DNA from: Alphaproteobacteria bacterium
Lineage (GTDB): Bacteria; Pseudomonadota; Alphaproteobacteria; GCA-2731375
Length of the DNA stretch: 64,000 bases
Reading direction: 5' to 3'
Assembly (NCBI GenBank): GCA_965225945.1
Contig: CBDDBZ010000023.1
Location: 1 to 64,000 of the forward strand
Every line of letters begins with the position of its first letter. The first letter of the stretch is position 1. Below, one piece after another: positions 1 to 64,000 of the stretch. The translations under genes were made by a program, and so were the position numbers. The notes below the pieces were generated by a model, which was not told the origin of the DNA, ran no database searches, and saw only the letters and a list, made by a program, of their open reading frames with translations.

Positions 1-1
1 G

Positions 2-559
2 CTGATGGCGGCGGCGGTGGAACGCTTCGGCGCCCTTCACATTCTCTTCAACTGCGCCGGCGGCTCGGTGCTGGAGGACACCAACGTCACCGAGGTCGAG
101 ATGGAGGTCTGGGACCACACCATCTCGCTCGACCTCAAGGGACCGTTCCTCTGCGCCCGCCACGGCATCCCGAAAGTGATCGAGAGCGGCGGCGGCGCCG
201 TGATCAACGTCGCTTCCGTGGTGGCGCTTCGTGGCAACCATCCGGCGCACGTCTATTCGGCGGCCAAGGGCGGCATCATTTCCTTCACCCGCAGCCTCGC
301 CGGCGCCTATGCCGACCAAGGCGTGCGCGCCAACGTGATCTGCCCCGGGCTGGTCAAGACCGAACGGGTCAGGGCGCGCTACATCGAGCGGCGGCCCAAC
401 AGCAGCCGCAAGGGCGCGGTCGAAACTTTCCAGGAATATCCCTTCGGCGTCGGCGAGCCGGAGGACATCGCCAACATCGCCCTCTTCCTCGCTTCCGACG
501 AGTCTCGCATGGTCAACGGCGCGGTGATCCCGGCGGAAGGCGGGATATCGGCGTATTGA
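2..559 (+). CDS. SDR family oxidoreductase (5'-truncated by window edge)
   Basis: NCAG, NVASV, catalytic YSAAK, VRANVICPG, C-terminal G..I..EGG motifs. Confidence 0.9.
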   Translation: MMAAAVERFGALHILFNCAGGSVLEDTNVTEVEMEVWDHTISLDLKGPFLCARHGIPKVIESGGGAVINVASVVALRGNHPAHVYSAAKGGIISFTRSLAGAYADQGVRANVICPGLVKTERVRARYIERRPNSSRKGAVETFQEYPFGVGEPEDIANIALFLASDESRMVNGAVIPAEGGISAY

Positions 560-789
560 TCGTCGGCCGAAACATGGCCGGGCATGGCCTTCACGCGAGG
601 ATGGGTAGCGTCGCGAGATGGGAGTCGAAGGCGCCGGCCATGGGGTGCGGCCGGAGAAGCCCGGGGAGGTGAACCGCGGGGCGCGCGAATTTCCGCACAC
701 GCCTGATCTTTCGGCCATCGCGATACGGGCGTGGCCCCGCCGCGCGAATTTGCTATCCTGCGCCGGACGGTAAAGCCGAGGAGAACCAT

Positions 790-1308
790 ATGCGCATCGT
801 CAATCCATCCTTCGGCCTCGCGTCGGAAGCCGACGTGGAGAGCGAAACCCGGCCGGTCGATTGGTCGCGCGATTCCCTCATTCTGTTCGGCAACGCCAAG
901 CCCAACGCGCGGGAATTGCTCGAGGGCGTTCGCGCTTCGATGGCCGCCTTTCGCTCGATCGAGGAGATCGCGTTCGTCGCCAAGGACAGCCCGGCCCTGC
1001 CGGCGCCGCCGGAGATGATCGAGAACATCGCCCAAACCCATCGGGCGGCGCTTCTCGCGCTCGCGGATTGAGGCGCCTGCTCGTCGTGGAGTTTCCATGA
1101 CAGCATCGAACTCGAAAAGCGCGGTGTCGAGAGCTACCTGGTCACCACCAAGGTCTTCCTGCCGCTCGTCCTGGCCCAGGCCCGAGCGCGCAACGTCACG
1201 CCCAAGCTCCTGGTGGTGAGCCACCCGGTCGGCGGGCTGAACGCGGAGGAACTGGGCGAACGCATCGAGGTCGCGTCCGCCGGCCTCAGGGAGGCGATCG
1301 GCGTCTGA
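790..1308 (+). CDS. UGSC-family selenoprotein (Sec at UGA 1069-1071), 172 aa
   Basis: N-part has NAKPNARELL; in-frame TGA gives LAD-U-GACSSWSFHDSIELEKRGV...VVSHPVGG, open to TGA 1306-1308 with GC-typical codons; GAGGAG RBS; hairpin downstream of the UGA. Confidence 0.85.
1078..1105 (+). promoter_or_regulatory. Putative bacterial SECIS hairpin
   Basis: tgct-c-gtcgtgga [gtt] tccatgac-agca; G-first apical loop 19 nt after the UGA. Confidence 0.65.
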
Positions 1309-1412
1309 CGCGGCCGCGTGGCGATCCGCTGGGCCGCCCGATCGGTTGCCCAATGGGCCGCCGCTTCGGCGAGCCGTGAGGAATGCCGCGGGCGCGAGGG
1401 ACGGGGACGGGG

Positions 1413-2453
1413 ATGACGGATACGATCGATGCCGAGGTGATCGAGCTGGACGATCTCGGCCCCGGCGAGTGGAACGACTACGCTATCGAGCGGGGCTGGA
1501 GCGACGGCTTCCCGCTGGTGGCGCCGACGGAAGACGCGGTCGAGCGATTCATCGAGACCTGTCGCGGCGACAACGAGCCCCTCCCGCCGATGTCGCCCCG
1601 CCGGGTGATCCCGACGCTGCGGAGCCTCGCCGCCAACGCGGTCATGGCCGGTTGCCGGCCGGAATACTTCCCCGTCGTGGTGGCTGCGGCGCGGGCCGTG
1701 CTGAGGCCCGAATACAACCTCCACGGCGCGCTGGCGACGACGCATTCCTGCGCCCAGATGCTGCTGCTCAACGGGCCGCTGCGCGCGGCGCTGGAGATCA
1801 ACTGTTCCTCCAATTGCTTCGGCCAGGGCTGGCGGGCCAATGCCACCATCGGCCGGGCCCTGCAGTTGGTCCTGCTGAACATCGGCGGCGCCAAGCCCGG
1901 CGTGATGGACCGCTCGACCCAGGGCACACCGGCGAAATACGCCTTCTGCTTCGGCGAGAACGAGGAAGAGAGCCCGTGGGAGCCCTATCACGTGCGCCGG
2001 GGCTTCGCGGCGGGCGACAGCGTGGTGACGGCGATCCCCGCCGAGGCACCGCACAACATCAACGACCACGCCAGCACCACCGGCGAGGGCATCTTGACCA
2101 CGATCGCCGGCACGATCTCCCAGGTCGGTGCCAATTCGATCTATTGCACCGCGCCCTTCTTCGTGGTGCTGGGTCCGGAGCACGCCGCCACGATTCACCG
2201 CGACGGCTGGACCATTCCCGACATCCAGGCCCGCATCCATGAACAATCGGCGGTCCATGTCTCCCGCGTCTCGGAGGAGAACCAGGCGAGCTACGCAGGC
2301 ATGGAACGGCCGCTGGTCGGCGAGCATTACCCGCTGACGCCGACGCCGGAGGACATCCAAATCCTGGTCGCCGGCGGGCCAGGCAAGCATTCGGCCTACA
2401 TTCCCCCCTTCGGCTTCACGCAGGCCTGCTCCGTGCGCGTCGCCAACCTCTGA
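1413..2453 (+). CDS. Uncharacterised UGSC-associated protein (paralog 1)
   Basis: GWSDGFPLVAPT, AVMAGCRPEY, GWRANATIGRA, QGTPAKYAFCFGE, VAGGPG motifs; family typically found beside UGSC proteins. Confidence 0.75.
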   Translation: MTDTIDAEVIELDDLGPGEWNDYAIERGWSDGFPLVAPTEDAVERFIETCRGDNEPLPPMSPRRVIPTLRSLAANAVMAGCRPEYFPVVVAAARAVLRPEYNLHGALATTHSCAQMLLLNGPLRAALEINCSSNCFGQGWRANATIGRALQLVLLNIGGAKPGVMDRSTQGTPAKYAFCFGENEEESPWEPYHVRRGFAAGDSVVTAIPAEAPHNINDHASTTGEGILTTIAGTISQVGANSIYCTAPFFVVLGPEHAATIHRDGWTIPDIQARIHEQSAVHVSRVSEENQASYAGMERPLVGEHYPLTPTPEDIQILVAGGPGKHSAYIPPFGFTQACSVRVANL

Positions 2454-2466
2454 GGCGCCCCACTCC

Positions 2467-3438
2467 GTGGACGAACTGCCGGTCATTGCCGAGACGGTGG
2501 CCTGGGAAGCGGCCCAGGGCGAGCTCGAGGCCCGCGGCTTGAGCGACGGCCTGCCGTTGGTGCCGCCGACGCCGGCGCGACTCGAGGCGATGCTGGCCGG
2601 GGTCCGGGCGCCCGATCGCAGCCTTGGGCCGGTGCCGCCGCTGTTCGGTGAATTGACGGCACGATCGGTGGCATATATGTGCGTCCTCGCCGGTTGCCGA
2701 GCGGCCGAATTGCCGCTGGTTCTGAGCGCCGCCGAAGCCTGCCTGGCACCGGAGTTCAACCTGCTCGGCCTGCTGACCACCACGGGCACGCCGGCGGTGG
2801 CGGTGATCGCGCACGGGCCGCTCGGCGCCAAGTTGAAAATGAATGCCGCCACCAACTGCCTCGGGCCGGGCAACCGCGCCAACGCCTGCGTCGGCCGGGC
2901 GGTGAGCCTGGTGATGCGCAACATCGGCGGCGCCAGGGCCGGCGTCGGCGACATGGCGACCATGGGCCAGCCCGGCAAATACGGCTTCTGCTTCGCCGAG
3001 AGCGAGGAGACGATCGTGCCGCCGCTGCACGTGCGCCGCGGTCTCGAGGCGGGGCTGGGCGCGGTCACGGTGCTCGGCGTCTCGGGCACAATCGAGGTGC
3101 TCCCGGACGGCGCGGGCGACAGCGCGGAAGCCGTGCTCGATCCCCTCGCCAGGGTGATGGCGGCGGCGCTCGCCGTCTCGGGCGCGGCCAAGGGTCGGGA
3201 TCGGGGCGAGCAGGTGTTTCTGTTGCCGCCGGAGCTGGCGCAGCGGCTGCGGGATCACGGCTGGGACCTCGCCCGGATCCAGGCGCATTTGTTCGAGCGC
3301 GCCGAGGCGCCGGCGTCCGCGCCCGAGGCGATCCACCCGGTGGTGACGGGCGGTGCTGGGGTGAAGATGACCCACCTGCCGCTCTGGGGCGGCGGCACGA
3401 TCCCCCGGACGCGCGCGCTTCTCGATCCGGGCGCTTGA
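2467..3438 (+). CDS. Uncharacterised UGSC-associated protein (paralog 2)
   Basis: GLSDGLPLVPPT, VLAGC, GNRANACVGRA, GQPGKYGFCFAE, VTGGAG; clearly homologous to the upstream ORF. Confidence 0.75.
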   Translation: MDELPVIAETVAWEAAQGELEARGLSDGLPLVPPTPARLEAMLAGVRAPDRSLGPVPPLFGELTARSVAYMCVLAGCRAAELPLVLSAAEACLAPEFNLLGLLTTTGTPAVAVIAHGPLGAKLKMNAATNCLGPGNRANACVGRAVSLVMRNIGGARAGVGDMATMGQPGKYGFCFAESEETIVPPLHVRRGLEAGLGAVTVLGVSGTIEVLPDGAGDSAEAVLDPLARVMAAALAVSGAAKGRDRGEQVFLLPPELAQRLRDHGWDLARIQAHLFERAEAPASAPEAIHPVVTGGAGVKMTHLPLWGGGTIPRTRALLDPGA

Positions 3439-3452
3439 TCGACGCTGTGGCC

Positions 3453-3481
3453 TTGACGGCCCGCGCGGCGTTCGCTATTGC
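3453..3481 (+). promoter_or_regulatory. Putative sigma70 promoter of the tRNA
   Basis: TTGACG-N17-TATTGC about 37 nt upstream of the tRNA. Confidence 0.4.
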
Positions 3482-3517
3482 GGACGGCGCGGACGCTCGC
3501 CGTCCATGCGCCCATGT

Positions 3518-3592
3518 GCCGCCGTAGCTCAGGGGTAGAGCACACCCTTGGTAAGGGTGGGGTCGAGTGTTCAATTCACTCCGGCGGCACCA
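3518..3592 (+). tRNA. tRNA-Thr(GGT)
   Basis: Acceptor GCCGCCG/CGGCGGC-ACCA, D-arm TAGCTCAGGGGTAGAGC, anticodon arm CACCC-TTGGTAA-GGGTG, T-loop GTTCAATTC. Confidence 0.97.
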
Positions 3593-3737
3593 TCAACTCC
3601 TTGTTTTATAAGGGGTCTCGTCTGGGCGGCAAGACGCAAAACGACGGTACCTCGTCGGAACATCCGGGCCGTGACGTGTCAATTTCGAGACATTCATCCC
3701 GGCGGTTAGGAGCGCGTTCCACCGCTACGAACATTAT

Positions 3738-4731
3738 CTAATTCTCGCTTCTGAAATGGAATGATTCCAACGACACGGTATAACGGCTATCGTCGCCGTG
3801 ATAGCGAATACAGTATTTGGTGGGGTAGGAGCCCGCGATCTCCCAGACTCGTGGCATCTTCAGGTCCGCGCACATCGTGGGTCGGCTGGCCAGATAGGCG
3901 CGCGTGATCATCGGCTCGTAGAAGGTGATGTGGCCGTCGAAGGCGCCAAAAATGAAGGTATGGGTAAATGGCGGGCCGTTCTTCGCCAGTTCGGGCGACT
4001 TGGCGTCGATGAGGTGATTGCCCATATCCGGGACCGCGGCACCGACATCGATGTGATCGCGATGGCGGTATTTCGCCGGCACCGGCTTTTGAGCCCGCTC
4101 GAAGTCGCCGCAGTCGATGAGTTCGCTGCATTTGCCCGCTCGGATCGCGCGTACGGCCTCGCGTTCTTGGATATAGAAGTGAAAACCGAAATGCGGAACC
4201 GCCCAGGGCGGCGGTGCGGGATGTGGGTGGCCTGCTGGATTCCAGTTGACTCCGATCCACTTGAACGGTGCGTCGGTACGGCTGGTCAATTCATCGGGCA
4301 AGAGCAAAGATCAGCTCGTAGTCGCCGTTGCATTCGCCCTTCGCGTCGATCTTGCCGTTGCCGTTCTTGTCGAAGCAGCGGCTGTATGTATTGGGGACGC
4401 GCGGTAAACCTTCGAGCATGGCTTCCTCGAAGCTGACGCCGAGCGCCTGTAGCTTGCCGTCGGCTTCGAATTCCATGTAGACCCGGGCGGAGCCATTGCC
4501 CAGCGCCCGCCCGCCGTCGTAGATGGTCTCCGCACTCGCCGTCCGCGTCGTCAACGAGATCGTGACAAGTACAGCGCCAAGTATCGGCAATACATCGCTC
4601 GGCCTCGGGGCGGAGCCATTGCCCAGCGCCCGCCCGCCGTCGTAGATGGTCTCCGCACTCGCCGTCCGCGTCGTCAACGAGATCGTGACAAGTACAGCGC
4701 CAAGTATCGGCAATACATCGCTCGGCCTCAT
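3738..4731 (-). pseudogene. DUF5602-like exported protein, frameshifted near 4300 and carrying a 123-bp N-terminal duplication
   Basis: Two overlapping ORFs (4291-4788, 3738-4307); NWNPAGHP, PHFxFHFY, VPDMGNH, TFIFG, FYEPMIT motifs. Confidence 0.65.
4485..4729. repeat. Exact 123-bp-period tandem duplication
   Basis: 4485-4606 repeated at 4608-4729; duplicates the signal-peptide region in frame. Confidence 0.95.
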
Positions 4732-5131
4732 CGCTTTCTCCTTGCCTCGTTCCTCGAGCTTCCCGGATTGCCTACATAGACGTCGCAAACTTACCTCGGC
4801 AACCGTCGGCCACGAGATTTCGCCTGGCTTGCCCGCCGGCCAAACATTCTAATTCTCCAACAGCTGGGCGAGGTAGTCTAGCGCGATGGTGAAGGGCGGA
4901 ACAGGGGGTCGTCCATGCCACCTGAATGCCGGACGATGTTCACGCCTCTTCGCAAACGCCGACGACGACTCCAGCACCCGAACCCTCGCCCTGAATTTCA
5001 GGTGTCGGTTTTTATCACTTTCGCAAGCTCATCGAGCTGGGTTGTGCCAATGAATTTGAGGAGGTAATATATCCCTCCTTGATGGTGGAGTTCCGGTAAT
5101 CAAAAGCAAATGGAAGGATGGGAGATTCGCA

Positions 5132-6001
5132 ATGGTGATGGCAAGCAACAATATCATCATCGAAGCGTGGAACACGGTGCTGTTCGATAAGTTCACTCGA
5201 TTTAAACACTTGATGATAGGTGGACTCTCGGCCCATTCCGACGCCGCATTCGTCCGGCACCCACCTCCGGACGATGCTCGCGTGCTTGATGTGGGATGCG
5301 GCTTCGGCGATAGCGCCATACGCATATCCCAGGAACTGGCGCCGAACAGTGAAGTCATCGGTGTTGATTGTGCGCGCAACTTCGTGGATGCCGCGACGAG
5401 TGAAGCCGAGAAGATGGGGGCGACGAATGCATCGTTCTTCGTCGCGGACGTCCAGCTCGACGATCTCGGAGGGCCTTACGACTTTGCGTTTTCGCGATTT
5501 GGCACGATGTTTTTCACCTCACCGGGCGCCGCTCTCGGCAACATTCGAAAGTCGCTTCTGCCGGGGGGTGGGTTGATACAGATCGTCTGGCGTAAACGCG
5601 AGGACAACCCGTGGCTCTTCGAGGCCGAACAGCGGGTCAAGCAGATCGTGCCCGTGGTCTCCCACGAAGAGACCGACGAAGTCCATTGTGGTCCTGGCCC
5701 GTTTTCAATGGCCGACGCGGACATGGTGAGCAGCATGATGCAAGCCGTGGGCTACGATCAGGTTGCCTTCGAGCGCCATGATGCCGACATCTGTATCGGC
5801 AGGGATGTCGAGGAGGCAATCGAGTTCGCGATGGCGTTGGGACCGGCCGGCGAGATCATTCGCCTCGCCGGTGAAGAGGGTGAAAGACTCGAGCCAGCGG
5901 TCATTACAGCGTTGCGAGAAACCTTGACGCCGTATCTGCAGGATACCGGTGTATGGGCGCCGTCGAGCGCCTGGTTCATCACGGCCCGTAATCCCGACTA
6001 A
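5132..6001 (+). CDS. Class I SAM-dependent methyltransferase
   Basis: VLDVGCGFG, GVD, SRFGTMFF, GPGPFSMAD. Confidence 0.85.
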   Translation: MVMASNNIIIEAWNTVLFDKFTRFKHLMIGGLSAHSDAAFVRHPPPDDARVLDVGCGFGDSAIRISQELAPNSEVIGVDCARNFVDAATSEAEKMGATNASFFVADVQLDDLGGPYDFAFSRFGTMFFTSPGAALGNIRKSLLPGGGLIQIVWRKREDNPWLFEAEQRVKQIVPVVSHEETDEVHCGPGPFSMADADMVSSMMQAVGYDQVAFERHDADICIGRDVEEAIEFAMALGPAGEIIRLAGEEGERLEPAVITALRETLTPYLQDTGVWAPSSAWFITARNPD

Positions 6002-6092
6002 AGCCGGCGACGGCCTTCCACGACGATGGCGATCGCGCCTATTTCGGCCTCTCGGCCGAGGCGCAGGGCGGTCCGGTTCACGTCCATCGGCC

Positions 6093-6932
6093 TTATTTCA
6101 CATGGAACAGCCGCTCGCCGGCGATGGTGTAGCCTTCGATCGCCGCGCGTCCCTCCGCCGACAGCAGCCAATCGATGAAGCGCTGTCCCCAGGCCGCCTT
6201 GACGTGGGCGTGGCGGTCCGGGTTCACCAGGATCACGCCATAGTCATTGCGCAACCGGGCGTCGCCCTGGGAATGGGCGACCAGATCGCGCTTGTTGCGA
6301 AAGCCGAGCCAGGTGCCGCGGTCGGTCAGCGTATAGGCCCCCAGCGCGGCCGCCAGGTTCAGCGTTGCCCCCATGCCGGAGCCGGTCTCGCGGTACCACC
6401 CGCCGGAACTCCGCCCGGGGTCGATGCCGCTCGCCCGCCAGAGCGTCAATTCACGGCTGTGCGTGCCGCTGTCGTCGCCACGCGAGGCGAAGAGCGCCGA
6501 GGCAGCCGCGATTCGGCCGAGCGCGGCGACGACATCGCTCTCGCCGTCGATGCTGGCCGGATCGTCGCGCGGGCCGACCAGAAGGAAATCGTTGTACATC
6601 AAATCGTGGCGGGCACGACCATGACCCTCCCGGACGAAGGCCTCCTCCGAGGGACGGTGATGCACGATCAGGACGTCCGCGTCGCCGTTGCGGGCGAGGC
6701 GCAGCGCCGCCCCGGTGCCGACGGCGACGACCCGCACCTCGATGCGACTTCGCGCCCGGAAACGCGGCAGGATGTGGTCGAAAAGCCCCGAATTCTGGGT
6801 CGAGGTCGTCGAGGCGAGGATGATGTAACGATTCCCCTCGGCGCGCGCGGCGATACTGCCCAGAACCAGGCCCAGGACGACCAGGAAGAGCCGCGGCCGG
6901 AGCCGGTCGAGGGCGCGCGCCAGCGCCATCAT
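6093..6932 (-). CDS. tupA: Tungstate ABC transporter substrate-binding protein
   Basis: STTSTQNSGL, VGTGAAL, SRGDDSGTH, GMGATL, DRGTW. Confidence 0.9.
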   Translation of the reverse strand: MMALARALDRLRPRLFLVVLGLVLGSIAARAEGNRYIILASTTSTQNSGLFDHILPRFRARSRIEVRVVAVGTGAALRLARNGDADVLIVHHRPSEEAFVREGHGRARHDLMYNDFLLVGPRDDPASIDGESDVVAALGRIAAASALFASRGDDSGTHSRELTLWRASGIDPGRSSGGWYRETGSGMGATLNLAAALGAYTLTDRGTWLGFRNKRDLVAHSQGDARLRNDYGVILVNPDRHAHVKAAWGQRFIDWLLSAEGRAAIEGYTIAGERLFHVK

Positions 6933-7693
6933 CGGCATTCGATTCCGTCGTAGATCGCGCGTCGACGCCACCAGAGCGGCTCGCCGTCGAGGAAGGCCTG
7001 GGCCAGGTCGTTCTGGGGGCCGGCGAAGAAACGCTCGGTGGGCGCGCGTTCCTTGATGCGGCCCCGGTGGAGGAAGATCACCTCGTCCGCCAGGCGGCGA
7101 ACCTGGTTCAGGTCATGGCTCGTCATGATGATCTTGACCCCGTCCGCCGCCGCGCGAGATACCAGCTCCTCCACCAGGTGTCCCCCCTCCGGATCCAAGT
7201 TGGCGGTCGGCTCGTCCAGGAACAGCACGCGCGGGCGCAGCACCAGGGCCCGAGCCAGTGCCAGGCGTTGCTGCTCGCCGAACGAGAGCGCGCGGGCCGG
7301 CGCGTCGGCCAGCCGCGCGAGCCCGGTCTTGGCCAACATCGCCTCGATCCGGGCGTCGCGCTCGGGCCCGCCGACGCCGCGGGCGCGAAGCGCGAAAGCG
7401 AGGTTGGCCCGGGCCGAGCGGCGCAGCAGGGTCGGACGCTGGAACACCATCGCTTGGTGGCGCTCGGCGCCGGCGGCCGCGCCCCGCCAGCGCACCTCGC
7501 CCGCGTCCGGCGCGATCAGGCCGTGACAGACCCTGAGCAATAGACTCTTGCCGGCGCCGTTGGGCCCGATCACGAGGGTCCGCTCCGGCGTGGCCTCGAA
7601 GCGGCAGTCGATGTCCTTGAGGACCCGCTTGCGACCCCGTGTCAAGGAGACGCCGCACAGTTCCAACGGCAGGATATCGTCGCCTCCGCTCAT
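6929..7693 (-). CDS. tupC: Tungstate ABC transporter ATPase
   Basis: GPNGAGKS, LSFGEQQR, LDEPT; ATGA overlaps with neighbours. Confidence 0.88.
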   Translation of the reverse strand: MSGGDDILPLELCGVSLTRGRKRVLKDIDCRFEATPERTLVIGPNGAGKSLLLRVCHGLIAPDAGEVRWRGAAAGAERHQAMVFQRPTLLRRSARANLAFALRARGVGGPERDARIEAMLAKTGLARLADAPARALSFGEQQRLALARALVLRPRVLFLDEPTANLDPEGGHLVEELVSRAAADGVKIIMTSHDLNQVRRLADEVIFLHRGRIKERAPTERFFAGPQNDLAQAFLDGEPLWWRRRAIYDGIECR

Positions 7694-8397
7694 CGCGCGC
7701 TTCTCGCCTCCGCCACCTCTTTCAGCCCATAGGCCGCGACGTTCACCGCCAGCGCCAGAAAAATCAGCACGATTCCCAGGGCCAGGGCCAAGCTCAGATT
7801 ACCCTTGGAGACCTCGAGGGCGATCGCGGTCGTCATCACGCGGGTCACGTGGTCGATGTTGCCGCCGACGATCATCACCCCGCCGACCTCGGCGATCGCC
7901 CGCCCGAAGCCCGCCAGAAGCGCCGTCACGAGCGCGAAGCGGGCATCCCACAGCACGGCGACCAGCGCCGCCGCCGGCGGCACGGCGAGGGAACGAAAGG
8001 TCTCGCGATATTCCTCCCACAAGCTCTCGATGACCTGGCGCGCGAGGGAGGACACGATCGGCACGACCAAGACGACCTGGGCCACGATCATCGCCGCCGG
8101 GGTGAACAGTAGCCCGAAGACGCCGAGCGGCCCGGCGCGCGAGAACATCAGATAGACCATCAGGCCCACCACCACCGGCGGCAGCCCCATCAGAACGTTC
8201 AGCGTCACGATCGCGAGGCGCCGGCCCCGAAACCGCTGCAAGGCCAGCGCCGCGCCGATCGGCAGGCCGATGATCGCCGCAACCAGGACCGCGCTCAGAG
8301 AAACCTCGAGCGACAGCAGCACGATCTCCAGAAGCCGCGCGTCCATCCCGACCAGGAGGGTGACGGCCGATCGGACCGCTTGCCAAATCTCGTCCAT
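7690..8397 (-). CDS. tupB: Tungstate ABC transporter permease
   Basis: GLPPVVVGL, GFGRAIAEVG, GGNI...TRVMTTAIALE. Confidence 0.9.
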   Translation of the reverse strand: MDEIWQAVRSAVTLLVGMDARLLEIVLLSLEVSLSAVLVAAIIGLPIGAALALQRFRGRRLAIVTLNVLMGLPPVVVGLMVYLMFSRAGPLGVFGLLFTPAAMIVAQVVLVVPIVSSLARQVIESLWEEYRETFRSLAVPPAAALVAVLWDARFALVTALLAGFGRAIAEVGGVMIVGGNIDHVTRVMTTAIALEVSKGNLSLALALGIVLIFLALAVNVAAYGLKEVAEARSAR

Positions 8398-8413
8398 CTA
8401 ATCCGCGACGGCG

Positions 8414-8539
8414 TCAGCCCTCGCCGTCGCCGTCGTCTTCGCCGTCGAAGCGGCCGGCGAGATCGTCCGCGGTCGTGCGCGGCCCCAGGGTCAAGGCGAG
8501 GCGATCACGATCGGAGACGAAGCGCCGGTCGTCCTGCAT
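8414..8539 (-). CDS. Putative 41-aa acidic small protein directly upstream of tupB
   Basis: MQDDRRFVSDRDRLALTLGPRTTADDLAGRFDGEDDGDGEG*; GAGG 8 nt before the ATG; GC3-rich codons. Confidence 0.35.
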   Translation of the reverse strand: MQDDRRFVSDRDRLALTLGPRTTADDLAGRFDGEDDGDGEG

Positions 8540-8706
8540 GTTTCAGGCCTCGATGCCCCGCCGCCTGGCACCACGTCCCCTCGGCTAAGTCGGGGCGTCG
8601 TGCCGGCCATTTTGCTGCGAAGCTTGCGACGGATGCAAGATCGCTTCCGGTTTTCCGCGACTGGCCGAGAACAATCGAAGCATGTCCGCCCCCGCCGGCG
8701 CGGCGC

Positions 8707-9375
8707 CTATTCCGCCACGGGCACGCCGAGATCGAGACCGACCGGGCAGGCGACGCCGGTGCCGCCGATGCCGCAATAGCCGTTCGGCACCTTGGCCAAG
8801 TACTGCTGGTGGTAGTCCTCGGCGTAATAATATTCCGGCGCGTCCAGGATCTCCGTCGTCACCGCGCCGAAGCGGTGGCGCGCCAGCGCCCCCCGGTAGG
8901 CCTCGCGCGAGGCCTCGGCAATGCGGCGCTGCGCCGGCGAATAGACGTAGATGCCCGAGCGATATTGCGTGCCGACGTCGTTTCCCTGGCGCATGCCCTG
9001 GGTCGGATCATGGTTCTCCCAGAAGGCGCGGAGCGCATCCTCGTAAGCGATCTCGGCCGGGTCGAAGACCACGCGGACCACCTCGTTGTGGCCGGTGAGG
9101 CCGGAGCAGACCTCCTGGTAGGTGGGGTTGGGCGTATGACCGGCGGCGTAGCCGACCGAGGTCGAGAACACGCCGGCGGTCTGCCAGAAAATCCGCTCGG
9201 CCCCCCAGAAGCAGCCCATGCCGAAGAGCGCCAGCTCGAGATGATCGGGAAACGGCGGCGAGAGCGGTGCGCCGGTGACCGTGTGCGCCGCCGGCACCGC
9301 CATCGCCTCGGCCCGTCCGGGGAGCGCGCGATCCGGCTCCGGCAATTTCAACTTGGTATCGGAGAACCACCCCAT
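8707..9375 (-). CDS. msrA: Peptide-methionine (S)-S-oxide reductase
   Basis: [35 protein letters not shown]. Confidence 0.97.
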
Positions 9376-9538
9376 CTCGGCCACTCCCTCGTTGTCGTCC
9401 ATCGCCTGGACCATATGTCCGCCCGAAGGCGCCGCCGCAAGGATGATATCAGCTTTGCCGGTCCCGATGCGCGCCCTTGCGGAACATGCCACGGCCCTCG
9501 AAACCCGCCACCTGCGCCGCCGCGCGACAATCGCGACT

Positions 9539-10558
9539 CTAGACGCGTAGGCGCGGCAGGACGTCGTCCACCAAGCCTCGCATCAGCGCATCGGGCGTCG
9601 TCCAAGTGGCGTGATCGCGCCACCAGATCGCATCGAGGCCGAGCTCGACGAGCGCCCGCGTCCGCGCCGCGACCTCCGCGCCCGAGCCGAGCATGACCAT
9701 GGCCTCGACCGCTGCGTCGGAGACGAAGCTCGAGACCTGCTTCGCCGCTTCCCAATCGAGGGCGTGGCCGAGATCGGGATAGGGCTCGACGATACGCGGC
9801 GGCGCGCCCGGCGGCTCCAAGCCCGCGCGCTGAAAGAGTGTCGCGGCGTGAGCATGGCGATAGATACCCGCGGCGCAGGGTCGCATCAGATCGATGGCGC
9901 GCGCCTTGTCGGCGTCGATGCAGGCGGTAACGACGAGCATGCGCCGGACGTCCTCGCGCGCGCGGCCGGCCCGGGACATCCCGACCTCCACTTGTTCCAG
10001 CGCCCAGGCGACCGCCCCCGGCGCCGAGCCGACCATGATCAGCACGCCGTCGGCGATCTCGCCGGCGAGTTGCAGCATCTTCGGCCCGGTGGCGGCGAGG
10101 TAGACGGGAAGCCGGGGATGGGGCTCTTGCAGCTCGATCTCCAAGCCGCCGAGCTCGGTTCGCGCGCCTTCGAAGATCGAGCGCCAGAGCGCCGTCGCCT
10201 CCCGCATCTGGGCCCGGGTCGCGGCCTTGCGGCCGATGATGTAGGCCGAGCTGTAACCGGTGCCGGCGACCAGATCGGCCCGTCCGCCGGAGGCGTCGTC
10301 GAGCGAAAGAACCGCGCTCGCCGTGGTCACCGGGTGGCGGGTCAGCGGATTGGTGACGCCCGGCCCCAGCCTGAGCTTCGAGGTGCGAAGCGCCGCGCAG
10401 GTGAGATGCACCCAGACATCCCGCCAGCGCCCGGCGAGCAACGGCGTGTCCGGCGTCCACATGAAGTCGAATCCGGCCGCCTCCACCTCGGCCGCGTAGG
10501 CCCCGGTATCGCGTGGCGTGCCGACCGTGGGGACCCTGAGGCCGAATTGCGCGCTCAT
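9539..10558 (-). CDS. LLM class flavin-dependent oxidoreductase
   Basis: [34 protein letters not shown]. Confidence 0.88.
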
Positions 10559-10561
10559 GGC

Positions 10562-11332
10562 TCAGGCCTCCGAGATCGAGATTTCGATGCTGGCGTGCTC
10601 GCCGTAATGGGCGATAGCCCGTCCGTCGTGCGGCAGCGGGCGGAGGAGCGTGGCGCTGCCCGGAGTCACGTACTGGCCGGCCTTCAGGCCGATGCCGCGA
10701 TCCGAGAGCTCGTTGGCCAGCCAGGTGAGCACCTCCAGTGGCTCGGTGCGCCGCTCGATCGGGTTCTCCGGTTCCGGTTCGCCGCCGTCGATGCGGAGCT
10801 CGACCGGAATTTCCAACAGCGCCAGGCCGCGCCAGTCCTCGATTTCCGGCCCGACGACGAGGGCGGCGTTGGCCGCGTTGTCGGCGACGATGGACAGCCG
10901 CTCGTCCTCGGTATCCGGGATCAGCTTGCCGCCGGTGAAACGGCTGTCGACGATCTCCATGGTGAAGACCAAGTTCGCCGCCGCCGCCACCTCGTCGCTC
11001 TCGTAGGCCGCATCGCGTGGCGGCAGGTCGCGCAATAGACGAAAGCCGAGCTCGCATTCGACATGGGGGATCCGAAACAGGTGCCCCGGCAACGTCGCGC
11101 CGGCGAGGAAGAGGCGCGAGGAAAAGACGCGGCCCACCATCGGTCCGGGCTGGCCGGCGACCTTCCAGCCGACCACCGCCTGGCCCAGACGCTCGGCCGC
11201 CGCTCGCTGCATCGCCGCCGCCTCCGCCAGGTCCCGGGGCATCAAAGCCTCGGAAAGCGCCTCGATCGACGTGCCGTCCCGCCATGCGCACGCCAGCTTT
11301 TCGGCGACCTCGGCGATCCTGTCCTCGCGCAT
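10562..11332 (-). CDS. 2-keto-4-pentenoate hydratase/FAH family protein
   Basis: GWKV, VECELGF, EIVDSR, ADNA, WLAN, GLKAGQYVTPGS. Confidence 0.85.
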   Translation of the reverse strand: MREDRIAEVAEKLACAWRDGTSIEALSEALMPRDLAEAAAMQRAAAERLGQAVVGWKVAGQPGPMVGRVFSSRLFLAGATLPGHLFRIPHVECELGFRLLRDLPPRDAAYESDEVAAAANLVFTMEIVDSRFTGGKLIPDTEDERLSIVADNAANAALVVGPEIEDWRGLALLEIPVELRIDGGEPEPENPIERRTEPLEVLTWLANELSDRGIGLKAGQYVTPGSATLLRPLPHDGRAIAHYGEHASIEISISEA

Positions 11333-11462
11333 CGTCTCGCCTCCCCTCCGGTTGCTCCGAACAGTCTAGAGTCGCATTCCGGCGAGCGCCACCGAGCTTG
11401 ACGGCGTGATCCCGGCATGCGAGCGCTTGCGGCGAGTATGCGAACCACCAGGGGAGGGGGTG

Positions 11463-12164
11463 ATGATCGACTTCTACTATGCACCGACGCCGAACGGTTG
11501 GAAGGTGGCGATCATGCTGGAGGAGTGCGGCCTCGCCTACGACCTGAAGCCGGTGCGCTTGGCCGAGGGCGATCAGTTCAAGCCCGAGTTCCTGGCGATC
11601 AGCCCCAACGCCAAGATGCCGGCGATCGTCGACCACGAGGTCGCGGGCGCTTCCGTCCCGGTTTTCGAATCCGGCGCGATCCTGTTCTATCTGGCCGAGA
11701 AGACCGGCCGCTTCATGGCGAGCGATCCACTGGGCCGCAAGGAGACGCTCGAGTGGCTCTTCTGGCAGGTCGCCAACCAGGGCCCGATGGCGGGCCAGCT
11801 CAGCCACTTCGTCAACTACGCGCCCGAGGGCCAGGACTACGCCCGCAAGCGCTACGGCGGCGAATACGACCGCAACCTCGCTGTGCTGGAGCGCCGCCTG
11901 GCCGAGCGCGACTATATCCTCGGTCCCTATTCGATCGCCGACATGATCGCCTTTCCCTGGGTGTTGATCGCCCGCCCGCTCACCGCCTCGCTCGACGCCT
12001 ATCCCCGCGTCGCCGGCTGGCGGAGCCGGATCAAGGAGCGCCCGGCTGTGCGCCGCGCCGTCGATCTGCTGAAGGACCGGCGGAATCGGGGCGAGGCCAC
12101 GGCCCAGAACAACGACATCCTGTTCAACCAGACCGGTGCCCACCTGCTCTCGGTCGAAGGGTAG
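11463..12164 (+). CDS. Glutathione S-transferase (YfcG-like)
   Basis: PTPNGWK, SPNAKMPAI, FESGAIL, WLFWQ..GP. Confidence 0.92.
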   Translation: MIDFYYAPTPNGWKVAIMLEECGLAYDLKPVRLAEGDQFKPEFLAISPNAKMPAIVDHEVAGASVPVFESGAILFYLAEKTGRFMASDPLGRKETLEWLFWQVANQGPMAGQLSHFVNYAPEGQDYARKRYGGEYDRNLAVLERRLAERDYILGPYSIADMIAFPWVLIARPLTASLDAYPRVAGWRSRIKERPAVRRAVDLLKDRRNRGEATAQNNDILFNQTGAHLLSVEG

Positions 12165-12283
12165 GCCGTGCGCGCGCAATGACGCCTTTCGCGACGTCCG
12201 AGGAATGTTTGGCGATTCAGTCAGGCCGGACGTTGCTCCAGGCGCGATGTTCCGGGCCGCCGGCCTCTGCTAAGCTTTCGGCC

Positions 12284-13426
12284 ATGACCGTCAATCCCGA
12301 CACCTCGCTCTTGGCGGACCGGCCGCCCGGGCGGGTCGGGATGAGGCTGGAGGAGATCGAGACTCCGGCCCTGCTGATCGATCTGCCCACGCTCGAGGCC
12401 AACATCGCGCGGATGCACGATTTCTTCCGCAACCGCGCCACCCGGGTCCGGAGCGTCACCAAGGGCCACAAGTCGCCCGACATCGCGCGGATGCAGATGG
12501 CGGCGGACGGCGCCGTCCCCGGCGGCATCTGCTGCTCCAAGGTGAGCGAGGCGGAGGTCATGGTAGACGCCGGCGCAACCGAGGTCAGGATGATCGAACA
12601 GGTGGTCGGCGCCGGCAAGATCGCCCGGATGCTGGATCTGACGGAGCGCGCGAGGGTAATCGCCGTCGTCGACGATGGCGCCCATCTCGACATGCTGGAC
12701 GCCGCCAGCGAGGCGCGCGGGCTCCGCCTCGACGTCATGGTGGAGGTCGAGATCGGTCTCGCCCGCTGTGGCGTTCAGCCGGGGGAGGCCGCCCTGGCGC
12801 TGGCCCGCGACGCGGCTGGCCGGCGTCACCTCAGATTTTGCGGCCTGCACGCGCACGAGGGGGCGATCATGATCGCCGACGCGGAAGCGCGCGCGGCGAC
12901 GGCGCGACCGCGCCTCCAGCGCCTCCTCGACTGCCGCGCCGACCTGGAGGCGGCCGGCCTGGAGATCGAAATCTGCGGCGCCGGCGCCACCACGACCTGG
13001 AACATCGCCGGCCAGATGGACGGGATCACCGAGATCGACCCCGGCGGCTATGCCTTGATGGACGCCCGCTTGGCCGAGGTGATGGCGGATTCTGGCTTCG
13101 GCTGCGCGCTTTCCGTTCTCGCCAGCGTGATCAGCCGGCCGGTGCCCGACCGCGCCGTGCTCGACGTCGGCCACAAGGCGGTCGGGCTGGCCGGCGACGG
13201 CGGCTGGCCGGCGGTCGCGGGTCTCCCCGGCGCCCGGGTCGACCGGCTCAATTCCGAGCACGGGATCCTCGAACTCGGCGACGACGGCCTCGCCATCGGC
13301 GATCGGGTGCGGTTGATCCCGCGCTATCACGGCAGCACGATCGTGGCGCACGCGCATTACCTCGCGGTGCGCGACGGCGTCGTCGAGGCGATCTGGCCGA
13401 TCGCCGCCCGGGGCGCTCATGTCTGA
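12284..13426 (+). CDS. DSD1/D-threonine aldolase family PLP enzyme
   Basis: TPAL.ID, KGHKS, KVSEAE, RCGV, TE..PG.Y..MD, DVGHK, NSEHG. Confidence 0.85.
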   Translation: MTVNPDTSLLADRPPGRVGMRLEEIETPALLIDLPTLEANIARMHDFFRNRATRVRSVTKGHKSPDIARMQMAADGAVPGGICCSKVSEAEVMVDAGATEVRMIEQVVGAGKIARMLDLTERARVIAVVDDGAHLDMLDAASEARGLRLDVMVEVEIGLARCGVQPGEAALALARDAAGRRHLRFCGLHAHEGAIMIADAEARAATARPRLQRLLDCRADLEAAGLEIEICGAGATTTWNIAGQMDGITEIDPGGYALMDARLAEVMADSGFGCALSVLASVISRPVPDRAVLDVGHKAVGLAGDGGWPAVAGLPGARVDRLNSEHGILELGDDGLAIGDRVRLIPRYHGSTIVAHAHYLAVRDGVVEAIWPIAARGAHV

Positions 13427-15164
13427 GGACGCGGCTCTCGACCTGACGCATTTGGAGATCATCCGCAACGCGCTCGAGGGGCTAGCGGATCAGATGGCGA
13501 TCACCATCTATCGCACCGCGCGCTCGCCCGGCATCCGGCTCGGTTGGGATTTTTCCACCGCCGTGCTGAGCGCCGAGGGCGAGCTGATCGGCCAGGGCAT
13601 GTGCCATCCGATTCATTTGGGCGGCATGATGCCGGCGCTCGCCGGCTGCCTGGCCTATTTCGGTGAGCGGATCGCGCCCGGCGACGTGCTGATCACCAAC
13701 GATCCCTACGAGGGCGCGCAACACCTCCCCGACATTTACCTTTTCAAGCCGGTTTATCTGGAGCGACGGTTGCTGGGGTATTTGGGGGCGGTCGGCCATC
13801 ACGCCGACATCGGCGGGCGGGTGCCGGGCGGCCAGGGCTACGACAATACCGAGATTTATCAGGAGGGGCTCAGGATCCCACCGCTGAAGCTGATCGAGGC
13901 GGGACGGCCGAACGAGACGCTCCAGCGCTTGATCGAGAAGGCGGTCCGCACGCCGGACCAGGTGCTGGGCGACCTCCACGCCCAGCTCGCGGCGCTGCGT
14001 CTGGGCGAGGACCGGTTGCGTCGTCTGGTGGAACGGCTGGGCATCGCGGATTACCATCGCCTGTCGCGGGCGCTGGTCGACTACACCGAGCGCTTGACCC
14101 GCCAAGCGATCGCCGCCCTGCCGGACGGTCAATGGTCCTTTACCGATATCGTCGACGACGACGGCCTGAGCGAGGAGGCGATTGTGATCGTCGCCACCCT
14201 CGCCAAGCGGGGAGACGAGATCAGCGTCGACTTCGCCGGCAGCTCGGAGCAGACGGCGGGCTCGATCAGCGGCCTCATGCACATGAACGCGAGTTTCGTC
14301 CACATGGCGCTGCGCTCGCTGCTGGGCGCGGACCTGCCCAGCACCGCCGGCTTCTTCCGGCCGATCACCGTCACCGCGCCGGAAGGCAGTTTCGTCAATC
14401 CCCGGGCCCCGGCCGCGGTCGGCGCCCGACAGGTGGGCGGGCGGCGGATCAACCACGCGGTCTGGGGCGCCCTGGCGCAAATGGCGCCGGAGCGCGTCTT
14501 CGCCTGTCCGGGCGGGGCGGATGCCAGCGTCACCATCTCCGGCATCGACAGCTCCCGAGCGGCCCGGCGGAGCTGGGTGTTGACCGAGGGCTTCAACGAA
14601 ATCGCCTGCGGCGGCAGGCCCGATAGGGACGGCATGGAGGGCCAGGGCTCCAACGTCACCAATCAGGCCAATACGCCGGTGGAAATTCTGGAGCTGGAAT
14701 ATCCCGTCAGGATCGAGGATTACGGCTTCGTTCCCGACAGCGAGGGCGCGGGCGCGCACCGGGGCGGCGTGGCGATGCGTCGGCGCTATCGCTTCCTCGC
14801 CGACGGTATCCAGGTGCGGACCCGCTCCGACCGCGCCAAGGTGCCGCCCTGGGGAATCGAGGGCGGCGAGGCGGCCGCGCCCCCGCTCGTCCGCTACAGC
14901 GATCGAGCCGGCGAACGGCGGCTTCCAGGCAAGTCCGTCGTCGTGACCGAACAGGGTGCGGTTCTGGATACGCAATGGTGCGGTGGGGGCGGTTATGGCG
15001 ATCCGCGCGCCCGCGATTGCGAAGCGGTGTTGGCCGACGTCGTCGCCGGCAAGATCACGGCCGAACGCGCGGCCGATACCTATGGCGTCGTGCTCGACCC
15101 GGGTGGGCGGGCGATCGACCAGGGTGCGACCCGTCTTCGCCGTGGCTTGGAGGCGGGGCGATGA
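13419..15164 (+). CDS. Hydantoinase B/oxoprolinase family protein
   Basis: DFSTA, NDPY.G..HLPD, HHADIGG..PG, EIYQEG, NTPVE, GGGGYGDP. Confidence 0.93.
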   Translation: MSEDAALDLTHLEIIRNALEGLADQMAITIYRTARSPGIRLGWDFSTAVLSAEGELIGQGMCHPIHLGGMMPALAGCLAYFGERIAPGDVLITNDPYEGAQHLPDIYLFKPVYLERRLLGYLGAVGHHADIGGRVPGGQGYDNTEIYQEGLRIPPLKLIEAGRPNETLQRLIEKAVRTPDQVLGDLHAQLAALRLGEDRLRRLVERLGIADYHRLSRALVDYTERLTRQAIAALPDGQWSFTDIVDDDGLSEEAIVIVATLAKRGDEISVDFAGSSEQTAGSISGLMHMNASFVHMALRSLLGADLPSTAGFFRPITVTAPEGSFVNPRAPAAVGARQVGGRRINHAVWGALAQMAPERVFACPGGADASVTISGIDSSRAARRSWVLTEGFNEIACGGRPDRDGMEGQGSNVTNQANTPVEILELEYPVRIEDYGFVPDSEGAGAHRGGVAMRRRYRFLADGIQVRTRSDRAKVPPWGIEGGEAAAPPLVRYSDRAGERRLPGKSVVVTEQGAVLDTQWCGGGGYGDPRARDCEAVLADVVAGKITAERAADTYGVVLDPGGRAIDQGATRLRRGLEAGR

Positions 15165-16921
15165 GCGCCATGAGCGATCCGACCCTGCTCGACGTCATCA
15201 ACAACGCGCTCGCCGGCATTTCCGACGCGATGGCGAACACGGTGGTACGTACCTCGCGCTCCTCCGTGGTGCGGCTCGGCTACGACTTCTCGACCGCGCT
15301 GCTCAGCCCCGAGGGCGAGCTCGTCGGCCAAGGCCTTTGCCAGCCGATCCACATGGGCGGCATGCCGCCGGCGCTCCGCGCCTGTCTCGACACTTTCGAG
15401 GGGCGGATCGCGCCGGGCGACGTGCTGATCAACAACGATCCCTACGAGGGTGGCAGCCACCTGCCGGACATCTTCCTGTTCAAGCCGATATACGCCGGCG
15501 ACCGCCTGGTCGCCCATGGCTGCGCCATGAGCCATCACGTCGACATCGGCGGCCGAGTGGCGGGCGGCAACGCGTCCGATTCGACCGAGATCCAGCAGGA
15601 AGGTCTCCGGATTCCACCGCTGAAGCTCTATGAAGCCGGCCGGCCGAACGAGACGCTCTTTCGGGTGCTGGAGAAGGCGGTGCGCGTCCCGGAGAAGGTG
15701 CTGGGCGACCTCGCCGGCCAGCTGGCGGCGCTCCGCCTCGCCGAGCGGGAGACGCTGCGCCTCGTGGATCGTTATGGCGCCGAGGGCCTGATCCAACTGC
15801 AGCACGATCTCCTGAACTATACCGAGAGCGTGGCGCGCAAGGGTCTCGCCGCGCTGCCCGACGGGACCTGGTGCTTCACCGATTACATCGATGACGACGG
15901 CTTCCAGAGCGAGGCCATCGCCATCACCGTCAGGCTCGCGAAACAGGGCGACGAAATCGAGGCCGACTTCGAAGGCACCTCGCCGCAGGTGGCGGGCGCC
16001 ATCAACACACCGCTCGATTCCACCAAATCCATGGTCTACGCCGTGGTCCGCAGCGTGCTCGGCGGCGATATCCCGAACACCGGCGGCTACTTCCGTCCGG
16101 TGAGCGTGAAGGCGCCGGAAGGAAGCTTCGTCAATCCGCTGCCGCCCGCCGCCGTCGCCGCCCGCTTTCTCGGCTGCCTTCGGGTGAGCCAGGCGGTCTT
16201 CGGCGCCTTCGCCCAAATGCTGCCGGAGCGCGTGCCGGCCTGTTCCGGCGGCTCGGACGCCAACGTCACCATGGCCGGCTACCACCGGGCGGGCGACGGT
16301 GGCCGGCGGGCCTGGATCCAGGTGGAGGGTGTGAACGAGGTGGCGGCCGGCGGCTCGGCGCTGCGCGACGGGCTCGACGCGCAGAGCAGCGCCGTCTCCA
16401 ACATCACCAACATCCCGGCCGAGTTGATCGAGACCGACCACCCGATCCGGATCGACGAATACGCGCTGCTGCCGGATACCGAGGGCGCGGGTGCGCACCG
16501 GGGCGGTCTCGGCATGGTGCGCCAGTATCGGTTCCTCGCCGATGACACCATGGTCCAGTTCCGCGCCGACCGGATGCGCCACCCGCCCCATGGGCTCGCC
16601 GGTGGCGGGGCCGCCCGAGGGACCCGGATCCGCTATCGGGACGGCCTGACGGGTGAGGAACGCGACATGCCCTCCAAGTTCATCACCCGGGCGGCGGCCG
16701 AGGATTCCGTTCGCCTGGAGATGCCCGGCGGCGGCGGCTGGGGCGATCCGCTGGCCCGGGTGCCGGGGGCGGTGCTGGCCGACGTCGTCGCCGAGAAGGT
16801 GACGCCGGCCCGGGCCCGCGCGGTCTACGGCGTCGTGCTCGATGCCGGGCGGCGCGTCGTCGACGAGGCGGCGACGGCGGCGGAGCGCGCGGCCCGGGCT
16901 GATCGAAGCGCCGCCGAGTGA
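15161..16921 (+). CDS. Hydantoinase B/oxoprolinase family protein (second paralog)
   Basis: NDPYEGGSHLPD, HHVDIGG, QEGLRIPP, GGGGWGDP; ATGA coupling to the upstream gene. Confidence 0.93.
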   Translation: MSAMSDPTLLDVINNALAGISDAMANTVVRTSRSSVVRLGYDFSTALLSPEGELVGQGLCQPIHMGGMPPALRACLDTFEGRIAPGDVLINNDPYEGGSHLPDIFLFKPIYAGDRLVAHGCAMSHHVDIGGRVAGGNASDSTEIQQEGLRIPPLKLYEAGRPNETLFRVLEKAVRVPEKVLGDLAGQLAALRLAERETLRLVDRYGAEGLIQLQHDLLNYTESVARKGLAALPDGTWCFTDYIDDDGFQSEAIAITVRLAKQGDEIEADFEGTSPQVAGAINTPLDSTKSMVYAVVRSVLGGDIPNTGGYFRPVSVKAPEGSFVNPLPPAAVAARFLGCLRVSQAVFGAFAQMLPERVPACSGGSDANVTMAGYHRAGDGGRRAWIQVEGVNEVAAGGSALRDGLDAQSSAVSNITNIPAELIETDHPIRIDEYALLPDTEGAGAHRGGLGMVRQYRFLADDTMVQFRADRMRHPPHGLAGGGAARGTRIRYRDGLTGEERDMPSKFITRAAAEDSVRLEMPGGGGWGDPLARVPGAVLADVVAEKVTPARARAVYGVVLDAGRRVVDEAATAAERAARADRSAAE

Positions 16922-16960
16922 TGGCGATGGGTAAATGGTTCTTTGTCGCCACGCTATCGC

Positions 16961-17083
16961 GTGGCATGGCCCGGCCGCCCCGCTCCCCCGCCCAACCACC
17001 CGAGCGGGCCGGCCGGGCCACGCCACTCTCGCCGGGGCCTCACGCTCCTGGGTGGTTGGGCGGGGGAGCGGGAGGCCCCGGCG
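16961..17083. repeat. Composite palindromic element (two hairpins with complementary loops; REP/BIME-like)
   Basis: Stem 16961-16985/17002-17026 (23/25 bp); stem 17030-17047/17066-17083 (17/18 bp); perfect 23-bp inverted repeat 16979-17001/17050-17072. Confidence 0.8.
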
Positions 17084-17132
17084 GGCCGCGTGAGCGGCCA
17101 TCAACAAAAGAAGCCGCGCGGGAGCGCGGTCC

Positions 17133-19226
17133 ATGAGCGGCGAACGCCTGGCCGTCGACGTCGGCGGCACCTTTACCGACATCGTGCTGCTGCGCGAAGA
17201 CGGCGCCATCTTCACGAGGAAGGTGCTCTCCTCGCCGCCGGACTTCAACCGAGCGATCCGCGACGGCGTCGGCGCGCTGCTGGACGAGCGCGCCCTTGCC
17301 GCCGCCGGCATCGCGGAGTTCAGCCACGCCGCCACGGTGGCGACCAACGCCATCATCACCCGAAGCGGCGCCGCCACCGGCCTGATCACCACCCAGGGAT
17401 TTCGCGACGTCCTGGAGATCCGGCGGATGCGGATGCACCGCCTCTACGACATCAACTGGGAGAAGCCGCCGCCCCTGGTACCGCGCCACCTGAGACTGGA
17501 GGTGGCGGGCCGGCTGGATCCGGCGGGCCGCGAGGTCACGCCGCTCGACGAGGCGGCGGTGGCCCGCGCGGTGGCGCGCCTGAAGGCCGAAGGGGTGGAA
17601 GCCGTCGCCGTCTGTTTCCTGCATGCCTACGCCAACGACGCGCACGAACGGCGAGCGGCGGAGATCATCGCGGAGCTGGCGCCTGAATGGTGGGTCTCGA
17701 TCTCCTCCGAGGTGCTGCCCGAGATCAAGGAGTACGAGCGCACCTCCTCGACCGTCATCAATGCCTATGTGCAGCCCGTCGTCGGCCGCTACGCACGCGA
17801 GATGGGCGAGGAAATGGCGGCGCTCGGCATCGTCGCGCCGATCATGGTGATGCAGTCGAACGGCGGCATGATGCCGCTCGCCGCGGCCCGGGCGCTGCCG
17901 ATGCACATCATCGAATCCGGTCCCGCCGCCGGCGTCACCGGGGCTTATCACCTGGCCCGTCGGCTCGGACTCCCCAACGTCATGACGCTCGACATGGGTG
18001 GCACCACGGCCAAGGCGGCGCTGATCGAGGAGGGGGAGATCTGTCGTTCGCCGGAATACGAGGTGGGCGGCGAGGTCTCGATCGGCCACCGCCTGATGAA
18101 GGGCAGCGGTTATCTCCTGCGCGTGCCGTCGATCGATCTGGCGGAAGTCGGCGCCGGGGGCGGCTCGATCGCCCGGATCGATTTCGGTGGCGCGCTCAAG
18201 GTCGGACCGGAAAGCGCCGGCGCGGTCCCGGGTCCGGCCTGCTACGACGCCGGCGGCATGGCGCCGACGATCACCGACGCCAACGTGGTCCTGGGCCTGA
18301 CCAATCCCGAAGCCCTGGCGGGCGGCAGTCTGCGCATCCGACCGGGGCTGGCCGAGGCGGCGATCGCCGATCATCTGGCCGGCCCGCTCGGGCTCGAGCT
18401 GGAAGCGGCGGCCTGGGCGGTGCGCAACGTTGCCAATTCCGGGCTGATCCGCGCGCTTCGCGCGGTCTCGACCGAGCGCGGGCACGATCCCCGCGACTTC
18501 ACGCTCTTCGCCTTCGGCGGCATGGGACCGGTGCACGCGCTCGACGTCGCCGACGAGCTGGCGATCGAGAGGGTGATCATTCCGCTGGTACCCGGACTAT
18601 TCAGCGCCCTCGGCCTGCTGTTCGCCGACGTCGAGCATCACCTGATCCGGACCCACTACGCCGACACCATCGATATCGACCTCGCCGCCGCCAACGCGGT
18701 CATCGACAAGCTCGCGCGGGAGGCGGAGGCGGCACTCGCCTCGGAAGGCTATTGCGCGGACCAGCGAGAGCTCCTGGTCAGTCTCGATGCCCGCTACAAG
18801 GGCCAGGATTCGGCCATCCCGATCGATCTTCCCTCGCCCACCCTCGACGCCGCAGCCATCGACGCCTTGATCCGGAACTTCCACGGGGCGCACGAGCAGA
18901 CTTATGGCTATCGCTCGGACGAGGAGGTGCAGATCGTCGCCGTCCGCTGCATCGGCCGGGGCCTGGCGGGGCGCCCGCGGGTGCCGGAGCGGCTGATTCC
19001 CGAGGCGGTCGGCGAGGTTCGGGCGGCCGGCCCTCGACGCTGCTACCTCGGACCCGGCCACGGCTGGGTGGAGGCGGAGGTGCGGGACCGCGCCGAGCTC
19101 GGCGACGAGACGCTGACGGGTCCCGCGCTGATCGAGGAGGACAACTCGCTCACCGTCGTCACCCCCGGCTGGCGGGCCCGCCTCGATCCCTGGTCGAATA
19201 TCCTTCTGGAGCGGGTCGCCAGCTAA
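17133..19226 (+). CDS. Hydantoinase A/oxoprolinase family protein
   Basis: VDVGGTFTD, EYERTS, ESGPAAG, DMGGTT, GAGGGSIA, GPESAGAVPGPACY. Confidence 0.95.
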   Translation: MSGERLAVDVGGTFTDIVLLREDGAIFTRKVLSSPPDFNRAIRDGVGALLDERALAAAGIAEFSHAATVATNAIITRSGAATGLITTQGFRDVLEIRRMRMHRLYDINWEKPPPLVPRHLRLEVAGRLDPAGREVTPLDEAAVARAVARLKAEGVEAVAVCFLHAYANDAHERRAAEIIAELAPEWWVSISSEVLPEIKEYERTSSTVINAYVQPVVGRYAREMGEEMAALGIVAPIMVMQSNGGMMPLAAARALPMHIIESGPAAGVTGAYHLARRLGLPNVMTLDMGGTTAKAALIEEGEICRSPEYEVGGEVSIGHRLMKGSGYLLRVPSIDLAEVGAGGGSIARIDFGGALKVGPESAGAVPGPACYDAGGMAPTITDANVVLGLTNPEALAGGSLRIRPGLAEAAIADHLAGPLGLELEAAAWAVRNVANSGLIRALRAVSTERGHDPRDFTLFAFGGMGPVHALDVADELAIERVIIPLVPGLFSALGLLFADVEHHLIRTHYADTIDIDLAAANAVIDKLAREAEAALASEGYCADQRELLVSLDARYKGQDSAIPIDLPSPTLDAAAIDALIRNFHGAHEQTYGYRSDEEVQIVAVRCIGRGLAGRPRVPERLIPEAVGEVRAAGPRRCYLGPGHGWVEAEVRDRAELGDETLTGPALIEEDNSLTVVTPGWRARLDPWSNILLERVAS

Positions 19227-19389
19227 CACCAACCGCCATGAACGGCAACTCCCCGCGTCGTCCCGCTCGCCCTTCCAACAACCCGGAAATGGTACCCTCG
19301 TGGGTGGTTAGAGCATGATCCGATCACCAACCCTTGTCGATGCCGGATGGCCGCGCTACGACTCCGGGATCGAGGGAGCGCGTGGCCCA

Positions 19390-19959
19390 ATGATGATACG
19401 CGGAGCGATGATCGCCCTCGTCGCCCTGACTTTGACCGCCGGCGCGGCGCGGGCACAGGACAGCGACGGCGACAGGGTCCGCCGGGACGTGACGATTCTG
19501 GAGGCGATCGAGCAGGGCGACGTCAAGACGCTCCGCACGCGGATCCTCAATCACGCCAACGTCAACAGCCGCGACAAGCAACGGCGCTCCGGGCTGATCC
19601 TCGCCACCATTCGCGAGGACGCGGAGATCGTCGAAATCCTGCTGGCGGAAGGGGCGGCGGTCGACCTGATCGACAAGCTCGGCAACACCGCGCTCCACCA
19701 CGCCTCGAAACGCGGGCTAGAGGAGATCGCGACAGCCCTGCTGGCGGCGGGCGCGAACGGCGACGTCGAGAACCGGGACGGCGAGACACCGTTGATGCGG
19801 GCCGTCGACCAAGGCCACATGGGTATCGTCCGCCAACTGATCGGCGCTGGCGTCGATCTCGCCCTCACCGACTATACCGGCCGCACGGCGCTGGATTACG
19901 CCGTCGAGAGACGCCGCAACGCCATCGCCGCCGCGCTCCGCCGGGCCGGCGCTCGCTGA
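19390..19959 (+). CDS. Exported ankyrin-repeat protein
   Basis: Signal peptide; GNTALHHA, GETPLMRA, GRTALDYA repeats. Confidence 0.9.
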   Translation: MMIRGAMIALVALTLTAGAARAQDSDGDRVRRDVTILEAIEQGDVKTLRTRILNHANVNSRDKQRRSGLILATIREDAEIVEILLAEGAAVDLIDKLGNTALHHASKRGLEEIATALLAAGANGDVENRDGETPLMRAVDQGHMGIVRQLIGAGVDLALTDYTGRTALDYAVERRRNAIAAALRRAGAR

Positions 19960-19971
19960 AGCATTGTCCGC

Positions 19972-21618
19972 TCAGGACGCGTGGAAGGCCCATTTGACGC
20001 CGGCGACCGCGCCGTCGAGGGTGCCGCTGACGACGATCTGCCGGCTTCGTCGGATCGCCTCGGGTCGGCCGAGATAGACGCTTTCCTCCAAGCTCACCTC
20101 GCCTTCGGAAGCGAGGAAGCGCCAACCGCCGCCGCCGGCGAGTTTGAGCAGCACATGTCCCCCGCCCTGCACCGGGGCCGCCTGCACGTCGGGGTGGAGA
20201 TGAAAGCGAATCTGGAAGGGCAGCGCCTCGCCCGCCGATTCGCGCACGAAGCGATCCTCGCCCCGGAGGTCGCGGCCGGCGCGGTCGAGATACAAGCGGC
20301 GCTGATGGCTCAGCCGAAAGCGCCCGCGATAGCCATCGTGGCGAACCTCGAGCCACTGGTTGCCGGCCTCGTCGTCGTTGCGCGAGACCTCGTTGGCGGG
20401 GGCCCGGACGGGCCGGTCCGGCGCCGACGAGGGGGCGATATTGTTGGTCTCGCCCACCACCGCCGTCGAATGCGCCGCCGTCACCCGCATCGCCGCGCGC
20501 CACTCCGGTCCGCGCCAGCCGGCGCCGCCGCAATTGACCACCAGGCGTTGGTCGCCGACCGAGAACTCGAAGGCGAGCGCGCCGGCATGGCTGTTCGCGC
20601 TCAGCACCGTCCCCTCGGGCGGCCCGGTGTCGACGATCAGCGTCGTGCGCCGCGCGACCAAGCGTTGAAAGCCGACATGCGAGGCATCGGTGATCGGCTC
20701 GGCGCCGGTGCCGGTACGCGCCAAGGTCACGTCGGTCGCCTGGGCCTCGTCTTCCTCGCCGCCGTTGAAGAGCGCTAGGCCACCATCACCATGGCGGAAG
20801 GCGCGGAGCATCGGCGCCATCCGCTCGATCGCCTGTCGCAACAGCGCCGGCGTCTCGATTTGGGCGGCCCCGAGCGCCTCCTCGACGCGCACGAATTCGC
20901 GCAGCACCGCGTGGGTCTCGCTCGGCGAGCGGCTCTCATGTCCGCCGTCCGGGCGGACGGCACGGCTGATCTCCGTCTCCAGAAGAGCAATGCCGGCGCG
21001 AAGACCGCGCCCGGCGTTCGGCAGGGCGACGCCGCCGGCGATCAAAGCGGAGGCGACGGCCAGAATCTCGCGGCCGGGTCGCGCCAGGGTCTCGACCCGG
21101 CGGAGATGGCGATACTGGGTGGCGAGGCTGGCGAGAAACAGGCGGCGAAAGCCGTCGTCGGCGCTCTCGAGCAAGAAGTCCGCGTGGCCGACCCAGGCCG
21201 AGATTCGCCGTGCCAACACCTCCGGCGACCAGACCAAGGACTCCCATTCGCCGCAGAACTCGATCCACGAGCGGACCAGCTTGCGCGCATGGACCTGCGC
21301 CGCCTGGCCACCGACCGCCGCGAAATGGCGCAGCCAGTCGAAGGCGTGGAGTTCCCGGGTCCAGGCCGCGTCGTCGGGACGCAGCCGCCAGGGCGGTTGG
21401 TTGGGCGCGGCGGCCTCGGCGCCGGCAAAGCGGAACTGGCCCTGGAACATGGCGTTGCCGAGATCGGGTTCGCCCGGCCAGGGATCGGGTGGGGCGACGA
21501 CAAGGGCCTCTGGCGCCCGCGAATCGAGCGACAGGCGATAGAGCGGCGAGCCGTGGCCAATCGCCATCAGCCGTTGCCAGGTGCGCCGTGTCGCCGTGCC
21601 GAGACCGCTCTCGCTCAT
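19972..21618 (-). CDS. Heparinase II/III family protein
   Basis: [43 protein letters not shown]; usual neighbour of rpe. Confidence 0.9.
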
Positions 21619-22280
21619 CGCGTCCCGCGCAAGCCGGCGATATTGCGGGCGTAGTTCGCCGGCCCGCCGGCGAAGGCGGCCGTGCCGGCGACCAGGATGT
21701 CGGCACCCGCCGCCACCACCTCGGCCGCGGTTTCGCGATTGACGCCGCCGTCGACTTCTAGTTCCACCGGCCGATCGCCTGCCTCGATCCGGCGCCGCAG
21801 CGCGCGGATCTTGTCGAGCTGGCTGGGGATGAACGACTGGCCGCCGAAGCCCGGGTTGACCGTCATCACCAGCACCAGGTCGACTTCGTCGACGATCTGG
21901 TCCAGGAGGCTCGCCGGGCTTCCCGGATTGAGGGCGACGCCGGCGCGCTTGCCGAGGTCATGGATCCGCTGCAGCGTGCGGTGGAGATGCGGTCCCGCCT
22001 CGGCATGCACGGTCAGGATGTCGGCGCCGGCCTCGGCGAAGGCGTCGAGATGGGGCTCGACCGGCGAGATCATCAGATGGACGTCGAACGGCAGCGAGGA
22101 ATGCGCCCTGAGCGCCGCCACAACGCCCGGCCCGATGGTGATGTTGGGCACGAAATGGCCGTCCATCACGTCGATGTGGAGGTAGTCGGCGCCGGCCGCC
22201 TCCATCGCGCGAACCGCCTCTCCGAGCGCGGCGAAGTCCGCCGACAGGATGGAGGGCGCGATACGGGGGGAAGACGGCAT
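21615..22280 (-). CDS. rpe: Ribulose-phosphate 3-epimerase
   Basis: [39 protein letters not shown]. Confidence 0.98.
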
Positions 22281-22322
22281 GGCGCCGTTGGTAACAGCTT
22301 GCCCGGAGTCTCGCAAGCGCGC

Positions 22323-23744
22323 TCAGTGGCCCGCGCCTCGGGTCAGGCGGAAGATCTGAAAGCCGTCCAAGCCGCCCGTTTCCGGCCAGATCGCCGGGTG
22401 GGTGACGAGGTCGCCCTCGGCCGTCGGGCTCGCCGCGAGACCCCCCAACTCGGCCTCGCTGATCGGCAGGCGGGCGAGGCCGGACGTGGTTTCGAGCACG
22501 GCCTCGACCACCGATGCGCCCTCCGCCGCCTCCAGCGAACAGACGCAATAGATCAGCCGCCCGCCGTCCGCCAGCAGGTCGACCGCCCGGGCGAGGAGGG
22601 CCCGTTGCAGCTCGGCCATGCGGGCAACGTCGGTCACCGACTTCAGGCGCCAGATGTCGGGATGACGGCGAATTGTCCCCGTGGCGCTACAGGGGGGATC
22701 GAGCAGCACCAACTCGGCGCGGTCGGCCGGGCGCCATTCCCGGAGGTCGGCCACCACCGTCTCGGCTTTGAGGCCGGTGCGATCGAGATTTTCTCTCAGG
22801 CGCCGCATTCGGCCCGGCGACCGATCGAGGGCGACGACCTCGGCTCCGGCGGCGGCGAGTTGAAGGGTCTTGCCGCCGGGCGCGGCACAGAGGTCGAGCA
22901 CCCGTCGACCCCGGACATCGCCGAGGAGCCGAGCCGGCAGGCTCGCCGCCGCGTCCTGCACCCACCAGGCGCCCTCGTCGTAGCCGGGAATCTTTTCAAT
23001 CGCGCCCGCATCGACGAGGCGGATGCTCCCGTTCGCCAGCAGGCGGCCGCCGAGCCGTTTCGCCCAGCCCTCGGGGTCGCGCGCCGCGGTCAGATCGAGT
23101 GGCGGTTCGGCCATGATCGCCTGGACGATGGCCTGTGTGGTCGCCTCGCCGAAGCGGTCGCGCCAACTCGACCAGAGCCAGTCCGGGCAGTTGCGCCACA
23201 TGGGCAGGCTCTCGAGCGCCTCGGGGCCCGCTTCGGCCAGGCGCCGCAACACCGCGTTCACCAGGCCCCGAAAGCTCGGCACCCGCGCCGCTTGGCGAAC
23301 AGCGAGATCGACGGCGGCATGCGGTGGGGTCTTCAGGAACAGCAGTTGCGCCGCGCCGAGGCGCAGGACATGGCGGATCGCCCGGGCGCGGGTCGGCAAG
23401 GGTTTGGCAAGGAGATCGTCGATCAGGGCATCGATTTGGCCCAGCCGGCGCAGCACGGTGGCGACCAGCAGTCGGGCGAAGCCGCGGTCGCGCGCCGCCA
23501 TGCCGACCATCGCCGATTCGCTCGCCAGCGCCTCGTCCAGAGGCTGGTCGCGGTCCAGCACCGCCTGCAGAAGCGCCAACGCCGCCTCGCGCGCGGCGAA
23601 GCCGGCGGGCGATGATTGCCTCGGTCGGTTCACCCCCAGGGCCTGCTCAGCCGCGCCCGGGCCGACCAAGCTTCGGCCGGGCCCACCATCGACAGTCCGG
23701 TAGGAAACAGCTTCATTCGGTTGGGTCTCCTTCTCCTCGGGCAT
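22323..23744 (-). CDS. rsmB: RsmB/NOP family RNA m5C methyltransferase with NusB domain
   Basis: VQDAAA, DLCAAPGGKT, LDPPCSATGTIRRHPD, YCVCSL. Confidence 0.9.
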   Translation of the reverse strand: MPEEKETQPNEAVSYRTVDGGPGRSLVGPGAAEQALGVNRPRQSSPAGFAAREAALALLQAVLDRDQPLDEALASESAMVGMAARDRGFARLLVATVLRRLGQIDALIDDLLAKPLPTRARAIRHVLRLGAAQLLFLKTPPHAAVDLAVRQAARVPSFRGLVNAVLRRLAEAGPEALESLPMWRNCPDWLWSSWRDRFGEATTQAIVQAIMAEPPLDLTAARDPEGWAKRLGGRLLANGSIRLVDAGAIEKIPGYDEGAWWVQDAAASLPARLLGDVRGRRVLDLCAAPGGKTLQLAAAGAEVVALDRSPGRMRRLRENLDRTGLKAETVVADLREWRPADRAELVLLDPPCSATGTIRRHPDIWRLKSVTDVARMAELQRALLARAVDLLADGGRLIYCVCSLEAAEGASVVEAVLETTSGLARLPISEAELGGLAASPTAEGDLVTHPAIWPETGGLDGFQIFRLTRGAGH

Positions 23745-23840
23745 GGCGCGTGGTCTTCCCTTCACCGGCCCGAATGATATGTAAGGGGGGTGGGAAGCGG
23801 GTCAAGCGAGCCCGAGGCGGAATAGCAAGGTGGATTCCCG

Positions 23841-24011
23841 ATGTCGAAGGATGCGGACAAGACCGCGACCACCGAGACCGAGACGGAGGCCGGCGAGGCC
23901 CGGAAGACCAGCCTTCGGGACAAACCGTCCAAGGAAGTCGGCGGGCGCGAGGGGCTCGAGCCCACGCGCTACGGTGACTGGGAGGTCAAAGGGATCTGCG
24001 TCGACTTCTGA
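23841..24011 (+). CDS. DUF1674 (SdhAF4-like) small protein, 56 aa; absent from the ORF track
   Basis: KEVGGREGLEPTRYGDWEVKGICVDF* C-terminus; conserved position divergent from rsmB. Confidence 0.93.
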   Translation: MSKDADKTATTETETEAGEARKTSLRDKPSKEVGGREGLEPTRYGDWEVKGICVDF

Positions 24012-24022
24012 GTCGAGCGCGT

Positions 24023-26526
24023 TCAGGGCGAATGCGGCCAGCGCTGCACGTCCAGGACCTCGAAGGGGGCCGGCTCGTGTCCGTCGAGCCAGACTTGGTG
24101 CATGACCGCATAGGCCCGCTCCAGATTGGCGACCCAACGTTCCGTCTGAAACAGGGGATGCGTCCCCCGGTTGCGCCACAGGCGTTCGCGAAGTGCTGCG
24201 AGCCGCGCCGGATCACCGGCGAGCGCCACCGCCGTCTCGACGTAGTCCGCCAGCGTGTCCTCCACCAGATCCTCGAGCCCCAAGGCCGTGAGCAACGACA
24301 GGTTGACCAGCGGCAGCGCGCGATCAGGCCGGGCGGTGATGATCGGCAGGCCGGCGATCAGGCAGTCGATCGTGGTGACGCCGCCGCAGTGATAGAAGGT
24401 ATCGAGCGCCAAATCGCAGAGCTGCAGGCGGCGGAGGTGCAAGGTGCGCGAAAGCAGTCGGGCGAAATGCAGGCGCTCCGGGCCGATGCCCTGGCGCTCC
24501 GCGTGCGCCAGCAGGCGCTCCCGCGTGCCGCCGACCCAACTGCCCAACACCAGCCGGCTGCCGTCGACCCGTCGAAGGATCTCCATCCAGGCCTCGAAGA
24601 TGCGGGGATCGTACTTGCAGGGATGATTGAAGTTGGCGAAGAGTAGGCCTTCCTCGGGCAGGTCGAGCTCAGCGCGGCCGAGGGCCGGATCGCCGATTTC
24701 CAGAAGTTCCGCCGGCATCGCCGTATGTGGCAGGAAGCAGGGCCTCTCGACATAGAGTTCGTGAAACTCCTCCGGGAGGTAGCGGGCGTCGTTCAGGGAA
24801 TAGTCGTAGAACTCGGCAGCGCCGATGATGTTGTGTCCGGCGCCGCCGTGGACGACGATCGGGGCCGGCCGCATCGCCGCCAAGTCCATGCAGTGGATGG
24901 CGAAATGGCCGGTGATATCGATCAGGATGTCGACGCCGTCCTCCCGGATCGCCCGGCGGAGCCAAGCGGATCGTCGCTCGGCGTCACCTTGAAGCCGTCG
25001 AAGAGGTCGCGGAAGGCACGGTCCGAGGGCGCGTCGGTCCACTTCTTTACGCTGTAGCCGAAGACCTCGTGGAGGTGGCGGTCGTGGCGCGAGACGACCG
25101 TGCGCAGATTGGCGACGTGGCTCGATTCCCAGGTGTAGGGGCAAAGGTAGCCGAGGCGGAGCTTGCCGCCGGCCCGCCGCTCGAAACGGAACCCCGCTTG
25201 CCCCCGGGCGGCGGCGACGCGGTCCGCGACCTGGCGCGACTTCAGGCGCGCGGCGCCGGCCACGTCGCGGTAGTCGGCGCCGATCGCGAACAGGTTCCAG
25301 ACGTCGATGTCGAGCGTTCCGCCGACGGCGACGGCGCGCCGGGTCTCGGCGATGGTGTCCTCGATCAGCTCCTGGCTCTCGGCCCAATCGCAAAGCGAAA
25401 GCCGCGTTTCCAGCAGCACCGAGCGAACTTCGGCGAGTCCGGAATCGAGCGCCAGCGACGCCTCCAGCGCCGCCACCGCAAGCTCGCCTTGGCTGAGCTC
25501 GCGGGCCACGAGACCCAGGCGGGCGAGCGCCAGGGCGTTTTCGCCGATCAGGCTGTGCGAGCGCGTCAGTATCAAGCGGAGCACCGCCGACGGCACCACG
25601 TTCATGAAGGATCGGACCACCATCAGATGCTCGTCGGGATCATCCGACATCTCTTGGATCGCCTCGATCCAGGCATCCTCGGTAACCTCCGGGTGGCCTA
25701 GACGCAGGGCGGCGGCGCCGGCGCCGATCTTGGCCTCCCAGGTCTCCGGCCAGAGTTCCAGCACGCGGACGAAGCCGGCCAGCGCCTCCTGGGGGAACTC
25801 GTGTGACAGCAGGGCCAGCGAGACGTGGAACAGCGCGTGGCGATCCTCGCGGATACGATCGACCAGACCGAGGAAGTAACTTCGCAGCAGTTCCGGCCGA
25901 TCCATGGCCTCGACGATCGCGATCGTCTGGCGCAGAGCGTCGCCGTGAGCGGCGTCGAGATCGATGATCTCGTCGTAGGCCGCGAGCGCGCCGTCCAGAT
26001 CGCCGGCCTGGACCAACGCCCGACCGAGATTGGCCCGGCGTTCCAAATCTTCCGGCCGCAGCGCGACCGCGCGGCGATAGAGCGCGGCGCCGGTGCCGGG
26101 ATCGCCCGCGTCGGCGACGATCGCGGCGAGCAAGTCCATCGCCTCGACGCAGTCCGGCCAGCACTCCAGCACGCGATCCAAGAGCCCGCGCGCGAGGCTT
26201 GGGCGCGCCAGGCGATGGGCTAAGCCGGCAACGGTCGACCAGGGGCGCGGCAGGCCGTCGACGGCGGCGACGACCTCCTCCTCCGCCGCCTCAAACAGGC
26301 GCGCGAGATGGAGCATCGCTGCATCCTCGCGTCCGAGCGTTATCGACAGATCGATCGCGAGCGCCCGAGCGCCCAGGTGATCCGGGTCCCGCGCCGCCAG
26401 CGCCAGGGCATGCTGCAACGCCTCCGAAGCCCGATCCGACATGGCCAGTTCGACCGCCCGCGGGAAGGCGGAATCGATGTTGGCGAGGGAACTCGGGGGC
26501 GGCGGGACGGCCAAGGGTTCGAGCAT
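24023..26526 (-). pseudogene. TPR-containing O-GlcNAc transferase-like (GT41/SPINDLY), frameshift near 24953
   Basis: TPR helices; LRLGY, HDR..EVFGYS in one frame, then IREDGVDILIDITGH, FANFN..K, DLALDT in another. Confidence 0.8.
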
Positions 26527-26655
26527 CTGGCGGCGTTCCTGACGGCAGCGTCGGCGAGCGCGCATCGCGCCATTGAAGCCCGAGCATGCCTAAGGAGCCG
26601 TTAATGTTTTACCGCGATGATGCCCACCTCCCTCGACGGCGGATGAGGCGACGAC

Positions 26656-27771
26656 ATGGTGGAAGCGACGGCAGATCGGCGCCTCGGCATCGGGGTGGTC
26701 GGCGCCGGCATGGTGGGGCAGACGGCGCATCTCGCCAATCTGGTCGATCTGCCCCGCGCCCGGGTGGTGGCGCTGGCCGAACTGCGCCCCGAGCTCGGCC
26801 GTCTGGCGGCGGCGCGTTTCGACGTGCCCAAGGTCTACCCTGATCACCACGCGCTCTTGGCCGACGGGCAAGTGGAGGCCGTGGTGGTGGTGACCCGCCG
26901 AGCGGCGACAGGGCCGATCACCCGCGACGCGCTGCTCGCGGGCCGCCACGTGCTGGCCGAAAAGCCGATGGCCCACGCGCTCGAGCAGGCCCGCATCCTG
27001 GTCGATCTGGCGCGCACCCGGCGCCTGGTCCTTAGCGTCGGCTACATGAAGCGTCACGACGCCGGCCTCGCCCGGGGCAAGGCGATGCTGGACGACATCC
27101 GAGCCTCGGGCACGCTCGGCCGCCCCCTGCTCTATCGTGTTTGGAGTTTCCATGGCGACTTCGCCTGCGGTCTCGACGGCTTCGTCATGACCGAGGAGCC
27201 CAGGCCCGACGGTCTGGAGCTCTGGCCTCTGGCGCCGGTCTGGCTGCCCGCCGTGCACACAGGGGAATATGCCGACTTCCTCAACGTCTTCGTGCACGAC
27301 ATCAACCTTCTCCGCCACCTGGTGGACGGGCCAGTCACGTTGCAGGCGGTCGACTTCCGTCGCGCCAACGGACGCCTCGCCCTGCTGGACTGCGCCGGCG
27401 TGCCCGGCGCCTTGGAGATGGCGGTCGTCGACCTCGCCGAGTGGCGCGAGGGCGTCGAGATCGTCTTCGAGAAGGGTGTGCTGACGATAGAATTCGCCGC
27501 GCCGATGCTACGCAACGTGCCGGCGCGCGTGAGCTTGCGCCTAGGCGGCGAGGCGGGCGAAACCGTCACCCCCGACATTCCCTGGAGCTGGGCCTTCAAG
27601 CGACAGGCGAGAGCCTTCGTCGACGATGTGCTGGACGGCACCCGGCCGCTCGCCGACGGTGCCGACGCTCTCGAGGATCTGCGGCTCGCCGAGGCGATGT
27701 GGCGCTATCACCTCCGCGACGTCGATGACGATGGCGATGCTTGCGCCCGCCACGCCGTCGGCGGCGACTGA
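26656..27771 (+). CDS. Gfo/Idh/MocA family oxidoreductase
   Basis: GVVGAG, EKPMA, GYMKRHD, HDINL. Confidence 0.9.
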   Translation: MVEATADRRLGIGVVGAGMVGQTAHLANLVDLPRARVVALAELRPELGRLAAARFDVPKVYPDHHALLADGQVEAVVVVTRRAATGPITRDALLAGRHVLAEKPMAHALEQARILVDLARTRRLVLSVGYMKRHDAGLARGKAMLDDIRASGTLGRPLLYRVWSFHGDFACGLDGFVMTEEPRPDGLELWPLAPVWLPAVHTGEYADFLNVFVHDINLLRHLVDGPVTLQAVDFRRANGRLALLDCAGVPGALEMAVVDLAEWREGVEIVFEKGVLTIEFAAPMLRNVPARVSLRLGGEAGETVTPDIPWSWAFKRQARAFVDDVLDGTRPLADGADALEDLRLAEAMWRYHLRDVDDDGDACARHAVGGD

Positions 27772-28615
27772 GGAAGGAAGACTCATGAACGGAACGGCAA
27801 CACGGCGGCGCTGGCCCAACGATCGTTCGGCGGCGGGCGCGCCGCCGTGAGTCCCGTGCATCACCGTGTCGACTGCCGCGCCTGCGGCGGCCGCGCGCTC
27901 CAGGTGGTAGTGCCGCTCGCGCCGATCCCGATCACCACGCCCAACGTCGGCTTCGGCCAGGGTGCGCGGCACTACGGCAACATCGCCGGCATCGAAGCCC
28001 CCCTCGATCTCCATCGCTGTGGCGACTGCGGGCATCTCCAGCTTCTCGACGTCGTCGATCCGGATCTGCAGTACGGCGAGTTCCTTTATACGACGTCGAT
28101 CTCGCTAGGCCTGCCGGCGCATTTCGAGCGAATGGGCGCGGACCTCATCGACGCTCTCGAGCTTCGCCCGGGATCGACCGTGATCGAGATTGGCAGCAAC
28201 GACGGGACGCTGCTACGCCTCTTCCAGGTGGCGGGCATGCGGGTGCTCGGCATCGATCCGGCGCGTGAGATCGCCGAGCGGGCGAGCGCGATGGGGATCG
28301 AGACCCTGGCAACCTTCTTCACCGCGGAGGCGGCGGTCGAGATCGTCCGCGATCATGGACCGGCCGACCTGGTGATCGCCAACAACACGCTCGCCAATAT
28401 CGACGACCTGGGCGACTGCCTGGTGGGCGTCAGGACGCTGTTGAAGGACGACGGCGTCTTCGTCTTCGAGACCTCCTACGGCGCCGACGTGATCGACGGA
28501 TTGCTGCTCGACACGATCTATCACGAACATCTTTCCTATTTCATGGCGGAAACCTTGCCGGGATTGATGGCACGACACGACATGGCGCTGTTCGATCTGG
28601 TGCGTGTCGAGACCA

Positions 28616-29270
28616 AGGTGGTAGTGCCGCTCGCGCCGATCCCGATCACCACGCCCAACGTCGGCTTCGGCCAGGGTGCGCGGCACTACGGCAACATCGC
28701 CGGCATCGAAGCCCCCCTCGATCTCCATCGCTGTGCTTCCGCGCGCGACGACTGCGGGCATCTCCAGCTTCTCGACGTCGTCGATCCGGATCTGCAGTAC
28801 GGCGAGTTCCTTTATACGACGTCGATCTCGCTAGGCCTGCCGGCGCATTTCGAGCGAATGGGCGCGCGACTGGACCTCATCGACGCTCTCGAGCTTCGCC
28901 CGGGATCGACCGTGATCGAGATTGGCACCGGCTTCGCTTCGCTTCCGCGGCTTCCGCGCGCGCAACTGGACGACTGGACGCTGCTACGCCTCTTCCAGGT
29001 GGCGGCGCATGCGGGTGCTTCGGCATCGATCCGGCGGGCGCTTCGCTTCCGGGCGCGACTGGACCGGCGCGTGAGATCGCCGAGCGGCGACGAGCGACGA
29101 TGGGGATCGACGGGACCGGCTTCGCCCTGGCAACCTTCTTCCGCGCGCGACTGGACCGACTTCGCTTCGCTTCCGCGCGCGACTGGACCGGCTTCGGCTT
29201 CCGCGCGCGACTGGACCGGCTTCGCTTCGTCGCGCGATCGACTGGACCGGCCGACCTTGCGACTGATCCG
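28616..29270 (+). repeat. Degenerating second copy of 27902-~28380, interleaved with repeat fragments
   Basis: Exact copy at offset 714 bp until ~28735, then progressively mixed with cttccgcgcgcgactggacc pieces. Confidence 0.85.
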
Positions 29271-30710
29271 CGCGCGACTGGACCGGCTTCGCTTCGCTTC
29301 CGCGCGCGACTGGACCGGCTTCGCTTCGCTTCCGCGCGCGACTGGACCGGCTTCGCTTCGCTTCCGCGCGCGACTGGACCGGCTTCGCTTCGCTTCCGCG
29401 CGCGACTGGACCGGCTTCGCTTCGCTTCCGCGCGCGACTGGACCGGCTTCGCTTCGCTTCCGCGCGCGACTGCTTCGCTTCCGCGCGCGACTGGACCGGC
29501 TTCGCTTCGCTTCCGCGCGCGACTGGACCGGCTTCGCTTCGCTTCCGCGCGCGACTGGACCGGCTTCGCTTCGCTTCCGCGCGCGACTGGACCGGCTTCG
29601 CTTCGCTTCCGCGCGCGACTGGACCGCTTCGCTTCCGCGCGCGACTGGACCGCTTCGCTTCCGCGCGCGACTGGACCGGCTTCGCTTCGCTTACGCGCGC
29701 GACTGGACCGGCTTCGCTTCGCTTCCGCGCGCGACTGGACCGGCTTCGCTTCGCTTCCGCGCGCGACTGGACCGGCTTCGCTTCGCTTCCGCGCGCGACT
29801 GCTTCGCTTCCGCGCGCGACTGGACCGGCTTCGCTTCGCTTCCGCGCGCGACTGGACCGGCTTCGCTTCGCTTCCGCGCGCGACTGGACCGGCTTCGCTT
29901 CGCTTCCGCGCGCGACTGGACCGGCTTCGCTTCGCTTCCGCGCGCGACTGGACCGGCTTCGCTTCGCTTCCGCGCGCGACTGGACCGGCTTCGCTTCCGC
30001 GCGCGACTGGACCGGCTTCGCTTCCGCGCGCGACTGGACCGGCTTCGCTTCCGCGCGCGACTGGACCGGCTTCGCTTCCGCGCGCGACTGGACCGGCTTC
30101 GCTTCCGCGCGCGACTGGACCGGCTTCGCTTCCGCGCGCGACTGGACCGGCTTCGCTTCCGCGCGCGACTGGACCGGCTTCGCTTCCGCGCGCGACTGGA
30201 CCGGCTTCGCTTCCGCGCGCGACTGGACCGGCTTCGCTTCCGCGCGCGACTGGACCGACTGGACCGGCTTCGCTTCGCTTCCGCGCGCGACTGGACCGGG
30301 CTTCGCTTCCGCGCGCGACTGGACCGGCTTCGCTTCGCTTCCGCGCGCGACTGGACCGGCTTCGCTTCCGCGCGCGACTGGACCGGCTTCGCCGCTTCCG
30401 CGCGCGACTGGACCGGCTTCGCTTCGCTTCCGCGCGCGACTGGACCGGCTTCGCTTCGCTTCCGCGCGCGACTGGACCGGCTTCGCTTCGCTTCCGCGCG
30501 CGACTGGACCGGCTTCGCTTCGCTTCCGCGCGCGACTGGACCGGCTTCGCTTCGCTTCCGCGCGCGACTGGACCGGCTTCGCTTCGCTTCCGCGCGCGAC
30601 TGGACCGGCGCCGCTTCCGCGCGCGACTGGACCGGCTTCCGCGCGCGACTGGACCGCTTCCGCGCGCGACTGGACCGGCTTCGCTTCGCTTCCGCGCGCG
30701 ACTGGACCGG
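29270..30710. repeat. Tandem array of 32-bp (ACTGGACCGGCTTCGCTTCGCTTCCGCGCGCG) and 27-bp units, roughly 45-50 copies
   Basis: Period read directly; no spacers; units differ in number of GCTTC sub-repeats. Confidence 0.95.
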
Positions 30711-31483
30711 GCGAAGGCGGCGTTGGCGGCGGCCCTCGACGACTGCCGCCTCGTCGCCGGTTACGGTGCTTCCGTCGGCACCGTGACGCTGTTGCACGCG
30801 TTCGACCTCGCGGACCGCTTCGTCTTCGTCGTCGACGACAAGCCGCTGGGCCGCGTCCTGCGCGGGCCGGGTTACGAGATCCCGATCGTCGGCGCCGACC
30901 GCCTCTATAGCGAACGGCCGGACGCGGTGGTGCTGCTGGCTTGGCGCTATGGCGAGAAGATCCTGGCCCGGCACGGCGCCTACATGGGAGCGGGCGGCCG
31001 CTTCGTCCTACCCTTGCCGGAAGTGCGCGTGGTCGAGGACACGTCGCTCGACGGGTGAGGCGGCGAGACTTCGCCAGCATTGGCGAAACGTTAACCGCAT
31101 CGGTTCATCATCCCGCCGGCCGACGCGGCGTCCGCGTCTCGACGAGGCTCGAAGCTATGGCGATGAAGCTTTCCCATGTCTGCCTCGGGAGCCACGATCT
31201 GGAAGCGACCATCGCCTTCTGGCGTGAGTTGATGGGACTCGAGGTGGCGCATGAGTTTCGCAACCCCGAGGGCAAGCTCTACGGCGTCTTCCTCGCTTGT
31301 GGCGAGGGGACCTTCCTCGAGTTCTTCAAGGACGAAACACCACTTCGCGAGCAAGGCCGCTTTCGCCACATCTGCTTGGAGGTGGACGACATCGAGGCGA
31401 CGGCCACGCATGCGCGCGGGCTCGGCCACGAGGTCGAGGTGCGGCGCGGCCGGAGCGACCGGGTGCTTCAATGCTTTATTAAA

Positions 31484-32503
31484 GGCTCAATTCGTGAATT
31501 GTATGCATTAGTGATAGAGTGCCTGGAACGTCAGGAGGTTGGGTTATGGACGGCAAGGGTTTCCAGGTGTGGCTTTCGGCGGCGCGCGGGCTGACGCGCG
31601 CGCAGCGGCGCGAGGCGCTCGCGGTGCTGTCGGGCCGGAGCGAGGGCGAGGCATCGAAGGCCGCGATCGAGCTTGGTGTGGACGAGGCCCGGCGCTGTCC
31701 GCACTGCGCGAGCGAAGGGGCGGTTTCGCGCGGTATGGCGCGGGGTCTGCGGCGCTACCAGTGCAAGGGCTGCGGCAGGACCTTCAACGCGCTGAGCGGT
31801 ACGCCGCTGTCGGGCTTGCACCACAAGGAACGCTGGCTGTCGTTCGGGGCGTCGCTGGCGAAGGGGGAGACGGTGAAGGCCTCGGCGGCGCGCTGCGACG
31901 TGGCGGTGAGCACGGCGTTCCGCTGGCGTCACCGGTTTCTGGCGGCGGCGCGGAGCGATTCGGAGGTGCTCAAGGGGATCGTGGAAGCGGACGAGACCTA
32001 CGTCCTGGAGAGCCGGAAGGGCGCGCGCGGGCTGGGGCGCAAGGCACGGCGGCGGGGCGGCAAGGCGAAGAAGCGCGGCCTCTCGCGCGAGCAGGTACCG
32101 GTTCTCATGGCGGCGGACCGGAGCGGAACGACGGTCAGCGCGGTGCTGCCCAGGGTCGATGCGGCGGCGCTCACGGCTGCCCTCGACCCGGTGGTCGCGA
32201 AGGACGCCCTGCTGGTCTCCGACGGCGGCGCGAGCTACCCACCGTGCGCCGCCGCGCTCGGGGTGAGCCACGAAGCACTCAACCGCTCGATGGGGGAACG
32301 GGTTCGGGGCGATCTGCATGTGCAGACGGTGAACAGCCGCCACAGCCGGTTGAAGGACTTCCTGCGTCCCCGCCGCGGCATCGCCACCCGCTATCTGGAC
32401 AACTACCTGAGCTGGTTCCACCTCGTCGGCCTCGCCCCCGGCGCCAATGACCGAGCCTGCCTCGCCGCCGCCGTAACAAGGTGACGCATACAATTCACGA
32501 ATT
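31484..32503 (+). mobile_element. IS1595-family insertion sequence, copy 1
   Basis: TIR GGCTCAATTCGTGAATTGTATGC (right end lacks the last 5 bp); 8-bp TSD TTATTAAA at 31476-31483 and 32504-32511. Confidence 0.95.
31546..32484 (+). CDS. IS1595-family transposase
   Basis: CPHC/CKGC Zn ribbon, HTH (TAFRWRHRFL), VEADETY, SDG, VQTVN..HSRLK, GIATRYL. Confidence 0.95.
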   Translation: MDGKGFQVWLSAARGLTRAQRREALAVLSGRSEGEASKAAIELGVDEARRCPHCASEGAVSRGMARGLRRYQCKGCGRTFNALSGTPLSGLHHKERWLSFGASLAKGETVKASAARCDVAVSTAFRWRHRFLAAARSDSEVLKGIVEADETYVLESRKGARGLGRKARRRGGKAKKRGLSREQVPVLMAADRSGTTVSAVLPRVDAAALTAALDPVVAKDALLVSDGGASYPPCAAALGVSHEALNRSMGERVRGDLHVQTVNSRHSRLKDFLRPRRGIATRYLDNYLSWFHLVGLAPGANDRACLAAAVTR

Positions 32504-32588
32504 TTATTAAAGATAACGAGGGTACGGTCGTCGAGTTCCAGCAACACGATGGCCAATCGGCGCTACGGGCCTATCTGGAACGGGTCGA

Positions 32589-33761
32589 TTGATCACCGAG
32601 GTCGGTTCCAAGTTTCCCATGCTCGCATCTCACCTCGACTTTTACGGCCGCCACGAGATCTCGCCCGTGCGCCAGGACCTCTCCGACCTCGAAGCGCATT
32701 TCGCTCGCCGCGCGGCGCTCTACCGTCAGCTCGGCCTGCCGCCGCGCCTCGTCGCCGGTGCGACGGTGGTCGAAGTCGGACCCGGGAGCGGTCACAACGC
32801 GCTCCATACCGCGAGCCTGGAGCCCGCCCGCTATCTCCTGGTCGAGGGTAATCCGCGCGGCGTGGGCGACATGCAGGTGCTGTTCGCGGCCCATCCCCAC
32901 CTCGCCAAGCGGATGGAGATCGTGCTGTCGCGGATCGAGGACTTCCGGACACGCGAACGTTTCGATCTCGTACTTTCGGAAGGCCTGCTCTCCGGCGTGC
33001 CGAACCCGGAGGAGGTCTTGAACGCGCTGGATGCGCTGGCGGCACCCGGCGCCGTGCTGGTGATCACCTGCGTCGATCACCTCTCGCACTTCCCCGAGAC
33101 GGTTCGCCGCGCCCTCGCCCGTCGCGTTGTGCCGGCGGGGGTCGAAATGTCGCGCGAGACGGACCTGCTGGTGGAGATGTTCGAAAGCCACCTGGCGACG
33201 CTCGGCGCGATGAGCCGGCGGCGCGACGACTGGGTCGTCGACAATCTGATCCATCCGGGCTCCATCATCCCGCTGATCAACTTCCCCGAGGCGGTGGCCC
33301 TCTTGGCCGATCGCTACGTTTTCCATAGCTCCTCGCCCCGCTTCGTCGCCGACTGGCGCTGGTACAAGGCGGTGCCGGAGGACGGCGTCGGCACCAACGC
33401 GCGCGCGATCGAGAGCTATTGGCGCCAGGCCCACAACCTGCTGGACCATCGCTGTGTGCTGGCGCCGCGCGCGGCGGCCGAGAACCAACGGCTCTACGAC
33501 CTTTGCACCCGGGCCCGGGCCGATCTCGAAGCCCACGAGCGCGCGCGGGAGCATCGCTTCCTCGGCCGCTTCGTCGCGACCCTGGACAGAATCGTCGACG
33601 ACGTTCAGGGCTTTAACGAGCCCGCGGCCGCCGGCCTGGCCGAGGCCCGCGACCTGCTGACCCGCGACGACTTGGCGCCCGACGCGGTGGCCGAGGCGGA
33701 CCTGCTGGCCGCCCTCTTCGGTCGGGGGCAGCAATATTTGAGCCTGATCAAGAACGCCTGA
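32589..33761 (+). CDS. Class I SAM-dependent methyltransferase
   Basis: VEVGPGSG.N, FDLVLSEG; TTGA overlap with the VOC stop. Confidence 0.8.
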   Translation: MITEVGSKFPMLASHLDFYGRHEISPVRQDLSDLEAHFARRAALYRQLGLPPRLVAGATVVEVGPGSGHNALHTASLEPARYLLVEGNPRGVGDMQVLFAAHPHLAKRMEIVLSRIEDFRTRERFDLVLSEGLLSGVPNPEEVLNALDALAAPGAVLVITCVDHLSHFPETVRRALARRVVPAGVEMSRETDLLVEMFESHLATLGAMSRRRDDWVVDNLIHPGSIIPLINFPEAVALLADRYVFHSSSPRFVADWRWYKAVPEDGVGTNARAIESYWRQAHNLLDHRCVLAPRAAAENQRLYDLCTRARADLEAHERAREHRFLGRFVATLDRIVDDVQGFNEPAAAGLAEARDLLTRDDLAPDAVAEADLLAALFGRGQQYLSLIKNA

Positions 33762-33781
33762 GGGCGCTGGGAGAGAACGAC

Positions 33782-34885
33782 ATGGCACGGGTACTGGTCA
33801 TCGGCGGCGGCTTCGCCGGCTGCATCGCGGCACAGATGCTGCAAGAGAAGGGACACGAGATCACCCTGGTGGAACGCGCGCCCGTGCTCGGCGGCGGCTG
33901 TCGCACGCTTTGGTACGGCGGCCACCCCTACACCCTCGGCCCCCGCCACTTCCTGACCCGGAACGAAAAGACCTACGAATTCCTAGATCGCTCCTGCCCG
34001 ATGCGGCGCTACGACGAGGGCCACGAGTTCCTCACCTATATCGAGCGGGACGCGGCCTTCTATCACTTCCCGATCCACCGCGACGAAGTGGCCGACATGC
34101 CGGATTGCGACCTCATCGAGGAGGAGCTGGCCCAGGCCCCCGGCCCCGACGGCGCGCGCAATCTGGAGGAATACTGGGTCTTCTCGGTCGGGCGCACGCT
34201 CTACGACAAGTTCATCGACGGCTACTCCCGTAAGATGTGGGACATCGAGAGCAACACCGAGATCACCGATTTCGGCTTCACGCCCAAGGGCGTCGCGCTC
34301 AAGACCGGGCCCAAGGCGGCCTGGACCGAGGCGATCTCCGGCTTCCCGCTCGCGGCCAACGGCTACGACGACTATTTCGACGTCGCGACTAGGGACGTCG
34401 AGGTCCATCTCGAAACCGCGATCGAGGATTTCGACGTCGAGCGCCATCGGGTGATGATCGAGGGCGAGTGGCACGGCTTCGACCTGATGGTCTCCACCAT
34501 CTCGCCGGAGATCCTCCTGAAGGACGCCTTCGGACCGCTGCGCTGGATGGGGCGCGACTTCTTTAAGCTGGTGCTGCCGGTCTAGAAGGTATTCCCGGAG
34601 GAGGTCTACTTTCTCTACTACGCCAACGGCGAGCCGTTCACCCGGGTGGTCGAATATAAGAAATTCTTCCACTACGAATCGGCGACCACGCTGCTCGGCA
34701 TCGAGATCCCCTCCAAACGCAACAAGCTCTACCCCTATCCGGTGAAGGCCGACCAGGCGCGCCACCGGCAATACGTCGAGGCCCTGCCCGAGACGGTGTT
34801 CTCCATCGGGCGCAACGGCAGCTACCGCTATCTCGACGTCGGCCTGACGATCGAGCAGTGTTTCAAGGTCTTCGACGGGGTCTGA
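33782..34885 (+). pseudogene. UDP-galactopyranose mutase-like FAD enzyme with in-frame TAG (34583-34585)
   Basis: GGGFAG, GGGC, GPRHF, YSRKMW; frame continues past TAG to TRVVEYK, YPYP, GRNGSYRYLD. Confidence 0.8.
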
Positions 34886-34895
34886 GGAGGCCGAG

Positions 34896-36050
34896 ATGAA
34901 CCCGCCCGTGGCGTTGGAAGCGATCCGTCTGGACGAGAGCGTGGGCGAGCCCGGCCAGGCGCTCGCCGGCTTGCCGACGCCGGAGCCGGTGCCCGATCTC
35001 CACGCCTATCTCCGTGAGCGGCGGATCCGCCTCTCGTGTTCGCCGGAGGCGCTCGCCAACTATCTCGCCTTCATGGCGTCCGAGCGGCGCTCGGCCGAGG
35101 TTGACTACCTGCCGATCCGGCTGGATTTCGAGAACGTCAGCCGCTGTAATTTCCGCTGCACCATGTGCACGGTCTCCGAGTGGCCGAAGGGCAGGCGGGC
35201 GGCCGACATGGCGCTCGCCGATTTCGAGCGGTTGTTGGACGAGCAGGTGGGCCTGGTCGAGGTCAAGGTGCAGGGCCTGGGCGAGCCGACGATGCAGGGC
35301 GAGGACTACTTCGCCATGATCCGCCTCGCCCGGAGCCGCCACATCTGGGTCCGGACCACCACCAACGCCTCGCTCCTGCACCTGAAGGACAACCATCGCA
35401 AACTGGTCGATAGCGGCGTCAACGAGATCCAGATCTCGATCGACGGCGCCGACGCCGAAGTCTTCCAGGCGATCCGGCGCGGCGCCGTGTTCGACCGGGT
35501 GATCGCCAACTGACGCCTGATCAACGACTACTGCGACGCGCAGCGCGTGGAGCGGACCAAGATGTGGACCGTGGTACAGCGCGGCAACCGCCATCAACTG
35601 GCCGACCTCGTGCGCCTCGGCGCCCGGATAGGGTTCCGCCACATGGCCTTCTCGCTCAACCTGGTGGACTTCGGCCTCGCCGAATGGCGGATACGGAACG
35701 ATGCGGTCACGGTGGAACGGGAGTTCGGCCGCGCCGAGGCGGAGGACTTGATGGCGCTGGGCGCTGAGCACGGCATCGACGTTCGTTTCTGGAGCGTCGC
35801 CCATAAATATTCGACCCGCTCGCCGTCGCGCCTCTGCCCCTGGCCATTCGAGCGTGCCGCCGTTTCCTCCGACCTCCGCGTGGTGCCCTGCTGTATCATC
35901 GGCAACCCCGACGTCAGCGAGTTGGGCTCGGCAGCCAATGGCTTTTCCGAGGTCTGGTTCGGCGCCCGCCACGCGGAATTCCGGCGTGCCCATCTGGAGG
36001 GTCGGATTCCGGCGGTCTGCCGCTCCTGCTACGAGGAGGGCACGACGTGA
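34896..36050 (+). pseudogene. Radical SAM/SPASM protein with in-frame TGA (35511-35513)
   Basis: CNFRCTMC, GLGEP, TTNAS, SIDG; after TGA, in frame CPWPF...VVPCC...CRSCY. Confidence 0.75.
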
Positions 36051-36966
36051 GCCCCGCCTACGACGCCGAGGCGCTGGGTTCCGATCTGCCGAGAAGCCGG
36101 AGCCAGTTTTGGAGCCGGCGGCTCGCCGAGGCGTTGGTCGGGCTGCTGGGCCTCGACCGGACCGGGCTCTTCGCCACCGAGCTGCAGCAGGCGATCCGAC
36201 CGATCGCGACGATTCCGACACGCCACGGCGACTTCTACTGCCGCGCCGGCCATGGCCGCCTGGTCTGGCGGGCCCGCAGCTTCCACGAGGAGGAGCCGGA
36301 GACCGTGCCTGGCTCGACACGCTGAGTGCCCAGGACGTCTATTGGGACGTCGGCGCCAACGTCGGGCTCTACGCCCTCTATGCCGCCAAGTTCCGGGCTG
36401 CGCGGGTGATCGCGATCGAGCCGGAGGCGCAGAACCATGCGCTGCTGGTGGAGAATATCGCGCTCAACGGCTTGGGCGACAGGTGCCTGCCGATCGCCGC
36501 CGCGCTCGGCGACCGGGAGGAGTTCGGCCGCCTGCTGGTCCGCTACGTCACCAAGGGCGGTGCCTTCAACCTGTTCCGCCGCGCCCAAGAGGGCGAGCTG
36601 CCGGAGAGCTTCGAGGCCGCCCAGGCCTACGAACGTCGCCGGGGCCTCGAACAGGGGCTCTTCTCGACCACCATCGACGCCCTGGTCCACGAGCACGGAC
36701 TGCCGCCGCCGACTTATCTCAAGATCGACGTCGACGGCCTGGAGCCCCGGATCATCGACGGCGCGAGCCGAAGCCTGGCCGACGATCATCTGAAAAGCGT
36801 GCTGATCGAGCTCAACACCAAGGCGCAAGCCGATATGGCGGTGCCGCGGATCCTCGCCCGTCGGGGTTTCCGTCTGGTTTCCGAACGCTCCAACTGGCTC
36901 TCGCGGCCGGACAGCGCGCGCGCCGTCGACCTGCCCGCCACCAACATGATTTTCCGCCGCGATTGA
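36047..36966 (+). pseudogene. FkbM family methyltransferase, 1-bp frameshift near 36306
   Basis: EEPET | AWLD..WDVGANVG, IEP, KIDVDGLE. Confidence 0.85.
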
Positions 36967-36977
36967 CGCCCAGCGCC

Positions 36978-37856
36978 CTAGCCGCCGGGCGGCGCGACGC
37001 GGGTGAGAAATTCGATGACGGAAGCAGCGAAGATGTCGTTGCGGTCGCCAGCGACCATATGCGCGGCGTTGGCGACGTTGACGTATTCCGCGTGGGCACA
37101 CTGCGCGAGGAAGCTTTGCGCGCCCTCCTCGCTCAACACGTCCGAGAGGCCGCCCCGGACCAGCAGGGTCGGCAGCGACAATCGATCGGCGCACTCGGAG
37201 AGTCGCGCCCGGTAGGCGACGATGCCGACCCGGCTTCGCCGGCGGGCCGGGTCCCAGTGCCAGACGTATTTGCCGTTCGGCCCGAGGCGGACGTTCTTCG
37301 CCAAGCCGTCGAGGGTTCGCGGCCGGGGGCGGTGCGGTTGGTAGTTGGCGATGGCTTCCGCGACCTCCTCCAGGGTGTCGAAACCGTCCGGCTTCTGGTT
37401 CATGAATTCTTGAATTTTGCGGCTGCCCTCGGACTCGATTCGGGGTGCCACGTCGACCAGGACCAGGGCGGCGGCGTCGAGCCGTGCCTCGCCGACGGCG
37501 AGCAGGCTGGTGCCGCCGCCCATCGAAGCACCGACCAGGATCGGCGCCTCGCCGCCGAGTGCCTCGATCACGCCCACCAGGTCGTCGATCATGCGGTCGA
37601 CCTCGTAGTCGCCGTCGGGCGCCCAATCGGAATCGCCGTGGCCCCGGGCATCGTAGGCCACCGCCCGGTAGCCGGCCCGGCCCAGGGTCTCACCCGCGCC
37701 CTTCCAGGCGTGTCGGGTCTGGCCGCCGCCGTGCAGCAGCAGCGCCAGGCGGCCGTTACGCGGCCCCCAGGCATCGCCGGCGATTTGCAGGCCGTCCGCG
37801 CCCGGCCATTTGTGCATCGGCACCGGCGTGCCGGGCAGCCGTTCCCCCGCGCTCAT
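36978..37856 (-). CDS. Alpha/beta hydrolase
   Basis: HGGGQTRHAW, DARGHGDS, GASMGG, HMVAGDRND. Confidence 0.9.
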   Translation of the reverse strand: MSAGERLPGTPVPMHKWPGADGLQIAGDAWGPRNGRLALLLHGGGQTRHAWKGAGETLGRAGYRAVAYDARGHGDSDWAPDGDYEVDRMIDDLVGVIEALGGEAPILVGASMGGGTSLLAVGEARLDAAALVLVDVAPRIESEGSRKIQEFMNQKPDGFDTLEEVAEAIANYQPHRPRPRTLDGLAKNVRLGPNGKYVWHWDPARRRSRVGIVAYRARLSECADRLSLPTLLVRGGLSDVLSEEGAQSFLAQCAHAEYVNVANAAHMVAGDRNDIFAASVIEFLTRVAPPGG

Positions 37857-38064
37857 TCTGGGCGCCTCCCCCATTGTTGTTCCACTGGGCTGTTCCGCTG
37901 GCCGATCCCGGCCGGCGCCGGCATCGCGTTTCGAAGCGCCCTTGCATAGCCGACCGCCCCGGCGCCGGCAACCGGGGCGGCGGCCCAGATGCGGCGGCCG
38001 CAGGCCGAGGCTGCTATAATCGAGGGGATGGTGAGGCGGAAGTCGGACGAGAAGGGAATGGGCC

Positions 38065-38610
38065 ATGACGATTCGCAAGACCGTGCTCTATCGGGAAATC
38101 ATCTTGGCCGACGATCACCGAAAGGCCTCGGCGCAGATCACCCGCGTGGTCGCCGGCGCGGTGATCGAAAATCCCTTCGCCGGCCGCTTCGTGGAGGATC
38201 TGACGCCGCTCTTCGATCTCGGCGGCCAGCTCGGCGAGCGGCTGATGGGGGAGGCGGTGGGCCTCTTGGCCGGCCCGCCGACGAGCTACGGCAAGGCGGC
38301 GATCGTCGGCGCGGCCGGCGACATGGAGCATGGCGCGGCGATGATCCATCCCAAGCTCGGCAAGCCGATGCGGGCCGCCGTCGACGGCGGCAAGGCGCTG
38401 ATCCCCTCCAACGCCAAGGTGGCGGCGGTCGGCACGCCCATTGACCTGCCGATCGGCCACAAGGACGAGACCTGGTCCTTCGCCCACTTCGACACCATCA
38501 CCGTGATGGTGTTTGACGCGCCCAGGCCGGAGGAGATCGTGCTCTTCATGGCGGTGGCGGACGGCGGCCGGCCGCACCCGCGCTCGGGGACCCAGCCGAT
38601 CACCGATTGA
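38065..38610 (+). CDS. Amino acid synthesis family protein (DUF1185)
   Basis: NPFAGR.VEDL, SYGKAAIVG..G..EH, DAPR..EI, GRPH.R. Confidence 0.85.
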   Translation: MTIRKTVLYREIILADDHRKASAQITRVVAGAVIENPFAGRFVEDLTPLFDLGGQLGERLMGEAVGLLAGPPTSYGKAAIVGAAGDMEHGAAMIHPKLGKPMRAAVDGGKALIPSNAKVAAVGTPIDLPIGHKDETWSFAHFDTITVMVFDAPRPEEIVLFMAVADGGRPHPRSGTQPITD

Positions 38611-38746
38611 CGCGCTCGCGCCAACGTGGCCGCGCCGACTTTTCCCGTCATGGTGCCGCTCGCTTGACTTCGCTCCCCCGCGGCGGGACCCTGAAGACCG
38701 CGACCCTGTCAGCTCTCTGGTCTCCCGACCTGGAAGGGGCACGGGC

Positions 38747-39556
38747 ATGCGTTTCAAGTCGTTTGTTATCCCGATTGCGACCGCGATCCTGGCGGCGACG
38801 GCCGGCCCGCTCGGCGCGGCACCCCAGGCCCTCGGACTGGTGGCGATGGACGCAGCCACGCCGCTTCGTTGCGAGGGTGGTGTCTGCCGGGCGGAGTTCA
38901 CGACCTTCTGTTTACAGAAGGCGCGATCGTTCCCGGCCCGGGGGACCGCATACGAGGTGGCCGCGTCCGGTGACTTGACGCTACGCTGGCGCGATGCCGA
39001 GGGGCGTCTCCACCGAGTCGCGGCCGCGCCCCATATCCGCATCCACACCCCACGCGCCGGCCATGCCGCCGTCACCATCACGCTGGCCGCATCGAGGCTG
39101 GCGGCGCTCGGCGGGACCCGAGCGGCGATCGAGGTGGGCCAACGGGTGACCCTGACGTCGGTCGCGATCGCCGGCGATCCCGACCCCCAAGGCTAGGCGG
39201 AACGCCGGCGGGTCGCCGGCCCGCTTCGTGCCCTCGGCGCCGACATGGTCGATGCCGGCGGGGAGGGAATCGAGCTCGCGCGGAGCCTCGTCCGCCTGGT
39301 GAACGCGCTGCCGGAGGGGATCGATCGCGGCAGGCACGCCCGCGACAGGCTCTGGGTTCGCGCGCTCCGCGACGGGCTTGCCGCCACGACGCCGGCGCGT
39401 CGCCGTCTCGCGGCCCGGGAATACGCGCGGTGCTGGGACGATCGCGTGGTCCAGCTCGGCGGCTATTCGGTCCGCGAATGCCTGAGCCGGCGCCACGACG
39501 AGGTGATGTGGGGCGAAGTCACGCGCTACTGGAAGGCCGCCGAGCCCGGGAGTTGA
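38747..39556 (+). pseudogene. Exported Cys-containing hypothetical protein with in-frame TAG (39194-39196)
   Basis: Signal peptide, CEGGVC..FCLQ; frame remains open 120 codons beyond the TAG. Confidence 0.6.
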
Positions 39557-39591
39557 GAGCCGGCTTCGAAAATTTTCGAATCGGACTCTCA
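39554..39591. terminator. Bidirectional hairpin between convergent genes
   Basis: tgagag-ccgg-c-TTCGAAAATTTTCGAA-tcgg-a-ctctca; perfect 16-bp core palindrome. Confidence 0.55.
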
Positions 39592-40914
39592 GTTGAAGCC
39601 CAGCACCTTGGACGGCAGCCACAGCGCCAGTGCGGGGAACCCCATCACCAGGGCGAGGGCGATGATCTCCAGCCCGATGAAGGGGACGACACCGCGATAC
39701 ATGTCGCCGAGCGTGATCTCCGGCGGACTGATACCGCGCAAGTAGAAGATCGCCGGCGCCATCGGCGGCGTCAGGTAGCTGGTCTGGATCACGATCAGGA
39801 AGAGGATCGAGAACCAGACCGGGTCGAAGCCGAACTCCTTCATCAACGCGATCGAGATCGGCACGAAGATCAGGATGATCGAGATCATGTCGAGCACGAA
39901 GCCGGCGAGAAAGGCCAGGAACAGGATCACCAGCAACGTGGTCCAGGCGGTGAGACCGGATGCCTGCATCATGTCGGTCACCAGAAGCATGGCGCCGGCG
40001 GCGACGAAGACGCCCGAGAACATCAACCCGCCCAAATAGATCATCAGGATCATCGAACTCACCAGCAAGGTCCGAACCAGGGCCTCGCGCAGCACGGCGA
40101 AGCTGAAGTTGCGGTAGGCCATGGTCAGGAGCACGGTGCCGAGCGCGCCCGCCGCCGCCGCCTCGGTCGGCGTCGCGGCGCCGATCATGATCGAGCCCAG
40201 CACCATGACGATCAGCAAGATCGGCGGGACCATCGCCGTGGCCGAGATCGCCAGCTTGCCTCCGAACGAGGGCTCGGCGGCGCTCGGCGGCAGGCGGGGA
40301 CCGTAGCGCGGGCGGAGGCCGCAGAGGATCAGGATATAGAGGATATAGAGCCCGGCGATGATCAACCCCGGAATCAGCATTCCGATGAAGAGGTCGCCGA
40401 TAGAGACGCCGGCGACCGGGCCCAGGATCACCACCACGATCGAGGGCGGGATGATGGTGCCGAGCGAGCCGCCGGCGCAAATCGTGCCCGAGATCAGCCC
40501 CTTGTCGTAGGCGTGCTTCAGCATCGGCGGGATCGCCAGGATGCCGACCACCGACTCGGTGGCGCCCAAGACGCCGCTGGCGGCGGCGAAGACGACGCAC
40601 ATCAGGATCGTGCCGACGGCGAGTCCGCCCGGTAGCCGCCGGGTCCAGAGATGGATTGCATCGAATAGCTTGGCGGCGATGCCCGAGCGCTCCAGCATCG
40701 CGCCCATGAAAATGAAGAGGGGTATCGCCGCCAGGATCTGCGTCCCGGCGATGGTGTGCACCTTGGAGACCAGGAGCGCCGCCAGCGCGTCCGGCGGCCA
40801 GCGCAACAGGCCGAAGAGGAAGCTGGTCCCCATCAGCGCGAAGGCGACCGGAAAGCCCATGAAGATCGCCACCAGCAGGGCGGGGAACATCCAGACGGCG
40901 ATCTCGAGGCCCAT
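39589..40914 (-). CDS. TRAP transporter large permease (DctM family)
   Basis: GFPVAF, AIPLFIFMG, GSLGTIIPPS, ATPTEAAA, YLTPP. Confidence 0.92.
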   Translation of the reverse strand: MGLEIAVWMFPALLVAIFMGFPVAFALMGTSFLFGLLRWPPDALAALLVSKVHTIAGTQILAAIPLFIFMGAMLERSGIAAKLFDAIHLWTRRLPGGLAVGTILMCVVFAAASGVLGATESVVGILAIPPMLKHAYDKGLISGTICAGGSLGTIIPPSIVVVILGPVAGVSIGDLFIGMLIPGLIIAGLYILYILILCGLRPRYGPRLPPSAAEPSFGGKLAISATAMVPPILLIVMVLGSIMIGAATPTEAAAAGALGTVLLTMAYRNFSFAVLREALVRTLLVSSMILMIYLGGLMFSGVFVAAGAMLLVTDMMQASGLTAWTTLLVILFLAFLAGFVLDMISIILIFVPISIALMKEFGFDPVWFSILFLIVIQTSYLTPPMAPAIFYLRGISPPEITLGDMYRGVVPFIGLEIIALALVMGFPALALWLPSKVLGFN

Positions 40915-40972
40915 GACGACGGCTCCGGTTCCGGCCCCGAGAGGGGAAGTGCCCGCAGGCGGGGGCGTCGGC

Positions 40973-41266
40973 TCAGCCGGTGACGGCGGCGATCGCCTTC
41001 CTCAGATCATCGGCGTTCATCACCGGCAGGAACTCGACCGCCGCGTCGAGGTTCACGAACAGCGGTTCGGCGATGATCGCGATCTGGCTCGGATCGGCCA
41101 TGTCGAAAACCATCATGCCGCCGCGCTCGCCCTGCTCGGGCCAGAAATAGGCCGCTTCCGGCTGCAGTTTTTCGATCATCTCCTCGAGCGCCTTGGCGAG
41201 CGAGCCGTCCTTGATCGTTTCGTTGCCGCGCTCCACCGGCACCGTCCAGCGCATCATCATCCGCAT
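40973..41266 (-). CDS. Small conserved hypothetical protein (DUF3303/GYD-like)
   Basis: KPEAAYF-like motif, GERGG..VFDM, PVMN.DDL; GGAG RBS. Confidence 0.7.
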   Translation of the reverse strand: MRMMMRWTVPVERGNETIKDGSLAKALEEMIEKLQPEAAYFWPEQGERGGMMVFDMADPSQIAIIAEPLFVNLDAAVEFLPVMNADDLRKAIAAVTG

Positions 41267-41406
41267 TTCCGTCTCCCTCGATCTCCCCGGGCTCATGCCC
41301 CGATGGTCGAGAGTATAGAGCACGCGCGGTCCTCGCGCCGGAAAGGGTCTGGCCAGGAGAGAGCCGGGGGAGGTATCCTGTCGTCGTTCGGCGGAAAGGA
41401 AAGCGG

Positions 41407-41847
41407 ATGACGCTCACCATCATTCCCGACGTGGTGCGGGATCAGGCGATACGGGCGCTCGGCGGGAGCGATAGCGCGCACGCGGCCGCGGCCCTGATGG
41501 TCGAGGCCGATATCTCGGCGGTGCTGATCAACGACGACGCGGGCCGCTTGGTCGGCATCGTCACCGAGCGAGACCTGGCGCGGCGGATCGTCGCCGCCGG
41601 CCGCGATTCGCGCACCACCACGCTGGCCGAGATCATGACGCCGGAGCCGGAATGCGTTCCGCCGGACGACACGCCCGACCACGCGCTCGTGTTGATGCAG
41701 GCGAGACGCTATCGCCATCTGCCGATCACGGTCGAGGGCCGCGCCGTCGGCATGGTGTCGATGCGCGACCTCCGAACGGCGACCCGGATCGCGAGGCAGC
41801 GGGGCGGCGTCCTCTCCTGGTTCACCGGCGGGCGCGCCGCCGGTTGA
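41407..41847 (+). CDS. CBS domain protein
   Basis: LVGIVTERD, IMT, RHLP, GMVSMRD. Confidence 0.9.
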   Translation: MTLTIIPDVVRDQAIRALGGSDSAHAAAALMVEADISAVLINDDAGRLVGIVTERDLARRIVAAGRDSRTTTLAEIMTPEPECVPPDDTPDHALVLMQARRYRHLPITVEGRAVGMVSMRDLRTATRIARQRGGVLSWFTGGRAAG

Positions 41848-41872
41848 AGACCCGGGCCGGGCACGAGCCGGT

Positions 41873-42904
41873 CTATTCCGCGTCGCCGCCGCCGTTGAAA
41901 TCGAACCAGAAATCGGAGCCGGAGTCGGCGGCGAGTTCGGTGAAACTGGTGCGCCCGTCCATCGCTCGCCGGGTCATCTCCAGCAGTTGCTTCGGTCGGT
42001 AGAGGGCGAGATCCAGGCCCGTGTCGGGAGCGAGGTCGGGGATCGCCGGCGCGCCGGGAACGCGCTCGGCCGCCGTCAGCGGGCGCGCCCAGGCGCGGAG
42101 CGCGCGCGCCTGCCCGCCGGACAGGCCTAGATCGACGATTCTGGCGCCCGCATGCCCGGCGAACCAATCCCGGCCGTGATCGATGCTCTCGGCGAAGCCG
42201 AGGCCGTGCGGCGTCAGGTCGTGGACGACGAAGATTTCAGGCGCCGCGCGCTCCCGCAGTGCCGACACCAGCGCCTCGCGCGCGACCGTATCGCCGGCAG
42301 CGCTGATCACATGGCAGGCGTTCTGCAGGTGGAACTCGTTGGCCAGGTAGAAGGCGGCGAAATCCGCCCGCTCGCAGACCAGCAGGCGATCGTGAACCAC
42401 CCCGTCGAGCGGGCTGGGAACTTCGGCCACCGCCGCATGCTCCGGCGAAATCAAGTGGGTCGGCGGATTGAGCCGGCCATAGCGTTGCAGGATTCGCGCG
42501 ACGTCGAGCTTCTTGGCACCCATGCGCGGGACCTTGGTGCCCGGCCATTTCTTGACCAGGCTAGAGATCACGAAAATGCCGACGACGAAGACGATCATCG
42601 CGACCACGAAATGCACGAATTCGAACACCGCCACGACGACGACGACCAAGCCAATCCAGGCGATCGCGCGGAAAAGTAGCGGGGGCACGGCCAATCGGCG
42701 CTCGATCTCGTAGGTGAGTTGCTCCGGGAGATAGCGGTGCTCGCCCTTGGCGGTGACGGCGTCCATGGCCCGCTTCACGAACATGTCGGCGACACCGTCG
42801 ACCTTGGGATTGAGGGCGAAGGCGTGTTCGCAATGCCCGCAGATCTTGGCCGGTTGCCCCTTGCCGAGGGGCTTGGTGTCCTTTTCGCACGCCACGCAAC
42901 GCAT
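41873..42904 (-). CDS. Hypothetical membrane protein with N-terminal Zn ribbon and Toprim-like C-domain
   Basis: CVAC/CGHC, two TM helices, LLVCE...VVHDLTPHG...DLGL. Confidence 0.6.
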   Translation of the reverse strand: MRCVACEKDTKPLGKGQPAKICGHCEHAFALNPKVDGVADMFVKRAMDAVTAKGEHRYLPEQLTYEIERRLAVPPLLFRAIAWIGLVVVVVAVFEFVHFVVAMIVFVVGIFVISSLVKKWPGTKVPRMGAKKLDVARILQRYGRLNPPTHLISPEHAAVAEVPSPLDGVVHDRLLVCERADFAAFYLANEFHLQNACHVISAAGDTVAREALVSALRERAAPEIFVVHDLTPHGLGFAESIDHGRDWFAGHAGARIVDLGLSGGQARALRAWARPLTAAERVPGAPAIPDLAPDTGLDLALYRPKQLLEMTRRAMDGRTSFTELAADSGSDFWFDFNGGGDAE

Positions 42905-42983
42905 CCCGGCGGTTCCCTCCGCATCGTCGATCACCGGCGCCGTTGCTATGATCGCACAGGATGGACGATATCGAGGAGGCGAA

Positions 42984-44792
42984 ATGTCGGACCTGCTGGG
43001 GGCCTGGTCGCTCGACAATGTTCCCGCCCGGCGCCGGATCTCGGCGCTGGACGAGGCGGCGATGCTGCCGCATCTCCCCGGCCATCCGGACGGCCTCGGC
43101 GAGGTCGCGGCGGGCCCGCTCTGGCTGGTGGGCGCGCGCGCCAAGGTGAGTCGCGCCGGGCCGACATGCCTCGGCTTCGAGGGTCTCCTGGTGGGCGACG
43201 GCGCCTTGGCGGCGATGGCGCCCGACGCGCGCCCCGAAGGTCATTTCGTGCTGGCACGCGCCGACCTCGAGGCTGGGAAACTCACCTTGCTGCGCGGCCT
43301 CTCGGGTGGCGAGCGGCTCTATTACGCGCGCCTCCCCGGCCTGGTGCTGTTCGCCGCCTCGATCCGCCCGCTCTTGGCGCATCCTCGGATCGGCCGGACG
43401 CTGCGGCGCTCGGCGATCGACGAGGTGCTGCTCAGCGGCTTGGTGATGTCGGGCGAGGGCAGCCTGATCGAGGGCATCGAGGAGGTCCAGCCGGGCCATC
43501 GCTTGGAGATCGGCCGCGAGGTCGGCGTGCAGCGCTGGCACTGGGAGGGGTTGCTGGAGCCGCTCGAGGGCGACGTCGCCACCCTGGCCCGGGAATATCG
43601 CCGCTGCCTCGGCGGCGCGGTCGAGGCGGCGATCGGCGGCGACGGCCGAGTGGCGGTCTCGCTCTCCGGTGGCATCGATTCCTCGGCCATCGCGGCACTC
43701 GCCGTCGAGTGCGTCGGGCCTGGGAACGTCGAGGCCTTTACCTACGAGTTCGACGATCCGAGCCACCCGCCGGAAACCCCTTTCGCGGTCGAGGTCTGCC
43801 GCCACCTCGGAATTCGCCGCCATCACGTCTTCAGAATCGGTTTCGCGGACTATCTGGCGGCCATTCCCGAGGTGGTGTAGCGGGCGGAGAGCCCGGTGCA
43901 TTGGCCCAAGGCGTTCATGCTGCCGGCGGCGCGCCGGATCATGGCGCACGGTCACGACAAATTTCTCTCCGGCTTCGGCATCGGCAGCCACATGGCGCAC
44001 CTGGAGGATTTGGCCCGCCTGCTGGCAGCACTCCCGTCACCCGACATGGCGCTCCGCTACTGGCGGCTCGCGCGGTCCCGGCGCTGGCGCTTCCTCGATC
44101 GCTTGCGCTTGCTTCACCCCTGCCTGGAGCCACTCTATCCCCGCCTCCAACTTCTGCTCCTCGCTGTCCTCAGCGAGCGCGGCATGATCACCGAACTCGG
44201 GCGCCACTACCCGGAGATCATGGCGCCGCTGCTGGGACCCGAGCGCGATGTCGGCCGGGGGCGATGCGGGTTCGCGGCGATGGGGCTGGAGGCCCAGCTT
44301 CGCCATCGGAGTTTCGCCCGTCTGGTCTCCTGCATCGACGTCACTCGGTGGGAAAAGGTGCTGAGGGAGATCGGTGCCCATCGCCTGTCGCCGGCACACT
44401 TCGCCCAATGCCTGCCCTATTCCTATATGCCGATCCGACCCCGGCCCAACCCGTGGTCGGTGGCGGGCCGCTTGCGGCCGGGAAAGCTGCTGCTCAGGGA
44501 GGCGATGCGCGGCGTTCTACCCGATTCCGTGCTTCTTCGGCGCAAGTCGTGGGCCGATGCGGTGGTCTCGCCCGGCTGGTATCGGGCGGGACTGAATTGG
44601 ATGCGAAGCGTCCTGCCGCGAGGCGTCGACTGCCTGGGCAACGGCGAGGCGGACTATCGCCGGGCGCTCCGCTATTGGGAGCCGCGCTCGCCGCAGGCGA
44701 CCCCGACCGCGCTGCGCTTCTGGCACCGCGTCGTCGTGGAGAAGGGCATCGGGACCCGGCCGCCCGGCTGGCGAGATCTGGCGCGGGAGTGA
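42984..44792 (+). pseudogene. Asparagine synthetase B-related ATP-dependent enzyme with in-frame TAG (43878-43880)
   Basis: GERLYY, FAAS, V.PGH, SLSGGIDSS; continues in frame to KLLLREAMRGVLP...RRK. Confidence 0.8.
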
Positions 44793-44853
44793 GCGGGCGA
44801 GTGTTTCCGAGTGAGCGCGTGGCGAAATCGGACTTCGGCGTCGTCGCCCGTGC

Positions 44854-45765
44854 TCATCCTCCGTGGCGTTTCTTGATCTCGGGGATGACCTCCCGGGCGA
44901 TGGTCTCGAAGGCCGGATACTGCGCTTCCAGCATCGGATAATATAGGCCGAGCTCGGACATGCCGGTCTCGATCAGGCTTTCGGCCATGTCGATGAAGAG
45001 ATTGGTCGATTCGTAATAGCCGACCGCGCCGCCGCTCGCCCGCGAGGCCGGATCGAACATCAAGTAGGAGCGGCGGAGTTTACCCGAATCGCGGCCGATG
45101 GCGGCCAAGTTGTCGTCCATGCGGGCTGCCCGCTCGCGGGTCTCGGCCAGTTGCGCCTCGAAGCTTTCGGCGAAGCTCAGGCTGTTCCAGTTGTCGGCGT
45201 ATTTCGCCGCGTGGCGTATCATCACCGGGCCAAGCGCGGCGATGACGATCGGCGGGCGTGGCTTCTGCACCGTCCCCGGGTTCATCATCGCGTCCTTGAT
45301 TTCGTAGTATCGGCCTTTGAAGCTCGAGACTTCGTTCGAGAGCAGGCGGTCGACGATTTCGACATATTCCGGGAAGCGGGCGACGCGTTCCTTGCCGCTC
45401 CAATTGGGGATGCCGATCATGTCGTAAGACGGATCGATGTCGAGGCCGGTGCCGAGGCCGACCTCCAGCCGCCCGCCGGAAAGCTGATCGACCGTCATGG
45501 CCTGGCGGGCCAACATCGCCGGATTGCGGAGCGGAATCTGCGTGACGTAGGTGGCGAGGCGAATTCGCGTCGTCTCCCGGGCGAGCGCGGCGAGCGTGGT
45601 CCAGGCCTCGAGCCACGGCGCCGACGGATTGGTCCAGTCGATGAAATGATCGCCCGTCGTCGCCAGGTCGAAACCCAGATCCTCGATATGCTTGAAGCGA
45701 CGCAGGACCTCGCTCCAGTCGGCGTTCGGAAGACTGATAACCTGAAATCGCAGGTCGTGGCTCAT
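44854..45765 (-). CDS. LLM class flavin-dependent oxidoreductase
   Basis: DHF, EAWTTLAALA, RNPA.LA, SGGRLE.GLG, QKPRPPI. Confidence 0.9.
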   Translation of the reverse strand: MSHDLRFQVISLPNADWSEVLRRFKHIEDLGFDLATTGDHFIDWTNPSAPWLEAWTTLAALARETTRIRLATYVTQIPLRNPAMLARQAMTVDQLSGGRLEVGLGTGLDIDPSYDMIGIPNWSGKERVARFPEYVEIVDRLLSNEVSSFKGRYYEIKDAMMNPGTVQKPRPPIVIAALGPVMIRHAAKYADNWNSLSFAESFEAQLAETRERAARMDDNLAAIGRDSGKLRRSYLMFDPASRASGGAVGYYESTNLFIDMAESLIETGMSELGLYYPMLEAQYPAFETIAREVIPEIKKRHGG

Positions 45766-45857
45766 CGTCGGTCTCCTTCCCTTCGGGGCGCGGCGAGCAT
45801 CAAATTCGCCCGAGAGACGAATGGTAATGCATGCTGCGCATCCCGGGAATCACCCGT

Positions 45858-46532
45858 TCACCCGCCGAGCGAGGCCCTCGCCAGCGCATCGACGTGAACG
45901 CGGGCGCAGTCGATGACGGGAAATCCGCAGGCCTGTCCGTCGAACGCCAAGAACAGGTCGGTGCCGACCAGCACGACGACCTCGGCGCCCTGCTCGCGCA
46001 CCAGCTCTGCGCCGAGACGGAAAAACAACGCGCGCTGATCCTCGGTGACGCGGCCGGCGCTGGCCATGGCGATATAGGCCTCGTGCGTCGCGTCCAGATC
46101 GGCGCCCTGGGGCAGCACCACCTCGATCGTGGGAATGGCGCCGTAGATATGGGATTCCATCACCGTGCGGGTGCCCAGGAGACCCACACGGGCGACACCG
46201 CGCGCCGTCAGCGTCGCGGCCATTTCCGTGACCAGGTCGATCAGCGGCAGGGGCGAGGCCGCCGCCAGTTCGGCGATACAGAAATGTCCGCCCAGGGAAG
46301 TGACCGCCGCCGCGTCGGCGCCCGCGGCCGCCAGCCGCTCGACCAGGCGGAGGAAGATCGCCGCCTGCGCGTGCGCGTCGCCGGCCGTCAGGTTGGCGAC
46401 CAGATCGCGCGCCTCGGCCTGGACGATCGTCAGCTCCAGCGGCCGTTCGGCGGCGGCATGCGCCTCGACCAGCCCCCGGTAGTAGAACTCCGTCGCGCCC
46501 GGCCCGATCCCCCCGATCAATCCGATATGCAT
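45858..46532 (-). CDS. Aspartate/glutamate racemase family protein
   Basis: IGLIGGIGP.AT..YY, VGLLGT..M, VIDC..H. Confidence 0.85.
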   Translation of the reverse strand: MHIGLIGGIGPGATEFYYRGLVEAHAAAERPLELTIVQAEARDLVANLTAGDAHAQAAIFLRLVERLAAAGADAAAVTSLGGHFCIAELAAASPLPLIDLVTEMAATLTARGVARVGLLGTRTVMESHIYGAIPTIEVVLPQGADLDATHEAYIAMASAGRVTEDQRALFFRLGAELVREQGAEVVVLVGTDLFLAFDGQACGFPVIDCARVHVDALARASLGG

Positions 46533-46747
46533 CGCCCTGGCCTTTCCCCGCTGTTCGCAACGACCGATCGCCATGGGGTATGATACCAAACGCCCCGACG
46601 AGGCGGTCGAAGTTCAGGCCCATTGGTGGCGCCGCGATGGTCCCGCGCGCCTGATAAGCGCGTGACATCGCCTCGGTTGGCGCCACATACTGTCGTCGCC
46701 GCCACGATCGGCTCGGCCCTTCGCGGCGATCGAATGGACGTGAGGAA

Positions 46748-47854
46748 ATGGCGAAAGCGCACGACAACGCCGACATCGGCACGGCGCATCTCGACGTCAT
46801 CAGCGGGGTACTGGATCCGCTGCTGCATCTGTTGGATCTGTTCGACTTCGTGGTCCGGAATCTCTATCCGCCGCACCTGCCGCATCTGGTGGCGCAAGTA
46901 GCGCCGATGGAAGCCCCGCTGGTCGAGGGACTGGAGGCCTTTGGCGGCCTCGAATGGCCGGAGCACTACGACGATTTCGCCAGCCGCATTCAAAGCGCGG
47001 CGCAGATCGGGCTCGGCACGATCGCCGGCCTCAGGGAAGCGCAAAGCGCGTCGGAAGGCGCGATCCAGGCGACCCGCGCCATGCGCCGAGCCTCCGGCGC
47101 CTTGGAATTGCTTTACCCGCTGGCGGCCGGCATGGCGCCGGTCAGCCGCTTCTTCCTGCCGGAGGAGGCGCGCAACGATCTGGCGCTCGAGGCGCGGCTC
47201 CGCGAGGCTGATATCGATCGCGACATCGTCGGCGTCATGCATGTCGAGAACGAACACGAGGATCGTGGCGGCTTCTCGCTCTACGTGCCGGAATACTACG
47301 ACGAGAGCCTGTCCTGGCCCGTGGTGTTCGCGCTCCACGGCGGTACCGGCCATGGCCGGAGCTTCCTCTGGAACTGGATGCGCGAGGCGCGCTCCGGCGG
47401 CGTGATCGTGGTGAGCCCGACTTCGATCGAGCGAACGTGGTCGCTGATAGGCCCCGATGTCGACAGCGAAAACCTGGAGAACATGCTCGACTTCGTCGGC
47501 GAGCACTGGAACATCGACAGGGACCACGTGCTGTTGAGCGGGATGAGCGACGGCGGCACCTTCTGTTACCTGAGCGGGCTGCGCGCCGCCTCGCCCTTCA
47601 CCCATCTGGCGCCGATCGCCGCGAGTTTTGATCCGGGCTTGCTCGAGGTGATCGACGGCGTCCACGTCGAGGGCCGGCGGATTCACGTGATCCACGGCGC
47701 CCTCGACTGGATGTTCCCTGTCGAGGTCGGCCGCGCGGCGCGCGATGCCCTCGGCGCGGCGGGGGCGGAGCTGGTCTACCGGGAGATCGAGGATCTCTCC
47801 CACAGCTTCCCGAGGGACGAGAATCTTCCGCTCCTGGAATGGTTTCTCGGCTGA
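46748..47854 (+). CDS. Phospholipase/carboxylesterase family protein
   Basis: LHGG.GHG, GMSDGG, HGALDWMF, DLSH. Confidence 0.85.
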   Translation: MAKAHDNADIGTAHLDVISGVLDPLLHLLDLFDFVVRNLYPPHLPHLVAQVAPMEAPLVEGLEAFGGLEWPEHYDDFASRIQSAAQIGLGTIAGLREAQSASEGAIQATRAMRRASGALELLYPLAAGMAPVSRFFLPEEARNDLALEARLREADIDRDIVGVMHVENEHEDRGGFSLYVPEYYDESLSWPVVFALHGGTGHGRSFLWNWMREARSGGVIVVSPTSIERTWSLIGPDVDSENLENMLDFVGEHWNIDRDHVLLSGMSDGGTFCYLSGLRAASPFTHLAPIAASFDPGLLEVIDGVHVEGRRIHVIHGALDWMFPVEVGRAARDALGAAGAELVYREIEDLSHSFPRDENLPLLEWFLG

Positions 47855-47960
47855 GCGAGTCACGGTCGCCCGAGCGCGCGGCCATTGTGATTCGCCCATG
47901 CGGGTCGCCCAACCGGGTCGGGTGTGGTTCTAAACACGGCGTTATCATATCGCAACCGGG

Positions 47961-49409
47961 ATGAACAAGGCGGCGCTTCGAGAGCTGGCCGCAAGGGCCC
48001 GGGTCGAGGTCGAGATGACCGCGCATCCCCGCCTCGACTGGATGCCGGAATTGCGAACGCCGGCCGGCGAGCCGCTCTTGGACGTGTTGATCGTCGGCGC
48101 CGGTCAGGGTGGGCTCGCCACCGCGTTCGAGCTGACCCGCCAGCGGGTTCGCAACATCGTGGTGATCGATCGCTCGAGCCGGGGCCGCGAAGGGATTTGG
48201 CGGACCTATGCCCGGATGCCGGAGCTGCGCTCGCCCAAGGACTACAGCGGGCCGGACCTGGGCGTGCCCAGCCTCACCTACGAGGCCTGGCACCTGGCCC
48301 GCCACGGGGCCGAGGACTGGGCGGCGATCCCGCTGATCCGCGCCGCCGACTGGGCCGACTATCTGGACTGGTACCGCGAGACCCTGAAGCTTCCGGTCAG
48401 GAACGAGGTGGCGCTCGTGCGGATCGAGCCGGCCGAGGGCCATCTCCGCGCGCATCTGGCGACGGCGTCGGGCACGGAGGTCGTGCCCACCCGCAAGATC
48501 GTGCTGGCGACGGGGCAGGACGGCCTCGGCCGTTGGTGGATGCCACCCGAGATCGAGGCTCTGCCGGCGCGGTTTCGCGCCCATGCGGCGGACGACATCG
48601 ACTTCGCCCGTCTGAAGGACCGGCGCGTCCTGGTGGTCGGCGCCGGGGCCAGCGCCGCCGACAACGCAGCCGAGGCGCTGGAGGCCGGGGCCCGGGAGGT
48701 CCGCATGCTCTGCCGGCGCGACGCGTTGCAGCTCGTGCAGCCGCTCCGCTGGCTCACCTTTGCCGGCTTTCTTCGCCACCTGGGAGAGCTGGAGGACGCC
48801 TGGCGCTGGCGTTTCATGAGCCGGATCATGGGCATGCGGGAAGGCATTCCGAGGCAGAGCTTCCAGCGGATGGCGCGCCAAGTTGGCTTTCGCCTGACGC
48901 TCGGCGCGCCGGTGACGGGGGCTCGTGTCGAGGGCGAGGCGGTGCTGCTGGAGACCCCCAAGGGTCGCCACGCCGCCGACTTCGTCATCGCCGGCACCGG
49001 CATCGACATCGATCCGGCACCGCGGCCGGAATTGGCGGATTTCGCCGACGAAATCGCCCGCTGGTCCGACCGCTACCAGCCGCCCGCGGCGGAGCGTGAC
49101 GCGCGCCTCGCCCGCTACCCCTATCTCGGGCCGAACCAGGAGTTCGTCGAACGGCGGCCGGGGTCCGCGCCCTTTCTCGCCGACATCCACGACTTCACCA
49201 TCGCCACGGTGATGAGCCTGGGGCCGGCCGGCGCCTCCATCAACGCCATGACGACCGCGGTGCCGCGCCTCGTGCGCGCGCTCACCCGAGGCCTCTTCCG
49301 TGCCGACGTCGAACGTCACTACCGTTCGTTGCTGGAGTACGACGTCGAGATGTTCGGCTTCGACGAGATCGAGTGGGCAGGCGGCGGTCCCGAGCATCAC
49401 CTGGAATAG
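47961..49409 (+). CDS. FAD/NAD(P)-dependent monooxygenase (HpyO-like)
   Basis: VGAGQGG, EG.W...ARM..LRSPK, LATG, VGAGASA.D.A, GTG. Confidence 0.8.
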   Translation: MNKAALRELAARARVEVEMTAHPRLDWMPELRTPAGEPLLDVLIVGAGQGGLATAFELTRQRVRNIVVIDRSSRGREGIWRTYARMPELRSPKDYSGPDLGVPSLTYEAWHLARHGAEDWAAIPLIRAADWADYLDWYRETLKLPVRNEVALVRIEPAEGHLRAHLATASGTEVVPTRKIVLATGQDGLGRWWMPPEIEALPARFRAHAADDIDFARLKDRRVLVVGAGASAADNAAEALEAGAREVRMLCRRDALQLVQPLRWLTFAGFLRHLGELEDAWRWRFMSRIMGMREGIPRQSFQRMARQVGFRLTLGAPVTGARVEGEAVLLETPKGRHAADFVIAGTGIDIDPAPRPELADFADEIARWSDRYQPPAAERDARLARYPYLGPNQEFVERRPGSAPFLADIHDFTIATVMSLGPAGASINAMTTAVPRLVRALTRGLFRADVERHYRSLLEYDVEMFGFDEIEWAGGGPEHHLE

Positions 49410-49597
49410 TCGAGCGAAGCGAAGGACCTTTTCAAAAGGGACGTACTCTCCTCCGAGACCTCCATCATCGATGTCGCCGGCGTGTGATCCGATGCCGGGA
49501 GCCGACGGGCCCTCGAGGGTCGCCGGCGGTTGAAGATCACGATCGGAACGGGCAAGCTGCTCGGAGCGAGGGTGAAAGCGAGGAAGGGGGACGATCC

Positions 49598-50746
49598 ATG
49601 AAAGTCGGCATCGCGCTCAATATGCTGCAGCAGGAGGGCCGCTCGGACGCCTCGGTGGTGGCCGAGCATCTGGCGCTGGGCGATCTGGCGGAGCCACTGG
49701 GCTTCGATTCCCTATGGGCGCTGGAGCACCATTTCACCGGCTACGCGATGTCGCCGCAGCCGACCCAGACCTTGAGCTACTATGCCGGGCGAACCAAGCG
49801 CCTGACCCTGGGCACCGCCGTCATCGTGCTCCCCTGGAACGATCCGATCCGGGTAGCGGAACAGATCGCGCTGCTCGATATCATGTGCGGCGGGCGTTGC
49901 ATTTTCGCCTTCGGCAGGGGGGCCGCCAGCGCCGAATACGAGGGCTTCGGCATTCCGATGGGTGAAGCGAGGCCGCGTTTTGCCGAAGCCGCCGAGATCG
50001 TCGTCAAGGCACTGTCGAACGAGGTCTTCGAGCACCACGGCGAGTTCTACGAGATTTCCCCGACATCGATCCGACCGCGCCCCGTTTCGCACCCCGAGCG
50101 GCGCTTCTATGCCTCCTCGGTCAGTCCGGAATCGGCCGAGATCATGGCGAAGATGGGCTTCGGCATGCTGGTAGTCATGCAGAACGAATGGCAGAAGGCG
50201 GCGCAAGATATCTATCGCTTCAACGAAATCACCGCGCGGGTTGGCCATCCGCCCCGAGCGCCGATCGTCCTCACCAATGTCTCCTGCGCGGATAGCCGCG
50301 AGGAGGCGGAGGCCCGCGCGATGCAATTTCTCGGCGCCAAGTGGGACTCGATCGACGCCCATTACCACTTCTCCGACGGTCACCTGGCGTCGGTAAAGGG
50401 CTACGAGTCGTACGGCAAGATGGCCAAGACCTTTTCGAAGTTGCAAGACCCTGAGTTCCGCGAGAAGGCGACGAGTTTCTACGTTTCAATCCAGATCGTC
50501 GGCACGCCGAACGATTGCCTGGAGCAGCTCGCCGAGCTCCAGCGGCTGACCGGGCTGGACCATCTGGTCACCGAGTTCGCCTTCGGCGGCATGCCGCACG
50601 AGCAGGCGGAAATGAACATGCGCCTCTTCGCCGAGCGGGTGATGCCGGTGCTGCATCGCGACCAGACCTTCGCCGAGGTCGATTCCTCCCGCCCTCTCGC
50701 CACGGCGCCCGAGAAGGCGCATGAGGACGTCTTCGCGCCCGCCTGA
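49598..50746 (+). CDS. LLM class flavin-dependent oxidoreductase (luciferase-like)
   Basis: EHHF.GY, LPW.DP.RVAE, FGRG, LFAERVMP. Confidence 0.9.
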   Translation: MKVGIALNMLQQEGRSDASVVAEHLALGDLAEPLGFDSLWALEHHFTGYAMSPQPTQTLSYYAGRTKRLTLGTAVIVLPWNDPIRVAEQIALLDIMCGGRCIFAFGRGAASAEYEGFGIPMGEARPRFAEAAEIVVKALSNEVFEHHGEFYEISPTSIRPRPVSHPERRFYASSVSPESAEIMAKMGFGMLVVMQNEWQKAAQDIYRFNEITARVGHPPRAPIVLTNVSCADSREEAEARAMQFLGAKWDSIDAHYHFSDGHLASVKGYESYGKMAKTFSKLQDPEFREKATSFYVSIQIVGTPNDCLEQLAELQRLTGLDHLVTEFAFGGMPHEQAEMNMRLFAERVMPVLHRDQTFAEVDSSRPLATAPEKAHEDVFAPA

Positions 50747-50791
50747 CCGTCCGAGCGAAAAGTCACCGCTGGCGAGGTTTCGGCCAGACAC

Positions 50792-51559
50792 TCAGTCGAC
50801 GAACTGCTCGCGCAGGATGCGTTCCTCAAGGCCGTGCTCGGGATCGAACAGCACGCGAGAAGCGATCGTGCGATCCTCCACGACCTCGACCCGGACCACG
50901 TCGCGGACCTCGTAATCGTCGGCCACGGCACCGACGGGGCGCTTCTCGGAGTTCAGAATCTCGATGACGACGCAGGCATCGCGCGGCAGCAGGGCGCCGC
51001 GCCAGCGCCGGGGCCGAAAGGCGCTGATCGGGGTCAGCGCCAAAATGCCGGCGTCGAGCGGCAGAATCGGCCCGTGGGCCGAGAGATTGTAGGCGGTGGA
51101 GCCGGCGGGGGTGGCGACCAGGACGCCGTCGCAGACCAGCGCGTCGAGCCGGTTTCGCCCGTCGATCACGATCCGCACCTCGGCCGCCTGGCGGGTCTGG
51201 CGAAACACCGAGACCTCGTTGATCGCCAATGCCTGGGCCTCCGCGCCCCGGACATCGCGCGTCGTCATCCGGAGCGGATGCAGCGTCGTGGCCTCGGCCC
51301 GCGCCAGGCGATCGGCGAGCCCCTCGATGCGGAACTCGTTCATCAGGAAGCCGACCGAGCCCAGGTTCATGCCGTAAATCGGAATCGACCGGCTCATGTG
51401 CTCGTGCAGCGTCTTCAGCATGAAGCCGTCGCCGCCGAGCGCGACGACCACCTCCGCCACCTCGGGCGGCACGGTGGCATGACGGGCGGTGATCTCCGCG
51501 AGCGCCACCGCGGCTTCCGGCGCGTCGCTCGCCACCACGGCGATCTTCTCGAAAGGCAT
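50792..51559 (-). CDS. nadK: NAD kinase
   Basis: [20 protein letters not shown]...[15 protein letters not shown]. Confidence 0.95.
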
Positions 51560-51707
51560 GGTCAAACGGCAGAACAGCGAGGCCTCGGGCCCCAATAGCC
51601 GGGAGTATATCCGAGCCGCGCGACGAGGCCAGGGGTTGTTGCCGGCCGCTTTCCGCGGCGCGCATAATGGCGCCGAGGCGAGGGGGGCGGTCCCCCGGGA
51701 GAACGGC

Positions 51708-52187
51708 ATGGGTATCTTGCTCGCCATCCTTTTGATCATGGCGGCGGCGACGTCCGGAGGCGCCGATGCCGGGACGGCCGACCGGCACGCCGGCTACTAC
51801 TACCCCGAGATCACCAGCTCCGAGATCTATCGCGCCCGCGCCCAGATCCTGCCGGACGCGTCGCGCGAGATGCGTATCGGCTTCATCGTGCTGCAGACGG
51901 CGGAGCAGGCGAAACGCCCCTATCCGCCGCGTTTCGCGATCTTCGCCAAGGGAGAGAAGGCACAAAAGCTGATCATTGTCGGCCTCGACGGCGAGAGCTT
52001 CCGCACCCTCTTCCGCGCCCGGAGCGTGCTGGCGCAACTGACCGCGCGGGCCCGCGGCACGGAACTCTTCCGCAATCTCGCGGTCGAGGACGTCTTGACC
52101 TTCTTCGATCTCGCCCGAATGCTCGGTTTCGAGCAGATCACCATCACCGATGGCGAGCTGTTCGCGCATCGGATCACCATGAAATAA
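51708..52187 (+). CDS. Conserved exported hypothetical protein
   Basis: Signal peptide; [26 protein letters not shown]. Confidence 0.7.
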
Positions 52188-52267
52188 CGCTCGCTCCGCC
52201 AAGCTCGGCGACCCGGCTCGATGACTATCGGGCGTGGCGGCGGCCCTCGAGGGAGAGAGCGGAGGCG

Positions 52268-53254
52268 TCAGCCGCCGGTGACGCTCATGTGGCGGGCGAC
52301 GGCGGGGCGGTTGTCGCGCCGGCTGATGACGAAGTCGTGACCCTTGGGCTTGCGCCCGATCGCCTCGTCGATCGCTTCCGACAAAATCGCCTCGTCGTTG
52401 GCGCGCAAGCTCCGGCGCAGATCCGCATCGTCGTTCTGACCCAGGCACATATACAGCATGCCCTGGCAGGTGAGCCTGACACGGTTGCAGGATTCGCAAA
52501 AGTTGTGGGTCATCGGCGTGATGAAGCCGAGGCGACGGCCGGTCTCCTCGATCCGGACGTAGCGGGCCGGGCCTCCGCTCCGATAGTCCAGATCGCTCAG
52601 CGTCCAGCGTTGTTCCAGGTCCGCCCGCACCACCGAGAGCGGCAGGTACTGCTCCACCCGATCGCCGCCGATGTCGCCCATCGGCATGGTCTCGATCAAG
52701 GTGAGGTCGAAACCTTCCTCGCCACACCAGGTGATCATCGAATCGAATTCGTGCTCGTTGACCTCGCGCAACGCCACCGCATTGATCTTGACCTCGAGGC
52801 CGGCGCTCTTGGCCGCCCGCAGGCCGTCGAAGACCTTCTCGATCCGGCCCCACCGCGTGATCCGCTGGAAGGCTTGCGGATCGAGAGTGTCGAGCGAGAC
52901 GTTGATGCGCTCGACCCCGATCGCCTTCAGCTCTTGGGCGTAGCGCGGGAGCTGGGTGCCATTGGTGGTCACCGTCAGCTCGTCCATCGCGCCGCTTTCG
53001 AGGTGCCGGGCGAGACGGCGGAACAGCCACATGATGTTGCCCCGGACCAGCGGCTCGCCACCGGTCAGTCGGATCTTGCGCACGCCCTTGGCGACGAAGG
53101 CGCTGACGAGACGATCCAGCTCCTCCAGGCTCAGGACCTCGTTCTTGGGCAGAAACGTCATGTCTTCCGCCATGCAATAGACACAGCGGAAATCGCATCG
53201 GTCGGTGACCGAAACGCGGAGATAGGTGATGTCCCGGCCGAACGGGTCGATCAT
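52268..53254 (-). CDS. moaA: GTP 3',8-cyclase
   Basis: [33 protein letters not shown]-terminal MSVTGG. Confidence 0.98.
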
Positions 53255-53388
53255 GCGAACACGAGCCTCGAAACGTCACGATGTCGCCGACGGGCCACGA
53301 CGAGGCATCCTCGCCAGCGAACCTGGCCCCTAATGTCGTCCCCGGCGTGCCCGGGGTCAAGGGCCGAGTTGGGCGGAGTCGAGGGGGC

Positions 53389-54644
53389 TCAGGGATTCAA
53401 GGTACCGACGAAGTGCCGGGCGCTTTTCAGCGCGCTGTCATGGCGCCAGCGGCGCAGCGCAAGGCGGGCGCCCTCGAGGCTCAAATCGTCATAGAAGTTG
53501 AGCAGACGCGCGACCGTGCCGTCATCCCTCGCGCCGGAGCCGTCGCGCCCGTGTGCGCGAAGCTTCAAGACCGCGGCGTAAGCGGCCCTATCGATATCCA
53601 GCGCCCGACAGACCATCGCCAGACCTTCCCCCCCCCCCCCGTCTCGTAGAGCATGCGGCGCAGCACTACCGGGCGAAGCTCGGCGAGTTTCGCCAGCGTC
53701 AGCTCGAACAACCTGATCCGGCCCTGCTGCAGGGCGCCGAAGGCGAAGGCAGGGGTGAGTTCGCCGGCGGCATGGAGTTTCTCGATCAACCGCTCGCTCG
53801 GATCTCTCCCCTCGCCACGGGCGGAATCGGCGGCGGCGACGTCGTGCATGGCATCGGCGATGGCATCGTCCAGGTCCGCCGAATCGATCTCGAAGTTGTG
53901 GACGATCTCGTGGCGAAGCGCCGCTGATACCCACGCCAGCATGCGCTCCGCCAGCTCGCGTGGCAGGTCCTCGCGACGCACCAGCGGCCCCTGATAGGCC
54001 TCGACGTCACGTGACTCCTCGGCGATCGCCGAGAAGGTCTCGGCTGAGATGTGCGCCGACCGATTGTTCAGCAGGGCCACCACGACGTCGCTATTGCCGG
54101 TCTTGGCCAACGCCCGGCAGACGTCCTCGCCGATGCCGTTGCGGATCGCCACGGCCATTTGATGGCGCCAGGTGTGATGGCGGACGAGTTCGATCAAGTC
54201 GGGGTCGCGCAGAACCGAACTGCGAACCAGAATATCGTGCGCCACCTCGCCGGCGTCGCGCGCCAGCATCATGATCAGATCGCGAGGTGCGTCGGGGCGT
54301 ACGGCCAATCGTTTCGCCAGTGCCGCGCGCACGCGAATTTCCACGTCCCGGCTGAGACGCCGCAGGATATCCAGCATCATCCGACGCTCGTTGGGATTGA
54401 GCACGTCGGCCTCGTTCCCAAACAGATCTCCGATCGCGCGATAGAGCTCCCGGCGGCCTTGCTCGGAGTTCTGTCGGGCCAGCATGATCAGACGACGCGC
54501 CTGTTCGTTGGCGCCGACGTCGGACCCGCCGAGCGCGGCGGGATCCCGCGAGATTGCATCGGCCATCCGAGCGCTCCTCGAGAATGTCCAATCCGCTGCC
54601 GGACCGCCGTCGTTCTCGGCGGCGTGATCCGGCCACTCCGACAT
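53389..54644 (-). pseudogene. DUF2336 protein frameshifted at a G13 tract
   Basis: VRAALA.RLA..PDAPRDL, S.VL.D.DLI, VSAALR; C13 at 53628-53640 switches frame before EGLAMVCRAL. Confidence 0.75.
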
Positions 54645-55026
54645 CTTCGCCGCCTTCGGTTAAAAGATTCTTGAAGCCGCTGTTCACCATTGATTCACAC
54701 AAATGCGCCCCTCGAAGCACGCCCCCGGGCTCACCGGATCGATCCCGGCGAATGTCGGGATCGCCGCAAGGTGCGGTCCCGGCGAAGGGAACCGTCGCGT
54801 CCGCGCCCTTCGGGGTCCCCTGGCGCCGCCTGCCCCGGCTCGCGCCGAGGGTCGTGGTTCCCTAGCCGCGGCCTTCACTCCAAGGTGGCGGGTCGTGAGG
54901 GGGAGCCTTCACGGGCCGTCCCCTATCCGACATGGGACGGGGCCGGGCCAGGAAGCCGGGCTGGACAGCTCCGAAGCCAGCCCGCATGTTGGCGAGCGAG
55001 GGAAGCCGGATGGGGAGGAACACGCG

Positions 55027-55320
55027 ATGAGCATGGTCGCGCTCGTGGTCACGCTGGACGTAAAACCGGAGCATTACGAAAAATTCCTCGAGGAAATGGC
55101 GGCGCATGCCGGGCGCAGCCTGTCGAAGGAAGATGGCTGCGTACGCTTCGACATCTTGCTGCCGAAGGACGGAGGGACGCGGGTCATGCTCTATGAGCTC
55201 TATACCGACCAGGCGGCCCTCGACCTGCACGCGGCCTCCGATCATATCGCCTACTTCCGTGATCTCTCCAGCGACATGGTGGCGAATCGCGAGATCGTCT
55301 ACACGACGCTCCGCGACTGA
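55027..55320 (+). CDS. Antibiotic biosynthesis monooxygenase (ABM/LsrG-like) protein
   Basis: VKPE, EDGC.RFD, LYELY.D..A...H..S.H; GGAGG RBS. Confidence 0.85.
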   Translation: MSMVALVVTLDVKPEHYEKFLEEMAAHAGRSLSKEDGCVRFDILLPKDGGTRVMLYELYTDQAALDLHAASDHIAYFRDLSSDMVANREIVYTTLRD

Positions 55321-55679
55321 CCCAACGTCGCCTCGGCCGGAATCGCGCGCGATGGCACCGATCGGCTATCCGACCCGGATCGAATTCGCTTTCGGCGCCG
55401 CCGAGGGCGGCGCCGAAAGCCCGGCTGGGAACGCCGTTGAGCCTCGCCGAGATGGGTGTCGGGGCGGCGACGATCGAGCCGCCGATCCCACATGCCGTCG
55501 CCGGCCACACGAGGGCGACCAACCCCCGCCCCTTGGATGGCGGGGTGTACCCGCGGCTCTTCGCCGAGGCGCTCGGCTGAAACCGGTGGATCGCTTTGAG
55601 TTACACTCGAGAGTGGTCAAATCGCTTCGGGCGGACTACCTTGCCCCACTCGGGCGAGAGAAATATCGGAAGATCGACG

Positions 55680-56046
55680 ATGGCAAAAATTCTCGTCATC
55701 GAGGACGAGGCGGACTTGAGGGCCATGCTACGGGTTCTCCTCGAGAAGGAGGGCCATAAGGTCGACGAGGCGGCGAACGGCCTTGTCGGTCTCAAGGCGC
55801 TCGAGGGCGAGACGGTCTACGATCTCGTCGTCACCGACGTCCTGATGCCGGAGGAAGACGGCATCGCGGTCATCAAACAGTTGCACACCCTGCAACCGAC
55901 GGCGCGAAGCCTCGCTGCCGGCGAATTGGTCGCTCAAGATCATGCAGATGTTCGGGGTCGACGCGACCCTGCACAAACCCTTCGATCACGACGAGCTGAT
56001 GCGGATCGTCGACGACCTCCTGGCCAGTCCCAAGCAGGCTGAATAG
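55680..56046 (+). pseudogene. Single-domain response regulator with internal deletion/frameshift near 55905-55915
   Basis: ILVIED..., TDVLMP..DG; beta4 segment absent; LHKPF...* in another frame. Confidence 0.8.
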
Positions 56047-56217
56047 CGGAGCATTGCCGGTCGCCCGGGCGCGGCTGACCCGTCCAGCAATAGTGACGTC
56101 CCGTCCCAAGCCGCCCCGGGGCCGCAATTTCGCCGTTTCGAGAATGTGGAAAATTACACGTGAAGCGAAGCGAGGGACTGTTGCCGGGGACCGATGACCG
56201 AAACGAGCCTTTATCTA

Positions 56218-57242
56218 GGCTCAATTCGTGAATTGTATGCGTCACCTTGTTACGGCGGCGGCGAGGCAGGCTCGGTCATTGGCGCCGGGGGTGAGGCCGA
56301 CGAGGTGGAACCAGCTCAGGTAGTTGTCCAGATAGCGGGTGGCGATGCCGCGGCGGGGACGCAGGAAGTCCTTCAACCGGCTGTGGCGGCTGTTCACCGT
56401 CTGCACATGCAGATCGCCCCGAACCCGTTCCCCCATCGAGCGGTTGAGTGCTTCGTGGCTCACCCCGAGCGCGGCGGCGCACGGTGGGTAGCTCGCGCCG
56501 CCGTCGGAGACCAGCAGGGCGTCCTTCGCGACCACCGGGTCGAGGGCAGCCGTGAGCGCCGCCGCATCGACCCTGGGCAGCACCGCGCTGACCGTCGTTC
56601 CGCTCCGGTCCGCCGCCATGAGAACCGGTACCTGCTCGCGCGAGAGGCCGCGCTTCTTCGCCTTGCCGCCCCGCCGCCGTGCCTTGCGCCCCAGCCCGCG
56701 CGCGCCCTTCCGGCTCTCCAGGACGTAGGTCTCGTCCGCTTCCACGATCCCCTTGAGCACCTCCGAATCGCTCCGCGCCGCCGCCAGAAACCGGTGACGC
56801 CAGCGGAACGCCGTGCTCACCGCCACGTCGCAGCGCGCCGCCGAGGCCTTCACCGTCTCCCCCTTCGCCAGCGACGCCCCGAACGACAGCCAGCGTTCCT
56901 TGTGGTGCAAGCCCGACAGCGGCGTACCGCTCAGCGCGTTGAAGGTCCTGCCGCAGCCCTTGCACTGGTAGCGCCGCAGACCCCGCGCCATACCGCGCGA
57001 AACCGCCCCTTCGCTCGCGCAGTGCGGACAGCGCCGGGCCTCGTCCACACCAAGCTCGATCGCGGCCTTCGATGCCTCGCCCTCGCTCCGGCCCGACAGC
57101 ACCGCGAGCGCCTCGCGCCGCTGCGCGCGCGTCAGCCCGCGCGCCGCCGAAAGCCACACCTGGAAACCCTTGCCGTCCATAACCCAACCTCCTGACGTTG
57201 CAGGCACTCTATCACTAATGCATACAATTCACGAATTGAGCC
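56218..57242 (-). mobile_element. IS1595-family insertion sequence, copy 2 (1025 bp, complete)
   Basis: Perfect 23-bp TIRs; 8-bp TSD TTTATCTA at 56210-56217 and 57243-57250. Confidence 0.97.
56242..57180 (-). CDS. IS1595-family transposase
   Basis: Near-identical to 31546-32484 (one A/T residue difference near the C-terminus). Confidence 0.95.
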   Translation of the reverse strand: MDGKGFQVWLSAARGLTRAQRREALAVLSGRSEGEASKAAIELGVDEARRCPHCASEGAVSRGMARGLRRYQCKGCGRTFNALSGTPLSGLHHKERWLSFGASLAKGETVKASAARCDVAVSTAFRWRHRFLAAARSDSEVLKGIVEADETYVLESRKGARGLGRKARRRGGKAKKRGLSREQVPVLMAADRSGTTVSAVLPRVDAAALTAALDPVVAKDALLVSDGGASYPPCAAALGVSHEALNRSMGERVRGDLHVQTVNSRHSRLKDFLRPRRGIATRYLDNYLSWFHLVGLTPGANDRACLAAAVTR

Positions 57243-58298
57243 TTTATCTAATCCGTCACGGCCACACGATGTGGAACGGGCCGCCGGTCCGCATGCAGGG
57301 CAATCGGGGGGATTCGCACCTCTCGGCGCGCGGCCACGAGGAGGCTCGCGCGCTCGGCCACCGGATGCAGCACGTCGACCGGATCGTCTCCAGCCCCCTC
57401 GCCCGCTGCCTGGAGACGGTCGATTGCCTGTTCGCCCGAGCGCCCGACGCGACCGAGCCGCGCCTTGCGGAAATCGACGTCGGCGGCTTTACCGGCCGTT
57501 ACGCCGAGGAGATCGCGCGAACCGACCCCGAAGGCTGGCGGATCTGGCGGGAATTGCCGCCGGACGGCCGGATCGGCGGTGATGGGGAGACCATCGTCGA
57601 ACTCCAGACCCGCGTCGTCGCCGGCGTGACGGCGGTGCTGGACGGCGTGGACGCGGGCGAACGGGTGCTGATCGCGACCCACGGCGGCTGCCTCAGGGTG
57701 CTCGACGCCCACGTTCGAGGCTGCGCCGTCGCCCCCTTCTCGACGCGTAGCATCGCCAACCTGACGCTCTTCCGCCTGACCCGCCGGGCCGACGGCGCCA
57801 TGATCATGGACGCCGTGGTGCCGGAAGAGGCCGGCTGATTTCGCTGGCCCGCCTTGCTTCCGGTTCCGCACCTATCGCGCGGGTGCAAAATCGCCGCCGG
57901 GCGCACTAAACCCGGATTTCGGCGAACCGGCGCGGCATTCGAGCCCCGCGACATGACAAGGTGACGCCCGATCCGGGCCCTTCGCGGGCGAAAACGACGA
58001 GTCGCCGGCAGTATATCTTAAATTCGGAATATGAAGATATCGATCAAAGCATTGGAATGAATTGGCTTTCTTGAGCCGCGTGCGGCCGGTGGGATTTCGT
58101 TCTGCAAATTTCTTCGATTTTTCTATTTTATATCCAATATACCGTATTTGCAGTACTATTAATAAATGATCGATTCTCTCACCCCCGAGATGCGCGCAAT
58201 ATGGGTCAGTGGAAATGGCTGCCCCTTGACCGCTATGCAAAATGCAAGACCTGACCCCCCGCGGTGAGCATTCACCTCTTGCGATATTGATTCTTATA

Positions 58299-59436
58299 TA
58301 CTCGCCTCACCCCAGAGCCCGAAAATCCTTGTGCGAGATGATTCGGAAATTGTCGGTGATGGTGTCGCGCCACGTCGTCCACTCTCGTGGCAGTCGTCGG
58401 CGGAAGAAATCGTCGATGGCTTCGGTGAAGAGGGCGAAGCTGGCGTAGAAGCTGTTGTGGGTCACCTCGCGATGCATGACGCCCCATAATCGCTCGATGG
58501 CGTTGAGGTGGGGAGCGTAGGACGGTTGGAAGATGAGCTTGATGCGGCAACCCGGTCTCTCCAGCCATTGTCGGACCAGGCGGGCGTGGTGATAGCGGGC
58601 ATTGTCGGCGAAGACATAGATCCGCGACTTGCCGGGATTGGTGGCCTCCAGCATCTCGAACAGCGCGATCGTCGAGGCGGCGTTGATCCTCTCGGCCTGG
58701 ACCAAGGGGCAGTGGAAGTTTTCCAGGTTGAGCGCGCCGTGGAGATTGATGCGCTGGCGCCCCGAGGTCCGGCGTAACGCCACTTTGTCGCCCTTCTTGA
58801 CCCAGCCATGGACTGGGCGGGACTGGAATTCCGGGTGCACCGCATCGGCGAAGTAGACCACCTCGTCGGCGGCCAAGCCGTTGAGCAACTTATCATAGGC
58901 CTCGATAAAGGCGGCCTGCTCGGCCTCATCGGCCTGAGCCGGCAGGCTTTTCGGGCGCTTGTATTCGAAGCCCAGGCGATGCATCACCTTGATGCAGCCC
59001 GAATGGCTGTAGATCACTCCGTAGGTCGCCTTGATATGGGCCGCCACCTCGCCGGTATCGCGGTAAAGCCGTTGGCTCAGATGGGCCGAAAGCTCCGCCT
59101 CTTGCTCCCGGCTCAGATGGCCCGACCGGCCATGCCAGTCGAACAGCGTCATTTCATCCAGGCCGCCCGCACGGTAGCGCTTCAGCCACGTCCGCACCGT
59201 GTCGTCGTCGAGGTAGAGCCCCTTCGCCACCTCGACGCAGCTCGAGCCGTCATCCAAGAGCAGAACGGCGTTCGCGCGGCGCGCCACCCCGTGGGTCTCG
59301 CTCGGATGCCCCATCACCGCCTCCAGGGCCGCGCGTTCCTCGATGCTCAGAAATCCACCGCGAATCATGACCGCGAGAAGAATCGATCCGCAGCCGGATT
59401 GCCAGAACTTTTTCGGGTCTGCGGGGAGTCGGAGTA
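58299..59436 (-). mobile_element. IS630-family insertion sequence
   Basis: TA|TACTC...GAGTA|TA ends with imperfect subterminal IR (CCCGAAAA); TA target duplication. Confidence 0.85.
58307..59368 (-). CDS. IS630-family transposase
   Basis: RANAVLLLDDG HTH, FADAVHP, DNARYH, PSYAPHLNAIERLW. Confidence 0.95.
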   Translation of the reverse strand: MIRGGFLSIEERAALEAVMGHPSETHGVARRANAVLLLDDGSSCVEVAKGLYLDDDTVRTWLKRYRAGGLDEMTLFDWHGRSGHLSREQEAELSAHLSQRLYRDTGEVAAHIKATYGVIYSHSGCIKVMHRLGFEYKRPKSLPAQADEAEQAAFIEAYDKLLNGLAADEVVYFADAVHPEFQSRPVHGWVKKGDKVALRRTSGRQRINLHGALNLENFHCPLVQAERINAASTIALFEMLEATNPGKSRIYVFADNARYHHARLVRQWLERPGCRIKLIFQPSYAPHLNAIERLWGVMHREVTHNSFYASFALFTEAIDDFFRRRLPREWTTWRDTITDNFRIISHKDFRALG

Positions 59437-59536
59437 TACATGAATCGACACTAAAGATCAGCAAAATTGCGGACCATCTGGGCAATGCGGGCTAAACTGT
59501 CGCCTCCCGTCGAGCCAAATTCGGAGCGCCTCGCCG

Positions 59537-60676
59537 ATGAAAATCGATGACCTCACGGCCTATGCCGTCTCCTTCCCGATCCCGGCCGACAAGGCCGTCA
59601 CCCTCGGCATCGGCCGCGCCGTCAAGCGCGACGCCGTGCTGATCAAGGTGGCGACGGCGGGCGGCCTGGTCGGCTGGGGCGAGGCGCATGCCGGTCGCGC
59701 GCCGGGCGCCGTCGCCCAGCTCGCCAACACCACGCTTCGGAGCCTGATCCTCGGCATGGAGGCGAGCGACGTGGTCGGCGTCTGGGACCGGATCTACAAG
59801 ATGCAGCTCGCCAGCCACGGCATGGGGGCGGCCGCCGCGATCGCCCTGAGCGGGATCGACATGGCGCTCTGGGACATTCGCGCCAAGGCGGTCGGCTGGC
59901 CGCTCTATCGGCTGCTCGGCGGCCGGGCCAAACCGATTCCCGCCTATGCCGGCGGCGTCTCCCTCGGCTACCAGCCGCCGGAGGAGCTGGTGGCGGAGGC
60001 GAGCCAAGCGATCGAGGCGGGCTACCGGGCGCTCAAACTCCGCCTCGGCGACAGCGCCGCCGCCGACATCGCGCGGGTCCAGGCGGTGCGCGCCGCCTTG
60101 GGCGACGAGATCGACATCTTGAGCGACGCCAACGCGGCCTATTCGCTGGCCGACGCGCGCCGGGTGATGCCGGCCCTCGACGAGGCCGGCGTCGGCTGGT
60201 TGGAGGAGCCGTTCCCGCCGCACGACCATCGCCGCTACCGCGAGGCGCGGAGCTTCGGCATAACCCCCCTCGCCGCCGGCGAGAACCACTACACCCGCTT
60301 CGAATTTCACCGCCTGATCGAGGACGGCGTGGTCACCATCGTGCAGCCGGATCTCTCCAAGACCGGCGGCGTCACCGAGGCCCAGCGCATCGCCGCCCTG
60401 GCCTCGGCCTGGAAGCTCTCGATCAATCCGCACACCTCGCTCACCGGGCTCAACGTCGCCGCCAGCCTTCACCTGCTCGCCAGCATCGACAACGCGGGCT
60501 ATTTCGAGGCCGACATCTCCCGCCACAACCCCTTCCGCGACGAATTGTGCGACTGGCGGGCCGAGGTCGACGAGGCGGGCAAGGTGCATCCGCCCGAGGG
60601 AGCGGGCCTCGGCGTCGAAATCGACGAGGCCGCGCTCGAGGCCTTCCCGCTGATCGACGGGCCCGGCTACGTCTGA
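59537..60676 (+). CDS. Mandelate racemase/muconate lactonizing enzyme family protein
   Basis: GWGE, DMALWD..AK, KLR, DAN, WLEEP, GEN, QPD, PH. Confidence 0.92.
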   Translation: MKIDDLTAYAVSFPIPADKAVTLGIGRAVKRDAVLIKVATAGGLVGWGEAHAGRAPGAVAQLANTTLRSLILGMEASDVVGVWDRIYKMQLASHGMGAAAAIALSGIDMALWDIRAKAVGWPLYRLLGGRAKPIPAYAGGVSLGYQPPEELVAEASQAIEAGYRALKLRLGDSAAADIARVQAVRAALGDEIDILSDANAAYSLADARRVMPALDEAGVGWLEEPFPPHDHRRYREARSFGITPLAAGENHYTRFEFHRLIEDGVVTIVQPDLSKTGGVTEAQRIAALASAWKLSINPHTSLTGLNVAASLHLLASIDNAGYFEADISRHNPFRDELCDWRAEVDEAGKVHPPEGAGLGVEIDEAALEAFPLIDGPGYV

Positions 60677-60953
60677 GCCGGCCCCGGCCACGAGGCGAGG
60701 CCACTCCGGATCTCCCTCGCATCGACGAGGCGGTATCGACCACCGCTAGCCCGGTTCACTTCACCGCCCGACGTCCAACCGCCGGACAGCGATACGGTGC
60801 ACGAGGCGACACCCTCGGTCCACCCGGCCGCCGCCGTGGAGCACGGCCCGTCGCCCCTCGCCATGGCCTTCACGGCCGTGCTGTCCACCCCGTTCCCCGA
60901 CGACGAGTGACATTTCGGTGAACGAAAGGCTAGGCGCGCCCAGGAGAACCCCC

Positions 60954-61587
60954 ATGTCCGAGATCGAATACTTCTATTCCGCCCATTCGGCCTATGCCTA
61001 TCTGGGCTCCGCCCGCTTCATGGAGATCGCCCGGGCGGCGGGGCGCGGAATCGCCCACAAGCCCGTCGATCTCCGCCGCGTGGTGGCGCACGCCGGCGCC
61101 ATACCCTTCGGCGAGCGTACCAAGGCGCATAGGGCCTACTATTTCTCGCGCGAGATCGAGCGCTGGGCCGAGTATCGCTCGGCGCCGGCCGGTCCTTGGG
61201 CGCCGGCCGACCCACCACGACAGCGACACGACGCTCTCGAACACCATGCTGATCGCCGGCGTCGTCGGGGGGGGGGTCGAGGTCGATCGGCTAGCGCACG
61301 CGATGCTGGAATCGCACTGGCGCGACGATTCCGATCTCGGAGACCGCGACACCCTGGCGGCGCTGGCCCGCGGCGTCGATATCGATCCCGAGCCGCTGTT
61401 CGAGGCGGCGGCCGGGGCCGAGGTCCAAGCCCTATACGAGGCCAACACCGAAGAGGCGATCCGCCGCTCGGTCTTTGGCTCGCCCTGCTACTTCGTCGAC
61501 GGCGACATGTTCTACGGCCAGGACCGCCTCGAGATGGTGGCCCGTGCGCTGCAACGAGCCTTCGCCGGGAGCTGGCCGAAGAGCTGA
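60954..61587 (+). pseudogene. 2-hydroxychromene-2-carboxylate isomerase/DsbA family protein, frameshifted by a 4-bp duplication
   Basis: YFYS.HS.YAY, VFGSP.Y.VDG..F.GQDRL; GCCG duplicated at 61184-61191. Confidence 0.85.
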
Positions 61588-61714
61588 GCCGAGGCGTCGA
61601 TTCCGACCGGGAAGGCCGCCGCCATCGTCCTCCTCGTCGCCGCAAGAGACTGAGGCCACGAAGCTTTTCGCGGCCGCGCCCGATCGCCGTCGGGCGTGCT
61701 ATACAGCCTTCGAT

Positions 61715-63994
61715 ATGAGCGATCCCTTCGATCTCGCAAGCGTGGAGGCGGCGCCGACGGGCCAGCGCGTCGCGGCCGTGCCGCGGTTCTTGGACGGCCT
61801 CAACCCGGCGCAGCGCCAGGCGGCGGAGCAGCTCGACGGTCCCGTCCTGGTCCTGGCCGGCGCCGGCACCGGCAAGACCCGGGTGCTGACCGCCAGGCTC
61901 GCCAACGTGCTGCATCACCACCGCGCCTGGCCCAGCGAGATCCTCGCCGTCACCTTCACCAACAGGGCGGCGGCCGAGATGCGGGACCGGGTCGCCGCCA
62001 TGATCGGCCGTGCGGTGGAGGGCCTCTGGCTCGGTACCTTCCACGCCATCGGCGTCCGCATCCTGCGTCGTCACGCCGAGCTGGTGGGACTCAAGTCCAA
62101 CTTCACCATCCTCGATACCGACGATCAGCTCCGCCTGATGCGCCAGGTGATGGAGGCCGCGAACCTCGACCAGAAGCGTTGGCCGCCGCGCTCCGTGCTC
62201 GCCACCATCGATCGCTGGAAGGACAAGGGGCTGACGCCGGACCAGGTGCCGGCGGCGGAGGCGGCGGGGCTCGCCGCCGGCCGGGGGGCCGCCCTCTACC
62301 GGGCCTACCGGGAACGCTTGAAGACGCTCAACGCCTGCGATTTCGGCGACCTGTTGCTGCACCCCTACCGCCTGTTCCTCAGCGAACCGGAGGTCCTGGA
62401 GCGCTACCAGCGCCAGTTCAAATATATTCTGGTGGACGAATACCAGGACACCAACGTGCTGCAGTATCTGCTGCTCAGGCTGCTGGCCCAACGGCACCGC
62501 AACATCTGTTGTGTCGGCGACGACGACCAGTCGATCTACTCTTGGCGCGGCGCCGAGGTCGGCAACATCCTGCGCTTCGAGAAGGATTTCGAGGGCGCCG
62601 AGGTGATCCGGCTGGAGCGGAACTACCGCTCGACGCCGCATATCCTGGCTGCCGCCTCGGGCCTCATCGCCCACAACGAGGGCCGGCTCGGCAAGACGCT
62701 GTGGACCGAGGGGGTGGACGGCCCGAAGGTCGCGCTGCACGGCGTGTGGGACGGGCCGGAGGAGGCCCGTTTCGTCGCCGACGAGGTGGAGGCGGGCCAG
62801 CGCGCCGGTCTGAGTCTCGACGAGATGGCGATCCTGGTCCGCGCCGGCCATCAGACCCGTGAGTTCGAGGAACGCTTCATCACCATCGGCGTGCCCTACC
62901 GGGTGATCGGGGGCCCGCGCTTTTACGAACGGGCGGAGATCCGCGATGCCATCGCCTATTTCCGCGTGATCGTGCAGCCGGACGACGACCTCGCCTTCGA
63001 GCGGATCGTCAACACGCCGAAGCGCGGCTTGGGCACCGCGGCGCTCCGGGTGCTGCATCAGGCGGCCCGCGTCTCGGGGCGTTCGCTCAGCCTGGTCGCC
63101 ACCGAGGTGGCCGAAAGCGACGAACTGCGCCCCCAGGCGCGCCGTTCTCTCAAAGCCCTGATGGCCGATTTCGGCCGCTGGCGCGACCTGGAAGCGCGGA
63201 TGAACCACCTCGAGCTCGCCGAGAGCATACTGGACGAGAGCGGCTACACCGCCATGTGGCAGGCCGACAAGTCGCCCGACGCGCCGGGCAGGCTGGAAAA
63301 CCTGAAGGAGCTGATCCACGCCCTCGAGGGCTTCGAGAACCTCGCCGGCTTCCTGGAGCACGTCGCCCTGGTGGCGGAGAACGAGGCCCAATCGGGCGGG
63401 GAGGCGGTCAACATCATGACCCTCCACGGCGCCAAGGGGTTGGAGTTCGACAGCGTCTTTCTGCCGGGCTGGGAGGAGGGTCTATTTCCCCATAGCCGCG
63501 CCCTCGACGAGGGCGGCATCGCCGCGCTGGAGGAGGAGCGCCGCCTGGCCTATGTCGGCCTCACCCGGGCCAAGCGCCGCGCAGTGGTCAGCTTTGCCGC
63601 CAATCGGCGGATCTTCGATCGCTGGCAGAGCGCGCTGCCCTCGCGCTTCGTCGCCGAACTGCCGGAAGCCGACGTCGATCGCCGGATCGCGATCGGGCTC
63701 CACGGCGGCGCCACCCCGATGCACGCGCGAGTGGGCTTCGACGACGGCTATGCGGCCGGCCATCGGATGCGCCGGGCGGGGCTGGCCGCGCCGACGCCCA
63801 GCACTATCGACGGCCAGGCGGAGACGGTGGTCACCAGCGATCCCGAGGGCACGCGCTTCAGCGTCGGCGAGCGGATCTTTCACCAGAGGTTCGGCTACGG
63901 CCGGATCCGCGCGGTCGAGGGCAACAAGCTCCAGGTCGAGTTCGAAAAGGCAGGCTCGAAGAAGGTGATCGACAGCTTCGTCGAGCGCCCCTGA
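61715..63994 (+). CDS. uvrD: ATP-dependent DNA helicase UvrD/PcrA
   Basis: AGAGTGKT, TFTNRAA, DEYQDTN, GDDDQSIY, NYRS, KGLEF, EERRLAYV. Confidence 0.96.
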   Translation: MSDPFDLASVEAAPTGQRVAAVPRFLDGLNPAQRQAAEQLDGPVLVLAGAGTGKTRVLTARLANVLHHHRAWPSEILAVTFTNRAAAEMRDRVAAMIGRAVEGLWLGTFHAIGVRILRRHAELVGLKSNFTILDTDDQLRLMRQVMEAANLDQKRWPPRSVLATIDRWKDKGLTPDQVPAAEAAGLAAGRGAALYRAYRERLKTLNACDFGDLLLHPYRLFLSEPEVLERYQRQFKYILVDEYQDTNVLQYLLLRLLAQRHRNICCVGDDDQSIYSWRGAEVGNILRFEKDFEGAEVIRLERNYRSTPHILAAASGLIAHNEGRLGKTLWTEGVDGPKVALHGVWDGPEEARFVADEVEAGQRAGLSLDEMAILVRAGHQTREFEERFITIGVPYRVIGGPRFYERAEIRDAIAYFRVIVQPDDDLAFERIVNTPKRGLGTAALRVLHQAARVSGRSLSLVATEVAESDELRPQARRSLKALMADFGRWRDLEARMNHLELAESILDESGYTAMWQADKSPDAPGRLENLKELIHALEGFENLAGFLEHVALVAENEAQSGGEAVNIMTLHGAKGLEFDSVFLPGWEEGLFPHSRALDEGGIAALEEERRLAYVGLTRAKRRAVVSFAANRRIFDRWQSALPSRFVAELPEADVDRRIAIGLHGGATPMHARVGFDDGYAAGHRMRRAGLAAPTPSTIDGQAETVVTSDPEGTRFSVGERIFHQRFGYGRIRAVEGNKLQVEFEKAGSKKVIDSFVERP

Positions 63995-64000
63995 GCCGGC

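Follow-up and report, generated by a model that had tools for sequence, protein, structure and literature searches.

Positions 790-3438 of the window, that is, of the whole stretch of 64,000 nucleotides of alphaproteobacterial DNA that was analysed, hold a real three-gene unit, made of a UGSC-family selenoprotein gene followed by two paralogous genes, A and B (Table 1), and the family to which A and B belong is a near-obligate partner of UGSC. Taking the best explanation as a whole, we consider it probable that the unit is one operon for an uncharacterised Sec-dependent reductase, in which UGSC would be a flavodoxin-like protein that stands on its own and is related to the C-terminal, Sec-bearing part of selenoprotein B of glycine/sarcosine/betaine reductase (GrdB) and D-proline reductase (PrdB). 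The UGSC family (Zhang and Gladyshev; PMC2398784, PMC1976440) and its fusion to the partner domain are already known, having been published in 2008 (PMC2398784); the module, presented as hidden in the first-pass annotation, is hidden for gene callers but not for the literature. The earlier interpretation was, overall, partly supported.

Table 1 Features of the three-gene unit, with positions in the window
Feature	Position	Strand	Details
UGSC-family selenoprotein gene	790..1308	+	172 aa, Sec at codon 94, true stop TGA 1306-1308
In-frame TGA read as Sec94	1069..1071	+	Aligned codons in homologs
SECIS-like hairpin	1078..1105	+	Window fold and RNAalifold consensus
Partner A, His-rich, "catalytic-looking" paralog of the "Unknown_1" family	1413..2453	+	346 aa
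Partner B, diverged paralog without the conserved His of A	2467..3438	+	323 aa, GTG start

Structure of the three-gene unit

In the list of open reading frames, the first gene appears as a 93-aa ORF (790..1071, plus strand) that stops at the in-frame TGA. With this TGA read as U, the frame stays open for 78 more codons, up to 1305, where a second TGA follows, and the sequence around the Sec codon reads ...LALAD-U-GAC-SSWSFHDSIELEKRG... The 172-aa product matched Pfam PF24696 (UGSC) with an E-value of 9.7e-29 (101.1 bits, cut-off 25), residues 3-163 falling on positions 2-163 of the 172 of the model. The match spans the TGA, which supported the proposed readthrough with its UxxC motif, the homology downstream of the TGA and the reading of the ORF as a UGSC-family Sec gene cut by gene callers. 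Against NCBIfam NF041046 (UGSC_fam, equivalog), residues 29-163 reached 98.5 bits (E 3.4e-28), below the cut-off of 125, and the gene was therefore filed under PF24696 and not as an NF041046 equivalog. PF24696 was matched by 40/40 aligned UGSC homologs. The gene shares with the family (PF24696/NF041046) the Sec position of the UxxC, a SECIS-like hairpin after it and a length of about 170 aa, and differs by its U-G-A-C motif and its NF041046 score.

Sec or Cys had been expected at codon 94 of homologs, and the aligned codons of the UGSC copies in 80 public loci bear this out, with 73 TGA, two TGC, one TGT and, in a Geodermatophilus locus (L098), one TAG. One in-frame TGA was also present in 87 of the 92 UGSC matches found in 401 genomes of the class. 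The alignment of 40 UGSC sequences showed U or C in the Sec94 column throughout, with C97 kept at ≥90%. In the motif U94-G-A-C97, where the second cysteine stands three residues on, Ala replaces the Ser of U-G-S-C, a minor natural variant seen in 5/75 other UGSC copies. Past the TGA, F123, H145 and P146 are conserved, and this part, as read from the same alignment, is the better-conserved half in comparison with orthologs. The TGA is not a sequencing error, being present unchanged in a DNA contig of independent origin (run X9, 760-1529) as well as in two RNA-library contigs (X18, 775-1256; X19, 776-1295). Most of A and B is uncovered by the RNA-library contigs. A scan of 500-3700 gave no promoter-like site and one terminator-like site, located on the minus strand and not above shuffles.

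The hairpin after the TGA has a conserved upper stem (1084-1089/1095-1100) with the loop AGUUU (1090-1094); in the window sequence itself, the stem extends to 1083-1090/1094-1101 and a lower stem is formed by 1078-1081/1102-1105. In the family, a 6-bp stem with the loop AGUNU starts 13 nt after the UGA. A consensus hairpin was obtained with RNAalifold from 72 Sec-form sequences; 84.4% of cells are paired in the hairpin, compared with 20-56% with slid partners, changes on both sides (compensatory) were found at 7 of 12 pairs, and the complementary sequence is missing in the three Cys-form UGSC genes. The free energy in the window sequence is not exceptional (MFE z -1.05), and the conservation of the hairpin is confounded with that of the peptide S-W-S-x-H-D.

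The start of A was placed at 1413 and not at the ATG at 1383 because its orthologs start with MTD, and the GTG start of B lies 13 nt past the stop of A. The two proteins have 40% identity over 257 residues (E 3e-49) and are thus paralogs, as claimed from their shared motifs, all of which were seen: SDGFPLVAPT/SDGLPLVPPT, MAGC/LAGC, SNCFGQG/TNCLGPG, RANATIGRA/RANACVGRA and KYAFCFGE/KYGFCFAE in A and B, respectively. Since it recurs in public genomes, the three-gene arrangement is far above chance.

Pairing of UGSC with the partner family

UGSC adjoins A in 75 of the 80 public loci, and two of the five loci without this adjacency are cut at the contig start; at L066, L069 and L118, A was found with no UGSC in the 6 kb flank, even by HMM. 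Among 401 class genomes taken as one sample, UGSC is carried by 44 and the A family by 43, all 43 being among the 44, so that the A family is never alone; in the single genome with UGSC and no A family, the contig that bears the UGSC gene is only 1,674 bases long. In the present genome, each of the six UGSC genes adjoins an A-family gene, two of the six modules being single-ORF UGSC-A fusions (contigs C20 and C5). A UGSC domain was found in 30/40 long A-family representatives, in either order, and 12/40 begin or end at the TGA. The proposal that the two paralogs are conserved partners of UGSC is upheld by this adjacency and co-occurrence. Their pairing as A and B held for one subfamily, with a B-type gene after A in 33/80 loci, but most other loci have UGSC with one partner. 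Neighbouring genes vary from locus to locus, and the upstream SDR, which had been put forward as a possible pathway member, was not retained: SDR-like ORFs occur in 8/80 loci, with at most 37% identity to the SDR of the window and in varying places and strands.

A fusion of UGSC with "Unknown_1" was published in 2008 for selenoproteins of the GOS metagenome (PMC2398784, Fig. S1A), and the printed "Unknown_1" alignment (AVNGVMAGCRPEYMP...) is plainly of the same family as partner A (ANAVMAGCRPEYFP...). In contrast to the GOS fusions, the genes are separate at 790-3438, where duplication of the partner has given A, which is His-rich, and B, which has diverged, while the two fusions on C20 and C5 resemble them. 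The available text of that paper reports the fusion only; the co-occurrence, the TrxR-like neighbour and the adjacency as a near-obligate feature are not mentioned there.

At least 7,963 homologs of A were found, the A family amounts to at least 7,870 clusters at 50% identity, and B has 2,400 homologs at E≤1e-20, all named "hypothetical"; the family occurs in Proteobacteria, Chloroflexota, Methylomirabilota/Rokubacteria, Actinomycetota and Bacillota. Vineibacter terrae, Reyranella, Enhydrobacter aerosaccus and Hyphomonas neptunium are named, in the search results and in PMC1976440, among the carriers. Neither A nor B gave a Pfam or NCBIfam match at E≤1, and with 49 relatives they gave no recurrent Pfam match at E≤10, PF09338 included. 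Protein Atlas returned unnamed clusters only; in one of them (score 0.89), 16% of the members carry PF24696. D31, G32, P34, P38, R148, D166, K175 and E182 are invariant in A, B and the 49 relatives, and H104, H111, H214, H219, H257, H326 and C179 among the orthologs of A; at H104, H111, H214, H219 and H257, B has L, G, a non-His residue twice and L. The description of the partner as Cys-rich did not hold, only C81 and C179 of A being conserved at ≥90% family-wide.

The AF2 model of A (pLDDT 92.3) gave no clear PDB match with Foldseek and VIA-align (E 6.7e-3 and TM 0.24; VIA Z 5.8, at noise level), the matches covering mostly residues 135-334. The sequence profile of A reached best E-values of 0.26 and 1.3 against PDB chains, and hhalign found no relation of A with UGSC or with the GrdB region. 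A pyruvoyl-type self-cleavage at the conserved A-G-C was left as speculation, since the model places C81 between two helices and Leu replaces this residue in the fused paralog of contig C20.

A TrxR-like gene adjoins 27/80 loci, as well as the C5 module of this genome, and lies directly upstream of UGSC in many orthologous operons. It codes for a 290-330-aa Pyr_redox_2 flavoprotein that has GxGxxG near its N-terminus and one CAxC-D motif, as known from TrxB; the single CAxC was present in 9/9 inspected proteins. Neither the window nor the surroundings of the nearest relatives' loci (L063-L066, L081, L095) contain such a gene. Among the 40 long representatives, Pyr_redox_2, FeThRed_B and AhpC/Redoxin are fused to A in one case each. 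The redox role suggested in the first-pass annotation fits these TrxR-like, FTR-beta and Prx/Trx-like modules, adjacent or fused. By analogy with the low-molecular-weight thioredoxin reductase/thioredoxin system, with which the loci share the CAxC-D flavoprotein, UGSC may take the place of thioredoxin; the two systems differ in that a separate thioredoxin gene is not in the conserved core and that the window holds no such reductase.

Fold, relatives and possible function of the UGSC system

The AF2 model of UGSC (pLDDT 89.8) has five parallel beta-alpha units, with the UxxC motif at a helix N-terminus. Its top 50 Foldseek and VIA matches are flavodoxin/Rossmann-like chains, no thioredoxin-fold chain being among them, which does not exclude families beyond these 50. 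A Trx-like fold had been suggested for UGSC in 2008 (PMC2398784), in contrast to the model obtained here.

Comparison of UGSC with the GrdB/PrdB Sec region by hhalign gave a probability of 92.9% (E 3.7e-7, over 59 columns only), with Sec placed on Sec and HPxG on (F/H)PLG, whereas the controls gave 0.06% and 0.09%. By this profile comparison, UGSC and the Sec-bearing part of GrdB/PrdB are remote homologs. The likeness over the Sec-bearing region consists of a beta-strand, U-x-x-C-T, (L)E-x-x-G-(I/L)-P-T and HP(L)G, with a UxxC redox motif in both. Membership in this family (PF07355) was rejected because none of the 40 UGSC sequences matched PF07355 at E≤10 with HMMER, the likeness being between profiles only; UGSC would, by analogy, work like GrdB/PrdB without belonging to them. 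It also differs from them in that the GrdB N-terminal region is absent, no GrdA is involved, partner A is not a GrdE/PrdA-type pyruvoyl proprotein (no Pfam match, PF09338 included) and many carriers are alphaproteobacteria and not amino-acid-fermenting anaerobes. GrdB/PrdB systems are re-reduced by a thioredoxin-type system.

In the Sec-dependent reductase that we consider probable, the hairpin at about 1084-1100 would assist the insertion of Sec94 at the UGA. Partner A, with its many invariant His, Cys, Asp and Glu residues, would bind the substrate and carry the active site, B would be a diverged structural partner, and the two may form a heterodimer. Sec94 would attack either the substrate or an oxidised centre of A and could be resolved by Cys97 into a selenenylsulfide, which the TrxR-like flavoprotein with its CAxC motif would re-reduce with NAD(P)H; here, the gene for this reductase would have to lie at another place in the genome or before the beginning of the contig. 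The chemistry and the substrate of the system are guesses because the A model has no informative structural neighbour; the neighbouring genes would suggest amino-acid-like and carboxylate compounds, amides and acyl-CoA-linked acids as candidate substrates.

UGSC could instead serve only as a dedicated shuttle of electrons: a selenol/thiol carrier resembling thioredoxin, whose Sec never touches the substrate and which re-reduces a redox-active Cys pair or a metal centre of the A/B enzyme. The UxxC at a helix N-terminus, the direct fusion of A with a Trx/Prx-like, FTR-beta or TrxR-like module in 3/40 representatives, the two near-invariant cysteines C81 and C179 and the natural Cys forms of UGSC are consistent with such a carrier, but the remote homology is with the catalytic Sec region of GrdB/PrdB and not with thioredoxin, and Sec is far commoner than Cys (73 TGA versus 3 Cys codons), a predominance that, among selenoenzymes, suits a catalytic residue better than a carrier. 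On this evidence, we regard the shuttle as unlikely. Still much less credible is that A/B has a non-redox activity, such as that of a catabolic hydrolase or hydro-lyase, and that UGSC regulates or matures it, e.g. as a donor of sulfur, selenium or a metal. Amidases, amidohydrolases, CoA-transferases, enoyl-CoA hydratases and transporters are frequent neighbours, and A weakly resembles class I fumarate hydratase, cyanuric acid hydrolase and chorismate-mutase-like domains (Foldseek E 6.7e-3, TM 0.24; VIA Z 4.2-5.8); however, by the guidance of the search tool itself these resemblances do not rise above noise, the modules that recur as partners are thiol-disulfide reductases, and a 1:1 fusion that occurs in both orders speaks for a stoichiometric subunit and not for a maturation factor.

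Selenocysteine trait and meaning for the family

The Sec machinery, whose absence the first-pass annotation had named as a refutation, was recovered in part, so that this refutation applies by half. The gene for tRNA-Sec (Rfam RF01852, 71.3 bits; ARAGORN tRNA-SeC, anticodon tca) adjoins selD, both being intact, and SelD (287-290 bits, cut-off 125) is fused to an N-terminal oxidoreductase domain. In contrast, four HMM searches of the assembly (96.55% complete, 39 contigs) recovered neither selA nor selB, and the same holds for tblastn/tblastx with the genes of a same-family relative. Both are present in 5/5 relatives checked; in two same-family relatives, selA/selB lie within 4-8 kb of selD, which is not so here, and synteny around selD with two relatives located no selA/selB remnant or gap in this genome. 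The smallest contig of the assembly has 5,356 bases, so a short selAB contig could have been left out. Seven genes with an in-frame TGA, each with a hairpin about 13 nt past the UGA and an open downstream frame with the conserved residues of its family, argue for the presence of the Sec trait. Least probable of all is that the TGA is a true stop, with the Sec trait lost, a 93-aa fragment and a decaying module: the missing selA/selB and their absence near selD would agree with it, but it is opposed by these seven genes, by the adjacent intact tRNA-Sec and SelD, by the better-conserved post-TGA part and by the possible omission of a short contig.

UGSC is among the most abundant selenoprotein families in aquatic metagenomes, with 255 Sec sequences in GOS (PMC2398784), and has been without an assigned function for about twenty years; its function was called unknown in reviews of 2022 and 2026 (PMC9312934, PMC13188914), the more recent one still listing it as uncharacterised (PMC13188914). 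The partnership makes UGSC testable, through a fixed partner family, an often dedicated TrxR-like reductase and the likeness to GrdB/PrdB. The partner family itself has thousands of members and a structure predicted with confidence, and lacks both a Pfam model and a solved relative; gene callers mis-cut the UGSC system systematically. We tentatively suggest that UGSC and its partner family might constitute a new, very widespread selenoenzyme class, with a Sec subunit derived from the catalytic Sec domain of glycine/proline reductase and a partner fold without a solved relative, which would perform TrxR-driven reductive cleavage of small organics in aerobic environmental bacteria. If this is true, the six paralogous modules of this genome, whether separate, fused or duplicated, would be substrate-specialised versions of such an enzyme.

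The UGSC gene and its partner genes

The first-pass annotation had proposed that a short ORF stays open past its TGA and is followed by two homologous genes on the same strand, and both points were borne out. With TGA read as U, the reading frame continued for 78 further codons up to the TGA at 1306-1308, the readthrough product being ...LALAD-U-GAC-SSWSFHDSIELEKRG... around Sec. The PF24696 (UGSC) match spanned the TGA (residues 3-163 of the 172-aa product, E 9.7e-29); the NCBIfam model NF041046 gave 98.5 bits, below its cut-off of 125. The partner proteins A and B were 40% identical across 257 residues (E 3e-49), with the common motifs claimed for them present in both. The UGSC/A/B system is real, and the UGSC gene of the window adds a new member to a family already known.

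Near-identical DNA of window 790-3438 was found in 20 public sequencing runs (X1-X20) from 8 studies. The DNA contig X9 (760-1529) spanned the TGA unchanged, and the RNA-library contigs X18 (775-1256) and X19 (776-1295) bridged it, also unchanged; since RNA libraries can hold DNA, the latter are only a hint of transcription. Run labels included sponge metagenome and marine sediment metagenome, and parts were present in three metatranscriptome libraries.

Composition and gene content shifted beyond the tRNA-Thr gene, and in a 165-aa ORF there a unit of about 41 residues, RPSDVLPILGAVLVTISLTTRTASAETIYDGGRALGNGSA, stood twice in perfect tandem. Among the genes at 6096-11999, only the ABC ATPase class recurs beside UGSC modules.

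Features of the window (G000:C23:1-64000) and of the source genome (G000; C, contig; L, fetched locus of this or another genome)
Feature	Location	Strand	Description
SDR ORF	window 2-559		C-terminal part, upstream of UGSC, broken by contig start
ORF of the ORF listing	window 790-1071	+	93 aa, ends at TGA 1069-1071
Gene A	window 1413-2453	+	346 aa
Gene B	window 2467-3438	+	323 aa, GTG start
tRNA-Thr	window 3518-3592	+	anticodon GGT, 80 nt after gene B
165-aa ORF	window 4291-4788	-	tandem repeat
Gene group (Pfam)	window 6096-11999		PBP-like solute-binding protein, ABC ATPase, MsrA (PMSR), luciferase-like monooxygenase, GST
tRNA-Sec and selD fusion	G000:C30:101434-103873 (L021:9321-11875)	-	tRNA-Sec directly upstream of selD
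Seventh TGA gene, PrdB/GrdB-like (PF07355)	G000:C38, TGA near 309457 (L155)	-	...LLCPV-U-PNC-TT...
C14, C30 and C39 modules	G000:C14, C30, C39		gene order A -> UGSC
C20 module	G000:C20		single-ORF UGSC-A fusion, partner domain MAGL in place of MAGC
C5 module	G000:C5		UGSC-A' fusion -> A'' -> TrxR-like gene
MetE-like gene	L150:5888-6937	-	Meth_synt_2, cobalamin-independent methionine synthase catalytic domain; directly downstream of C14 UGSC, same strand

Pairing of UGSC with the partner family

Protein A had at least 7,963 homologs and B 2,400 at E<=1e-20, all annotated as hypothetical and devoid of a Pfam domain. A profile built from 51 members of the family retrieved 7,870 clusters at 50% identity with E<=1e-3 (2,527 at E<=1e-30), and none of the 51 gave a recurrent Pfam match at E<=10. 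In 80 public loci retrieved with protein A as query, a UGSC homolog was present in 75, directly adjoining A; two of the other five were broken at the contig start, and L066, L069 and L118 showed no UGSC within 6 kb of A, HMM search included. In a same-class sample of 401 genomes, in which 5 candidates were scored per genome and related genomes are not independent, UGSC was present in 44 and the A family in 43, all among these 44, with A alone in none; the sole UGSC genome without A carried UGSC on a 1,674-base contig. All six UGSC genes of the source genome were adjoined by an A-family gene, and transposase genes flanked several of its five further modules (C20, C5, C14, C30, C39; L150-L154).

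The two proteins also occur fused. Among 40 longer-than-usual A-family representatives, 18 were full UGSC-A fusions, 8 started inside UGSC just past the Sec site, 4 had the order A-UGSC and stopped at UGSC position 92, 3 carried Pyr_redox_2, FeThRed_B or AhpC/Redoxin modules and 7 had no Pfam match. Zhang and Gladyshev published this fusion partner in 2008 as "Unknown_1" (PMC2398784, Fig. S1A). Passages on UGSC in PMC2398784, PMC13188914, PMC9312934, PMC1976440 and PMC5330540 treat the family, how abundant it is, a Trx-like fold proposed for it and its fusion to Unknown_1; in these passages, drawn from CC-licensed PMC and bioRxiv texts, no function, obligate pairing or TrxR-like neighbour is given.

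A Pyr_redox_2 gene of 290-330 aa (TrxR-like) stood beside the module in 27/80 loci, in most cases as the next gene upstream in the same orientation, with a single CAxC-D motif in the nine of nine proteins inspected. It was absent beside the nearest relatives of the window (loci L063-L066, L081, L095), and in the window the contig start truncates the corresponding upstream stretch; two homologs are encoded elsewhere in the source genome, on C5 and C6. Other recurrent neighbours were TctC receptors, LIV-type ABC transporters, amidases, amidohydrolases, enoyl-CoA hydratases and family III CoA-transferases, and around the modules of the source genome also a hydantoinase, a MetE-like protein, SDRs and many transposases. 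The suggestion that the upstream SDR belongs to the same pathway found no conserved ortholog behind it, an SDR being present in 8/80 loci at no more than 37% identity.

Sec codon, hairpin and Sec machinery

At the position aligned with codon 94, where the first-pass annotation proposed looking for TGA or Cys, 76 UGSC copies had TGA in 73 and a Cys codon in three (TGC in two, TGT in one). From this alignment, the TGA is the predicted Sec codon of the family. The Geodermatophilus poikilotrophus ortholog (L098:5750-5752) had TAG (VGD-TAG-GSCSSW), consistent with the Sec-TAG recoding by tRNA-Sec(CUA) described for UGSC-motif selenoproteins of Geodermatophilaceae (PMC5330540). As the motif was UGSC in 61 copies and UGAC in 5 (UGGC in 4), the U-G-A-C of the window is a minor natural variant. 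In the 401-genome sample, 87 of the 92 UGSC matches listed had exactly one in-frame TGA. After Sec, C97, W100, D104, L108, G112, F123, H145 and P146 were conserved in 40 aligned sequences.

The DNA 3' of the TGA was unusually conserved, with AGT as the Ser codon in almost every Sec form. The RNAalifold consensus of 72 Sec-form sequences had a 6-bp stem (window 1084-1089/1095-1100) with the loop AGUNU. In a 12-pair hairpin structure, 84.4% of cells were paired compared with 20-56% when partners were slid, both sides had changed in 7/12 pairs, and 0/500 shuffles matched the observed values; the complementary sequence was missing from all three Cys-form genes. Against the hairpin, its energy in the window was ordinary (z -1.05), and the peptide S-W-S-x-H-D is conserved too.

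The Sec machinery was looked for in the source assembly (6.27 Mb, 39 contigs, 96.55% complete, 5.58% contamination, smallest contig kept 5,356 bases). Of the sel genes named in the first-pass annotation, tRNA-Sec (selC; Rfam 71.3 bits, ARAGORN anticodon tca) and selD were found, the latter coding for a 738-aa fusion with an N-terminal pyridine-nucleotide-disulfide oxidoreductase domain (TIGR03169). Neither selA nor selB was found in this assembly with TIGR00474, TIGR00475, PF03841 and PF09107, nor by tblastn/tblastx with queries taken from a relative in the same family. A real loss of the Sec trait is opposed by the six UGSC genes, every one with an in-frame TGA, and by the PrdB/GrdB-like TGA gene; in 7/7 a hairpin, differing in sequence, follows the UGA by about 13 nt. 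An adjacent selA-selB pair was present in 5/5 relatives checked, 4-8 kb from selD in two, and the ortholog of the PrdB/GrdB-like gene adjoins selD in two relatives. We read the missing selA and selB as a probable assembly gap.

Partner proteins and likeness to selenoprotein B

A B-type gene followed A in 33/80 loci, which fall almost entirely within the closer, alphaproteobacterial set (L063-L100); in the more distant ones (Beta- and Gammaproteobacteria, Methylomirabilota/Rokubacteria, Chloroflexota, Neobacillus) UGSC was accompanied by one partner. H104, H111, H193, H214, H219, H257, H326 and C179 were invariant among A orthologs, with substitutions in B at H104, H111, H214, H219 and H257; only C81 and C179 were Cys conserved at >=90% family-wide. 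This residue conservation suggests that A may be the catalytic subunit and B a diverged structural one.

The AF2 model of A (pLDDT 92.3, pTM 0.91) had no clear solved neighbour (Foldseek best E 6.7e-3, TM 0.24; VIA best Z 5.8), the matches mostly covering residues 135-334. The UGSC model (pLDDT 89.8) was composed of five parallel beta-alpha units and placed Sec94 where helix 95-110 begins; its neighbours were generic flavodoxin/Rossmann-like chains (VIA Z <=10.7, 110 chains at Z>=8).

HMMER alone gave no match between UGSC and the GrdB/PrdB family. Comparison of UGSC with 16 aligned GRDB-family Sec regions by hhalign gave a probability of 92.9% (E 3.7e-7, 59 columns), with Sec on Sec and HP(L)G on (F/H)PLG; two control comparisons involving the A family scored 0.06% and 0.09%. 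The putative enzyme formed by UGSC and A/B is best described as a new variation on the type of Sec-dependent reductase known from protein B of glycine and proline reductase.
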